Shown here: in pieces, positions 1 through 49,081 of the stretch
How positions within the stretch are numbered: the first letter of the stretch is position 1
How the letters are laid out: each line of letters begins with the position of its first letter
Origin: a virus
Lineage: Duplodnaviria; Caudoviricetes
Virus record (IMG/VR): IMGVR_UViG_3300033485_000021
Location: 1 to 49,081 of that record
Reading direction: 5' to 3' (one strand)
DNA: 49,081 nucleotides
Notes under the pieces: model-generated
Told to the model about the DNA's origin: nothing
The model's database searches: none
What the model saw: only the letters and a program-made list of their open reading frames with translations
Position numbers and translations under genes: made by a program

Positions 1-2
1 AC

Positions 3-1934
3 GCCCCCTGCGCGGTCGTAGCCACGGCGACCGGCTCCAAGGTCAGGCAGGCCACGGCCAGCGTCACCGCCGTCGCCTCGACGGGCGGCGTCACCAGTGA
101 CTCCCTGACGGTGTGGAGCACGACGGCTGACGGCATCGTCTACTCCCAGAGCACGACCTACGCCACGGCGCGGTCTGGCAACATGCTCGACGTAAGCACC
201 GCGTCGGCTATCTGCTACGTCGGGCAAGATTTCATCGACCCCGACTACAGTTGCTACGAAACGTGCGTCTCTTTCGACACCTCCAGCGTCGGCGCAGGAA
301 GCACCGTCACCGTCGCCACGCAGTATCTCTGGAGCACGGTCGATTCCAGCGTCACCAACTTCGTCTTCCAGGCCCGCATCAAGGACTGGGGAGCGGAACT
401 CACCACCGCCGACTGGGTCGCCGGGGCCGACCTCGATGACAACACGCTGGTCGCCAGCAAGGACACCTCGGGCTGGAGCACGGGGGCCTACCTCGCGCTG
501 ACGAGCGAGTCGGCATTCCTGACCAACATCGCCCAGGCGGGCACGACCTACATCCAGTGGTCTTCGTCGCGGCACCTGAATGGCGACACCCCGACCGGGT
601 TCGAGCGCGTCACCATCGCCACCGCCGACGACGCCACCGGCGGCGGCGGCACTGATCGCGATCCGAAGCTCTACGTCGAGTGGACGGCGGGCGGTGGCGG
701 CCCGACTGGCAGCCGCATCCGTCAGCGCGATGCCTCCGTCACTGCCTGCGTCGAGACGCTCGCCACCGGGGAGAAGGCCGGCGGCACGACCAAGCAGGGC
801 ACCGCCGATGTCAGCGCCGTCGCCGTCACAGATTCGTCCGCTGGGGCGCTCAGACCACGCACAGGTACTGCCGATGCCCCGGCGGTCGCAACGGCAGCAG
901 GCGGCGCGCTGCGGCCCAGGACGGCCACTCCTGTCGCCTGTGCTGCTGCTACCGCCGCCGGGAAGCGCATCCGGTTGGCGAGCGCCTCCGTCGTCGCCTG
1001 CGCGGACGCCACGGCGCAGGCCGGCGAGGTCGAGGTCACGACCGCCAGCGTGGTCGCGGCTGCCGATGCCACCGCGAGCGGGGCGCGCATCCGCAGCCGC
1101 ACGGCGAGCGTGGTCGCCTGCGCCGACGCGACCGCCAGTGCTGGCGAGATCGAGGTCACGACGGCATCGGTCTACGCCGTCGTCGTCAGCGCGGCCACCG
1201 GCGGCGCCCTGCGCCCGCGCAGCGCCGAGATCTACGCCGTCGTCCACGCCACCGCCGTCAGCGGTGGTCAGAAAGCCGGAAGTGCCGAGGTCGCCGCCGC
1301 CGCCGTCGCCTCGGCCAGCGGAGCGCGCGTCAGGCAGCGCAGCGCCGAGGTGGTCGCCCCTGCCGACGCCGCCGCAGCCGCCGGCGCGCTCCGCACCCGC
1401 ACCTCGGAGGCCGTGACCGTCGCCGTCGCGACGGCGACCGGACAGCGTGTGAGCCGTCGCACATCGTCTGTGTTCGCCGTCGCGGTGGGGACGGCCGATG
1501 CCGGCGCCCTGCGTCAGGGCACGGCCAGCAGTGTCGCCACCGTCGAGGCGACCGCCTCCGGTGGCGGCGGCACCAACGGCACCGCGGCCGTCAGCGCCTG
1601 CGCCGAGAGCACCGCGACCGGGGCGGCGATCAGGAGTGCCACCGCCAGCGTGGCCTGCGTCGCCGCGAGTTCCTCGAGCGCCAAGAACATCTGCGCCGTG
1701 ACCTTCACCGAACCGCACGACAACGACCGCTACGAGCGCACCGTGGCCGGCACCATCGCCTGGACTTGCACCCCGGTCGAGAACGTCACCTTCCACCTCT
1801 GGGCCGTCGCCCGCGGCAGCGCCGTCGAGTACTACCTCAAGGACGTCGCCGCCGATGGCACGGGCTCCTACTCGACCACTGACGGCTTCGAGATCCCGCC
1901 TGGGCAGTTCCGCATGAAGGCGGTGGTGGACTGA
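3..1934 (+). CDS. 5'-truncated Ala/Thr/Val-repeat virion protein with a DNRLRE-like beta-sandwich domain
   Basis: The frame is open from the window start (APCAVVATATGSKVRQATASV...). It has ~20-aa repeats such as RIRSRTASVVACADATA. The segment FDTSSVG..TVTVATQYLW...RDPKLYVEW resembles DNRLRE domains. Confidence 0.6.
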   Translation, partial: APCAVVATATGSKVRQATASVTAVASTGGVTSDSLTVWSTTADGIVYSQSTTYATARSGNMLDVSTASAICYVGQDFIDPDYSCYETCVSFDTSSVGAGSTVTVATQYLWSTVDSSVTNFVFQARIKDWGAELTTADWVAGADLDDNTLVASKDTSGWSTGAYLALTSESAFLTNIAQAGTTYIQWSSSRHLNGDTPTGFERVTIATADDATGGGGTDRDPKLYVEWTAGGGGPTGSRIRQRDASVTACVETLATGEKAGGTTKQGTADVSAVAVTDSSAGALRPRTGTADAPAVATAAGGALRPRTATPVACAAATAAGKRIRLASASVVACADATAQAGEVEVTTASVVAAADATASGARIRSRTASVVACADATASAGEIEVTTASVYAVVVSAATGGALRPRSAEIYAVVHATAVSGGQKAGSAEVAAAAVASASGARVRQRSAEVVAPADAAAAAGALRTRTSEAVTVAVATATGQRVSRRTSSVFAVAVGTADAGALRQGTASSVATVEATASGGGGTNGTAAVSACAESTATGAAIRSATASVACVAASSSSAKNICAVTFTEPHDNDRYERTVAGTIAWTCTPVENVTFHLWAVARGSAVEYYLKDVAADGTGSYSTTDGFEIPPGQFRMKAVVD

Positions 1935-4240
1935 TGGCGATCATCTACCTCGACGGCCACACCATCAACGGCAACAGCCTCTCGTCGGGCGAGTTCGTCC
2001 TGCCGCACACCACGCCGCCCGTCGCCGGCGACCTCGCCATCTGCGTCTACTACTGCCGCGTCTACTCGACCACCAACTCGTTCTCGCCGCCGACGCTCGA
2101 CGGCACGATCGTCAACTACGACAACTCGACCTACGGGCGCCTCTGGGCGGGCTACAAGTTCCTCACCTCGACGGAGATCGCGGACGGCCACGTCGGCCAC
2201 TGGACGGCGGGCGGCGGCACCGGCCACACCAACGGCGAGATCGTCGCCGTCTTCCGCAACGTCGATAGCGCGACCCCGCTCGACGGGGTGACGCCGACCG
2301 AGTACGTCGGTTCGGCCACCACCTGGGATCCGGCCGCGGTCACGCCGACGACCACGGGCGCCGCCGTGGTCGTGGTCGCCGGCCGCGTGGACGACTTCGG
2401 CTCGACGTGGTCTGTCTCCTCGAACTTCACCTGGGATGCGCCGAGCGCCGACAACCAGACCGACGTCGAGTACTCCTGCTTCTCGAGCACCGGCGGCAAC
2501 GACGCCTCCTGCATCGTGGAGTGGCGCCTCGGGCGCACCGGCGGCGTCTCAGAGAACCCCGGCACGGTGGGCAACGCGCAGGCGTCGAGCGCCGGCGTCG
2601 CCTACACCTTCGCCCTCAAGCCTGCCGCGATGCTCGGCACCGCAGCCCCGGTCGCCGCGGCCCACGGCACCGCGACGGGGAGCAAGTTCTCCACCAAGCA
2701 GGGCACGGCGACACCACAGGCCGCGACCGTCGCGGAGGCCAACGGCGTCCGTACGCGCGCCCGCACCGCCGCAGTGGTCGCCTGCGTGGAGGCCACAGCC
2801 GAGGGCGGTCTGCCCAGTGGAGAGGTCAAGGACGGTACGGCAGAGGTCGCCGCCGCCGCCGACGCGACCGCCGACTGGACACGTACCCGTGTCCGCACCG
2901 CCGAGGTCGCCGCCGTGGTCGAGGCGACTGCCACCGCGACCGGCATCCAGCCGGCTACCGGAGAGGCGATCTGCGCGGCCGACGCGGCAGCTACCGGCCT
3001 GCGGAGCGGCGGCGCGACCGTCGAGGCGGTGGCCTGCGCCGTGGCAGAGGCCAACGGCGAGGTCACGGGCTGGTTCTGGGTCGTCGTCAGCCAGGAGGCC
3101 GTCGCCGTCGCGGCCAGCGACGCCGATGGCTCCAAGTTCAGCGGCCAGACCAAGGACGGCACCGCCGATGTGGCCGCGGTGGCCGACTCGGCGAGCACCG
3201 CCGTCCGTACGCGCCAGCGCACCTCCGAGGTCGCTGCCGTCGCCGTCAGCGACTCCGCGGCAGTTCGCACCCGCGCCCGCAGCAGCGAGGCGGTCGCCGT
3301 CGCGGTCGCCACGGCCAGCGGCTCGAGGATCCGCAGCCGCACGAGTGAGGTCGCCGCCGTCGCGGACGCCACGGCCACGGCGAAGCGCACGCGCGCCGCC
3401 AGCGCCGACACGGCCGCCGTCGCCGCCGCGCTCGCCGCCGGTCAGCGTCAGGGCACCGGCAACGGCTTCTCTGAGGTGGCTGCCGTCGCCGTCAGTGCCG
3501 CCTCCGGTCGCAAGACCGCCGCCGGCACGGGTAACATCGTCGCCGCCGTCGCGGCGACAGCCACGGGAAGCGGCCTGTCCAATGCGACCGCCAGCCCCGT
3601 TGCCACCGTCGCCGTGGCGGCCACCGCGAAGCGCATCCGCGGGGCGACCGCCAGTGTCGCGGCGGTCGCCGTCGCCACCGCGAACAAGACCCTCATCGGG
3701 CGCCGCACGGCCGACGTCGCCGCAGTCGCCCACGCCACCGCCGCCGGCACCAAGACCGGCCTCGGCACGGGCTACGGCGAGATCGTCGCGGTCACCAGCA
3801 GCGCCGCTACAGCCAAGCGCCTGCGCCTCGCCAGCGCCACCCCGGTCGCCGCCGTGGCGATCGCCGCGAGCGGCCAGCGCATCCGGCTCGCCAGCGCCGC
3901 CGTCGCCGCCGTCGTCGCCTCTGATGCCACGGCGGCGCGTACCCGTAGCGCCACCGCCGAGGCGAGCGCCTGCGTCGCCATCGAGTCGGCCTTCACCGCC
4001 ATCAAGCAGGCGACAGGTTCCAGCACGGCCGTCGCAGTCGCGTACTGTGTCAACGTCACGACGAGTGTCGTCGTCCACGTCGGGCTGACGCGGGCCGACC
4101 TCTGGAAATGCGAACTCGCCGCCAGCGACTGGCACGTCCACTTCGGCCTCGAGGTCGAGTGGCTCGAGCCCGAAACCGAGATCGCCATCACGCTGGGCGG
4201 CCTGGAAAGTGAGTGGGAGGTAGCCGATGGAAGTGACTGA
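1934..4240 (+). CDS. Ala/Thr/Val-repeat virion protein (768 aa) with an N-terminal globular beta domain
   Basis: TGATG coupling to the upstream gene. ~230-aa beta-rich N-terminus, then many RTRxRTAEVAAVAxATA repeats. Confidence 0.65.
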   Translation: MAIIYLDGHTINGNSLSSGEFVLPHTTPPVAGDLAICVYYCRVYSTTNSFSPPTLDGTIVNYDNSTYGRLWAGYKFLTSTEIADGHVGHWTAGGGTGHTNGEIVAVFRNVDSATPLDGVTPTEYVGSATTWDPAAVTPTTTGAAVVVVAGRVDDFGSTWSVSSNFTWDAPSADNQTDVEYSCFSSTGGNDASCIVEWRLGRTGGVSENPGTVGNAQASSAGVAYTFALKPAAMLGTAAPVAAAHGTATGSKFSTKQGTATPQAATVAEANGVRTRARTAAVVACVEATAEGGLPSGEVKDGTAEVAAAADATADWTRTRVRTAEVAAVVEATATATGIQPATGEAICAADAAATGLRSGGATVEAVACAVAEANGEVTGWFWVVVSQEAVAVAASDADGSKFSGQTKDGTADVAAVADSASTAVRTRQRTSEVAAVAVSDSAAVRTRARSSEAVAVAVATASGSRIRSRTSEVAAVADATATAKRTRAASADTAAVAAALAAGQRQGTGNGFSEVAAVAVSAASGRKTAAGTGNIVAAVAATATGSGLSNATASPVATVAVAATAKRIRGATASVAAVAVATANKTLIGRRTADVAAVAHATAAGTKTGLGTGYGEIVAVTSSAATAKRLRLASATPVAAVAIAASGQRIRLASAAVAAVVASDATAARTRSATAEASACVAIESAFTAIKQATGSSTAVAVAYCVNVTTSVVVHVGLTRADLWKCELAASDWHVHFGLEVEWLEPETEIAITLGGLESEWEVADGSD

Positions 4241-4544
4241 AGTCCTTGAGGAGACTGTCGAGTACATCCGCACGAGCGTCTGCGTCACGCGCGCCGGCGT
4301 GCCCTACGATCCGACCGCCGACGCGGTGTCCTTCGCCTTCTGCCCCGCGGCACAGGCCGACGACCCGCCCGACGACATCACCTACCACAACGGCATCTGG
4401 GAGACGATCAGCGGCGTCCACTACGCCAAGTGCCTGCTGGGCAGCGGCTTCACGCTCTCGCCGGGGGCGTACCTCGTGCTGCTCAAGATCGTTGACTCGC
4501 CCGAGACGCCGATCAAGAAGGCCGGCTGGCTGAAGGTGCTCTAG
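4227..4544 (+). CDS. hypothetical virion-associated protein (105 aa)
   Basis: GGAGGT SD upstream, high GC3 codon usage, fills the gap between neighbours. Confidence 0.75.
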   Translation: MEVTEVLEETVEYIRTSVCVTRAGVPYDPTADAVSFAFCPAAQADDPPDDITYHNGIWETISGVHYAKCLLGSGFTLSPGAYLVLLKIVDSPETPIKKAGWLKVL

Positions 4545-5417
4545 ATGCTCCTCGAGACACTCGACCGCACGCTCCAGAAGACGCTCTACTGGCACCGCGT
4601 GGAGGCGCTCGCCGGCGCCGTGGGGACGATGGAGATCAACGCCCGCCAGATGTTCGCCATGCAGGCGTACGACGTCCTGCTGGCGCTCTTCTACGCCGAC
4701 CTCGAGGAGGCGACCAGCAAGGAGGAGGAGGACGACCGCAAGGTCGCCGTCATCATGGCCGCCGTCGCGCTCGCCCTGAAGAACCGCCTCGAGCGCGATG
4801 TCGTCACCCTCCAGCCGGGGCTCGCCCAGGCGCTGCGGACGGCGCTTGTGCAGAGCGCCTTCGCCAAGTACGGCATCACCGGCGGGCTCGACTCGATCCG
4901 CGGCGAGCAGTGGCTGCTCTCTCACGGCGCCGAACTCGTGACCCAGATCAACGAGTTCACCCGCGAGCGCATGGCGAAGCTGCTGGCCGACTCCTTCCGC
5001 GCCGGCGAGTCCATCGAGCAGATCGCCGCCAAGCTCTCCGCGAGCTTCGATGAGATGAGCGCCTACCGCGCCCGCCGCATCGCCCTCACCGAGACGAGCA
5101 AGGCGTGGAGCTACGCCGAGATGCAGTCGGCCTACGAGATGGAGGGCGCCGGCTACACGATGGTCAAGGAGTGGCTCCTCGGCCCCATGCACCCGCGCTA
5201 CGACATCTGCGACCACAACCATGAGGAGGGCGCCATCCCTCTCAAGCGACCGTTCTCGAGCGGGGACATGGCACCGCCGCAACACCCGAACTGCGGCTGC
5301 TCGCTCATCACCTACCCAGATGGCAGCGTCCAACAGCCTTGGGGCAGCCAAGTCATCGGCCAGACGCCGATGATGCCATTCGGGTTCGGACTCGACCAAG
5401 GAGAGCAGCGTGACTGA
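4545..5417 (+). CDS. phage head morphogenesis / minor capsid protein (MuF, SPP1 gp7-like)
   Basis: RARRIALTETSKA, KEW, CxxN and PPQHPNCGC motifs. Confidence 0.85.
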   Translation: MLLETLDRTLQKTLYWHRVEALAGAVGTMEINARQMFAMQAYDVLLALFYADLEEATSKEEEDDRKVAVIMAAVALALKNRLERDVVTLQPGLAQALRTALVQSAFAKYGITGGLDSIRGEQWLLSHGAELVTQINEFTRERMAKLLADSFRAGESIEQIAAKLSASFDEMSAYRARRIALTETSKAWSYAEMQSAYEMEGAGYTMVKEWLLGPMHPRYDICDHNHEEGAIPLKRPFSSGDMAPPQHPNCGCSLITYPDGSVQQPWGSQVIGQTPMMPFGFGLDQGEQRD

Positions 5418-6555
5418 CGAACTGCGTGACCCAGATCTCGAATCGGAGGTGATCCCGCTGGCCGAGCGCGCCGTGGCGCGCGACGGCACCATCGAGATGC
5501 GCCTCATCCAGCCGGGGTGGGGAGCCAGCGGCTACTACCCCAAGGAGGTGCTCGAGCGCGACGGGCCGAACGTCTGGCCGGCGGGCACCCACATGTACCT
5601 CGACCATCCCACCGAGAGCGAGATGAAGGAACGCCCCGAGCGCAGCGTGCGCGACTTGGCCGCGGTGACCATCTCGACCCCGGTGTACCAGGAGCAGGGC
5701 AAGGCTGGCCCCGGCCTCTACGCCAAGGCCAGCGTCCTGCCGCAGTGGAAGGACACGATCGAGGCGCTGGCGCCCTACATCGGCGTCTCCATCCGCGCCA
5801 GCGGCCAGTACGAGGCCGGCGAGGCCGAGGGCAAGAGCGGCAAGGTCATCAAGAGCCTCGTCAAGGGGCACTCGGTGGACTTCGTCACCAAGCCGGGAGC
5901 CGGCGGTCAGGTGCTCGCCGTCATGGAGAGCCTGCGTCAGGCCGGCACGTTCCAGAGCGAGCCTTCCAGTGTGGTATCAACTTCGGAAGCGATGGACGAC
6001 GCAACGACAACGACGACCAGCAGCAGCGCCGCCCAGACGATGACGGTGCATTACGACGCCTCCGCAGTGTCGGAGACTCAGTCCAAGGAAGGAGAGGACG
6101 GCATGGCCGAACTCGAGGAAGTGACCGAGCGCGTCTCCACCCTGGAGACAGAACTCGAAGAGGCCCGGAAGGTCAACGACGAACTCAAGACCCGTGCCGA
6201 GCGCGCCGAGGGCGCCTTGGCGATCCTCAAGGCCCAGGAGGCCATCAAGGGGATGCTCGACAACGTCGAACTCCCGGCCGCCGCGAAGACGCGCATCGTC
6301 AGCAAGCTGGCGATGGACGCGCCGATGAACGAGGGCGAACTCGACATCGAGGCGCTCAAGGAGACGGTCGAGGCCGAGGTCAAGGTCGAGGCCGAGTACA
6401 TCGAGGCCGTGACACCGCAGGGCAAGGTGACCGATCAGGGCACCATCGCCCCCACGGCCGAGAAGACCGACGTCAAGGAAAGCCTCACCAAGAGCCTGAG
6501 CAGCTTCTTCCGGCTCGACGGCGAGGCCGCCAAGCGCGCCGTCGAAGGGCGCTAG
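5410..6555 (+). CDS. capsid maturation protease fused to scaffold
   Basis: GWGASGYYP, MYLDHP, SVRDLA, GVSIRA and SVDFVTKPGAGG protease motifs. Acidic coiled-coil C-terminus. Confidence 0.85.
   Translation: MTDELRDPDLESEVIPLAERAVARDGTIEMRLIQPGWGASGYYPKEVLERDGPNVWPAGTHMYLDHPTESEMKERPERSVRDLAAVTISTPVYQEQGKAGPGLYAKASVLPQWKDTIEALAPYIGVSIRASGQYEAGEAEGKSGKVIKSLVKGHSVDFVTKPGAGGQVLAVMESLRQAGTFQSEPSSVVSTSEAMDDATTTTTSSSAAQTMTVHYDASAVSETQSKEGEDGMAELEEVTERVSTLETELEEARKVNDELKTRAERAEGALAILKAQEAIKGMLDNVELPAAAKTRIVSKLAMDAPMNEGELDIEALKETVEAEVKVEAEYIEAVTPQGKVTDQGTIAPTAEKTDVKESLTKSLSSFFRLDGEAAKRAVEGR
6103..6555 (+). CDS. putative nested in-frame scaffold protein (internal start MAELEEV...)
   Basis: AAGGAGAGGA SD before the in-frame ATG at 6103, right after a Ser/Thr linker. 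Lambda C/Nu3-type arrangement. Confidence 0.55.
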   Translation: MAELEEVTERVSTLETELEEARKVNDELKTRAERAEGALAILKAQEAIKGMLDNVELPAAAKTRIVSKLAMDAPMNEGELDIEALKETVEAEVKVEAEYIEAVTPQGKVTDQGTIAPTAEKTDVKESLTKSLSSFFRLDGEAAKRAVEGR

Positions 6556-6564
6556 GAGGTACAA

Positions 6565-6921
6565 GTGGCTACGAACGAGGTCTACAAAGAGGCGGCTTAC
6601 ATCCCGCTGACCGTGGGTGCTTCCGTCGCCGCCCGCAACCCCGTGTTGGTGGGCAAGGTGCCGGGAGTCACGCTGACCGCAACGGCTGCTTCGGGCACCC
6701 AGGTCGCCACGGTCGCCACCGAGGGCGTCTTCAAGCTCTCCGTCCACGCGGACAACGGTGGCAGCACCACCATCGCCCAAGGCGACATCATCTACTGGTC
6801 GGGCACCAATGCTTCGCCCGTCCTCGACGTCAACACGGGCGGCACCCGCTGGGGCTACGCCCTGGAGGCCATCAGCGCGAGCGGCACGTCCGCGACCATC
6901 AAGTGCCTCGTCGGCTACTGA
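6565..6921 (+). CDS. capsid cement/decoration protein (DUF2190-like)
   Basis: 118 aa, with VLVGKVPGV..ATEGVFKL..IAQGDIIYW..GYALEA. Lies between protease and capsid. Confidence 0.75.
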   Translation: MATNEVYKEAAYIPLTVGASVAARNPVLVGKVPGVTLTATAASGTQVATVATEGVFKLSVHADNGGSTTIAQGDIIYWSGTNASPVLDVNTGGTRWGYALEAISASGTSATIKCLVGY

Positions 6922-6938
6922 GTCGAAGGAGGTAGGAG

Positions 6939-8168
6939 ATGGCGACCAACGAAGCATACAAGCGTGGGTGGATCATCCCGCTCACGGTGGGCGCCAGTGT
7001 CGCGGCCCGCACCCCGGTCTGCGTCGGCAAGATCCCCGGCGTGACCCTCACGGCAACCGGATCCACCGGCACCGAGATCGCCTCGGTGCTGCGCCATGGC
7101 GTCTGCGACCTCACGGTAGACAGCGCCTGCGACGCCGTCACCCTCGCGCTGGCCTCGGTGACCAACACCCAGACGCTGATCTTCAACGCGATCACCTACA
7201 CGGCGACCACCTCGACCACGACGTGGTCAACGCGCAACTACTCCATCGCCGGCACCGACGCCGCCGACGCGCTGCTGCTGGCCAAGGCCATCAACGGCGG
7301 TCAGTACCTGAGCCTCTCGGGCGTCACCGCCGGCCAGACCGTGACCGTCGCCGGCCTGACCTTCACCGCTCACGGCACGACCACCACGGTCGCCAACCGC
7401 GAGTTCAGCATCGCCGGCACCGACACCCAGGACGCCACCGAACTGGTGACCTGTCTGACCGATGGCACCTACGGCATCGGCACGGGCTACACGGTGACGC
7501 AGAGTTCGGCGGCCGAGATCCTCATCCAGCCGTTCACGCTCTACCCGACCGCCGCCTATCCGGCCCCGGTCATCAGCAAGAGCGGCGCCGGCATCACGAT
7601 CTCGACGCTCGCGCCGCCTCCGAACGTCATCGCCAGCGTGAACGACAACGACATCACGCTCAAGTCGAGCGAGACGATCAGCGCCGTCACCGGCACCGCC
7701 TCTGGGGCGACCATCACGGTCGATCACGGCGCCACCTCCACGATGCCGATCTCCGAGGGTGCCAGTGTCTACTGGACGACGCCTTCGACGCTCAACCTGC
7801 ACGAAGGAGCGACCTTCTTCGGCCGCGCCCTCGAGAAGGCCGACGACCGCAAGATCACGCTGGGCACGGTCACGAACAGCCAGACCGTGATCATCAACGG
7901 CATCACCTTCACCGCGCACACCAACACGACCACCAAGTCCACCCGCACCTTCTCGATCGCGGGGACGGACACGCAGGACGCCGACGAACTCTGCTCCTGC
8001 ATCAACGACAAGGTCTATGGCCTCGTCGGCTTCACCGCGACCAACAACTCGGGAACCATCACCCTGGCCTACGACGGGGACATCGTCGTCACCGGCACCG
8101 CGCGCATCGGCGGCACCGTGACCACCGCTCCCGGCTCGCGCAAGATCAGGGTCAAGCTCGGCTACTAA
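6939..8168 (+). CDS. DUF2190-like cement paralog carrying three inserted repeat domains
   Basis: The N-terminus (MATNE..IPLTVGASVAAR..VGK.PGVTLTAT) and the G.ALE and terminal GY motifs match the 6565 protein. Three repeats containing SIAGTD are inserted. Confidence 0.75.
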   Translation: MATNEAYKRGWIIPLTVGASVAARTPVCVGKIPGVTLTATGSTGTEIASVLRHGVCDLTVDSACDAVTLALASVTNTQTLIFNAITYTATTSTTTWSTRNYSIAGTDAADALLLAKAINGGQYLSLSGVTAGQTVTVAGLTFTAHGTTTTVANREFSIAGTDTQDATELVTCLTDGTYGIGTGYTVTQSSAAEILIQPFTLYPTAAYPAPVISKSGAGITISTLAPPPNVIASVNDNDITLKSSETISAVTGTASGATITVDHGATSTMPISEGASVYWTTPSTLNLHEGATFFGRALEKADDRKITLGTVTNSQTVIINGITFTAHTNTTTKSTRTFSIAGTDTQDADELCSCINDKVYGLVGFTATNNSGTITLAYDGDIVVTGTARIGGTVTTAPGSRKIRVKLGY

Positions 8169-8186
8169 GCCGAGAGGAGGAAAGGC

Positions 8187-9374
8187 ATGGCAGACGAAGT
8201 CATCACCCAGGTCGAAGAGACGGTCGAGTCCACCGCCAGCGGCAGTGACTTGATGACCGTTCTCGGCCGCGAGGGCGGGTTCGCGCGCAAGCGGTACTCC
8301 GACGAGATCATCGCCTCCTTCATGGAGACGCTCGACCGCGCCGGCGCGGGCAGCAACCACGCCTACTACCAGTTGAAGGAGGCGATGGTCACCGCCGACT
8401 TCCCGTACCTCATGGGAGACGTGCTCGACCGTTCGCTCATGGCCCAGTGGGGCACCACGATGCCCGCTTGGCAGCAGTACATCAAGACCGGCACCGTCCG
8501 CGATTTCCGTCAGGCCAAGTGGCTCGGCATCGAGGGCATGGGCTCGGTGCTCGACGCGGTCGGGGAGCGCGCTGAGTATCCTGAGCGTGGCCCCGTCGAG
8601 GAGACGCCGATCACCCGTCAGGTCGCCAAGTACGGTGGCCGTTTCGGCATCTCGTGGGAGAGCATCATCAACGACGACCTCGGCGCGCTCCGCGAGCTTC
8701 CACAGCGTCTGGTCGAGGCGGCCCGCCGCACCGAGGCTCTGGCCGCCAGCAAGATGTACGTGGGCACCGCGAGCGCCGGCTTCAACGCGACGCTCTACAG
8801 CGACACGTACGACAACATCGTGAACACGCACGCCGGCGCGTCGGCCAACAACCCCGCGCTCTCGCTCGCCAACCTCGCTCAGGCGTTCCTCGTCATGTCC
8901 AAGCACACCGACTACGACGGGTTCCCGCTGATCATCGACGCGGTCACCCTCGTCGTCCCGCCGGCGCTCGAGGTCACGGCGCGCAACATCCTCAACGCCA
9001 CCGAGGTCACCGTGGCCACCGGCGGCGGCGCCTACAACGCGGCCGACCAGATCCGCGTGGCGAACTGGATCGCCAACCGCATCAGCCTCGCGGTCGATCC
9101 GTACATCTCGATGTGCGCCACCAGCAACGCGACCACCTGCTGGTTCCTGTTCGCCTCCACCGGCGCGGCCCGTCCCGCCATCCAGATGGACTACCTCGCC
9201 GGCCACGAGCGCCCCGAGTTGTTCGTCAAGACGCCGAACGCCTCGCGCGTCGGCGGCGGCACGGTGGCCGAGTCCTTCGAGACGGACACCCAGGAGTACC
9301 GCATCCGTCACGTCTTCGGGCTCACCCAGGTGGCCCCGTACGCGACCGTCGCCTCGAACGGCTCTGGTGCCTGA
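8187..9374 (+). CDS. major capsid protein
   Basis: 395 aa. TADFPYL, VRDFR, KYGGRFGISWESIINDDLGAL, LVVPPALE and YRIRHVFG motifs, plus position. Confidence 0.88.
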   Translation: MADEVITQVEETVESTASGSDLMTVLGREGGFARKRYSDEIIASFMETLDRAGAGSNHAYYQLKEAMVTADFPYLMGDVLDRSLMAQWGTTMPAWQQYIKTGTVRDFRQAKWLGIEGMGSVLDAVGERAEYPERGPVEETPITRQVAKYGGRFGISWESIINDDLGALRELPQRLVEAARRTEALAASKMYVGTASAGFNATLYSDTYDNIVNTHAGASANNPALSLANLAQAFLVMSKHTDYDGFPLIIDAVTLVVPPALEVTARNILNATEVTVATGGGAYNAADQIRVANWIANRISLAVDPYISMCATSNATTCWFLFASTGAARPAIQMDYLAGHERPELFVKTPNASRVGGGTVAESFETDTQEYRIRHVFGLTQVAPYATVASNGSGA

Positions 9375-9607
9375 TGAGGCATCCTCACGACATCGTCCCG
9401 CGTGACGACAAGGACGAAGTCCTCGTCGCCATCTTCGACGTGCTCGTGGAGATCCGCGACGCTCTGGCACCGGCGGCTTCCGAGCCGCCGGTGCCTGCGG
9501 AGCCCGTGGCCGAGGCGGTGCCGGAACCGGCCCCGGCCGCGGCCCCGCGGGCTCGTCGGGCGCCGGCCAAGAAGAAGACCACGGCCCGTAAGAAGAAGGC
9601 GACATGA
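9374..9607 (+). CDS. small Pro/Ala/Lys-rich hypothetical protein (77 aa)
   Basis: TGATG coupling after capsid. MRHPHDIV...KKKTTARKKKAT. Confidence 0.7.
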   Translation: MRHPHDIVPRDDKDEVLVAIFDVLVEIRDALAPAASEPPVPAEPVAEAVPEPAPAAAPRARRAPAKKKTTARKKKAT

Positions 9608-9996
9608 CCTGGACTTACGACGTATCGACAGATGTCGGGAAGGTGCGCCTGCGGATCAGTGATACGGAGATGACCCGCCCGATCTTCGATGACGAGGACA
9701 TCGCAGCGTTCCTCTCGATGGCCTCCGACTCGATCCCGCTCGCCGCGGCGATGGCCTGTGAGACGATCGCCATGAACGAGCTTCTCTGTCTGAAGGTCGT
9801 GAATCTGATGGGGGCGGTGGTCACTGACGCCGCCTCTGCCGCCAAGCAGTACCGTGCCCTGGCCGAGACGCTACGCGCTGAAGACGCGCAGACCGTCACG
9901 GCGGCCTCTCCCGGCTTCGTGTCCATCGAGATGGCCGACGACTTCCTCCAGCGCCGTGAGAAGTACGCCAAGACGGTCGAGGAGGAGAGCTACTGA
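9604..9996 (+). CDS. head-to-tail adaptor
   Basis: TDVGKVRLRISDT..IFDDEDIAAFL motif, plus position. Confidence 0.75.
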   Translation: MTWTYDVSTDVGKVRLRISDTEMTRPIFDDEDIAAFLSMASDSIPLAAAMACETIAMNELLCLKVVNLMGAVVTDAASAAKQYRALAETLRAEDAQTVTAASPGFVSIEMADDFLQRREKYAKTVEEESY

Positions 9997-10400
9997 TGGT
10001 CGTTCGGCTGGCGACGATAGGCGGCGTGCCGATGACGGAAGCCCTCGCGGGCTTCTTCAACGACGCCGTCACCGTGCTCGAGCCGACCAGCACGCAGGAC
10101 TCCTACGGGGAGATGGTCAGCACCTGGGCGGCGCTCGCCGGCCACTGCGACCTCCCCTGCATGATCGGCCCCTTCGACGCCACCGCCCTGCGTCTCAAGG
10201 CACAGGAGTTCCGCACCTCGCAGGCACTCTACGAGGTCGAGCGCCGGCGCATCATCTTGCAGGGCTACTACCCCGGCATCGACCAGGAGCACCGCGTGCG
10301 CTTCGATGACCGCGACTGGGCCGTCATCAACGTCGTCCACGACGTCAGCAAGACGTGGACGATCCTCGGCGTCGAGATCATCGAACCGGGAGCCATCTGA
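9996..10400 (+). CDS. head-to-tail stopper / head closure protein
   Basis: VTVLEP..QDSYGE...W and RVRFDDRDWAVINV, plus position. Confidence 0.7.
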   Translation: MVVRLATIGGVPMTEALAGFFNDAVTVLEPTSTQDSYGEMVSTWAALAGHCDLPCMIGPFDATALRLKAQEFRTSQALYEVERRRIILQGYYPGIDQEHRVRFDDRDWAVINVVHDVSKTWTILGVEIIEPGAI

Positions 10401-10933
10401 TGATCACCGTCCAGGTCATCGGCAGGGAGGCGCTGGCCGCCAAGTTCGCCGCCTCGCTGAAGACGATGGAGGCGAGCAAGCCGGTCACGCTCCGCAAGAT
10501 CGGCCTCGCCGAGCAGATGAACATCCGCGACACCATCTGGCAGATGTTCCAGCAGCGTACCGGCAACCTCTTCAACTCGGTGCGCGTCTTCTACCAGACC
10601 AAGAACGGCATCAGCGTCGGCACCGGCAAGGGGACGGACTACGTCCAGCCGCTGGAGTTCGGCTCGATGCCGCACAAGATCACCGCGGGCTTCAGCACGC
10701 AGGCCGTCTTCGGTGGCGACGTCGGTAGTTACAAGTTCGTCTCAGCAGACGGCGCCAAGAACCTCACCTTCTGGTGGGAGAAGGCCGGCATGTTCTTCGT
10801 CGGCCCCTCGGTCAACCATCCCGGAAACCGGCCCTACAGGTTCGTCTACACCGGCTTCATGCGCTCAGTGCCTCAAGTCTATCGGTACTCCTGCGACATG
10901 ATCGCCGCCGCCTTCGGAATCCCGATGCGATGA
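10400..10933 (+). CDS. tail component, HK97 gp10-like
   Basis: RTGNLFNSV, YVQPLEFGS and VNHPGNRPYRF motifs. TGATG start at 10400. Confidence 0.7.
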   Translation: MITVQVIGREALAAKFAASLKTMEASKPVTLRKIGLAEQMNIRDTIWQMFQQRTGNLFNSVRVFYQTKNGISVGTGKGTDYVQPLEFGSMPHKITAGFSTQAVFGGDVGSYKFVSADGAKNLTFWWEKAGMFFVGPSVNHPGNRPYRFVYTGFMRSVPQVYRYSCDMIAAAFGIPMR

Positions 10934-11292
10934 GCGCCATCACCGACCTCTTCACGCACCTGACGACGGACGGCACGCTGGCCTCCAAGATCGGCACGCG
11001 GCTCTACCCGAGCTTCGCACCGCAGGATCCGACGCTGCCCTTCGTGGTGTACTACGAGTTCGCCAACCCGCGCGAGCAGGGCTTCGGCAACATCGTCCAG
11101 GTCAACAAGCCGCGCATCCAGTACTCCATCTACGGCGAGCACTACGACGACTGCGTCGAGGTGGCCGACGCCCTGCGGGGCGCTCTCGTCAGCTTCGAGA
11201 GTCCGGTCACCTTCGAGGACGAGCGCGCCTACCACGACGTCACCACCGGCCTCTACCGCCGCGACGTCGATGCGAGGGTGCCTCATGTCTGA
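10930..11292 (+). CDS. tail terminator (DUF3168-like)
   Basis: GTRLYP..APQ...LPFVVY, RIQYSIY and VADALRGAL motifs. ATGA overlap. Confidence 0.78.
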   Translation: MSAITDLFTHLTTDGTLASKIGTRLYPSFAPQDPTLPFVVYYEFANPREQGFGNIVQVNKPRIQYSIYGEHYDDCVEVADALRGALVSFESPVTFEDERAYHDVTTGLYRRDVDARVPHV

Positions 11293-11518
11293 GAACCGCA
11301 CGAAGCTCATCGCCGCCGCTCTCACCGCCCACGCCGCGCTCGAGGCACTGCTCCTCGAACTCGGCCAGCAAGAGCAGGGAGACGCGCCTTCTGAACTCAA
11401 GGTGGCCCCCTCCTCAGAGGCGCCTCCCTGCTCGCATGACAACAAGAAGCACCTCCGCACGTTCGGCGTCGCCGAGCACTGGGAGTGCGAAGACTGTGGC
11501 TACCAGTACAGGAGGTAG
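11285..11518 (+). CDS. small Zn-ribbon hypothetical protein
   Basis: CxH...CxxC at the C-terminus. Confidence 0.6.
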   Translation: MSENRTKLIAAALTAHAALEALLLELGQQEQGDAPSELKVAPSSEAPPCSHDNKKHLRTFGVAEHWECEDCGYQYRR

Positions 11519-11521
11519 CAG

Positions 11522-11767
11522 ATGACGAGGCTCTATCGCGCGAAGGTGGAGTTCAGCTACGTCGCTGACGCTGCCTCGCTGAAGAAGCTCAAAGCGTCCA
11601 GGGAGACGGACGATCCCGCCGAGAAGCTCGCCTTGCAGGCACAGGTCAAGCGGGTCACGCACGGCCCCAAGGACAAGCCCTTCGAGGCGCCCAGCGACGA
11701 GATCGCCAAGTCCTGGCTCGCCAACGGGGTGGCAGAGGAGGTGACGAATGGCGAAGTACTCAAGTAA
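11522..11767 (+). CDS. hypothetical protein (81 aa)
   Basis: AGGAGGT SD and good codon usage. Confidence 0.7.
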   Translation: MTRLYRAKVEFSYVADAASLKKLKASRETDDPAEKLALQAQVKRVTHGPKDKPFEAPSDEIAKSWLANGVAEEVTNGEVLK

Positions 11768-12503
11768 GGACTGCGGGTTCCACCTCCTCGGTGGCTACTC
11801 CATGCTCGGCTCCGACAGCAAGATCGAAGACGTGGTCGAACTGAAGCTCGGCGAGGCGTACGTCCTCGGTGACGCCGACGAGGCGTACTGGACGAGCGGC
11901 GCCAAGAAGACGACCGTCACGCAGGAGGGCTACTTCGATGACGCCACCAACGGCGTCCACGAGGCGCTCAAGGATCTGCCCGTCTTGGCCCTGCCGATGA
12001 GCATCGCCCCGCACGGCAACACCAACGCCGCCGCGATCGACGTCTACCAGAGCGTGCAGCGCGTCGGCTACACGAAGCAGTTCGATGTCGGAGACATCAT
12101 CAAGGCCAACGGCGAGTACGGCATCTGGTACGGCAAGAAGCCGGCCTACATCATCCACGCCCTCGGCACCGAGACGACCGCCGACTCAGACAACGAGTCG
12201 CTCGACGTCCACCCCTTCGCCGGCAACACCTCGAACGGTGGCGCGATGGTGCTGCACGTCACCGCCCTGAGCGGCTGCGCCACTGTGACGATCGGCGCCT
12301 ACCACTCGACCGATGGCGGCACCTACACGCTCAAGCAGGCGTTCACCAACGTCGCCCCGGCCGACGTGCCGGGGGGCGCCAACGCCGGCCAGTACGTGGC
12401 TCTGACGAGCACGATGAACCAGTACTGGGCCGTCCACTGGACGTTCAACACGCCGTCCAGTCCGTCATGCACGTTCATGGTAGCGATCTACCAAGCACCA
12501 TAA
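11748..12503 (+). CDS. tail-tube-like protein with an extra C-terminal beta domain
   Basis: The N-terminal ~130 aa align by eye with the 12519 protein (GYFDD vs GFYDD; YTKQFDVG vs YTRTLEVG). Confidence 0.6.
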   Translation: MAKYSSKDCGFHLLGGYSMLGSDSKIEDVVELKLGEAYVLGDADEAYWTSGAKKTTVTQEGYFDDATNGVHEALKDLPVLALPMSIAPHGNTNAAAIDVYQSVQRVGYTKQFDVGDIIKANGEYGIWYGKKPAYIIHALGTETTADSDNESLDVHPFAGNTSNGGAMVLHVTALSGCATVTIGAYHSTDGGTYTLKQAFTNVAPADVPGGANAGQYVALTSTMNQYWAVHWTFNTPSSPSCTFMVAIYQAP

Positions 12504-12518
12504 GAGGAAGGAGCCTTC

Positions 12519-12944
12519 ATGGCCAAGGCAGGGAGTAACGAGGTCGATTTCCAAATCCAGGTGTCCGATGGGGGCGCCACCTCGACCGGCTTCGCAAGCA
12601 ACTACATCACGAAGATAAATGACGTCGTCGTCAACCGCGAGGCCGTCGATGCGACGCCCTTCGGCGTGGTGGACGAGACGTGGATCATCGGCGTGATGAA
12701 GAAGCGGGATCCGCTGGTCATCAGCGGCTTCTACGACGACACGGCGACCACCGGCCCCGACGCCGTGCTCAACATCGGCCGCATCACCCACACCGCGCCG
12801 CGCAACTGCACGCTCACCCTGAAGAGCGGCAAGACGATCGCCGGCACGGTCTGGATCGAGAAGTACACCAGGACGCTCGAAGTCGGCAACTATCATGGCT
12901 ACGAGGCGTCGATGAGGTTCACCGGAACCGTGACGGAGGCATGA
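12519..12944 (+). CDS. major tail tube protein
   Basis: 141 aa. DATPFG..ETWIIG and EASMRFTGTVT motifs. Immediately precedes the tail chaperone. Confidence 0.78.
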   Translation: MAKAGSNEVDFQIQVSDGGATSTGFASNYITKINDVVVNREAVDATPFGVVDETWIIGVMKKRDPLVISGFYDDTATTGPDAVLNIGRITHTAPRNCTLTLKSGKTIAGTVWIEKYTRTLEVGNYHGYEASMRFTGTVTEA

Positions 12945-13282
12945 CCCGAATGGGACTTCTCAACCAAACCAAGAGAGTCGAACTCGACGGCGGTGAGTGG
13001 GTGGAGGTTCGCCCGCTCTCCATCGGCGCTCTTCGTGCGATGCGCCAAGCGGCTGCTCGTGTCGAGGTGCCGCCTGGGGAAGAGAAGGACGAGGCGCAGG
13101 GGTTCGAGCTTTCCAAGCTCGCGCTCGAGGCGTGCATCGTCGCTTGGAGCGACGCCGCCCCTGTGACCCCCGAGAACATCGCCGAACTGCCCTACACCCT
13201 GATGTTCAAGATCACCGCTGCCATCGGACTGGGAGAGCAGGAAGCCCCTTTAAGTACTGGGCCAACTTCGACCGACTCCTGA
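12941..13282 (+). CDS. tail assembly chaperone (G)
   Basis: VEVRPLS and IVAWS..PVTPENI..L motifs. Lies between tail tube and tape measure. Confidence 0.8.
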   Translation: MTRMGLLNQTKRVELDGGEWVEVRPLSIGALRAMRQAAARVEVPPGEEKDEAQGFELSKLALEACIVAWSDAAPVTPENIAELPYTLMFKITAAIGLGEQEAPLSTGPTSTDS

Positions 13283-13533
13283 GCGGAGGCCGCGGGGAGG
13301 AGCCGCCTGAGTGGATGACGAGTTCCATCTGCGAGGAGTTCGGTGTCCCGCCCGACGTCGCGGAGCGCCAGGACATCGCGCTCTGCAAGCGCATCATGCA
13401 ACTGCGCCGCTACCGCGACTCCTGGCACGAGGTCAACGTCGCCAAGACCGAGCAGAAGAACCTCACCACTGGGTGGGCGCTGGAGAAGGTCATCGAGGTG
13501 CAGAAGGCACGCATGAAGGGTGAGATCGACTGA
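13246..13533 (+). CDS. -1 frameshift extension of the tail chaperone (G-T), slippery site C CCT TTA at 13246-13252
   Basis: XXXYYYZ heptamer in the correct phase. The -1 frame stays open (FKYWANFDRLL...MKGEID) up to the tape measure start. Confidence 0.8.
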   Translation, partial: PFKYWANFDRLLSGGRGEEPPEWMTSSICEEFGVPPDVAERQDIALCKRIMQLRRYRDSWHEVNVAKTEQKNLTTGWALEKVIEVQKARMKGEID

Positions 13534-16448
13534 TGGCCGCAAGCTTCTACGGCGAACTCATCATCCGCACGACGATGGACACCACCGGGGTGTCCAAGGG
13601 CGTCGCGGAGACGAACGCCAAGACCGCCTCGATGGCGAAGGGTGTCGAGCGCACCCTCGGCAAGACCGGCCTCGCCATGCAGAACGTCGGCCGCACGATG
13701 ACGCAGTACTACACGCTGCCCGTCGTCGCCGGTCTTGGGTATGCGACCTACGCCTCATACCAGTATCAGAAGGCGATGATCCAGGTGCAGAACCTGACCG
13801 GCCTCTCGGCCGATCAGGCGGCACGCTTCAGCGACGAGATCCGCGCCGCGTCGGCCGAGATCGGCAACGTCGGCGGGCCGCAGGCCGCGGCTGAAGCCTT
13901 CTACTTCCTCGCCTCCTCGGGCCTCGACGCCAAGGAGGCGATGAACGCCCTGCGCGTCTCGATGAAGGCGAGCGTCGCCGGCATGGGCGACATCACCACG
14001 CTGGCCGACGTCGTGACCAGCGCCATGAACAGCTACGGCCACGAGACGTACAACGCCACCCAGGCGATGGACATCCTCATGCGTACCATCGAGGTCGGCA
14101 AGGCCGAGCCTACGGCGCTGGCCTCCTCGCTCGGGCGCATCATGCCGATCGCCAACCAACTCAAGGTCGGCCTCGAGGAACTCGGCGGCAACGTCGCCGC
14201 CCTGACCCTCGGCGGCCTCTCCAGCGCCGAGGCCGTGACCGCCCTGCGCGGCACGATGGTCGCCCTCGTCTCGCCGGCGAAGATGAGCATCGATGAACTG
14301 AAGACGCTCGGCCTGACCTACCAGGAAGTCACCAAGTCGATCGCCGAGAAGGGGCTCCTGCCGACGTTGAAGATGCTCTGGGAGGCGACCGACCACAACA
14401 TGCTCTCGTTGCGGAAGATCATCCCCAACGTGCGCGCGACCACCGGCGTGATGAGCCTCCTCGGGGCGAACTACGAGAAGAACCTGGAGATCATCGAGCG
14501 CGTCAGCGACTCGCAGGGCAAGCTCAACGAGACGTACAGGACGGCCGCCCAGAGCGACGTCGCCAAGTTCAACCGCGCCCTCAATACGCTGAAAAGCGCC
14601 TTCATCGAGGTCGGCGCCGTCGTCCTGCCGCTGGTGACCAAGTTGGTGACGTGGTTCGGCGACCTCGTCGGCGTCTTCGAGAAGCTCTCTCCGACGATGC
14701 AGAAGGTGACGGTGGGCTTCCTCGCCATCACGGCGGCGATGATGCCCCTGCTCTCTGTCGCCGGCTCGGTCATGCGCGCCATCGGCCTCATCGCGGTGAA
14801 GCGCGCTGCCGCCGTCGCGGCATCTGCGGTCGAGACGGCGAGCAACGCCACGCTCGTGGCCTCGAACAGCGCGGTCGCGGCCTCAGAGGCTGCGGTCGCC
14901 GGCGCGACCGGCACGCGCGCCGCAGCGACCAAGGCGGCCAACAACGTGATGGCCGCCTCGACGCTCCAGCGCATCCTCCAGACGCGCTACTACTCGCAGT
15001 ACACCGGGGCAGTGGGTGGCGCCAGTCTGGCGACGAAGATCTTCGGTACGACCGCCGTGGCGGCCTTCGGTGCCATCGCTGCCGCCGCCGGCGTCGGCCT
15101 CGTCGGTGGCCTCGCCTTCCGTAAGTGGAAGCAGCAGATGGACGAAGGCCCGCCAGCCTTCGAGGACATGATTGCTCGCATCAAGAAGACGGCCAAAGAG
15201 AGCAAGGTCGATATCCCCATCAGGATCATCGCCAAGGACACTGACCTCCCTGCGGTGCGCGAGCGCATCAATCGTCTCAAGGACGAGGGCAAGATCGTGC
15301 TGACCGTCGATGCCGTCGATGCGTGGTACGAACTCTACTCCCTGAGCGACTACGTCAAGGACGACGACCGCTGGAAGATCAACATCGCCCCGGCTCACGG
15401 CGCGGAGTACTGGGAATCCATCGCGGATCAGATCAAGAGCGGGGCGACCGGGGCCGGCGACATCGGCCTGCCCATCGCGGCGCACATCATGCCCGACGTC
15501 TCGCAGAAACAACTCACGCTTCAGGCGATGAAGATCACCGATATCTTCGAGAAGGTCATGCCACCGCCCAAGATCCCCATCACCTGGAAGGCGATGTCAC
15601 GCACCGAGAAGGCGAAGTTCCTCGCCGACATGACGCCCAAGCAGCAGATCCTCTTCAACTGGGGGCTCATCCAGAAGGGTCTTCCGAAGGTCAAGCCGCC
15701 GAAGATCGACTTCGCCGACAAGGACTTCAAGGGCGACATCAACCGCATGAACAAGTGGATCAACGATGTCACCAGGACGCGCGAACTGACCATCGAGGTC
15801 AGGAAGGAGCGCGTCAAGAAGGGCATCAATGAAATCGAGGGCGAGATCGAGCGCATCAGCGCGCGGGCAAAGAGGACTGGGTGGACTACCGAACTCAAGG
15901 CCAAGAAGGACAAGCTCGATGCGGCGCTCAAGAACGCCAACACGCAACTCACGAAGCTCAGTGATCGCACCGTCAAGCCGGCGGTCGGCCTCGACACGAC
16001 TGACTTCGACGCGGGCGTCCAGAGCGTCATCAGCAGCATCCAGTCCATCCCCAGCGTGGTCAATATCGCCATCACGACCAGCAAGACGCCCATCGATAGA
16101 GACGCCTGGGGCGGCATCTACACCAAGCCGAAGGTGACCCTCGTGGGCGAGGAAGGCCCCGAGGTCATCATCCCGCTGACCAAGCCCAACAGGGCGGCGC
16201 AGCTACTGGCCGCCTCGGGCCTCTCGAAGTACATCGAGCAGCGGCCCACCGTCTCGGGCGTCAAGGAGCCGCGGCAGGCGGTCGTTGCCGCCGGCCCCGC
16301 CGAAGTCCACTACCACAACCACATGACGCTGCCGCAGGGCGTCGTCGTCAGCGACCTCGAGCGGTTCGGGAGCACGATGCGCCCCTACATCGAGCACGGC
16401 ACGCGGCTCGCGCAGCGGCGCCGTGAGCGCGGAAGGGCGCACCTCTGA
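13533..16448 (+). CDS. tail tape measure protein (TP901-like)
   Basis: 971 aa, helical. AAEAFYFLASSG and SSAEAVTALRG motifs, C-terminal GGI...LVGEEGPEVIIPL. Confidence 0.92.
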   Translation: MAASFYGELIIRTTMDTTGVSKGVAETNAKTASMAKGVERTLGKTGLAMQNVGRTMTQYYTLPVVAGLGYATYASYQYQKAMIQVQNLTGLSADQAARFSDEIRAASAEIGNVGGPQAAAEAFYFLASSGLDAKEAMNALRVSMKASVAGMGDITTLADVVTSAMNSYGHETYNATQAMDILMRTIEVGKAEPTALASSLGRIMPIANQLKVGLEELGGNVAALTLGGLSSAEAVTALRGTMVALVSPAKMSIDELKTLGLTYQEVTKSIAEKGLLPTLKMLWEATDHNMLSLRKIIPNVRATTGVMSLLGANYEKNLEIIERVSDSQGKLNETYRTAAQSDVAKFNRALNTLKSAFIEVGAVVLPLVTKLVTWFGDLVGVFEKLSPTMQKVTVGFLAITAAMMPLLSVAGSVMRAIGLIAVKRAAAVAASAVETASNATLVASNSAVAASEAAVAGATGTRAAATKAANNVMAASTLQRILQTRYYSQYTGAVGGASLATKIFGTTAVAAFGAIAAAAGVGLVGGLAFRKWKQQMDEGPPAFEDMIARIKKTAKESKVDIPIRIIAKDTDLPAVRERINRLKDEGKIVLTVDAVDAWYELYSLSDYVKDDDRWKINIAPAHGAEYWESIADQIKSGATGAGDIGLPIAAHIMPDVSQKQLTLQAMKITDIFEKVMPPPKIPITWKAMSRTEKAKFLADMTPKQQILFNWGLIQKGLPKVKPPKIDFADKDFKGDINRMNKWINDVTRTRELTIEVRKERVKKGINEIEGEIERISARAKRTGWTTELKAKKDKLDAALKNANTQLTKLSDRTVKPAVGLDTTDFDAGVQSVISSIQSIPSVVNIAITTSKTPIDRDAWGGIYTKPKVTLVGEEGPEVIIPLTKPNRAAQLLAASGLSKYIEQRPTVSGVKEPRQAVVAAGPAEVHYHNHMTLPQGVVVSDLERFGSTMRPYIEHGTRLAQRRRERGRAHL

Positions 16449-16837
16449 TGGCGATCACGCTGGGCACGCTCGGCCTCAACGACAAGGTCAACTACTTCGT
16501 CCTCAACGAGGGCGTCAACCTCTCGGAGCCGCAGACCACCTGGGAGGAGGTGCCCAACTACACCGGCGCGGCCAACGCTCAGGTCAACGTCCACGTCCAG
16601 AAGGCGCTCATCCCGATCAGCATCCCGATGATGGTCAAGGGCTCCTCCGTCTCCGATCTGCTCTCCAAGCTGGCGGCGCTCTGGGTGGAGGTGGACAAGT
16701 CCTCGAACACCCTCACCTGGGACTCCGAGAGCTTCGACATCGTCTACTCGACGCGCCCCGAGACGATCGAGCGCGATCCCCAGTTCCAACTCGGCTTCTA
16801 CGCTCGTTTCACGCTGGTGCTGATGAGGACGCCGTAA
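16448..16837 (+). CDS. distal tail (Dit-like) protein
   Basis: 129-aa beta-rich protein directly after tape measure. Confidence 0.6.
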   Translation: MAITLGTLGLNDKVNYFVLNEGVNLSEPQTTWEEVPNYTGAANAQVNVHVQKALIPISIPMMVKGSSVSDLLSKLAALWVEVDKSSNTLTWDSESFDIVYSTRPETIERDPQFQLGFYARFTLVLMRTP

Positions 16838-18451
16838 GTGACCCCTCCTTGCATCATCACCGAGGGGACGGTCTTCGAGGACTTCACCGACGACACCGAC
16901 TGGACGCTCGACAGCGGCCTGAGCAAGGCGCTCGCCTGGGTGTCGGAGACGGTCGGCAAGCTCTCCCTGCGCCTCGCCCTCGGGACGACCGGCGCCTCGG
17001 GCACCACCTACTACGCGACCAAGACCATCTCGCGCGACATGAGCGGCGACAAGAGCGGCATCGAACTCGCCTGCTACGCGAGCCTCAACGCCGCGGGGCC
17101 GAACGGCATCTCCAAGGTGACCATCGAGGTGTCCTCGACCACCGACTTCTCGAAGTCGTTCAAGTTCCAGACCGTCACCAACCTCCACGACGGCTGGAAC
17201 CGCATCCACGTCGCAGAGTCCGACTGGACGAACACCGGCAGCGAGTCGTGGAGCAACACGATGCTGCGCCTGCGCGTCGGCCTCACCCCGCAGTGGACGG
17301 GCGCCGCGCCCTCGGTCTACTTCGACTCGCTCACGGGCGGCGTGACGACGACGCCCGCCGTGGTGCTGATGTTCGGCAACGCCAAGCACGGCCCCCTGAC
17401 GGCGCTGCCGGCCCTCGAGGACAAGGGCTGGAAGGCGAACCTGCCGATCGACCTGTTCAGCATGGACGACGCGGATCGGATGACGGCCGGCGAGTACGAG
17501 ATGCTCAGGAACATGGGCTGGGAACTGCTCGGGGAACTGGCACAACTCGAACTGCTCGATCCGACGTGGTCGCACACGGCCTACACGCGCTACGACGGCC
17601 GCATCCAGCACGCCGTGCTCGACTACTACATGACCTACGCCGGCTACTACGGCTGGGGGCCGTTCCGCTTCCTCTTGGGCGTCAACTCCTGGCGGGCGAC
17701 GGCCCCCGAGATCCACGAGGTGCTCGCCGCGCACCGCATCCTGCTCACGGTGCGCTCCAGTTCGGGATCAGAGAACACCGCCAACGCGATGCCCTTCGAC
17801 GCGGTCTACAACCTGCCCGTGCTCTTCCTCGGCAACACCGTCACGCTGGCGACGGCCGAGGCGGCGGTCGATACCGCGGTCGCCCGCGGCGGCGCCCTCT
17901 TCATCGAGGTCGAAGACCTCATCCCCAGCCCCGGCGCCTACGACTGGACGGAGGACGACTACCTCGACCTCCTCGACTACATCGACGGCAAGGGCATCAC
18001 GCCGAAGACGATGACCGAGATCTGGGAGTTCCAGAGCGAGGAGCCAGTAGCGAGCACCGCAAGTGTGATACTCGGCAACATGGAACTCAACGATCAGGTC
18101 AACTACTTCGTGGACGGCACCGGCGTCAGCACCGGCCAGCGCCAGACGGTCTGGGAGGAGGCGCCCTCGTACGCCTCCTCGGTCGCCAATGCCCAGGTCA
18201 ACGTGCATCACAGTGGCCTCGTGCCGGTCACCATCCCGATGCGCGTCAAGGGCGCCGACCTCGCCGACCTCGACACCAAGCTGCTCGACCTCTGGACTGA
18301 GGTGGACAAGCAGACGAACACGCTGACCATCGGCATCGATGAGTCCTACAACATCGTGCGCTCATCGAGGCCCGTGACCATCGAGCGCGATCCGCTCTAC
18401 CAGCTTGGCTTCCACGCCTACTTCACGCTCGTCCTGATGAGGGAGCCCTGA
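16838..18451 (+). CDS. tail protein: beta-sandwich + degenerate polysaccharide-deacetylase-like domain + C-terminal Dit-like paralog
   Basis: The last ~128 aa repeat the 16448 protein (LND.VNYFV, T.WEE.P, NAQVNVH, IERDP..QLGF.A.FTLVLMR.P). The middle resembles the NodB fold. Confidence 0.65.
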   Translation: MTPPCIITEGTVFEDFTDDTDWTLDSGLSKALAWVSETVGKLSLRLALGTTGASGTTYYATKTISRDMSGDKSGIELACYASLNAAGPNGISKVTIEVSSTTDFSKSFKFQTVTNLHDGWNRIHVAESDWTNTGSESWSNTMLRLRVGLTPQWTGAAPSVYFDSLTGGVTTTPAVVLMFGNAKHGPLTALPALEDKGWKANLPIDLFSMDDADRMTAGEYEMLRNMGWELLGELAQLELLDPTWSHTAYTRYDGRIQHAVLDYYMTYAGYYGWGPFRFLLGVNSWRATAPEIHEVLAAHRILLTVRSSSGSENTANAMPFDAVYNLPVLFLGNTVTLATAEAAVDTAVARGGALFIEVEDLIPSPGAYDWTEDDYLDLLDYIDGKGITPKTMTEIWEFQSEEPVASTASVILGNMELNDQVNYFVDGTGVSTGQRQTVWEEAPSYASSVANAQVNVHHSGLVPVTIPMRVKGADLADLDTKLLDLWTEVDKQTNTLTIGIDESYNIVRSSRPVTIERDPLYQLGFHAYFTLVLMREP

Positions 18452-21400
18452 TGGCTACTCCGACCGTCACCGGCATCAACCCCGGCAGTGGCCCTCCCGG
18501 CACCCAAGTCGTCATCACCGGGAGCAACTTCGGCGAGGACGTCTACGAGGTCAAGTTCGGCACCTACGACGTCGGCACCAACTTCGTCGTCGTCTCCGAG
18601 ACGGATCTCATCGCCTACGTCCCGTCAGGCACCGGCACCGACCTCAACGTCACGGTCAAGAACGGCGACGGCACCGGGACGCTGACCTCGGGCTGGGACT
18701 ACGCGACCTACATCGGCGGCCCCGGCGGCACCGGAGGTTCTGCTCCCACGGTCACGGGCATCGTCCCGACCCAAAGTGCCTACGAGGACGGGCGCGGTGG
18801 TGACAGCGTCGTCATCACCGGGACGAAGTTCGCGACCACCTTCGTGGTCTGGTTCGGTGACGTGCCCTCACCCTCGTTCACCATCGACTCCGACACCCAA
18901 GTCACGGCAATCGCCCCACCCGGTGGCGGCGAGGTCGAGGTCGATGTCGAGAACTCCTACGGGCGCAGCGCCGACCCCGGCACGGCCAACGACTTCACCT
19001 ACCCCGAGGTGGACGTCCCGGTCGTCACCAGCATCTCGCCCACGGGCGGCACGGTGAACACCATCGTCACCATCACGGGCGACTACTTCGCGACCGCGAA
19101 CTCGGTCACCTTCAACACTCGCTCTCCCGTCGTGTCCTACGACGCCGCCTTCACCGTCCTCAGTGACGAGACGATCCGCGCCTACGCACCCGAAGGGCCG
19201 GTCGCCAACAATACCGTCGATATCCTCGTCAGCAGTCCCTCCGGTACGGCCACTGACCCTGGCGCTGGCAACGATTTCACCTACCTCGCCACGCCGACCA
19301 ACCTGCGTATCGTCCCCGGCATCGGCCACGTCACCTTGTTCTGGGACGAGGTCGCCTCGGCCAGCCCCGTGACCTACGAGGTCTACGGCGGCGCTACACC
19401 CACGCCGACCATAGTCATCGCCGTCACCGGAGCGACCGTGATGACCATCAAGCAGGACTACGCGGACGGCACCAAGTACTACGGCGTCAAGACGGTGGAC
19501 GTCTTCGGCAACCGCTCCGCGATGAGCAACATCGTCTCCGGTGTCGCCCTGATGACGGTGGCCGACGAGATCGCCGAAGAGGCCATCAACTCGATGAAGA
19601 TGTTCGCCGCCGGTATCAGGCCACCGGTCGTGGTGGACACGCTGCCTACCCTGCCCGAGACGCCACCCGCTGAAGAGTTCCCAGTCGGGACGATGGTCTT
19701 CCTGACCACCGACCGGAGGCTCTACCGCAACAGCGGCGGCGGGCCGAACACGAACACGCACACCAACAAGGGTACGTGGTACGACCTCGTCGGCACCAAC
19801 AACGGCACCCTCGACGGCTTCGCCTACACCACCGCGAGCGGCTGGAAGGGCACCGGCACCGGGGCAGACCCGTACTGCCTCGCCTTCGACTACGTTGACG
19901 ACCATGTAGACCTCACGGCTATCACTGAGACGAACGACAAGGTCTACACGCTGGAGGGTTGGGCGCGTAATACGACCGACTGTGCCCATACCGGCTACAT
20001 CATCTGGCACGGTTGGGATTCAGGGACGCAGTATTGCGGCCTCGGCACCTCCAGCGGCCTGCGTCCCGTCACCATCCAGAAGGACTCCTCTGCCACCGTG
20101 ACCTCGATGCCGAGCGGCGACTGGGGCTGCGACGACGGCAACTGGCACCACTACGTCGCGACCTGTGACGGCTCGACGCAGAAGGTCTACATGGACGGCG
20201 TGCTGGCCGACTCCGACACCGTGGCGGGCGGCACCTTCAACGCTACCGACACGAGTCTCATCGGGCGACACGGCGTCGGCGCCGGTGGTGGATACTGGGA
20301 CGGCGACATCGCCTGCGTGCGCGTCTACAGCGCCGCCCTGACGCTCGCTCAGATTGTGCAGAACTTCAAGGTAGGGCCGACCGGCGAGGGCTACTACGCC
20401 ACCGATCTCGTCCATCACTGGAACACGAAGCGGTCGCTGGAGGCCGACGCATGGTCACCGATGGTCGATGCCGGCGAGATGAGCGGCGTCATCAGCGGCA
20501 ACACCATCATCGGCAACAGCATCACCGCCGGGATGATCGCCGCCGGCGCCATCGGGGCGACGGAGATTGCCGCCGACTCCCTGATGTCGCGCAGCATGTT
20601 CATCGGCTCCTTCGACAACCTGATGCCGAACCCGAACAGCGAGCTTGACCCAGGCAACCGCGACACGACCTCGACGGCGAGCGACTACGAGTTCCGCTGC
20701 GTGACGACCACCAACGCCTACGCGGGCAGCAAGTGCCGCCGCCTCATCGGCGTGACCACGGGCACGACGAGCGCCATCCTGACGCCGTTCATCCCGGTGC
20801 TCCCCGACGAGAGCTACTACTTCGAGTGCCGCGCCCGCCTCGGCAGCGCGGTCGGCTCGGGGCGCGTCAAGCTGCTCTGCTACAAGCAGGACAAGTCTAC
20901 GGTCATCGAGACGGTCGCCACTGACGATGTCACGGCGGCGAGCTACGGGACGACCATCTTCAAGGTCAAGGACGGCAGCGACAACCCGTGGTACGACATC
21001 CCAGCGACAGTCGGAGCGGACGGCGCGGCCTACATCCAGATTCAGCTTGAGACGACCGATATCGGCTCCGCGAACTACCTCTACGTGGACGAGATGTTCC
21101 TGCGCCGCAGGCTTCTCGGGGAACTCATCGTTGACGGCACCATCACGACGGAGCATCTAGACGCGACCGGCATCTCCTGCGACGTGCTCGACGGCGGGAC
21201 TATCAACGGCCAGACAATCACTGGCGGCATCTTCAAGACCGAGACGAGCGGCGAGCGCATCGAGATTCTCACGGCGAACAGAAGTCAGATTGACTTCTAC
21301 ACCGGACACGCTTCAGAGGATACTCAAGGGACGATAGTCACCGACTCGCAAACTTCGGAAGCGTATCTCACACTGAGCGGCCCCATCGTATATACGAGCG

Positions 21401-21810
21401 GGCTTTCAGCGAACCTTTCGCTAATCGGCTACACGAGTGGTGTCACAAGGGTGAAGTCGCAGTCCGATTACATCGAACTAATCGGGACTCAGACCGCAGA
21501 AATAAAGCTTGGCTCTACCAGTAACCCATATCTGCTCATGGATGCTGGAGCCAACCGTGTCTGGCTGGGCAACAACTCAGAAACTATAGGCGTTGACATA
21601 GACGCGGACACCACTACTGTCAAGACGTACGGCGCATTGAAGCCGGGAGACAACTGGTCGAGCGGTACTTCCGATGACGGCATCTGGATTCAGGACAAAG
21701 ACACGGTCGGCAGCCGCTGGAAGATGTACTTCGGCCCTGACACGACGCCGAGGCTGTATCTGCGGAACGGCTCGACGTGGTACTACGTGACCATGACGCT
21801 GGGGAGCTAA
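18451..21810 (+). CDS. multidomain tail fibre / receptor-binding protein (3x IPT/TIG, FN3, LamG, CBM-like)
   Basis: Three PTVTGI.P..G...V.ITG..F repeats. FN3: PTNLRIVPG..VTLFW. LamG: DGNWHHYVAT.DG..KVYMDG..WDGDIACVRVYS.ALT. Confidence 0.8.
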   Translation: MATPTVTGINPGSGPPGTQVVITGSNFGEDVYEVKFGTYDVGTNFVVVSETDLIAYVPSGTGTDLNVTVKNGDGTGTLTSGWDYATYIGGPGGTGGSAPTVTGIVPTQSAYEDGRGGDSVVITGTKFATTFVVWFGDVPSPSFTIDSDTQVTAIAPPGGGEVEVDVENSYGRSADPGTANDFTYPEVDVPVVTSISPTGGTVNTIVTITGDYFATANSVTFNTRSPVVSYDAAFTVLSDETIRAYAPEGPVANNTVDILVSSPSGTATDPGAGNDFTYLATPTNLRIVPGIGHVTLFWDEVASASPVTYEVYGGATPTPTIVIAVTGATVMTIKQDYADGTKYYGVKTVDVFGNRSAMSNIVSGVALMTVADEIAEEAINSMKMFAAGIRPPVVVDTLPTLPETPPAEEFPVGTMVFLTTDRRLYRNSGGGPNTNTHTNKGTWYDLVGTNNGTLDGFAYTTASGWKGTGTGADPYCLAFDYVDDHVDLTAITETNDKVYTLEGWARNTTDCAHTGYIIWHGWDSGTQYCGLGTSSGLRPVTIQKDSSATVTSMPSGDWGCDDGNWHHYVATCDGSTQKVYMDGVLADSDTVAGGTFNATDTSLIGRHGVGAGGGYWDGDIACVRVYSAALTLAQIVQNFKVGPTGEGYYATDLVHHWNTKRSLEADAWSPMVDAGEMSGVISGNTIIGNSITAGMIAAGAIGATEIAADSLMSRSMFIGSFDNLMPNPNSELDPGNRDTTSTASDYEFRCVTTTNAYAGSKCRRLIGVTTGTTSAILTPFIPVLPDESYYFECRARLGSAVGSGRVKLLCYKQDKSTVIETVATDDVTAASYGTTIFKVKDGSDNPWYDIPATVGADGAAYIQIQLETTDIGSANYLYVDEMFLRRRLLGELIVDGTITTEHLDATGISCDVLDGGTINGQTITGGIFKTETSGERIEILTANRSQIDFYTGHASEDTQGTIVTDSQTSEAYLTLSGPIVYTSGLSANLSLIGYTSGVTRVKSQSDYIELIGTQTAEIKLGSTSNPYLLMDAGANRVWLGNNSETIGVDIDADTTTVKTYGALKPGDNWSSGTSDDGIWIQDKDTVGSRWKMYFGPDTTPRLYLRNGSTWYYVTMTLGS

Positions 21811-21813
21811 GAC

Positions 21814-21960
21814 ATGGCTGATGCGATGAAGGTCATCGACATCTTGAAGAAGACCATCGCTGACCTGACCGTCCAGAACGCCGCCCTCTCGGTAGACCTC
21901 GAAGAGGCGCAGACCAAGCTGATGGTGGCCGACGCAGAGAGGCCCAAGGACGCCAAGTGA
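21814..21960 (+). CDS. small coiled-coil protein (48 aa)
   Basis: MADAMKVIDILKKTIADLTVQNAALSVDLEEAQTKL...; fills the gap between neighbours and is absent from the ORF track. Confidence 0.6.
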   Translation: MADAMKVIDILKKTIADLTVQNAALSVDLEEAQTKLMVADAERPKDAK

Positions 21961-23684
21961 GCATCCACGGCACCAACTACGTCGGCCTCAAGGACGGCGG
22001 CCTCTCGGTCAAGATCGGCGGCGTCGAGCGCCGTGACGTCGTCCACGGGCTCGAGTTCGACAGCACGAACCAGGGTGACGGCGCGGCCTCGTTCTGGATG
22101 GATCCCGCTGACCCGTTCAGCCCGCGCTCCCAGTGGACGGAACTCAAGGTCGGCGCCACCATCGATGTGACGCACACCCTCGACGCCGTCACGACGCAGC
22201 TTTACAAGGGCTTCATCATCAACGATCCGCGCACCGGCTACGCCGGCGAGAAGAAGGTGCTCGGCATCGAGTGCGGCGGCGTCCTCGAGGTCGCCCGCTG
22301 GCGCCAGGACTGCGGCTTCGTCTTCACCGACTCAGACCCTGACCAGTGGTTCGAGAACAAGCGCAACGGCAAGTGGGCCTCGATCGACATCAGCGACGTC
22401 ATCGAGATCCGCGCCGAGGACGGCACCAAGGTGCCGCGCGGCCCCGACGACACGCCGCGGGCGGCGATGATCGGCTACCTGCTCTACGAGGGCGCCACCT
22501 ACATGAAGAAGCCCACCGGCCTGATGAACGGTGTCAAGCGCATCAGGGGCAACATCACCTGCAACCTGAAGGAGAACATGAGGGCGCGGCTGGCGTGGTC
22601 TACGGACTACACGGTCGAGCGCAACCCTGCCGACTCGGCGTACAACGAGATCCACACCTGGGACGCCGGCACCGTCCTCAACGGATATCCGTTTGACGAG
22701 CCCGTAGGTGGCGTTGGCGACAACCCCGGCTACATCACGCTCCAGCTATGGACGACGAACAGCAAAGGTCAGACGGTCACCGCCGACCGCTTCGTCAGCA
22801 TCGACAACGTCGAGCTTTACACGAGCACAAACGAGAAGACCGTCGATGAGGCGCTGCTCGCCATCGCCCAGTTCATCGACCTCCACGACAGCGAACTGAC
22901 CTCGACCGTGGGCAGCGTCCTCCAGAGCCTCGTCGCCCGCCCGATGACCGATCCCGTGAGCGCCATGAACACGATCGCCCAGCAGGCTTCGGTGCTGGTC
23001 GAGTGGGGCTGGTTCAGCTACTACAGCGCCGGCTCCAAGTTCCGCTTCGTTGCCAGACCGCTGCTCACCGACCCGACCTCCATCCAGGTGCTCGACAACT
23101 GCTACGCCATCGACGCCACCGAGCCGGGGACGGTCTGGGACGTGCGTCAGCATCCCGACGAGGAGGGCAACTACAAGGCGCTGCGCTTCCAGTACGGGCG
23201 CCTCGGGCGCAGCAACTACCCTGCCGGCTTCCCCGACACGGTGATCCGTCCCAAGACTCCCGGCTGGGGCCAGGGTTCGCCCTTCATGGGCACCACGGCG
23301 CGCGTCCTTGCGGTCGATTTCAGCGGCCACAACTACTCCGTCGAGGCCGCCGGCAGGAACGCCGACCGGCTGGCCCGCCACCTCGGCACCGGACTCTCGA
23401 GCGGCACCTGTCAACTGAAGCAGCTTGAAGTCCACCGCTGGGACACGCCCTCGGAGTGGAGGCCGGTGCCCTACATCAGGGGCGGCGACTGGGTGTGGTG
23501 CGAGCAGTCGCTCTGCGGGCCGCTCTACGTGGTGCGCTCGCACGTCGATGTCGATAGCGAGACGGTGGATCTCGAACTCGGCCTCGGGGCCGACGCGCTC
23601 ATCGAGCAACTCGAGGCCGCCGGCGCCATCAGGACGATCAAGCTCGCCAAGCACCGCCGGCGCGGCTGGAGGAGCAAGAAGTAA
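21957..23684 (+). CDS. minor tail / baseplate hub-like protein
   Basis: 575 aa at the end of the tail module. LYKGFI, IECGG and IRGGDWV..VDLELG are patterns typical of hub proteins. Confidence 0.55.
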   Translation: MSIHGTNYVGLKDGGLSVKIGGVERRDVVHGLEFDSTNQGDGAASFWMDPADPFSPRSQWTELKVGATIDVTHTLDAVTTQLYKGFIINDPRTGYAGEKKVLGIECGGVLEVARWRQDCGFVFTDSDPDQWFENKRNGKWASIDISDVIEIRAEDGTKVPRGPDDTPRAAMIGYLLYEGATYMKKPTGLMNGVKRIRGNITCNLKENMRARLAWSTDYTVERNPADSAYNEIHTWDAGTVLNGYPFDEPVGGVGDNPGYITLQLWTTNSKGQTVTADRFVSIDNVELYTSTNEKTVDEALLAIAQFIDLHDSELTSTVGSVLQSLVARPMTDPVSAMNTIAQQASVLVEWGWFSYYSAGSKFRFVARPLLTDPTSIQVLDNCYAIDATEPGTVWDVRQHPDEEGNYKALRFQYGRLGRSNYPAGFPDTVIRPKTPGWGQGSPFMGTTARVLAVDFSGHNYSVEAAGRNADRLARHLGTGLSSGTCQLKQLEVHRWDTPSEWRPVPYIRGGDWVWCEQSLCGPLYVVRSHVDVDSETVDLELGLGADALIEQLEAAGAIRTIKLAKHRRRGWRSKK

Positions 23685-24181
23685 TGGCCGACCACTTCGA
23701 GAAGGCCAAGGACGACATTCTCAGGCGCACCGCCGAGAACGGCGGGCCGAAGCCGCTCGACCTTCTCGAGGCGCTCCAGGGGCTCGCTGACGACATGGAC
23801 GAGAAGCACGACGAGGTGGTCGGCATCGTCAACAAGCACCTCAAAGAAGCGTCGGTACGCGACTCCCGCATCCAGAAGGTGGAGGACAAGATCGCGCGCA
23901 CCGAGGACAACTGCCCGCACGTCATCGAGAACGCTATCAGCGAGGCGGTCAGGCGGTCGACGACCGAGCACCATGAGACGCACGCTGCCTACGTCGCCTC
24001 TGTAGCCAAGCCGCGACGCAAGGATGACAAGGAGAGCAAGGACTACCGCAAGGAGCGCGAGGAGTCGAAGCAAGTCTGGCTGATGTGGATGGTCGGCTCC
24101 AAGGTCGGCTACATCCTCATGGCCCTCATCATCACGGCCCTCAACTTCGGAGTCCACTACCTGCTCATGGGCGAACCGTAA
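23684..24181 (+). CDS. coiled-coil protein with a C-terminal TM segment (lysis-module membrane protein)
   Basis: Hydrophobic C-terminus (VGYILMALIITALNFGVHYLL). Confidence 0.65.
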   Translation: MADHFEKAKDDILRRTAENGGPKPLDLLEALQGLADDMDEKHDEVVGIVNKHLKEASVRDSRIQKVEDKIARTEDNCPHVIENAISEAVRRSTTEHHETHAAYVASVAKPRRKDDKESKDYRKEREESKQVWLMWMVGSKVGYILMALIITALNFGVHYLLMGEP

Positions 24182-24190
24182 GGAGCCACC

Positions 24191-24262
24191 TTGAACCTCA
24201 CGACCGTGCTCATCATCCTCTGCATCGTCATCGCCGTCATCGTCATCGCGAAGATGATCTGA
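24191..24262 (+). CDS. 23-aa single-TM peptide
   Basis: AAGGAG SD, TTG start, MNLTTVLIILCIVIAVIVIAKMI, TGATG coupling to the next gene. Confidence 0.55.
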   Translation: MNLTTVLIILCIVIAVIVIAKMI

Positions 24263-24450
24263 TGGCCGCACGCAGGACACAGGTGACCGCGACCTTCTTC
24301 GACGCCGAGGGCTACCCGCTGGTGGCCTTCCGCGGCAACGCCCAGGACGTCGGAGACGCCGCCGCCATCTATATCTGCAACCTCGCCCAGCCGCTCGGCG
24401 GCAGCCCGCTCATCCGTCTCATGGAGACGAGGGAAGAGGAGGAGTCGTGA
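24262..24450 (+). CDS. hypothetical protein (62 aa)
   Basis: Coupled start and stop with both neighbours. Confidence 0.6.
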   Translation: MAARRTQVTATFFDAEGYPLVAFRGNAQDVGDAAAIYICNLAQPLGGSPLIRLMETREEEES

Positions 24451-25061
24451 TCGAGAAGACCATCTCCAGCCCGAACTGGAGCCCGCGTCCCAACGGGCTC
24501 AGGGACGTCTGGGGCGTCATCCTGCACCACACGGCATCGGCTGACGGCTCGGGATTGGCGATCGCCAGGATGTTCCAGAACAAGAGCTTCGCGGTCGCAG
24601 CCCATGTCGTGGTTGACGATGGCAGGGAGTTCGCCAACATCCGCGTCTACCACTGCGTCCCGCCGGAGAAGGCGGCATGGCAGGCGGGTAAGTGCCGGCG
24701 TTACGACTGGGATCGCGACGGCAAGCTCGAGGACTGGGAGGCGTACGTCAACACCCACACGCTCGGCGTCGAGATCGTGAACAAGGGCGACAACAAGGAC
24801 GTCTTCCACGACGCCCAGATCAAGGCTGTCGCTGCCCTGATCCGGCGCTGGGACGCCAAGTGCCCGAATCTCAAGCTTCAGGACATCACCGATCATCAGA
24901 CCGTCAACCTCAACGGCAAGATCGACATGCGCCCCAACTTCCCGGCGGCGAAGCTCTTCTGGTGGATCCTGCACCCGCGCTCGCCGATCCCGCCTGACGG
25001 CGCCTACAAGCACCTCCCCGACTGGGCGCAGCGACAGGTCAACGAGATCGTCAGGGACTGA
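24447..25061 (+). CDS. endolysin, N-acetylmuramoyl-L-alanine amidase (Amidase_2)
   Basis: VILHHTA, AHVVV, AWQAG, N..TLGVEIVN, ITDH and K.D motifs. Confidence 0.9.
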   Translation: MIEKTISSPNWSPRPNGLRDVWGVILHHTASADGSGLAIARMFQNKSFAVAAHVVVDDGREFANIRVYHCVPPEKAAWQAGKCRRYDWDRDGKLEDWEAYVNTHTLGVEIVNKGDNKDVFHDAQIKAVAALIRRWDAKCPNLKLQDITDHQTVNLNGKIDMRPNFPAAKLFWWILHPRSPIPPDGAYKHLPDWAQRQVNEIVRD

Positions 25062-25063
25062 CC

Positions 25064-25192
25064 ATGCCCTACCGCTCGGCCAAGCAGCGCGCCTACATGC
25101 ACATCAACCTGCCCGCCATCGCCAAGCGGTGGGACAAGAAGTACGGCGGCAAGGTGCGGCCCAAGAAACGGTGGAAGAGCAAGAGGACTTGA
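25064..25192 (+). CDS. small basic phage protein (42 aa)
   Basis: MPYRSAKQRAYMHINLPAIAKRWDKKYGG, a pattern seen in small phage proteins. Confidence 0.6.
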   Translation: MPYRSAKQRAYMHINLPAIAKRWDKKYGGKVRPKKRWKSKRT

Positions 25193-25315
25193 CGGAGGAA
25201 TCCCCTCTCTGACCTAGAATAGGGACGCGCAGTCTACCCTCACTGCGTAGGCCACGGGGCCGCTCGCTGCATGACAGCCCCGTGGCCGTCTCTGTAAACG
25301 GGAGAGAGGAACCGT

Positions 25316-25978
25316 GTGAGAGATGGGAGACAGGCTCTACTCATAGTCGTCACCGCCGCGGTCATCGTCATGGCCGCCCTGCTGGCGACACCCGACCTCG
25401 CTGCCAACGAGACGGTAGTCACTCCGACGCCAGACCCTTCCCCGGTCGTCCAGACCAAAGCCAAGCGTTTCGATCGCTCCCCGGCCCCGGCATCCCTCGT
25501 GGCCTGGGCACGCGCCTGGAAGCGCCACGCCGTGCGCGACCTCGCCAGCCTGAACCGCGCCCGCGCCTGCTTCTCGCTGCCGCGGCTCAGCGTCTCCTGG
25601 GAGGAACCGCCGCGCAGCGCGTGGCGGGCGCCGTGGGGACAGGCCGGCGAACGCTGGCGCGACCGCGCGCGGGACTACCACGACCGCTTCGCCGCCCTGC
25701 GCTGGCGCATGAGCCACCCCGGCCCCGGCGGCGTCGAACGCTGGCGCCCGCTGGTGCGCTGGCACTGGCCGGCTCACCTCGTGGAGCGCGCCCTCTGGGT
25801 GATGAGGCTCGAGAGCGGCGGCAACCCGCTGGCCCGCAACCCATCGGGCGCCGCCGGCCTCTTCCAGTTGTACCCCGCGCCAGCGGGCTGGGCTAATCCT
25901 GATACAAATATCTGGTACGCCTACTGGAAGAAGTACCGCCCCGCCGGATCCTTCTCGCCGTGGGTGGTCACGCACTGA
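25316..25978 (+). CDS. exported lytic transglycosylase (SLT / lysozyme-like fold)
   Basis: N-terminal hydrophobic signal or anchor. VMRLESGGNP.A.N.SGAAGLFQ catalytic motif. Confidence 0.8.
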   Translation: MRDGRQALLIVVTAAVIVMAALLATPDLAANETVVTPTPDPSPVVQTKAKRFDRSPAPASLVAWARAWKRHAVRDLASLNRARACFSLPRLSVSWEEPPRSAWRAPWGQAGERWRDRARDYHDRFAALRWRMSHPGPGGVERWRPLVRWHWPAHLVERALWVMRLESGGNPLARNPSGAAGLFQLYPAPAGWANPDTNIWYAYWKKYRPAGSFSPWVVTH

Positions 25979-25996
25979 TGGAGGGAGGTGAGACAC

Positions 25997-26338
25997 ATGA
26001 AGCTCACCGAAGTCATCACGCTACTCGCCACCGTGCTCGTCGCCGGCTGGTTCTCCGCATTCATCGTCCAGTTCATCAAGCAAGCGAAATGGGCGAGTTG
26101 GGTGAAGTTGGTCATCAGCGCCGTCATCGCCATCGTGGTCGCGATCGCCACGCTCTGGCTCAGCGGCGACGTCACCAGCTTCCTCGACACCTACAGCAAC
26201 GGGACGCTCGATGTCGAGCACATCATCGCCTTCGCCACGCTGATCTTCACCAGCGCCGCGACGTGGTATCGCTTCTACTTCAAGGACGCGACCTGGGCGC
26301 AGAACCTCGGCAACTGGCCGGGGGGATCGTCTGAGTGA
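25997..26338 (+). CDS. holin-like membrane protein
   Basis: GGAGGTGA SD, three hydrophobic segments, last gene of the lysis module. Confidence 0.7.
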   Translation: MKLTEVITLLATVLVAGWFSAFIVQFIKQAKWASWVKLVISAVIAIVVAIATLWLSGDVTSFLDTYSNGTLDVEHIIAFATLIFTSAATWYRFYFKDATWAQNLGNWPGGSSE

Positions 26339-26371
26339 CACAGGGTGTTGACACGGGGGTATACTGTCCTC

Positions 26372-26445
26372 GGTGATGGTTACCCCCTTCACCTTCAGCC
26401 GGCCTGACGAGTTTGGTTGTCCCCTTTCGCGTCAGGCCGGCCCCC
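26372..26445 (+). ncRNA. candidate small RNA: two hairpins with C-rich anti-SD loops
   Basis: Stems GGTGA/TCACC and the 12-bp GCCGGCCTGACG/CGTCAGGCCGGC. The large loop contains TGTCCCCTTTCG. TATACT -10 lies at 26360-26365. Confidence 0.5.
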
Positions 26446-26458
26446 TTTAAAGTTTCCC

Positions 26459-26488
26459 TTGCGTTCCGTCCGCAGCAAGGATTACGCT
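26459..26488 (+). promoter_or_regulatory. sigma70-type promoter for the rightward recombination/methylation block
   Basis: TTGCGT-N18-TACGCT. Confidence 0.5.
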
Positions 26489-26538
26489 CTCTCCTGACGA
26501 AGCACTACGTGTCCATTCACCTTGAGGGAGCGTGAATC

Positions 26539-26709
26539 ATGCAGCGCAAGAGAGCCCCCTACTGGCTCGCCGCGACCGTGCTCATCGCCTGTATCGCCGC
26601 CTTCTTCTACCTCGCCTGCCTGATCGCCAGCAACGCCACGGCGCTGGTCGCCGTCGCGCTCTTCGTGCTGGCGATGGTGGTGCTCTACGCCTCCGAGCTT
26701 CGGGCATGA
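26539..26709 (+). CDS. small two-TM membrane protein (56 aa)
   Basis: GAGGGAG SD. MQRKRAPYWLAATVLIACIAAFFYL...; ATGA overlap with the next gene. Confidence 0.65.
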   Translation: MQRKRAPYWLAATVLIACIAAFFYLACLIASNATALVAVALFVLAMVVLYASELRA

Positions 26710-26966
26710 GCGTCGGCGTCTCCATCGGGCGCGGCGAGAACTGGCTGCGCGTCAGCCATTTGGAGAACAAGGTCACCGCCCACGCCGGCACGAGTTCGGT
26801 GGGCAGCACCTTCTTCTTCGACATCACGCTCGACGCCAACGACGAGATCGTCCTCCACCGCGGCGACGTCGAGGTCTACGTCTCGCTCGAGCGTCTGTCC
26901 GAACTCCATGAGACGCTGGGCGTGTTCATCGGAGAGGCCAAGCGTCTGCTGGGAGAGAAGCCATGA
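26706..26966 (+). CDS. hypothetical protein (86 aa)
   Basis: ATGA-coupled on both sides. Confidence 0.65.
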   Translation: MSVGVSIGRGENWLRVSHLENKVTAHAGTSSVGSTFFFDITLDANDEIVLHRGDVEVYVSLERLSELHETLGVFIGEAKRLLGEKP

Positions 26967-27913
26967 GCCGTGAGAGCGCCGTCGAGAAAGCCCACCGCGA
27001 GTTCGGCGGCATCACCGCCTCGATGAGCGCCACCGTATGTGGTGTGAACCCGTGGGACTCGCCCTACGCGCTCTACCAGCGCCTCATCGGTGAGGCGCCG
27101 CCGCTCGAGCAGAACTTCGCCATGTGGCTGGGGGGCCAGATGGAGGGCATCATCATCCGCGCCTTCACGCGCGAGACGAAGCTCAGGGTGCGGCGCCCGA
27201 AGCGCGCCTTCGATCCCGACTTCTGGTTCGAGACGCACGAGTGGGGCTTCCCGATGGGCTGCCTGCTCGACGGCATCACCGTCGATAGCTCGGGGCAGGC
27301 GATCGTGGAGGCCAAGCACGCCTCCTCCTTCGCCGGCGACGACTGGGAAGGCGAGCCGCCGCTGATGTACTGGTTCCAGATGCAGCATCAGCTTGCCTGC
27401 ACCGGCTGGCTCGCCGCCTACGCCGTCGCCCTGGTCGGCAAGAAGTTGGTCTGGCTGCGCGTCGAGCGCGACGACGAGATCATCGCCATGATCACCGACG
27501 CCGAGCGCGAGTTCTACATCGAGCACCTCAAGCCGCGGGTGCCGCCGGCCATCGACGGCCACACCGCGACGAGCGAGGCGATCAAGCGCCAGTACGCCCA
27601 TGCCGAGCCGGGGTTCAGCGTCATCATCGAGGACGCCGAGGCCGAGCGCCTCTGCGCCAAGTACGGCGCCGAAGGGCGGGCCATCGAGGCACTGAAGACC
27701 GAGCGCGAGCAGACGAAGAACCTCCTGCTCGCCATCGTCTCGAGCGCCGAGAGCGCCGTCATCGGGGAGTACAAGGTGACCGCCAAGGAGCAGCACCGCA
27801 GCCATCTCGACGTCGAGCGCCTGTGCGCCGAGATGCCCGAGGTGGCAGAGAAGTACCGCAAGGTGACCAGCAGTCGCCCGCTTCGGGTGACGCAGAGGAA
27901 AGGGGACGTGTGA
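26963..27913 (+). CDS. YqaJ-like viral recombination exonuclease
   Basis: GITAS...GVNPWDSPYALY, LLDG, IVEAK and YWFQMQHQL motifs. Confidence 0.9.
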   Translation: MSRESAVEKAHREFGGITASMSATVCGVNPWDSPYALYQRLIGEAPPLEQNFAMWLGGQMEGIIIRAFTRETKLRVRRPKRAFDPDFWFETHEWGFPMGCLLDGITVDSSGQAIVEAKHASSFAGDDWEGEPPLMYWFQMQHQLACTGWLAAYAVALVGKKLVWLRVERDDEIIAMITDAEREFYIEHLKPRVPPAIDGHTATSEAIKRQYAHAEPGFSVIIEDAEAERLCAKYGAEGRAIEALKTEREQTKNLLLAIVSSAESAVIGEYKVTAKEQHRSHLDVERLCAEMPEVAEKYRKVTSSRPLRVTQRKGDV

Positions 27914-28998
27914 TGGCAGTCAAGAAGGGACAGGAGGTCGCCAGGACGGGCAAGGTCAGCCTGCTGGCGAAGATGGCCGCCGAGAGCAACCTCGAGCCGA
28001 ACAACTTCCTCGCCACCATCAAGAGCACCGTGATGAAGGGCAACCCGACGAACGAACAGGTGACCGCCTTCCTCATGGTGGCCGACCGCTACAAGCTCGA
28101 TCCCATCCTCAAGCAGATCCACGCCTTCGCGGACAAGGGCGGCGGCGTCATCCCGATCGTCGGCAACGACGGCTGGAACATGCTCGCCCAGCGCCACCCG
28201 CAGTTCAACGGCGAGGTCATGGTCTGGTCGGAGGAGTGGGTCAAGCCCGAGGGCGGCAAGCCCTGTCCGAAGTGGGGCGAGATCAGCGTCTACCGCAAGG
28301 ATCACGACTACCCCACCGTCCACCGCGAGTACATCGATGAGGTCTACCGCAAGACCGGCCCGTGGATGAGCAACACCAAGCGTATGCTGGAGCACAAGGT
28401 GCGGAACCAGGGCTACCGGATCGCCTTCGGCTTTTCCGGCATCTACGACGAGGACGAGGGCCAGCGCATCGTCACCGAGGGGATGCCGCAGGAGGCCGTC
28501 GATTTGCCCTCCAGCAACGCCGAGAAGGCGCGTAAGGTACTGGGCAAGGCAACCACCCCAGAAGCCCCCCCGAAGGCCGCAGAGGACGTTATTTTCCCGG
28601 CCGTCGAGGAGGACGGCACGGTGACCGGGATCATCGTGGAGACAGACAGCGGCGAGGTCGTGACTCTTGAGCCCCTGACGGGCGAGGTCACCGACACCAG
28701 CGAGATCATCGAAGAACCCGCGGACGATCTGGTCGAGGCGGCCAAGGCGCTCCTCGACGCCGTCGAAGAAGACGAACCGGTCGAGGAGCGCGTCGTCCCG
28801 CCGGCGACCAAGAAGCAACTCGAGGCGCTGGTCGCCGCGGCCAAGAAGGGCGGCTGGTCGAACCAACTGGTGACGCGGATGCTCAAGGAGCAGTACGGCG
28901 TCGCCAAGGCGGCCGACCTCAACCGCGAGCAGGCGCTCGACATGGTCAAGCACCTCATGGCGGGCAACGCCGACGAGCAAGAGAACCTGGAGTTCTGA
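27913..28998 (+). CDS. bet: single-strand annealing protein, lambda Red-beta family
   Basis: TNEQVTAFLMVADRYKLDP..KQIHAF.DK.GGVIPIVG.DGW and GPW...KRML.HK...Q..RIAFGFSGIYDEDE. Paired with YqaJ. Confidence 0.88.
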   Translation: MAVKKGQEVARTGKVSLLAKMAAESNLEPNNFLATIKSTVMKGNPTNEQVTAFLMVADRYKLDPILKQIHAFADKGGGVIPIVGNDGWNMLAQRHPQFNGEVMVWSEEWVKPEGGKPCPKWGEISVYRKDHDYPTVHREYIDEVYRKTGPWMSNTKRMLEHKVRNQGYRIAFGFSGIYDEDEGQRIVTEGMPQEAVDLPSSNAEKARKVLGKATTPEAPPKAAEDVIFPAVEEDGTVTGIIVETDSGEVVTLEPLTGEVTDTSEIIEEPADDLVEAAKALLDAVEEDEPVEERVVPPATKKQLEALVAAAKKGGWSNQLVTRMLKEQYGVAKAADLNREQALDMVKHLMAGNADEQENLEF

Positions 28999-28999
28999 G

Positions 29000-29452
29000 G
29001 TGACGACCGTCAGGTTGTCCACGGTCGAGATGAGGCGCTCGGCCATCGTCGGCATCATGCGACGCCTCAACGCAAAGTGCGCCGGTCGCTCTGAGACGTA
29101 CGGCAGGGCGCGCGATCCTTGGGACACCGATATCGAGGCCGCCTGCGCCGAGTGCGCCGTGGCGAAGGGAGTGGGCATCGAGTGGGCCGGCGCGACGGAG
29201 CCCGACTACGACGGCGACGTCGGCCCACTCGGAGTGCGCTACACGAACAACGATCGCGGCAGTCTCATCCTCCACGAGCGCGATCCCGGCGATAAAGTCT
29301 TCGTTCTGGTCACGGGGGCCGATGGCGCCTACGTGCTGCGGGGATGGATCCTCGCAGCAGACGGCAAGCGGGAGGAGTACTGGCGCACCGACGTCCGCAC
29401 CCCGGCGTTCTTCGTACCCCAGTCCGCACTCGAGGACATAGAGAGGCTCTGA
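29000..29452 (+). CDS. hypothetical protein, possible PD-(D/E)XK-like fold
   Basis: AECAVAK...DGDVG..GVRYT and Y.LRGWI patterns. Confidence 0.55.
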   Translation: MTTVRLSTVEMRRSAIVGIMRRLNAKCAGRSETYGRARDPWDTDIEAACAECAVAKGVGIEWAGATEPDYDGDVGPLGVRYTNNDRGSLILHERDPGDKVFVLVTGADGAYVLRGWILAADGKREEYWRTDVRTPAFFVPQSALEDIERL

Positions 29453-29453
29453 C

Positions 29454-29993
29454 ATGGCGGTGAAGAAGCAACCCGTGAAGCTCAACCTGGGCTGCGGCCC
29501 CGAGCACTACGAGGGCTGGGTCAACGTGGACGCCTCGCCCGACGAGAAGCCCGACGTGGTGGCCGACGTCATCGATCTCCCCTTCGAGGACGACAGCGTG
29601 GACGAGATCTTCGCCAGCCACATCCTCGAGCATGTGGACTGGCGCGTGCCGGCGCTCGAGGAGTGGCACCGCGTGCTGCGCCCCGGCGGCGTCATCGTCG
29701 TCATCGTGCCCGATATCATCGGCGTCTGGTACGCTTGGAAGCTGGGTCAGGTCTGGGGCCATCCGACGCAGTACCCCATCGACCTCGGCTACGTCAACGC
29801 CACGGCCTTCGGCGGCGTCGTACTCGGCATCCCCTACTTCCAGAACGCCGGCCACATCCATCGGCAGATCTTCGTGATGGACATGCTCGAGGAGCGTATG
29901 CGCCCGCTGTTCCCCGACGCCCACCGCGTCTCAGAGACGGGGCCGCGCAGGGTGACGCTCATCGAGACGGCAGTCGCGGGGACGAAGCCATGA
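29454..29993 (+). CDS. class I SAM-dependent methyltransferase (Methyltransf_11-like)
   Basis: KLNLGCG..GWVNVD, LPFEDDSVDEIFASHILEH and RVLRPGG motifs. Confidence 0.88.
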   Translation: MAVKKQPVKLNLGCGPEHYEGWVNVDASPDEKPDVVADVIDLPFEDDSVDEIFASHILEHVDWRVPALEEWHRVLRPGGVIVVIVPDIIGVWYAWKLGQVWGHPTQYPIDLGYVNATAFGGVVLGIPYFQNAGHIHRQIFVMDMLEERMRPLFPDAHRVSETGPRRVTLIETAVAGTKP

Positions 29994-30118
29994 AGGTCAA
30001 GGTCTACCGATATGAGTGGGACTCCTACGTCGAGGACAACCTCGACCTCCTCGCTGCTCTGCTGACCATCGGCAAGGCGCTGGAGGATGGAGCCGTGAAG
30101 GTCGAGGTGGAACCATGA
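29990..30118 (+). CDS. small hypothetical protein (42 aa)
   Basis: ATGA-coupled on both sides. Confidence 0.55.
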   Translation: MKVKVYRYEWDSYVEDNLDLLAALLTIGKALEDGAVKVEVEP

Positions 30119-30921
30119 CCTCCCTTGACGACCTCCGCAAGTTGGGCGAGTTCCCGGCGGTGGAGGAGTACCGCAGGCAGGCAGACGGCCCCGCAGGAGA
30201 GGGACTTAGTGGCTATCTCAAGGACGTGGCCGACGCCGCCATCGAGGAGTTGGCCGAGGCGGTCATCGCTTCCCGCGCCCAAGACTTCCGAACTTGGTGC
30301 ACCTGCGACAAGGCGCACCAAAGAGTCTACTTCGTCGGGGATGCTGTCTCACACTGCCCTGCCTGTTGTCTCAAGGCCCGCGCCGAACGGGCCGAGGCCG
30401 ACTTCCGACGCGCCCTCGATGACGAGGAGAAGGCCAAGCAGAGGGCTATCGAGGCCGAGGCCGAGGTGGCGCGGTCGAAACTCGACCACAGCATCCTCTC
30501 CGATGACTACAACGAACTCAGGAACGAGACTTTGCAGCCACGATGCCAGCATCGCTTCCTCGCCTCCGACAAGACGGAAGGAATGATTTGCTGCTCGCGC
30601 TGCGGGGCGACCTACATGGTGGACGACTACTTCGCCAAGAAGGAGATACGCATCTGGAAGCGCCGCGCCGCGCAGGCCGAGCGTGAGCGCGACGACCTCA
30701 AGGAGTCGAACGACACATGGCTCGAGGTCGCCTCCACCATCGGTCGCGAACTCGGCATGACGCCTACCTACGCCATCGCATGGGCACCGGAGCGCATCCA
30801 GGCGCTGAAGGCCGAGGCGGCGCGGCTGGAGTGGATGCTGGCGCAGTTGGAGGAGGACGGCGCGTTCAGGCATGGCGAACTGGCCGACCTCGCCGCCCGC
30901 TACGAAGCCGAGGACAGGTGA
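30115..30921 (+). CDS. coiled-coil hypothetical protein with Cys motifs
   Basis: CxC/CxxC pairs and heptad-rich segments. Confidence 0.65.
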   Translation: MTSLDDLRKLGEFPAVEEYRRQADGPAGEGLSGYLKDVADAAIEELAEAVIASRAQDFRTWCTCDKAHQRVYFVGDAVSHCPACCLKARAERAEADFRRALDDEEKAKQRAIEAEAEVARSKLDHSILSDDYNELRNETLQPRCQHRFLASDKTEGMICCSRCGATYMVDDYFAKKEIRIWKRRAAQAERERDDLKESNDTWLEVASTIGRELGMTPTYAIAWAPERIQALKAEAARLEWMLAQLEEDGAFRHGELADLAARYEAEDR

Positions 30922-30998
30922 CGCCCTTCCTCTACATCCTCGCCGGCTTCATCGTCGGCTGCCTGCTGACCTACGTCGTCCTGCGGGAGGGAGCATGA
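30918..30998 (+). CDS. 26-aa single-TM peptide
   Basis: GTGA overlap. MTPFLYILAGFIVGCLLTYVVLREGA. Confidence 0.5.
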   Translation: MTPFLYILAGFIVGCLLTYVVLREGA

Positions 30999-31123
30999 TC
31001 GGCTGGCTCTGCTACGCCGGCCGCCACCAGTGGTCTGACTGGCGGGTGGAGCACTTCATCGGCAAACCGCGACGGCGCTGGTATCGCCAGTGCCTGCGCT
31101 GCGGCAGGAGGGAGTGGAAGTGA
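30995..31123 (+). CDS. small Zn-binding protein (DUF1660-like)
   Basis: LC..G.H.W...CxRCG motif. Confidence 0.6.
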   Translation: MIGWLCYAGRHQWSDWRVEHFIGKPRRRWYRQCLRCGRREWK

Positions 31124-31374
31124 ACGACGCGATCGACTGGGAGGCCACCCAGGACACCCGAGAGGGCTGGGATGCGACCGACCTCATCGACCACTGGCGC
31201 AGCCTCGCCTGCCAGGAGCACGAGCGCGCCGAGCGCCTCGAGTGGATGCTCGACCGCAACCTCGCGCTGGGCAGCGCCTACCCCAAGGTGATGAAGGAGA
31301 AGCTCGAGGACGAGTACGAGCGCCGCGACGCGCCGTCCTCCGCGCCGGCGCCCAGAGCTTGGCCGTTCCGATGA
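31120..31374 (+). CDS. hypothetical protein
   Basis: Coupled ORF. Shares RLEWML with the 30115 protein. Confidence 0.55.
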   Translation: MNDAIDWEATQDTREGWDATDLIDHWRSLACQEHERAERLEWMLDRNLALGSAYPKVMKEKLEDEYERRDAPSSAPAPRAWPFR

Positions 31375-31571
31375 CGCCAGACTGGGACTCGATACGGAGT
31401 ATCGTCACGAGCATGACCTTCATGCTCGCCATCGTCGCCTTCTTCCTCGGCGGCGCCTTCGGCTTCTTCCTCGCCGCCCTGATGGCGACCGCCGCCAGGG
31501 ACGACGACTGCGCCCGCTGCTGGGCGCGCACGATGCGGAACGTCCAGCCCAAGGATTACCACGAGGAGTGA
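31371..31571 (+). CDS. small membrane protein
   Basis: FFLGGAFGFFLAALM TM segment. Confidence 0.55.
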   Translation: MTPDWDSIRSIVTSMTFMLAIVAFFLGGAFGFFLAALMATAARDDDCARCWARTMRNVQPKDYHEE

Positions 31572-31840
31572 ACATGCAGCCTGACGATCTCGTCATCTAC
31601 TCGCGCAGCCACTACGAGGTGCTGGTCGGCTACGACCTCATCCGCGAGAGCGCCGCGCGCAGGACGGACGTCCTCGGCAGGGTGACCTACGACAAGGTCG
31701 ATCGGCGCAACGACATCAGCGGCAGGGTGACGGCGGTGGGTGACGGCTGGGTGCAGGTACTGTGGACGGCGACCGGCAAGAAGACCTGTCACTTCCCTGA
31801 GAACCTCGAACTCGCCCGCGGCACCGCCGGCTGGATCTGA
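31568..31840 (+). CDS. hypothetical SH3-like protein
   Basis: GRVTAVGDGWVQVLW...PENLEL. Confidence 0.55.
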   Translation: MNMQPDDLVIYSRSHYEVLVGYDLIRESAARRTDVLGRVTYDKVDRRNDISGRVTAVGDGWVQVLWTATGKKTCHFPENLELARGTAGWI

Positions 31841-31842
31841 GC

Positions 31843-32184
31843 ATGAGTTGGTGGGGCGACGCTGCCGGGGCGCCGACGCTCGGCCACTCCGAGAAGGAAC
31901 TGGTCGCGGAGTGCAAGAAGATCGCCGCGGCGATGAACGCCTACCTTGAGGTCGCCGGCCAACTGAAGGCGCGCGGCTCGGGCAGCACGGTTGGGCTACC
32001 GGACGGCTTCCTTTACTGTTCGGGGAAGTGCCTGCCCATCGAGTTCAAGACCGAGAAGGGCCGCCTCTCTGCCGCTCAGGCCGGCGCCCAGCACCGCCGC
32101 ATGGAACAGGGCGTCCACACCTGGATCATCCGCAAGCCCGAGGAGTTCATCGACCTCGTCAACCTGTGCAGGAGGACGGCGTGA
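31843..32184 (+). CDS. VRR-NUC domain nuclease
   Basis: GLPD...IEFKTEKGRLSAAQ motif. Confidence 0.82.
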   Translation: MSWWGDAAGAPTLGHSEKELVAECKKIAAAMNAYLEVAGQLKARGSGSTVGLPDGFLYCSGKCLPIEFKTEKGRLSAAQAGAQHRRMEQGVHTWIIRKPEEFIDLVNLCRRTA

Positions 32185-33968
32185 AGTACCTCTCGCTGTT
32201 CAGCGGCATCGAGGCCGCCTCGCTGGCCTTCGATCCGCTGGGCTGGGAGCCGCTGGCCTTCGCTGAGATGGAACCCTTCCCCAGTGCCGTGCTCGCAGCG
32301 CGCTGGCCCGATGTCCCCAACCTGGGTGACGTCACCGCCGTGGACTGGGAGGCGTGGCTCGCAGAGCACGGCCGCCCCGATGTCGTCATCGCAGGATCAC
32401 CCTGCCAAGCATTCTCCGTCGCCGGCAACAGGAGGTCGCTAGCTGATGCCCGAGGAAACCTCACCCTGTTTACAGCAGAGCTTGTTCGACTGCTCCAGCC
32501 CCGATTCTTCATCTGGGAGAACGTACCGGGAAGTCTCAGCACCAGGGACAACGCCTTCGGCTGCCTGCTGGGAGAGCTTGTGGGCGCTGGCGAGCCTCTC
32601 GTCCCATCAGGGAAGCGATGGACGAACTCGGGTCTTGTGTCTGGACTCGAAGCGCGCGCCTGCTGGCGTATCCTCGATGCCCAGTATTTCGGAGTGGCCC
32701 AGAGACGCCGCCGTCTGTTCCTTGTCCTCTGTCCTCGAGACGGGGCCGATCCCGCGGCGGTACTACTTGAGTGCGAAAGCCTGTTCGGGGATTCTGCGCC
32801 GCGCCGCGAAGCGCGGACGCGCCCTGCCGGCGGCCCTCCAGCAGGCGCTCGAGGCGGCGATCTGCTCGCAGACAGCGGAGTCGTCAGAGGACTGAAGGCA
32901 CGCTTCGGCACCAGCGGCTCCGACCTCGATGACGCGGAGGGCGGTCACCGTGTCCCCGACGGCCCCTGGTGGGACGGCTCCGACGTCTCTGAGTGCCTCG
33001 ACTCCTCCAAGCTGCTCAAGCAGCAGACGATGCCTGAGAAGGGCCGGTTCGCGGCAGTGGTGGAGCCGATGGCAATCCCCATCCAAGAGCCGAACTGTGG
33101 CACTGGGCCGTCTGGCTTTGATGACCAGCGCAAGGGACTCGGTGTGGGCGACGAAGACGATCCGATGTACGCCCTTCAGGCGGGTCATCAGCACGCCGTC
33201 GCCTTCCGAGAGGCGAACTCCGAGAACAGTTGTGGCACCGCCGTCTCTGAGGACGGCTCCTGTCCGACGCTGCTCAACGCCGCCGGCAATGTGGTGCCGG
33301 CCGTCGCCTTCAAGCCCAGCCACTACACGCGCGGCAAGGACGGCGCCCCGCAGGAGACGAGTCCCCCGCTCGTCGCCCACATGGGCCGCGGACTGGGTGA
33401 CCAGGATCCGCACGTCCTCGCCAGTGGCTTCCACGTCAAGGGCGGCGGCGGCAACGACAAGCGGTGCAGCATGGTCGAGGACGGCAGCCCTGCGGTGGTG
33501 GAGCCGCAGCCCATCGGCTTCCAAGCCAAGCGAGGGCAGAACTCTGACCTCTGCGCCACGCAGGATGGGTCGCCGCCACTCAGCGTGGAGGGTTCAGTCG
33601 CCGCAGTCGTCCATCCCGGCGCCGGCGGTCGCGCCGACGAGCGCATGGTGCTGGCACGGGAAACGGCACCTACGCTCTCCGGTGGGCATGGGGGCGGTGC
33701 TGGACATCAGTATCGCCAGAAGGGGAACGAAGACGCACTGGTCGCATCTCCCGACCCAGCGATGGCCGTGCGCCGCCTCACGCCGCGGGAGTGCGAGCGC
33801 CTCCAGGGCATGGAAGACGATCACACAAAAATCCCGTGGCGCGGCAAGCCGGCAGAGGAGTGTCCAGACGGGCCGCGCTACAAAGCCATAGGGAATTCAA
33901 TGGCGGTTCCGGTGATCCGCTGGATCGGGCGGCGGGTGGAATACGCCGCCGCTCTTCATCAGGACTGA
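32181..33968 (+). CDS. DNA (cytosine-5) methyltransferase, large chain
   Basis: SLFSGI, GSPCQAFSVAG, WENVPG, QRRRRLF, RRLTPRECERLQG and YKAIGNSMAVPV motifs. Confidence 0.93.
   Translation: MKYLSLFSGIEAASLAFDPLGWEPLAFAEMEPFPSAVLAARWPDVPNLGDVTAVDWEAWLAEHGRPDVVIAGSPCQAFSVAGNRRSLADARGNLTLFTAELVRLLQPRFFIWENVPGSLSTRDNAFGCLLGELVGAGEPLVPSGKRWTNSGLVSGLEARACWRILDAQYFGVAQRRRRLFLVLCPRDGADPAAVLLECESLFGDSAPRREARTRPAGGPPAGARGGDLLADSGVVRGLKARFGTSGSDLDDAEGGHRVPDGPWWDGSDVSECLDSSKLLKQQTMPEKGRFAAVVEPMAIPIQEPNCGTGPSGFDDQRKGLGVGDEDDPMYALQAGHQHAVAFREANSENSCGTAVSEDGSCPTLLNAAGNVVPAVAFKPSHYTRGKDGAPQETSPPLVAHMGRGLGDQDPHVLASGFHVKGGGGNDKRCSMVEDGSPAVVEPQPIGFQAKRGQNSDLCATQDGSPPLSVEGSVAAVVHPGAGGRADERMVLARETAPTLSGGHGGGAGHQYRQKGNEDALVASPDPAMAVRRLTPRECERLQGMEDDHTKIPWRGKPAEECPDGPRYKAIGNSMAVPVIRWIGRRVEYAAALHQD
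32677..32895 (+). CDS. nested alternative-frame ORF, putative methyltransferase beta polypeptide
   Basis: CSLSSVLETGPIPRRYYLSAKACSGILRRAAKRGRALP resembles the M.EcoHK31I-type beta chain. The start is uncertain because the frame is open from 32446. Confidence 0.65.
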   Translation: MPSISEWPRDAAVCSLSSVLETGPIPRRYYLSAKACSGILRRAAKRGRALPAALQQALEAAICSQTAESSED

Positions 33969-33974
33969 ACGTGC

Positions 33975-34006
33975 GAGAGGCCGGGGTGGACGAGTCCCGG
34001 CCTCTC
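33975..34006. terminator. hairpin at the convergence of rightward and leftward operons
   Basis: 11-bp stem GAGAGGCCGGG/CCCGGCCTCTC. Confidence 0.65.
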
Positions 34007-34029
34007 TGTCACCCCGTCTGGCTGGGGAC

Positions 34030-34548
34030 TCAGACGGCGGCGACCTCCCCTACCTTCTTCCCATTCTCTGAGACGCTGCCGGCGATGACGCCCACGCCGG
34101 CCTCGACCACGGCCTCTTCTTTCTCGTGGATCTCCAGCCGCGGCGTGGCGATCTCGCCCTGGTGCTGGCCGTGCCAGACGGCGGCGCACTTGCGCGTGCA
34201 GAACACCTTCTGCCTGCCGGTCAGCGGCTTGGCACAGTTGCGGCAGTAGACGCCGCGCATCCTGAGTGCCGGCTGCTCGACGTACTTCTTCGGCGCCTTG
34301 CCCCTGAGTTCCTCGACGCGGTTGATCGTCTCCTCGAGCGCGCCCTCGATGATGCTCATGCGCTTGAGGATCTTCAGCGTCACCGCGTCGCCGTCCTCGA
34401 TGCGGAGCAGGCGCTCCTCGTGGTTGACGATGCCCTCCCAAAGCTGGTGCATCTGGCCGAGCAACTGGCGGGCAAGGCGCACCTCGGGCGGCGTCATGCC
34501 CTCGAGCGTCTCGTAGATGTCGGTCAGGTCTTGGACTTCAGCGTTCAT
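34030..34548 (-). CDS. coiled-coil + Zn-finger hypothetical protein
   Basis: GGGAGG SD. CRNC.KPLTGRQKVFCTRKC motif. Confidence 0.7.
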   Translation of the reverse strand: MNAEVQDLTDIYETLEGMTPPEVRLARQLLGQMHQLWEGIVNHEERLLRIEDGDAVTLKILKRMSIIEGALEETINRVEELRGKAPKKYVEQPALRMRGVYCRNCAKPLTGRQKVFCTRKCAAVWHGQHQGEIATPRLEIHEKEEAVVEAGVGVIAGSVSENGKKVGEVAAV

Positions 34549-34564
34549 GTGGCCTCCCTCTGGA

Positions 34565-35785
34565 CTACCGTGTGACGCGGAAGACGCGGCCCTTCGTGAC
34601 GAGGGGCTTGTCTGCCGGCCCTTTGACATAGGCATGGATGAACTTCGGCTTGTGGCGTCCCTCTGAGGGATACCACTGGTTGCGCCAGAATGGGTTGACG
34701 ATCCAGCGATGCGACCAATCCCGGCCCACACACTCGTCGTCAACGTGCTCTGCCTGACGTGGCCGCCGCAGCGTGACGACCAGGACATCGGAAGGCTCCC
34801 TGCCGGCGCGTTGCACTCTCCTCGCGGTCGGCCGGCTCATCTTCTCGTGGCGCGTCCAGGTGAGCGGCTCGTTGATGAGCAGCACGTAGGCCCAGAAGAG
34901 GCGAAAGTACTCGCTCGCTTCGCCCAGCCTCATCCCGAATCGCCACGGCTCTTGGAGCGCAGCGAACAGGCTGTTGTTACCAGCGGTTGTCGGCGTGAGT
35001 ACGATGCGTGTCTCCTTGGCGGCGCAGAACCAGAGGTTCGCGGCGATGCTCTCTCCGGCGAAGACCACGAAGGCGCGGCTGGGCATCACCCCGAGATCAT
35101 GGAACGCGGGCACATAATCGTCGGGAAGCGTCCGCTCCATCGCCTTGACGAGTCCGGCGAGTTCGTCCGACACCCACATCAGTGATGCCGCCCAGAGTTC
35201 CTCTGATGCAAAGAGGTCACGGTCAGTCGCTGCCCAGCGCAGCTTCTCCTCCACGGCCTCGCTCACGCTGTTGACGCTCGTCCGGCCAGCGAGGGCGTAC
35301 TCTGGGGCTTCGTTGTCTTGATGCTGCTCAAGCCGCTCCCTTTGTCGGTTCTCGATGCCCGCTAGGAACTCCTCACGGCTTGTTCCTGGCCGCGGGAAGT
35401 GAAAGCTGGTGGCCTCTAGGGCAGCGTCCATGCCCACTCCAACTGACAGCCGCACCGCCGCCTCCCAGCGAGAACGCACCTCTTCCGCGAGGTCGATGCG
35501 TATGGGCCAGAGCGGGGATTCGGAGAGAGGGAACGCGGCCATGTAGTAGAGCGCATCGCCGTCCTCCTCAAGGGCTATGATCTGGGCGAGTCTACCGAAC
35601 TGAAGTTGCCGGTTACTGGCACCGATACGCAGGCGCCACGCCTTTGCTGGCTCAGGCCCAGCCCAAACGATGCCAAGAGGATCTTCGGTAATCTTCGAGG
35701 AGAGATGGCGCAGGCTCTCCTTGAGTTCCCGCAGATACTCCTTGTCGGTCTTCTCGATCCAGCGGCCCGATGTCCACCCAGTCAT
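34565..35785 (-). CDS. hypothetical protein (406 aa) with atypical codon usage
   Basis: Long ORF with SD. C-terminal VVTLRR..WSHRWIV..FWRNQWYP..YVKGP motif. Confidence 0.75.
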   Translation of the reverse strand: MTGWTSGRWIEKTDKEYLRELKESLRHLSSKITEDPLGIVWAGPEPAKAWRLRIGASNRQLQFGRLAQIIALEEDGDALYYMAAFPLSESPLWPIRIDLAEEVRSRWEAAVRLSVGVGMDAALEATSFHFPRPGTSREEFLAGIENRQRERLEQHQDNEAPEYALAGRTSVNSVSEAVEEKLRWAATDRDLFASEELWAASLMWVSDELAGLVKAMERTLPDDYVPAFHDLGVMPSRAFVVFAGESIAANLWFCAAKETRIVLTPTTAGNNSLFAALQEPWRFGMRLGEASEYFRLFWAYVLLINEPLTWTRHEKMSRPTARRVQRAGREPSDVLVVTLRRPRQAEHVDDECVGRDWSHRWIVNPFWRNQWYPSEGRHKPKFIHAYVKGPADKPLVTKGRVFRVTR

Positions 35786-36768
35786 GTGGCCTCCCTCTTC
35801 GCCGTCACCATCTCGACGGCCTCGATGATCTCCTCGCAGAGTTGCTCGGGCAGGCGGCTGCGATCCACCGTCTTATGTCCTTGCGTGGAGCCGGGAGTAC
35901 GCGAGCCCCGCGGCGCCGCGACGTGGCAGGGGTCACCGTTGCTGCACATCGGCCGTGCCGCCCAGGCGAAGTTGCTCCAGATATCGGTCGGCTTGCGGCG
36001 CGTGTCGCCGTAGGCGCAATAGGTGATGCTGGTGCGGTACGGCGCCCGCTCCACGACGGGCAGCTTGCGGAGCTTGCCCATCGGGTTCTCGATCGCCCAG
36101 AGCAGGTTGGGGTTGCGCTTCTCCCAGTAGTCGATGAAGGCGAAGGTCGCCTCGACGATCCGCACGCCGAGCTTGGCCTCTTCGGTCTTCGGCGTGTGCG
36201 GGATGGGGTACTCGGGCGTCGGCTTGTCGGGCGACCAGTGCTTGCCGATCGACGCCACGCTGAAGAAGGTGCAGGGCGGTGAGGCCCAGATGAAGTCGGG
36301 TGCCCACGGCGCGACCGCCGGATCAAGCTCGAGGATGTCGCCCACGGCGTCCATGTTCTCGAACTCGTAGAGGTCGGTGCTCCAGACCGCCCAGCCGCGG
36401 CGCTCCGCTACCTTGCCGATGGAGCGCGTGCCGGCGAAGAGTTCGAGCATCCGCAGTGGACGGCTGGCACCCTCGAAGACGCCGTCCCCGAAGTCGGTGC
36501 CGCAGGCAGGGCAGACCATCTCGCCGTCGCTGTCCTCGCGCATGGCGTGGCCGCACTGCTCGCAGGCCGGCACCGCCGTGCCCTCGACGGGCAGCCAGAT
36601 CCTGTCCTCTGAGTCGCGCACCGGACGGCCCAGGCAACCCATCAGCGTGTCGCAGGGGTGGTCGCAGGGCACATCCTCGTAAGCGTCGTCGCACCGCTCG
36701 CAGGTAGGCTGCCCGTCCTTGTCGAGGAACATCTCCTGGCCGCAGTCGCGGCAGTAAAGCTTGCTCAT
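35782..36768 (-). CDS. Zn-ribbon N-terminus fused to a short C5 DNA methyltransferase-like domain
   Basis: LELFAG, IWASPPC.FFS, IENP and YC.YG..RRKPTDIW motifs. N-terminal CxxC pairs. Confidence 0.8.
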   Translation of the reverse strand: MSKLYCRDCGQEMFLDKDGQPTCERCDDAYEDVPCDHPCDTLMGCLGRPVRDSEDRIWLPVEGTAVPACEQCGHAMREDSDGEMVCPACGTDFGDGVFEGASRPLRMLELFAGTRSIGKVAERRGWAVWSTDLYEFENMDAVGDILELDPAVAPWAPDFIWASPPCTFFSVASIGKHWSPDKPTPEYPIPHTPKTEEAKLGVRIVEATFAFIDYWEKRNPNLLWAIENPMGKLRKLPVVERAPYRTSITYCAYGDTRRKPTDIWSNFAWAARPMCSNGDPCHVAAPRGSRTPGSTQGHKTVDRSRLPEQLCEEIIEAVEMVTAKREAT

Positions 36769-36779
36769 TCAGTCCCCTT

Positions 36780-37853
36780 TCATCGGGCACGCGGGTGCGC
36801 GCTCAGGTAGGTGGCCTTGAGATGGGCCTCGCTGACGTGCGTGTAGATCTCGGTCGTGGTCACGCGGGCGTGGCCGAGGAACTCTTGGATGCTCCGCAAG
36901 TCGGCGCCGCCCTCGAGCAGATGCGTCGCGCAGGCGTGCCGCAGCATATGTGGGTGGCAGGCGACGCCGGCGCGGCTGGCGATGCGGCCGACGATGCGGC
37001 GCACGTCGCTGGTCGCCAGCGGGTTGCCGTTGACGGTGGTGAGGATCGTCTCGCTCGGCGTCGCCGGCCGCACCTCAAGCCACGCATCGATGGCGTCCAG
37101 GGTGCGCTCCGAGAATGGCACCATCCTGGTCTTCTCGCCCTTGCCGTGGACGATGAGCATGCCGTCGTCGCGGCGCACATCCTGCACTTTCAGAGTGCAG
37201 GCTTCGGCACTGCGGAGCCCGCAGCCGTAGAGAAGTTCGAGCAGGGCGAGGTCGCGCTTTCCGCGGGCGAACTCGGGGCCGATCTCGAGGCCAGATTTCT
37301 GCTCAGGATTCGCCTCGGAAATCGTCCCGGCAATCGCCACCGAAGCGGCGCGGCTGGCGACCGCCGTGCAACGCACGCCGGCCTCGGCCTCGGCCTGGGC
37401 GAGAATGCGCTCGGCCTCGCCGGCAGAGACGACGCGCGGCAGGCGCTTGGGCCGCGCCGGCACCTTGATCTTGTCGGCGACCTCGGCGTCCACCACGCCG
37501 GCCTCCGCGAGGAAGCCGATGAAGGCGCGCAGGGCGGTCGCCTTGCGCTGCACGGTGGCCGCCGAGGCGCCGTTGATGGAGAGGTCAGCCACATAGCGGC
37601 GGCAACGATCGCGGTCGAGGTGCGCCGCCGTGAGGTCGTCTCGGTCGAGCCAGCGCAGAAGCTGGACGATGTCGCCGCGGTAGGCGCGCAGCGTGTGCGG
37701 GCTGACCTTGCGCTGCTCGAGGCTGGCGAGGAAGGGCGCCGCCTGGGCCTCGACGGCGGCCTCGTGCTGCCGCCTGCGCTGCGAGTCCTGCCGCGCGCCG
37801 CGCGCGCGCGCGCGATTTTTCAGGGAAATGGCGCCGCTGCTCGGAAGGCTCAA
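36780..37853 (-). CDS. tyrosine recombinase, XerC/XerD-like
   Basis: RD.ALLELLYGCGLR, GKG.K.R.VP, HPHMLRH..ATHLLEGGADLRSIQEFLGH..TTEIYTHV and HPRA end. TTG start after GAAAGGGGAC. Confidence 0.92.
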   Translation of the reverse strand: MSLPSSGAISLKNRARARGARQDSQRRRQHEAAVEAQAAPFLASLEQRKVSPHTLRAYRGDIVQLLRWLDRDDLTAAHLDRDRCRRYVADLSINGASAATVQRKATALRAFIGFLAEAGVVDAEVADKIKVPARPKRLPRVVSAGEAERILAQAEAEAGVRCTAVASRAASVAIAGTISEANPEQKSGLEIGPEFARGKRDLALLELLYGCGLRSAEACTLKVQDVRRDDGMLIVHGKGEKTRMVPFSERTLDAIDAWLEVRPATPSETILTTVNGNPLATSDVRRIVGRIASRAGVACHPHMLRHACATHLLEGGADLRSIQEFLGHARVTTTEIYTHVSEAHLKATYLSAHPRAR

Positions 37854-37885
37854 GGTGTCCCCTTTCTCGGTGGCCTTGTGTGCCA

Positions 37886-37914
37886 ATCGTCTACCCATTG
37901 TCGGCAATTGTCAA
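37886..37914 (-). promoter_or_regulatory. promoter of the recombinase
   Basis: TTGACA-N17-GACGAT. Confidence 0.55.
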
Positions 37915-38226
37915 GCGTTTCGTTTGAGCGCGTTTGGCGACCTCGCCGGCGGCGATCAGGTAGCCGCCGCGCGTCTTCACGGCGTCGAGCTTCCCGGCGA
38001 CGGCCCAGCGGTAGGCTGTGCGGTAGCAGACGCCGACCGCCTGGGCGAACTCGCCTGTCGTCAGGCGTCGCTGCTCGAGGTCGCGGGCGTCGAGGCGCCA
38101 GTGGCCGCCGGCAGTCCGTTCAGCGCGTACGCGGCCCTCTCTGGCCCAGGATTGGGCCGTGCGGCGGTTGACTCCCGCCGCCGCGGCGAACTGGGTCACG
38201 GTGAGCATCTTCGGATCCTTCGTCAT
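37891..38226 (-). CDS. tandem excisionase/BldC-like (MerR-type wHTH) DNA-binding protein
   Basis: Two copies of LT..(Q/E)FA.A.GV..RTA..WA..G...A..T.GG. Confidence 0.82.
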   Translation of the reverse strand: MTKDPKMLTVTQFAAAAGVNRRTAQSWAREGRVRAERTAGGHWRLDARDLEQRRLTTGEFAQAVGVCYRTAYRWAVAGKLDAVKTRGGYLIAAGEVAKRAQTKRLTIADNG

Positions 38227-38486
38227 GCCTCGTCCTTCCCTTCGGGATTGGCGTACGCGAGCATCTCGCCGTTGTCTGTCTCGCGCAGGCGCAGGACGGC
38301 GACGGCCCAGTCGATCGGCATCTTGTCGGCGACCTCGTTCCAGACCTCTGGGAGGACGTCCTCCAGCTTTCGTCCGGTCACGGTCACCTGTTGCGCCGCC
38401 GCCGCCAGGACGGCGTCGATCAACTCGTCTGCTGCCGTCGCCAGCAGCGGGTGCAGCGGCTCTGTCGCCGGCATCTCTCCGGTCAT
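38223..38486 (-). CDS. hypothetical protein (87 aa)
   Basis: GGAAGGA SD and ATGA overlap. Confidence 0.65.
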   Translation of the reverse strand: MTGEMPATEPLHPLLATAADELIDAVLAAAAQQVTVTGRKLEDVLPEVWNEVADKMPIDWAVAVLRLRETDNGEMLAYANPEGKDEA

Positions 38487-38629
38487 GGTCTGTCCTTCCT
38501 GCTATGGCGCCGTCGCGGGCCGGAAACGGCCCTCAGAGCGCGTTTGGCGGTCTACTGGTATGGGAACGCCTCCGGGCCGCTATGCGGCTCCGGAGGCGTC
38601 CTAGTGCAGCGTCCTTTCTGTCCCTGCCG

Positions 38630-39055
38630 TCAGTCCGTCGCTTCGGGATGGACGACGGCGTCGCAATAGCAGTGGGGAAGGCCGCAGGACGCGCCATAGA
38701 CCTTCCACTTCTGGCCGCTGCCCAGATCGGTCACAGTACCCTTCAGACCGGGGCCGCGACGAGATACCTTCCGGTGATCCTCTTCAGAAATGTAGAAGCG
38801 GAGACGACTCGACTCCGTCTTGTCCTGCCTGGGCGTGAAGATGCGGTGATCCTTGCGGTCATCGTTCTCCTGCTGGTTGGCGAGGACGTAGCGCGCGGTC
38901 TTGACGTTCCTGAGCGCGCCCGCCTTCTCATCGTCTGTCCAGTCGCGACTGGCGATACCCGCCTCAAGCTCATCGAGCGCGGCGGGATTCTCGGTGAAGT
39001 CGGCGCAGGAGAGAGCGATATTGAACTGGACGACTTCTGGTCGATACACGGTCAC
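38630..39055 (-). CDS. hypothetical protein (141 aa)
   Basis: GAAAGGGGAC SD. C-terminal SCGLPHCYCDA. Confidence 0.7.
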   Translation of the reverse strand: MTVYRPEVVQFNIALSCADFTENPAALDELEAGIASRDWTDDEKAGALRNVKTARYVLANQQENDDRKDHRIFTPRQDKTESSRLRFYISEEDHRKVSRRGPGLKGTVTDLGSGQKWKVYGASCGLPHCYCDAVVHPEATD

Positions 39056-39092
39056 GATGTGTCCCCTTTCGATTCGCTGTTCTCAGCCCAAA

Positions 39093-39115
39093 GGCTCCCT
39101 GTCGCGGCGGGAGCC
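39093..39115. terminator. intergenic hairpin
   Basis: GGCTCCC.../...GGGAGCC stem. Confidence 0.4.
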
Positions 39116-39138
39116 GATGAGCGGGTATGGCGCGAGCG

Positions 39139-39705
39139 TCAGCCCAAATCGACCATCGGCTCAAGGTCGCGGGCGATACGATCCTCAAGGTCATGCCGCA
39201 TGCCGCGAACGTCGGCGGCGGCGGCATCGATGGCCGCCTTCAACGCCGTCATCGTCGCGGTCGAGCAGCGGGCTGAGATGCGGAGCGCGTCCCAGGCGGC
39301 GTCGAGGTCGAGGATGGCGCAGCGGGCGTCGGCATCCTCGTTGATCGGGACTTGCCACTCAGGGAACTGCTTGACGTTCTTTGCGGCGACGAGCCGCACG
39401 GCGTCCTTCGGCGTGACTGCCGGCGCGGCCTCGACCTCGTCGCCGACGTCGGCGAGGTCGAGGTTGGCGTCGAGGACGGTCGAGATGTGGCCAAGGGCCG
39501 CGGCCTGCGGCGCGTCCCACTGCACGTCGATGAGTTGGGATCCGTTGCCGACGTTCATGTTGGGGTTGACGGCGAGGACGGTTCCCCTGGCGTCGCGATG
39601 AGTGGCGACGTCGGCAGGGTTCGCGCCGGGATGACCGATGAAGGTCATAAACGCATGGTTGAAGGCGACTCTGTCGCCGACCTTGAAGGTGAAGTCCGTC
39701 ATCAC
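39139..39705 (-). CDS. hypothetical protein with an SH3-like N-terminus
   Basis: FKVGDRVAF..GTVLAV..DVQWD. GAAAGGGGAC SD. Confidence 0.7.
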   Translation of the reverse strand: MMTDFTFKVGDRVAFNHAFMTFIGHPGANPADVATHRDARGTVLAVNPNMNVGNGSQLIDVQWDAPQAAALGHISTVLDANLDLADVGDEVEAAPAVTPKDAVRLVAAKNVKQFPEWQVPINEDADARCAILDLDAAWDALRISARCSTATMTALKAAIDAAAADVRGMRHDLEDRIARDLEPMVDLG

Positions 39706-39935
39706 TTGTCCCCTTTCAGAATGCTGTTGAGCCTGACCGAATCGAAAGGCCGCGCCGTGAAGACGTTGCCGGTATCGGTCGACCTGACCCAGAGGACTTC
39801 GCCGTCGCGCTTCGCCCGTGCGGCGAAGTCCTCTGCGGCGGCGAGCGTCACGAAGCGCCTGCGACTGACGAGCGTGAAACGATTCTTGATCCTGCGCTCA
39901 GGATGCAGGCGGCAGACTTGCCACTCCGTCCTCAT
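39702..39935 (-). CDS. hypothetical protein (77 aa)
   Basis: GAAAGGGGAC SD, directly downstream of a promoter. Confidence 0.7.
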   Translation of the reverse strand: MRTEWQVCRLHPERRIKNRFTLVSRRRFVTLAAAEDFAARAKRDGEVLWVRSTDTGNVFTARPFDSVRLNSILKGDK

Positions 39936-39966
39936 TGTGTCCCCTTTCGTCGCTGCCGTTGTGCAG

Positions 39967-39995
39967 AGTATCTACCCGTTGTATCGGTCTGTCAA
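39967..39995 (-). promoter_or_regulatory. leftward sigma70-type promoter
   Basis: TTGACA-N17-GATACT. Confidence 0.65.
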
Positions 39996-40031
39996 GCAGA
40001 AATCTTGAACAGATTCTCAGACCGCATCTTG

Positions 40032-40085
40032 GGGCCGGAAATCGGGCCGGAAATCGGCCGGGAAACGCTGCCGAAATCGGCCGGG
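40032..40085. repeat. 11-12-bp direct repeats (GGAAATCGGGCC-like) upstream of the promoter
   Basis: GAAATC/GAAACG at 40038, 40050, 40062 and 40073. Confidence 0.7.
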
Positions 40086-40136
40086 AAGGGAAGCTGCTCA
40101 GGAGCCGTCAGGGACGGCCGGAAGGTCTGCCGGCGA

Positions 40137-40424
40137 TCAGGCGAGGCCGCGACGGCGCAGCGTCTCGTCGCGCGCCCGCACGAGGTCGTCGGCGCGCAGC
40201 ATCTGGCGCCAAAGCTCGCGGCAGCGGTCGGCAAGGCCGGCGGCGCGAGCGGCGCCCATGACGGTCTGGACGTCCGATCGCGGCGGCAGCATCAGGACGG
40301 CGACGGTGAAGTCCGTCCAGGCGCGGCTCGCCTCGTCGGCGTACTGCTGGACGGCGCGAGCATGGCGCAGGAGGTCTTCCCGCGGCAGCGCGTAGAGTGC
40401 GCTCTCGTCGCTCGTCAGTGTCAC
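40137..40424 (-). CDS. hypothetical protein (95 aa)
   Basis: GAGGAGG SD and GTG start. Confidence 0.65.
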   Translation of the reverse strand: MTLTSDESALYALPREDLLRHARAVQQYADEASRAWTDFTVAVLMLPPRSDVQTVMGAARAAGLADRCRELWRQMLRADDLVRARDETLRRRGLA

Positions 40425-40634
40425 GGTCGCCTCCTCTTCGCTGCCGTCACCTAGTAGAAGGTTCCTTCGGGCTGATCATGTCAGACGGCGATCCGGCGAC
40501 GGCCTCGAGCGCCTGCGAAAGCCTCTCGCCAGCTTTCACGCGCGCGCGTAGAAATTTCAGGGATTTGCGCGGGATGCTCGGAAGGATGCCGGCGCTTCGT
40601 CCGTCCTGCCCTGGCCGGCTGAACGGTCGTTCAA

Positions 40635-40654
40635 TCCCCTACCGCGGTAGGGGA
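40635..40654. repeat. perfect 20-bp palindrome
   Basis: TCCCCTACCGCGGTAGGGGA. Confidence 0.85.
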
Positions 40655-40682
40655 AGGACCGTGACTATACGGCCTGCACAAT

Positions 40683-41060
40683 TTAACTACCCGTTTAACT
40701 AAATCCGGCAGGCGATCCGCTGCCGTCCGTCCGTCCGTCGCGAGGATCCTCGCCGGCACTCCTGCCGTCCGTCGTCCGCTGCCGTCGTCCGTCCAGCGCC
40801 GCCGCTGCCGTCCGTCGTCCGTCCAGGCAAAGCGCCATTGCTGCGGCGCTGCCGTCGTCCGTCCGTCGTCCGTCCGTCGTCCGTCCGTCGTCCGTCGTCC
40901 CCTAGCTTTCGGATCCATGCCGCCATTGCCTGCCGTCCCCTGCCGTCGTCCGTTAACTACCGCAGGGGACGATAGCCGTCCCCTGCCGTGCCGTCCCCTG
41001 TAGCCGTCCCCTGCCGTCCGTCCCCTTAACTACCGCTGCCGTCTGGACGACGGCAGCGGG
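40683..41060. repeat. non-coding low-complexity array (CCGT/CGT, GCCGTCCCCT, TTAACTACC units)
   Basis: Directly visible tandem repeats. Confidence 0.85.
41033..41059 (-). terminator. hairpin downstream of the GP88-like gene
   Basis: CCGCTGCCGTC-N5-GACGGCAGCGG. Confidence 0.55.
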
Positions 41061-41080
41061 TAGTGAGTCTGTCGCGCGGT

Positions 41081-41698
41081 CTAGTGGAGTCGCGCGTATA
41101 TCGTCCGTCCCCTAGGGTTCAGGCAGAGACGGCAGCGGCGACAATCGCCCGGACAGACGGTCGCGCCCGCAGGGATATCGGACGGCAGCGCCGCGACGAA
41201 CAGGTTGCCGATACCCGCGACGCCAGCGAAATGCTCGCCGCTGCCGTTGACAGTGATTCTTCCGGGCGCTGCCGTCCAGTCTAGGAGGTCGTTCGCGGTG
41301 TACGTGAACGCCTGCACGCCGATAGCCTGCAGGCGTTCGCCGATATCGGCGAGCTTGTCTACGTCGCTTTGCGTGGCGACGTCTCCTGCCTCATTGAATC
41401 GGAAGGCCGGGAACGGATGCCGCGCGCGTGAGCGGATCGCTTCGACAACGTCGGCAAACTGCGCCGCCGTGAGCAGGCTCCAGAGTTCTGCCTGCCGGCG
41501 ACGATATGGCAGGCAGGCAGGGTACATCCGTTCGAATTTGCGAGCGTAGCAAGCATTGCGGGGAACCCTGCACAACCCTGCCGCCAAGGATGGACAGTCC
41601 GTTGCCGAGCAGAGGTTGAAGATAGGGTACGGAACCTTGGAGTTACCGCGCGATATGTGGGCGGCAAGGGTTCGCGTTGTGTCGGCAGGATCAATCAT
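41081..41698 (-). CDS. GP88-like Cys-rich protein
   Basis: GNSK...FNL....CP......C......CYA, FRFNEAGD and CPGDCRRCRLC motifs. Confidence 0.7.
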   Translation of the reverse strand: MIDPADTTRTLAAHISRGNSKVPYPIFNLCSATDCPSLAAGLCRVPRNACYARKFERMYPACLPYRRRQAELWSLLTAAQFADVVEAIRSRARHPFPAFRFNEAGDVATQSDVDKLADIGERLQAIGVQAFTYTANDLLDWTAAPGRITVNGSGEHFAGVAGIGNLFVAALPSDIPAGATVCPGDCRRCRLCLNPRGRTIYARLH

Positions 41699-42138
41699 CG
41701 CACGAACTCTTCGCCATTCCCGTATGCCTCGTAGGAACCATCCGCGTTGAGCGCGATGATGCGCGCCGACTCCAGCGTTTCGGCAGGCACGCCGAACAAA
41801 TCGGCAAGGCTTTCCGTCGAGTAGGTCTGGCCAACTACCAGACTGTCGAACACCAGTGTCGGCAACTCGTCGTCGTCGTCGTCGCGACCGTCGCCGATGA
41901 GCGGCGCGGATTCCGTTGCGGTCATATCGACTTCGTAATGGCGTTCTTGCCACGATTCGCGGTGCGGCAGCGGTTCGCGACTCGTGACAGTCGCTTTGCC
42001 GTTGCGGTGCGGCAGGGATTCCCTACGCTCTAGTTCGCCGGCATAGTCGCGCGAATCGGGATCCTTTGCGGCAGGCGCCGCGCTGCGCGCAGCGTCATCC
42101 CACATTTCGCTTTCGTACTGTTCGCGGTAGTCCGTCAT
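41695..42138 (-). CDS. acidic hypothetical protein (147 aa)
   Basis: GAAAGGGGAC SD. Internal RE.LPHR duplication. Confidence 0.65.
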   Translation of the reverse strand: MTDYREQYESEMWDDAARSAAPAAKDPDSRDYAGELERRESLPHRNGKATVTSREPLPHRESWQERHYEVDMTATESAPLIGDGRDDDDDELPTLVFDSLVVGQTYSTESLADLFGVPAETLESARIIALNADGSYEAYGNGEEFVR

Positions 42139-42178
42139 TGTCGTCCCCTTTCGATTTAGATCTAAAGTAGTTGCGTCG

Positions 42179-42406
42179 TCACCTGTCGGCAATCCGATTG
42201 TCGAAATCCTGCCGCGCGTCGGCAGCGGAGTAGAAGTAGTGACCCCAGAACAGTGAGCCGGAATCGGGATTGAAGAACCATGTGACGTAGGGCCATCCGT
42301 CGTGCGCCTTCTTGGCCAGCACAATCGTTTCGCCGTCGGACGGCCGCTGCACGATTGCGATAGGCGTGGCGCCGTTCTGCTGAAGAGCCTCAAGTAGAGC
42401 GTTCAC
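42179..42406 (-). CDS. hypothetical protein (75 aa)
   Basis: GAAAGGGGAC SD. PYVTW...WGHYF motif. Confidence 0.7.
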   Translation of the reverse strand: MNALLEALQQNGATPIAIVQRPSDGETIVLAKKAHDGWPYVTWFFNPDSGSLFWGHYFYSAADARQDFDNRIADR

Positions 42407-42443
42407 TGCGTCCCCTTTCGGTGGTTCTCTCGCGTACGCGACA

Positions 42444-42472
42444 AGAGTACAGAATGATTCCCTGTTCGTCAA
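42444..42472 (-). promoter_or_regulatory. leftward sigma70-type promoter
   Basis: TTGACG-N17-TACTCT. Confidence 0.6.
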
Positions 42473-42943
42473 CAGTATCGGCATACCCTTCCCGTAGCTT
42501 GAATGAATCAGGGGACGGGTGAAGGGCAGGTGACTGTGATAGCAATGGGCCGCAAAGCGTACGGCAGCTGCACGGCAACGGCAGCGGATCGCCTGCCGTG
42601 CCGTCGTCCAGCGCCTGCCGTTGACTGTTGATACAGGGACGACGGATCATCGATACAGCGCGAGCCTACAGGGGACGACGGCAGCGGCCCTCGTGAGCCT
42701 AGCTTGTCATAACGTCACACTATCGCGCGCGCCAGCCGCGGCACCCCTGGCCACCCCCATGCCCACGGTCGCGATCCTACGGCAGCAGCGCACTACGGCC
42801 TCTTACGCGCAGACCCCGCTCACAATCTCAGGACTCCAAAGCACCCCCAGGACGGATCCTCTAGACCCTGAACCCATACAGACCCCCACCCCCCTACCCC
42901 CCTCCCCCGACTCAGAAGGTCTTGACTTGCCGGCGTAGAATGT

Positions 42944-42980
42944 TGAACAGGCATTCAGTTGTTGACTGAACAGTCATTCA
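42944..42980. promoter_or_regulatory. two operator-like sites TGAACAGKCATTCA
   Basis: Copies at 42944-42957 and 42967-42980, just after TAGAAT (42936-42941). Confidence 0.55.
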
Positions 42981-42996
42981 ACGTTCGGAGGCATCG

Positions 42997-43350
42997 TTGA
43001 AGTTCTGCCGGCGCTGCGGGGCTCGGCTGGCGTCCGATCACCAGGATGACGAGTGGTGCTCCCCCTGCCTGCGCTGGAGGCGCGACTACGATCCCAAGGA
43101 GGATCCGGCCTTCCTGTCTGCGCTGCTCTTCGCGCTCTGCGAGAGCCAGGGTCAGGTGGTCGAGCCGCTCAAGGTGCTGGGGCTCGGGGCCGAGCACCGG
43201 CTCACGGTCAAGGCGGGGGTGCGGGCCTTGAGGTGCCGGGGACACGTCATCAGGGGCACGGCGAGGGCCACGGGCTACGTCTACGTCGGCTACGTGCCCA
43301 AGGGGCACATCGAGGGCCAGTACTCCCTCACGACCTCCGTTTCGGCGTAA
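42997..43350 (+). CDS. Zn-finger + winged-helix-like hypothetical protein
   Basis: CRRC..CSPC, followed by V.ALR..GHVIRG...GYVY. Confidence 0.6.
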   Translation: MKFCRRCGARLASDHQDDEWCSPCLRWRRDYDPKEDPAFLSALLFALCESQGQVVEPLKVLGLGAEHRLTVKAGVRALRCRGHVIRGTARATGYVYVGYVPKGHIEGQYSLTTSVSA

Positions 43351-43397
43351 GATTCTCAGGCAGACGTTTCTGAGGGTGATTTTTCAAGGAGGCTCGC

Positions 43398-43817
43398 GTG
43401 CCGCACGCAGGGGGACGACCGCCGGGGAAGAAGAACACCAGGGTGACGCCTGAGCAGGTAGCCATCTACGCCGGCGCCATGTGTACGCAGGGCGAGGTGG
43501 CGCGCATCCTCGGCATCACCCCGCAGTCGATGTCCACGATGCTCCAGAAGCCGGCCTACCGCGCCGCTTGGGAGCGCGCCCAGGACAACACCCGCTACCT
43601 GCTTCGCAAGGCGCAGATCGAGAACGCGCTCTCGGGCAAGACGGTAGACCTGATCTGGGTGGGCAAGCAGTACCTCGAGCAGCGCGACTCGGTACATCAG
43701 GTCGAGCAGAACACCAACGTCGAAATCCGCTACGTGGCCGAGTGGGGCGGTGGCGGCGCGCTGCCGGCGGCCCCTGAGCAGGACACCATCGAGGGCGAAG
43801 TCGAGGAGGAGACGTGA
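43398..43817 (+). CDS. terS: terminase small subunit
   Basis: GRP N-terminus, HTH (CTQGEVARILGIT), LRKAQ...A..G....LIW.GKQYL.QRD. Upstream of terL. Confidence 0.78.
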   Translation: MPHAGGRPPGKKNTRVTPEQVAIYAGAMCTQGEVARILGITPQSMSTMLQKPAYRAAWERAQDNTRYLLRKAQIENALSGKTVDLIWVGKQYLEQRDSVHQVEQNTNVEIRYVAEWGGGGALPAAPEQDTIEGEVEEET

Positions 43818-44041
43818 GTCCCGCCGGCGGCAGAATGGAGGAGCAACTCGACACCGACTGGCAGGCCGTGGCGCGCAAGCTGGCGCGCTGGTTGCCGATG
43901 TCACGCACGGTCTTCGAGTCAGTGATGAGCCGGCCGGATGTGCCACTCGACATGGTCAGCGAGTCGATGACGCCCGAGGACTGGATGCGCGCGGCCCAGG
44001 AAGCCCTACGCCGGCACAGGGCCGACCTTGACCAGCCGTGA
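43814..44041 (+). CDS. hypothetical protein (75 aa)
   Basis: Coupled ORF. Confidence 0.55.
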   Translation: MSPAGGRMEEQLDTDWQAVARKLARWLPMSRTVFESVMSRPDVPLDMVSESMTPEDWMRAAQEALRRHRADLDQP

Positions 44042-44174
44042 ACTCTACGCCCTGCTCGACCTCCTCGCCAAGCTCGAGGCCGAGGTCGCGACCGACACCC
44101 CGGCCCACCTCTCGGTGCTCGTCCTGCGGATCGTGGCCGAGCGCAAGTTGACCGAGCGCAAGGAGTTCGGGTGA
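44028..44174 (+). CDS. small hypothetical protein (48 aa)
   Basis: MTSRELYALLDLLAKLEAEV...; good GC3; GTGA overlap with the next gene. Confidence 0.5.
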   Translation: MTSRELYALLDLLAKLEAEVATDTPAHLSVLVLRIVAERKLTERKEFG

Positions 44175-44623
44175 GGCTCCAGGTGCAACCCATCACGCGA
44201 ACCGAAGCGCAAGCATTCGTCAGCCGGCACCACCGCCATCACAACCCCGCGGTCGGGGACAAGTTCTGCATCGGCCTCAACGACGGCCAGGAGGTCGTCG
44301 GCGTCATCGTCGTCGGCCGGCCAATCGCCCGCCACCTCGATGATGGCTACACCGCCGAGGTCACGCGCTGCTGCGTCCTCGAGGGCATCCCCAACGGCTG
44401 CTCCAAGCTCTACGCAGCTGCGTGGCGGGCGGCACGGGCGATGGGCTACACGCGGATGGTCACCTACACCCTCGCCTCCGAACGTGGGACGAGCCTCACC
44501 GCCGCCGGCTGGAGGGAGATGTACAAGACCCAGAAGCGCAACACGGGCTGGTCTTGCGCTTCGCGTCCTCGCGTGGACACGCACCCGCTGGGCCAGAAGA
44601 CGCTCTGGGAGGTCAGGGCGTGA
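44171..44623 (+). CDS. XF1762-family / Mom-like GNAT-fold protein
   Basis: FV.RHHRH, VGRP.AR.LDDG.T.EVTR, CSKLY.AAWRAA.AMGY and TYTL.SE.G.SL.AAGW motifs. Confidence 0.78.
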   Translation: MRLQVQPITRTEAQAFVSRHHRHHNPAVGDKFCIGLNDGQEVVGVIVVGRPIARHLDDGYTAEVTRCCVLEGIPNGCSKLYAAAWRAARAMGYTRMVTYTLASERGTSLTAAGWREMYKTQKRNTGWSCASRPRVDTHPLGQKTLWEVRA

Positions 44624-45975
44624 CCAAGTCGCGCGGCATCGGCAGGGGCGGCCCGCGGACGGTGACGCCGCCGACGCGGCGCGACGTCAAGATCCGGCTC
44701 TACACGCCCCATCCCGGCCAGATGCGCCTGCACTCCTCGACGGCGCGCTTCCGGCTCGCCGTCTGCGGCCGGCGCTGGGGCAAGACCTACGCCGCCGCCA
44801 ACGAGATCGCCAAGTTCTGCTGGGAGAACCCCGAGTGGCACGGCCTCGACGGTCGGCAGGCGGCGGTGCCGACGATGACGTGGTGGATCGCCCCGACCTA
44901 CGGGCAGAGCGTCAAGGCGTTCACCGTCATCACCCAGATGTTCGCCGGCGCCATAGCCTCGAAGAAGTCGGCCGTGGGACAGATGAAGGTGGTCTGGAAG
45001 AACGGCGCCGTGACCGAGTTCCAGTCGGCCGAACGCTACGACAACCTGCGCGGTGAGGGCGTGCGCTTCATGGTCATCGATGAGGCGGCGATGGTGAGCA
45101 AGTCGGCCTGGACGGAGGTGCTGCGCCCGATGCTCACCGACACGATGGGCCGCGCCCTGATCATCAGTACGCCCAAGGGGCGCAACTGGTTCTACGAACT
45201 CTACCAGCGCGGCATCGATCCCGAGCAGACCGACTACGAGAGCTTCTCATTTCCGACGTCTTCGAGCCCCTACATCGAGAACTCAGAGGTCGAAGAGGCA
45301 CGCCTCACCCTGCCAGAGGACACCTTCGCCCAGGAGTACCTCGGCGCCTTCCTCGATGAGGCTGCCGGCGTCTTCCACGGCATAGACGACTGCATCTACG
45401 GGGAACTCGAGGAGCCACTCGCCGATCACAAGTACGTCATCGGCTGGGACATCGCCAAGAAGGCTGACTTCTCGGTGGTGACCGTCATCGACACAGACCA
45501 CTACCGTGACACGGTGCCGGTTCCCCACGTCGCCTCCTTCGACCGCTTCAACACGCTGTCCTACACCGTGCAGGCCGACCGCGTGCAGGAGATCGCCCGC
45601 AAGTACCACACCTACGTCCTGCTCGACTCTACAGGACTGGGCGATCCGGTCTACGACATGCTCTGCGCCCGCGGCGTGCCCTGCTACCCCTACGTCTTCA
45701 CCAGCCGCTCGAAGGAGATGCTGGTGCAGAACCTGGCGATCGACATCCAGAGCAAGAGCATCTCCTATCCCGACATCCCTAACCTTCTACATGAGCTTCA
45801 CAGTTACCAGTACACCCTCGGGCCGACCGGGAGACTGAGCTACTCGGCGCCCGAGGGCGACCACGACGACTGCGTGGTCAGCCTCGCCCTGGCCGACTGG
45901 GCGGCGCGTCATCCAGCGTGGCTCGCGGAGCCGACGCTGTTCTACGAGGACGACGAGATCATCAGCCCTATCTGA
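44620..45975 (+). CDS. terL: terminase large subunit
   Basis: GRRWGKT Walker A, VIDEAA Walker B, ISTPKG, IGWDIA and HDDCVVSLALA nuclease motifs. Confidence 0.95.
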   Translation: MTKSRGIGRGGPRTVTPPTRRDVKIRLYTPHPGQMRLHSSTARFRLAVCGRRWGKTYAAANEIAKFCWENPEWHGLDGRQAAVPTMTWWIAPTYGQSVKAFTVITQMFAGAIASKKSAVGQMKVVWKNGAVTEFQSAERYDNLRGEGVRFMVIDEAAMVSKSAWTEVLRPMLTDTMGRALIISTPKGRNWFYELYQRGIDPEQTDYESFSFPTSSSPYIENSEVEEARLTLPEDTFAQEYLGAFLDEAAGVFHGIDDCIYGELEEPLADHKYVIGWDIAKKADFSVVTVIDTDHYRDTVPVPHVASFDRFNTLSYTVQADRVQEIARKYHTYVLLDSTGLGDPVYDMLCARGVPCYPYVFTSRSKEMLVQNLAIDIQSKSISYPDIPNLLHELHSYQYTLGPTGRLSYSAPEGDHDDCVVSLALADWAARHPAWLAEPTLFYEDDEIISPI

Positions 45976-46073
45976 CGTCCGCTGAAGGGTGTAGACTTCC
46001 GGCGCCGAAGAAGAGAAGTCCCCGCGCCGCTCACACGGCCGGGGACGTGGACGACCTACACAGGAGGTCAATC

Positions 46074-46136
46074 GTGAAGGATTCTACCACCCCAGCCTCG
46101 CGGAAGTCAGCAACCCCGTTGGTTCACGACACATGA
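46074..46136 (+). CDS. 20-aa leader ORF coupled to the replication initiator
   Basis: AGGAGGT SD and GTG start. Its stop overlaps the initiator ATG (ATGA). Confidence 0.45.
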   Translation: MKDSTTPASRKSATPLVHDT

Positions 46137-46990
46137 GCCGGCAGCGCATGATCCGGCCCGAGTTCTTCACCGACGCCGACCTCCTCGAACTCCCGCCCCT
46201 CACCCGCCTGCTGTTCATCGGACTGTGGACGCTGGCCGACCGGGAGGGCCGGCTGCGCGACCGCCCGAAGAACATCAAGTTGGCCGTTCTCCCCGGCGAC
46301 GACGGCGACGTCGATGCCATGCTGGACGACCTCGAGCGCGCCGGATCGATACGCCGTTACGAGGTCGATGGAGAGCACCTCATCGACATCCCCGGTTTCG
46401 TCACCTACCAGCACTGCCACTTCCGCGAAGCGGCATCAACGCTCCCGCCGTTCAAGTTTACCCGCGCTAAGAAAGTGCCCAATAGCAGGGAAGCCCAAGG
46501 CCAGCCCGAGGCTAACCCTATGCCAGCCCTAGGCCAGCCCGTAGCTTCTACTTCTGCTTCTACATCTACATCTACATCAGAGAAGACCTTAAAAGCATTG
46601 TCGCTTCGCAGCGACGACAGACAGAAATCACCGCCCGACGATGGCTTTGACAAGTTCTGGAACCGTTACCCCAAGAAGGCCGGCAAGAAGGACGCCCATG
46701 TCCGCTGGCGCAAGATGGACGCCGGCCAGCGCGAACGGGCCTACTACGTCGCGGAGGCGATCGCCTTCGCCGTCGCCAACGGCTACCGGGAAATGGAGTT
46801 CGTGCCGATGGGTTCGACCTTCCTCAACAGCGAACGCTACGAGGACTGGTACGACGAGAAGGGCGAGATGATCGTCCCTGGCGACTACTCCCCCGGGGGC
46901 AACGGCAAGGGGCGCAAGAAACAGCGCGACATCGACGCCAGCATCGTCCGCGCCATGAACAGCATCGACTGGCCCGAGGAGGAGTCGTGA
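46133..46990 (+). CDS. phage replication initiator / replisome organiser
   Basis: R.R.IRPEFFTD...RLLFIGLW..ADREGR N-terminus, STST linker, FDKFW..YPKK.GKK.A and STFLN.ERYED. Confidence 0.85.
   Translation: MSRQRMIRPEFFTDADLLELPPLTRLLFIGLWTLADREGRLRDRPKNIKLAVLPGDDGDVDAMLDDLERAGSIRRYEVDGEHLIDIPGFVTYQHCHFREAASTLPPFKFTRAKKVPNSREAQGQPEANPMPALGQPVASTSASTSTSTSEKTLKALSLRSDDRQKSPPDDGFDKFWNRYPKKAGKKDAHVRWRKMDAGQRERAYYVAEAIAFAVANGYREMEFVPMGSTFLNSERYEDWYDEKGEMIVPGDYSPGGNGKGRKKQRDIDASIVRAMNSIDWPEEES
46487..46579 (+). repeat. iterons and AT-richer tract, putative replication origin
   Basis: Five 11-bp units (AGGCCAGCCCG consensus) followed by TCTACW hexamer repeats. Confidence 0.65.
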
Positions 46991-47247
46991 GCGACCTGAT
47001 ACCGAACTGCTCCACCTGTAAGTTCTGGTGGTGGCCGTTCAACGGGCAGGAGGAGATGGAGCGCCTCGGCTACGATCCCGACCCTAAGAACTACGCGGGG
47101 GCAGTCCGTATTTCCTACATTGACGCTCCCGGCGACTGCCGCAGGCACGCCCCTGCTGAAATGGAGGACGATGGTGCAGCCATGTGGCCGAGGACGTGGG
47201 CTGCGGCGGGCTGCGGTGACCACCAACCACCCGAGGAGGAGTCGTGA
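46987..47247 (+). CDS. hypothetical Cys-containing protein (86 aa)
   Basis: CxxC..CRR..P..CG.H. Flanked by 19-bp direct repeats. Confidence 0.65.
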   Translation: MSDLIPNCSTCKFWWWPFNGQEEMERLGYDPDPKNYAGAVRISYIDAPGDCRRHAPAEMEDDGAAMWPRTWAAAGCGDHQPPEEES

Positions 47248-47771
47248 GAAAGCAAGACGCCGCCCTGCTGCTGCGCCGGCTCAAGGTGCTCTGGCCCCGC
47301 GAACTGCCCGAGGGCACCGACGAGGAGTGGCTGCGCGTCTTCGCGCCGCTCGAGGCGTCCTTGGGTGATGTGGCGCTCAACGAGATGCGCGACACGCTGA
47401 TGTTCCCGCCCACCGTGGCCGACTTCCGCAGCGCCTACTACCTCGCCCTTTCCTTCCCCACCGGCGTGCTCGCCCTGCCCGCCGGCGCCGGCGGCGATCC
47501 CGAGGAGAGCCTGCGCGACGTCTACGGCGAGAACCAGAGCACCTGGGTCTACTGCTGGCGCTGCGACATGGCGCTCACCCTCGAGGAGCGCGAGAGCGCC
47601 AAGCTCAGCGGCTACGACGCGAGCCGCGGCCTCTACCACCACCGCTGCCCGAAGAAGGGCAGCGCGCCGAGCATCCCGGCCAAGGAGCGCGTCGAGCGCA
47701 ACGAGTACTACGACAAGCGCCGCATCGCGGTCGGGCCGAACGTCGATCCGGTGCCCTACACGGGGGCTTGA
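47244..47771 (+). CDS. helicase loader/inhibitor (G39P-like) with a Zn-finger extension
   Basis: W...F..L..V...L....FPPTVADFR motif. Downstream of the initiator. Confidence 0.6.
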   Translation: MRKQDAALLLRRLKVLWPRELPEGTDEEWLRVFAPLEASLGDVALNEMRDTLMFPPTVADFRSAYYLALSFPTGVLALPAGAGGDPEESLRDVYGENQSTWVYCWRCDMALTLEERESAKLSGYDASRGLYHHRCPKKGSAPSIPAKERVERNEYYDKRRIAVGPNVDPVPYTGA

Positions 47772-47819
47772 CAGACCACGTACCAGCAACCCCTTGCGGG
47801 GTGTGTATGATGACTGGCC

Positions 47820-49081
47820 GTGGGAGTACTGGCGACGATCTTCGGTGGCAACGGCGCTGCGCTCGAGGCAGCGGAGGCCGACGACACCCTGAAGCGCCTC
47901 GTCCTCGAGGTCGCCGCGATGAGCGACAACGAGGAGATCTACCAGGAGCGCATCGCCGAGCTTGAGTTCGCCATCGAGGACGCCGACTGGACGCAACTCG
48001 GCGGCATGGAGAGCGGCTTCCAGTTCAACCGCGCCGCGCTCGACAAGATCATCCACCTCTCCCGCCTCTACTACCTCAAGAACCCCTCCATCAAGCGCCC
48101 CGTGGACTTGCAGGCCGTCTACGTCTGGGCGCAGGGCGTCTCCATCTTCAGCAACGAAGAGGCCGTCGATGACGTCATCCAGGCGTTCCTCGATGACCCG
48201 TCGAACCGCCGCAGCCTGTCGAGTAACGACGCCCTCATGGATCAGGAGCGCCGGCTGCGCGTCGATGGCAACCTCTTCTACCGTTTCTTCACCAACCCGA
48301 CCAGCGGCCGCGTCCAGGTGCGGAAGCTCCCCGTGGACGAGATGCGCGCCGTCTACTGCAACCCCGAAGACCACGACGAGCCCTGGTTCTACATCCGCAA
48401 GTTCCGAAAGAGCGGCCAGGACGTCACCGTCGCCTACCCTGATTGGCGGTACGCGCGAGCCCGCAAGGTCGAGGACTCCTCAGACCCATTTGCCGGCCGC
48501 AGTGGCGTACGCATGGACGTCCTGGCCGACTACCCCGACGCGGTCATCGAGTGGGACACCCCGGTGATGCACCGCAAGACCGGCGGCTTCGGCGACATGG
48601 ACTTCGGCGTCCCCGAGACGTACGCCTCGATCGACTGGGCGCGGGCCTACAAGGAACTGCTCGAGAGCTACAAGAAGGTCATCAACTCGCTGGCGCGTTG
48701 GGCCTGGAAGATGAAGGCCGCCGGCGGGCAGGCGCAACTCAACGCCGCCGCCAGCGCGCTGGGCACCACCTTCGGCACCACCAGCGACGACCTCATCGAG
48801 ACGAACGCGGCCCCGGTCGCCGGCTCGATCTGGGGCTACACCGGCGACTCGGACATGCGCCCCGTGGACGTCAGTAAGGCGTACGTCGATCCTGACGGCT
48901 TCCGCAGAGTCCTGCTCATGGTCGCCGCCGGCATGGGGATGCCCGAGGTCTACTATGGCGCCGCCGAGGGCACCTTCGCCACCGCCAAGGCGATGGACAG
49001 GCCGACCGAACTCTCCTTCCTCGCACGGCAGGCGATGTGGGCCGAGGTGCTCTCCGACATGATCCTCATCGCCGTCGAGGC
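47820..49081 (+). CDS. portal protein (3'-truncated; absent from the ORF track because it has no stop)
   Basis: Open frame MGVLATIFGG...SRLYYLKNPSIKR..DGNLF..NPED..GVPETYA.IDWA..Y..ATAKAMDRPTEL.F..RQ. Confidence 0.85.
   Translation, partial: MGVLATIFGGNGAALEAAEADDTLKRLVLEVAAMSDNEEIYQERIAELEFAIEDADWTQLGGMESGFQFNRAALDKIIHLSRLYYLKNPSIKRPVDLQAVYVWAQGVSIFSNEEAVDDVIQAFLDDPSNRRSLSSNDALMDQERRLRVDGNLFYRFFTNPTSGRVQVRKLPVDEMRAVYCNPEDHDEPWFYIRKFRKSGQDVTVAYPDWRYARARKVEDSSDPFAGRSGVRMDVLADYPDAVIEWDTPVMHRKTGGFGDMDFGVPETYASIDWARAYKELLESYKKVINSLARWAWKMKAAGGQAQLNAAASALGTTFGTTSDDLIETNAAPVAGSIWGYTGDSDMRPVDVSKAYVDPDGFRRVLLMVAAGMGMPEVYYGAAEGTFATAKAMDRPTELSFLARQAMWAEVLSDMILIAVE

Follow-up and report, generated by a model that had tools for sequence, protein, structure and literature searches.

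A candidate antisense RNA in a tailed phage, with a loop complementary to the ribosome-binding sites of eight early genes

Introduction

Between the lysis genes and the early operon of a tailed phage lies a hairpin whose loop is the exact complement of a short sequence found directly before the start codons of eight phage genes. What could such a loop be for? A preliminary description of this DNA proposed a trans-acting RNA that pairs with the Shine-Dalgarno sequences of all eight genes. Here we weigh that proposal against the possibilities that the hairpin is only a terminator or that the shared sequence is bound by a protein, and ask at what stage of the phage life cycle an RNA of this kind might act.

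The phage and its genome

The window, meaning the whole stretch of DNA analysed, is a complete virus record of 49,081 bases with 66% G+C. Head and tail genes at 4.5–24 kb identify a tailed phage, and a lysis cassette (amidase at 24447, SLT at 25316, probable holin at 25997) precedes a rightward early operon encoding RecE (26963) and Bet (27913). The leftward arm contains a methyltransferase, an XerC-like recombinase, an excisionase/BldC-like gene, genes of unknown function and GP88; the terminase is at 44620. A replication initiator (46133) is found between the terminase and a probable portal gene, and two DNA methyltransferase genes and a Mom-like gene occupy 32028–33968, 35782–36768 and 44171–44623. 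A lead to the host comes from the terminase (44620–45975): its homologue P0181 (62% identity) takes its name from a Thermoleophilia genome, which hints at an actinobacterial host. A genome scan yielded distant proteobacterial RecE genes only, and thus no prophage copy, att site or host; Atlas searches with two proteins gave leads under 0.9 only.

The RNA-B element

The element, here called RNA-B, lies on the plus strand at 26360–26455. It begins with a −10 box, TATACT (GGTATACT, 26360–26365), followed by a small hairpin (26372–26393) with the loop TGGTTACCCCCT, which contains the C-rich ACCCCCTT, and by a second hairpin (26398–26441) in which a perfect 12-bp stem (26398–26409 with 26430–26441) carries a 20-nt loop, AGTTTGGTTGTCCCCTTTCG, at 26410–26429. 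These three features had been noticed previously and are all confirmed. Within the large loop stands a reversed copy, GTCCCCTTTC (26419–26428), of the motif GAAAGGGGAC described below, and a weak terminator tail, CCCCTTTAAAGTTT (26442–26455), adds a third CCCCTT. RNA-B thus consists of two hairpins with C-rich loops, containing CCCCC and CCCC. The region 26366/26372–26452 folds with z = −5.9 to −6.7, and most of the large loop is predicted to be unpaired, apart from a 2-bp GG/CC pairing within it. An energy ranking over gene starts gave no specific target for the loop of the first hairpin.

TTGACA (26348) is just 6 nt from TATACT, so that the −10 box has no −35 element at canonical spacing, and a promoter scan called no sigma-70 promoter in 25–28 kb. 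Directly downstream, at 26459–26488 on the plus strand, is the predicted rightward early promoter (TTGCGT, 18 nt, TACGCT), whose spacer contains the sequence TCYGTCC (26465–26472), conserved by eye in 10 relatives and a candidate operator. RNA-B was not called in a search for intrinsic terminators (GC stem, 3–8-nt loop, U tract), having a 20-nt loop and a tail of three T followed by AAAG; terminators in actinobacteria can lack a U tract. The RNA-family search proposed in the preliminary description was run against Rfam and matched no family: the whole window gave no gathering match, and 25150–26560 at E≤10 gave three chance matches only. Three runs from the same study contained only three partial pieces of 34 nt, all in one run and none on RNA-B, which carries no weight either way.

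The motif and its eight gene starts

The motif GAAAGGGGAC has nine matches in the window, compared with a mean of 0.08 in shuffled sequence and none of 100 shuffles reaching nine. Eight of the nine stand 2–5 nt before the ATG, GTG or TTG of early genes, and the reversed copy in the RNA-B loop is the only one away from a start codon; structural genes have no sense copy. One copy is on the plus strand, at 27898–27907, before bet (Bet/RecT annealing protein, start 27910 or 27913). The remaining seven are on the minus strand: at 36772–36781, overlapping the recombinase stop, before a DNA methyltransferase-like gene (start 36768); at 37857–37866 before the XerC-like tyrosine recombinase (TTG 37853); and before five genes of unknown function, namely at 39061–39070 (141 aa, GTG 39055), 39708–39717 (187 aa, 39702/39705, with an orthologue in the relative G017), 39939–39948 (77 aa, ATG 39935), 42143–42152 (147 aa, ATG 42138, preceding the GP88-family gene) and 42410–42419 (75 aa, GTG 42406, behind a TTGACG-17-TACTCT promoter). 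The exact complementarity to eight gene starts that had been claimed for the loop therefore stands, as do its extensions to 12 nt at 39060, 39706 and 39938. Two gene assignments need adjusting: the methyltransferase (35782–36768), previously called short, has 328 aa, and the recombinase is XerC-like with a family match under the curated cut-off.

When the RNA-B loop is used as a query, the eight motif sites take ranks 1–8 among 65 curated gene starts, two or three of which may be spurious ORFs. Pairing energies average −23.5 kcal/mol for the targets and −12.7 kcal/mol for the others, the weakest target (−20.3) lying just beyond the best non-target (−19.4). None of 2000 loop shuffles reaches eight starts at 10 nt, and one does so at 9 nt. 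RNA-B also heads a survey of 708 hairpin-strand entries from 220 sequences (4.1 Mb, window included), with 8/8 compared with 4/6 for the runner-up, the controls being mostly partial loci of 10–21 kb that offer fewer targets. The target sites are predicted to be 36–83% open, and late genes with GGAGG-type sites pair poorly with the loop.

The motif could also be read as a protein-binding site, either for an RNA-binding translational regulator or as a stoperator-like DNA site, the loop copy then being a minus-strand decoy or a further operator. Consistent with this, the minus strand of RNA-B carries three AAGGGG motifs, and seven AGGGGAC cores are clustered at 40.5–41.15 kb. The spacing of 2–5 nt to the start codon suits a Shine-Dalgarno sequence rather than a DNA operator, and the conserved −10 box is on the plus strand, with no conserved box seen on the minus strand. 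The decoy, raised as an alternative in the preliminary description, is disfavoured by the strand of that box, and a protein site of either kind appears improbable.

The AGGGGAC cores lie on the minus strand, each a 7-nt complement of the RNA-B loop, in one of two non-coding stretches rich in repeats (40500–41150 and 42450–42750). This cluster might serve as a sponge or an origin, or take part in packaging. Comparable repeat regions with different cores occur in the relatives G003 and G017.

RNA-B and the motif in relatives

Relatives were collected as syntenic contigs by Bet alignment, by tail-protein alignment (seven further viral contigs besides the same phage), and with a pattern built on the early promoter at 26459–26488 (three new family members and the same phage). 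RNA-B is present in three sequences only, the window, L105 and L104, two of which share an assembly prefix. Throughout these three, GGTATACT, ACCCCCTTCACC of the first hairpin and the full 20-nt loop are invariant, and 5 of the 12 pairs of the long stem have changed on both sides with none broken. A fourth relative, L103, in which the RNA-B region is absent, has the motif before five genes, with 14 nt of complementarity at the integrase. Sense copies number eight in the window, five in L103, two in L104 and one in L105, and all 16 retain the final AC of the motif, two bases that presumably do not pair with 16S rRNA.

The window, L103, L104 and L105 form a single RecE clade (support 99/98), to which motif and loop are confined. 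The exact motif is absent from G003, G017, G018 and G019; loop and motif are both missing from the other family members, and ten more distant relatives have, at the RNA-B position, a plain pair of terminator-like hairpins with short, C/U-rich loops. Motif and loop are thus present or absent jointly, indicating that they travel together. The motif/loop switch is, as read from the tree, one evolutionary event.

Other searches for the element returned little. The single exact copy among viral contigs (L005/G001) comes from the same phage (100% identity) and was excluded from the counts; five other contigs with the loop pattern have the motif once each; blastn against phage records gave five short chance matches only, and a final pattern scan returned, apart from the same phage, two unrelated matches attributable to chance. 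The more distant G002 and G004 have no convincing system, the G002 loop matching two starts at 8 nt in its own genome and likewise two in the window. Loops of L111, L113, L120, L121 and L107 show no preference for their own genomes, and the own-genome loop matches of L112 (3/27 starts at 8 nt) and L119 (1/4) are suggestive.

The hairpin pairs of the distant relatives, situated at the same place, fit the idea that RNA-B is a terminator of the late/lysis operon and nothing else, that GAAAGGGGAC is a strong ribosome-binding site which has spread by copying through the early region, and that an inverted duplication left the loop match behind as a relic. In addition, of 17 unrelated viral matches to the 15-nt loop pattern, about 11 are ordinary gene starts on the other strand. 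A terminator would need neither an invariant 20-nt loop on a changing stem nor a conserved −10 box of its own, and a mere ribosome-binding site would hardly keep in 16 of 16 copies a final AC that is not expected to pair with 16S rRNA. The sister element described next shares the design of RNA-B, and its position does not coincide with the end of an operon in every relative. On balance, a terminator alone is an unlikely explanation.

A sister element

A second element, RNA-A, absent from the preliminary description, lies upstream at 25215–25290 on the plus strand and follows the same design of −10 box (TAGAAT), small hairpin (loop TCTACCCTCA, 25233–25242) and long hairpin (11-bp stem, 25250–25287, loop CGCTCGCTGCATGACA). 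It is kept in 12 family members, with two copies in L113; 42 other loci searched with a model of it yielded no additional copy, and Rfam gave no match. Among ten aligned copies, 10 of the 16 pairs have changed on both sides and CTGCATG in loop 2 is invariant. The G-U pairs of the stems fall on the plus strand, which counts against the protein-site reading.

Sequences complementary to the RNA-A loops, TGAGGG and CATGCAG, stand at the beginning of the first gene of the rightward early operon (TTGAGGG...TCATGCAGCG, 26522–26547, plus strand). This gene (26539–26709) encodes a hydrophobic product of 56 aa with no confident protein match. The two contacts would be separate, with no one continuous helix possible. 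In all 13 copies loop 2 has a match of 7 nt or more to its own leader, and that leader is the best or tied-best partner in only 5 of 13. For loop 1, L104 provides a compensatory change (CCCTCGA with TCGAGGG), giving 7 nt with its own leader and 4–5 nt with 11 others; the match fails in L121 and in one L113 copy. The sequence matched by loop 2 includes the start codon and coding bases, which counts against a protein-binding site.

Putative target sites in G017 and G003

G017, whose left arm is covered, lacks both GAAAGGGGAC and the RNA-B loop. Its integrase, the gene after recE, the first early gene and the orthologue of window 39139–39705 carry instead TGAGGG..CATGCAGC, the complement of both G017 RNA-A loops. 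Three of these four sites are in one half of the sequence (L387), compared with 0.01 expected, and three further left-arm genes carry CCTTGAGGGAGG. Where the target is present, the G017 orthologues begin with MQ instead of MT or LS, a second point against a protein-binding site. Since these early genes carry the RNA-A target, the same gene set bears the address of the phage's own RNA. The apparent address swap, one evolutionary event, is the strongest argument for an antisense reading. On the minus strand of G017, at 33180–33200 and 32690–32715, a repeated hairpin (GGGCCGCTGCGAGCGGCC...GGCAGTAGAAG) lies upstream of two motif-bearing leftward genes.

G003, which is sister to the motif clade, has at the place of RNA-B a 13-bp stem with a different 21-nt loop. 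Eight starts, all in the early region, have at least 7 nt matching this loop, two of them with 10 nt. The match is modest, being reached by 70–103 of 2000 loop shuffles, and by energy the loop pairs equally well with the starts of the window and with its own, being generically anti-Shine-Dalgarno. Two hammerhead-like motifs (CTGACGAG...GAAAC) stand directly before leftward early starts on the minus strand of G003, at about 37690–37620 and 37290–37220 (L354, subtract 20000); neither has an Rfam gathering match.

Proposed mechanism and timing

The complementarity, the positions of the sites and the pattern of conservation are features of the sequences themselves. From them we propose, with a probability of about 65%, that RNA-B is a trans-acting antisense RNA of about 75–80 nt that silences translation of the eight early genes. 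It would be transcribed from the GGTATACT box or released from the 3′ end of the late/lysis transcript, for which the hairpin may double as a terminator. The open 20-nt loop would pair, with no chaperone, over 10–12 nt with the extended Shine-Dalgarno sequence GAAAGGGGAC and so occlude ribosomes on the eight early mRNAs; RNA-A and RNA-B together could cover both early arms, bet and the recombinase. The trans-acting anti-Shine-Dalgarno RNA of the preliminary description has thus gained stem covariation around an invariant loop and −10 box, ranks 1–8 of 65, and joint presence of motif and loop, while its transcript and its repression of the targets are still what we infer.

As for timing, we slightly favour a late shut-off of the early genes over immunity; the indications are weak and the two are not exclusive. 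RNA-B is situated within the lysis cassette and on the strand of the late genes; TTGAC at a spacing of 17 nt is found in the three leftward early promoters and is missing from the RNA boxes; and the analogous loop of phage Adephagia lies at the start of late transcription. The same antisense mechanism might, more doubtfully, maintain lysogeny and confer superinfection immunity, RNA-A and RNA-B replacing a CI protein. No CI/Cro-type family was detected among the 107 ORFs scanned (77 + 30), a set that excludes some small ORFs and from which remote repressors could escape, and no antirepressor family was found in the ORF family scan of the window. An excisionase/BldC-like gene precedes the recombinase, and the loop varies between lineages, as expected of an immunity determinant; c4 RNA, moreover, confers heteroimmunity through loop pairing near a ribosome-binding site (PMC12197685). 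Against this, the conserved sequence in the early-promoter spacer hints at a protein regulator, the genome scan found no att site or prophage copy, and Adephagia has a protein repressor and carries its loop in a late leader.

A still broader reading can be offered only tentatively, and we consider it more likely wrong than right: the early programme would be governed by an RNA-only repressor system, with the extended Shine-Dalgarno sequence acting as an exchangeable address for small two-hairpin RNAs. Whenever a lineage acquired a new RNA, in the present case through a terminator loop that came under a promoter, the same regulon (integrase, bet and left arm) would be given a new address. Such a scheme would also account for the reversed start-associated sequence of the K1 phages discussed below.

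Comparison with known systems

RNA-B is best regarded as a real and conserved RNA candidate, not described before, that has a partner RNA and for which comparison among relatives supports an antisense action. Most of the phage antisense RNAs known so far regulate a single operon; C4 RNA and the kindred CI RNA, the antisense RNA of phage P4, are processed from a precursor by RNase P and have an immunity phenotype. If the antisense reading is correct, a single RNA would silence a dispersed regulon through a shared ribosome-binding address and without a repressor protein, a new means of timing or shutting down phage gene expression that would also provide a compact orthogonal tool for Hfq-less actinobacteria. 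Searches of the open-licence literature, subscription papers being outside this scope, brought up no account of a phage RNA that is antisense to a Shine-Dalgarno sequence common to many phage genes.

The c4 antisense RNA of P1 and P7 is a phage small RNA with loop complementarity around the ribosome-binding site of a phage mRNA (PMC12197685). The loops of RNA-A and RNA-B are likewise complementary to ribosome-binding regions of phage mRNAs, RNA-A being the closer of the two, with two loops directed at the first small gene of an early operon. In contrast to c4 and CI, the elements described here are two simple hairpins behind a −10 box and match no Rfam covariance model, and RNA-B is complementary to a Shine-Dalgarno sequence common to eight scattered genes on the two strands, whereas c4 acts on one antirepressor operon. 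C-rich loops that block Shine-Dalgarno sequences are a feature of sRNAs such as RsaE. The 6C sRNA of Actinobacteria, whose C-rich loops are predicted to pair with several mRNAs independently of Hfq (PMC6486639), resembles RNA-B in having two hairpins with C-rich loops. Unlike RNA-B, 6C is a host RNA with host targets; its Rfam model is unmatched here, and the phage loop is a specific 10–12-nt complement of a phage motif that goes beyond C runs. RNA-B would work like the P1 c4 RNA and the 6C RNA and belongs to neither family.

As a precedent for the target motif, the start-associated sequence (SAS) comes closest, by analogy; it is an over-conserved asymmetric motif at the ribosome-binding sites of non-structural genes in cluster K mycobacteriophages (PMC3203893) and cluster EF Microbacterium phages (PMC7302621). 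Like the SAS, GAAAGGGGAC is asymmetric, occurs in one orientation, is conserved beyond the Shine-Dalgarno core, and precedes non-structural starts (by 2–5 nt, compared with 3–7 nt). It differs in length (10 nt rather than 13) and does not match the consensus GGGATAGGAGCCC (K) or GGGAAAGGACCCC (EF). In K1 phages one SAS copy is reversed and away from a start, and binding by RNA or by protein was left open (PMC3203893); the role of the SAS is still called unknown in papers from 2011, 2024 and 2025 (PMC3203893, PMC11373665, PMC12699233).

Adephagia and Anaya each have a long hairpin whose 10-nt apex loop turns out to be the reversed K1 copy. The Adephagia hairpin belongs to a conserved multi-hairpin leader (JF704105, 58570–58720; L381, L369) behind a TAGACT box at the start of late transcription, which has been placed between genes 92 and 93 (PMC11373665). 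Eleven cluster K phages were picked from the spread of 182 phage records matching the Adephagia region. The apex loop of the third hairpin is an exact SAS complement in four, is CTCCCTTCCC-like in four, and is different or lost in three. No reversed SAS copy was found in TM4, Pixie or AnnaSerena. The seven phages without the exact loop have 11–19 SAS copies, with 14–15 in five whose loop is changed or lost, so such motifs can persist without a matching loop, a point that favours a protein site, binding by either RNA or protein having been proposed for the SAS (PMC3203893). An anti-SAS loop as the explanation of all cluster K SAS is rejected, the exact loop being missing in 7 of the 11 phages examined. 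In cluster K the loop is uncoupled from the motif, whereas in the window phage motif and loop go together. RNA-B also provides a concrete, testable hypothesis for start-associated sequences.
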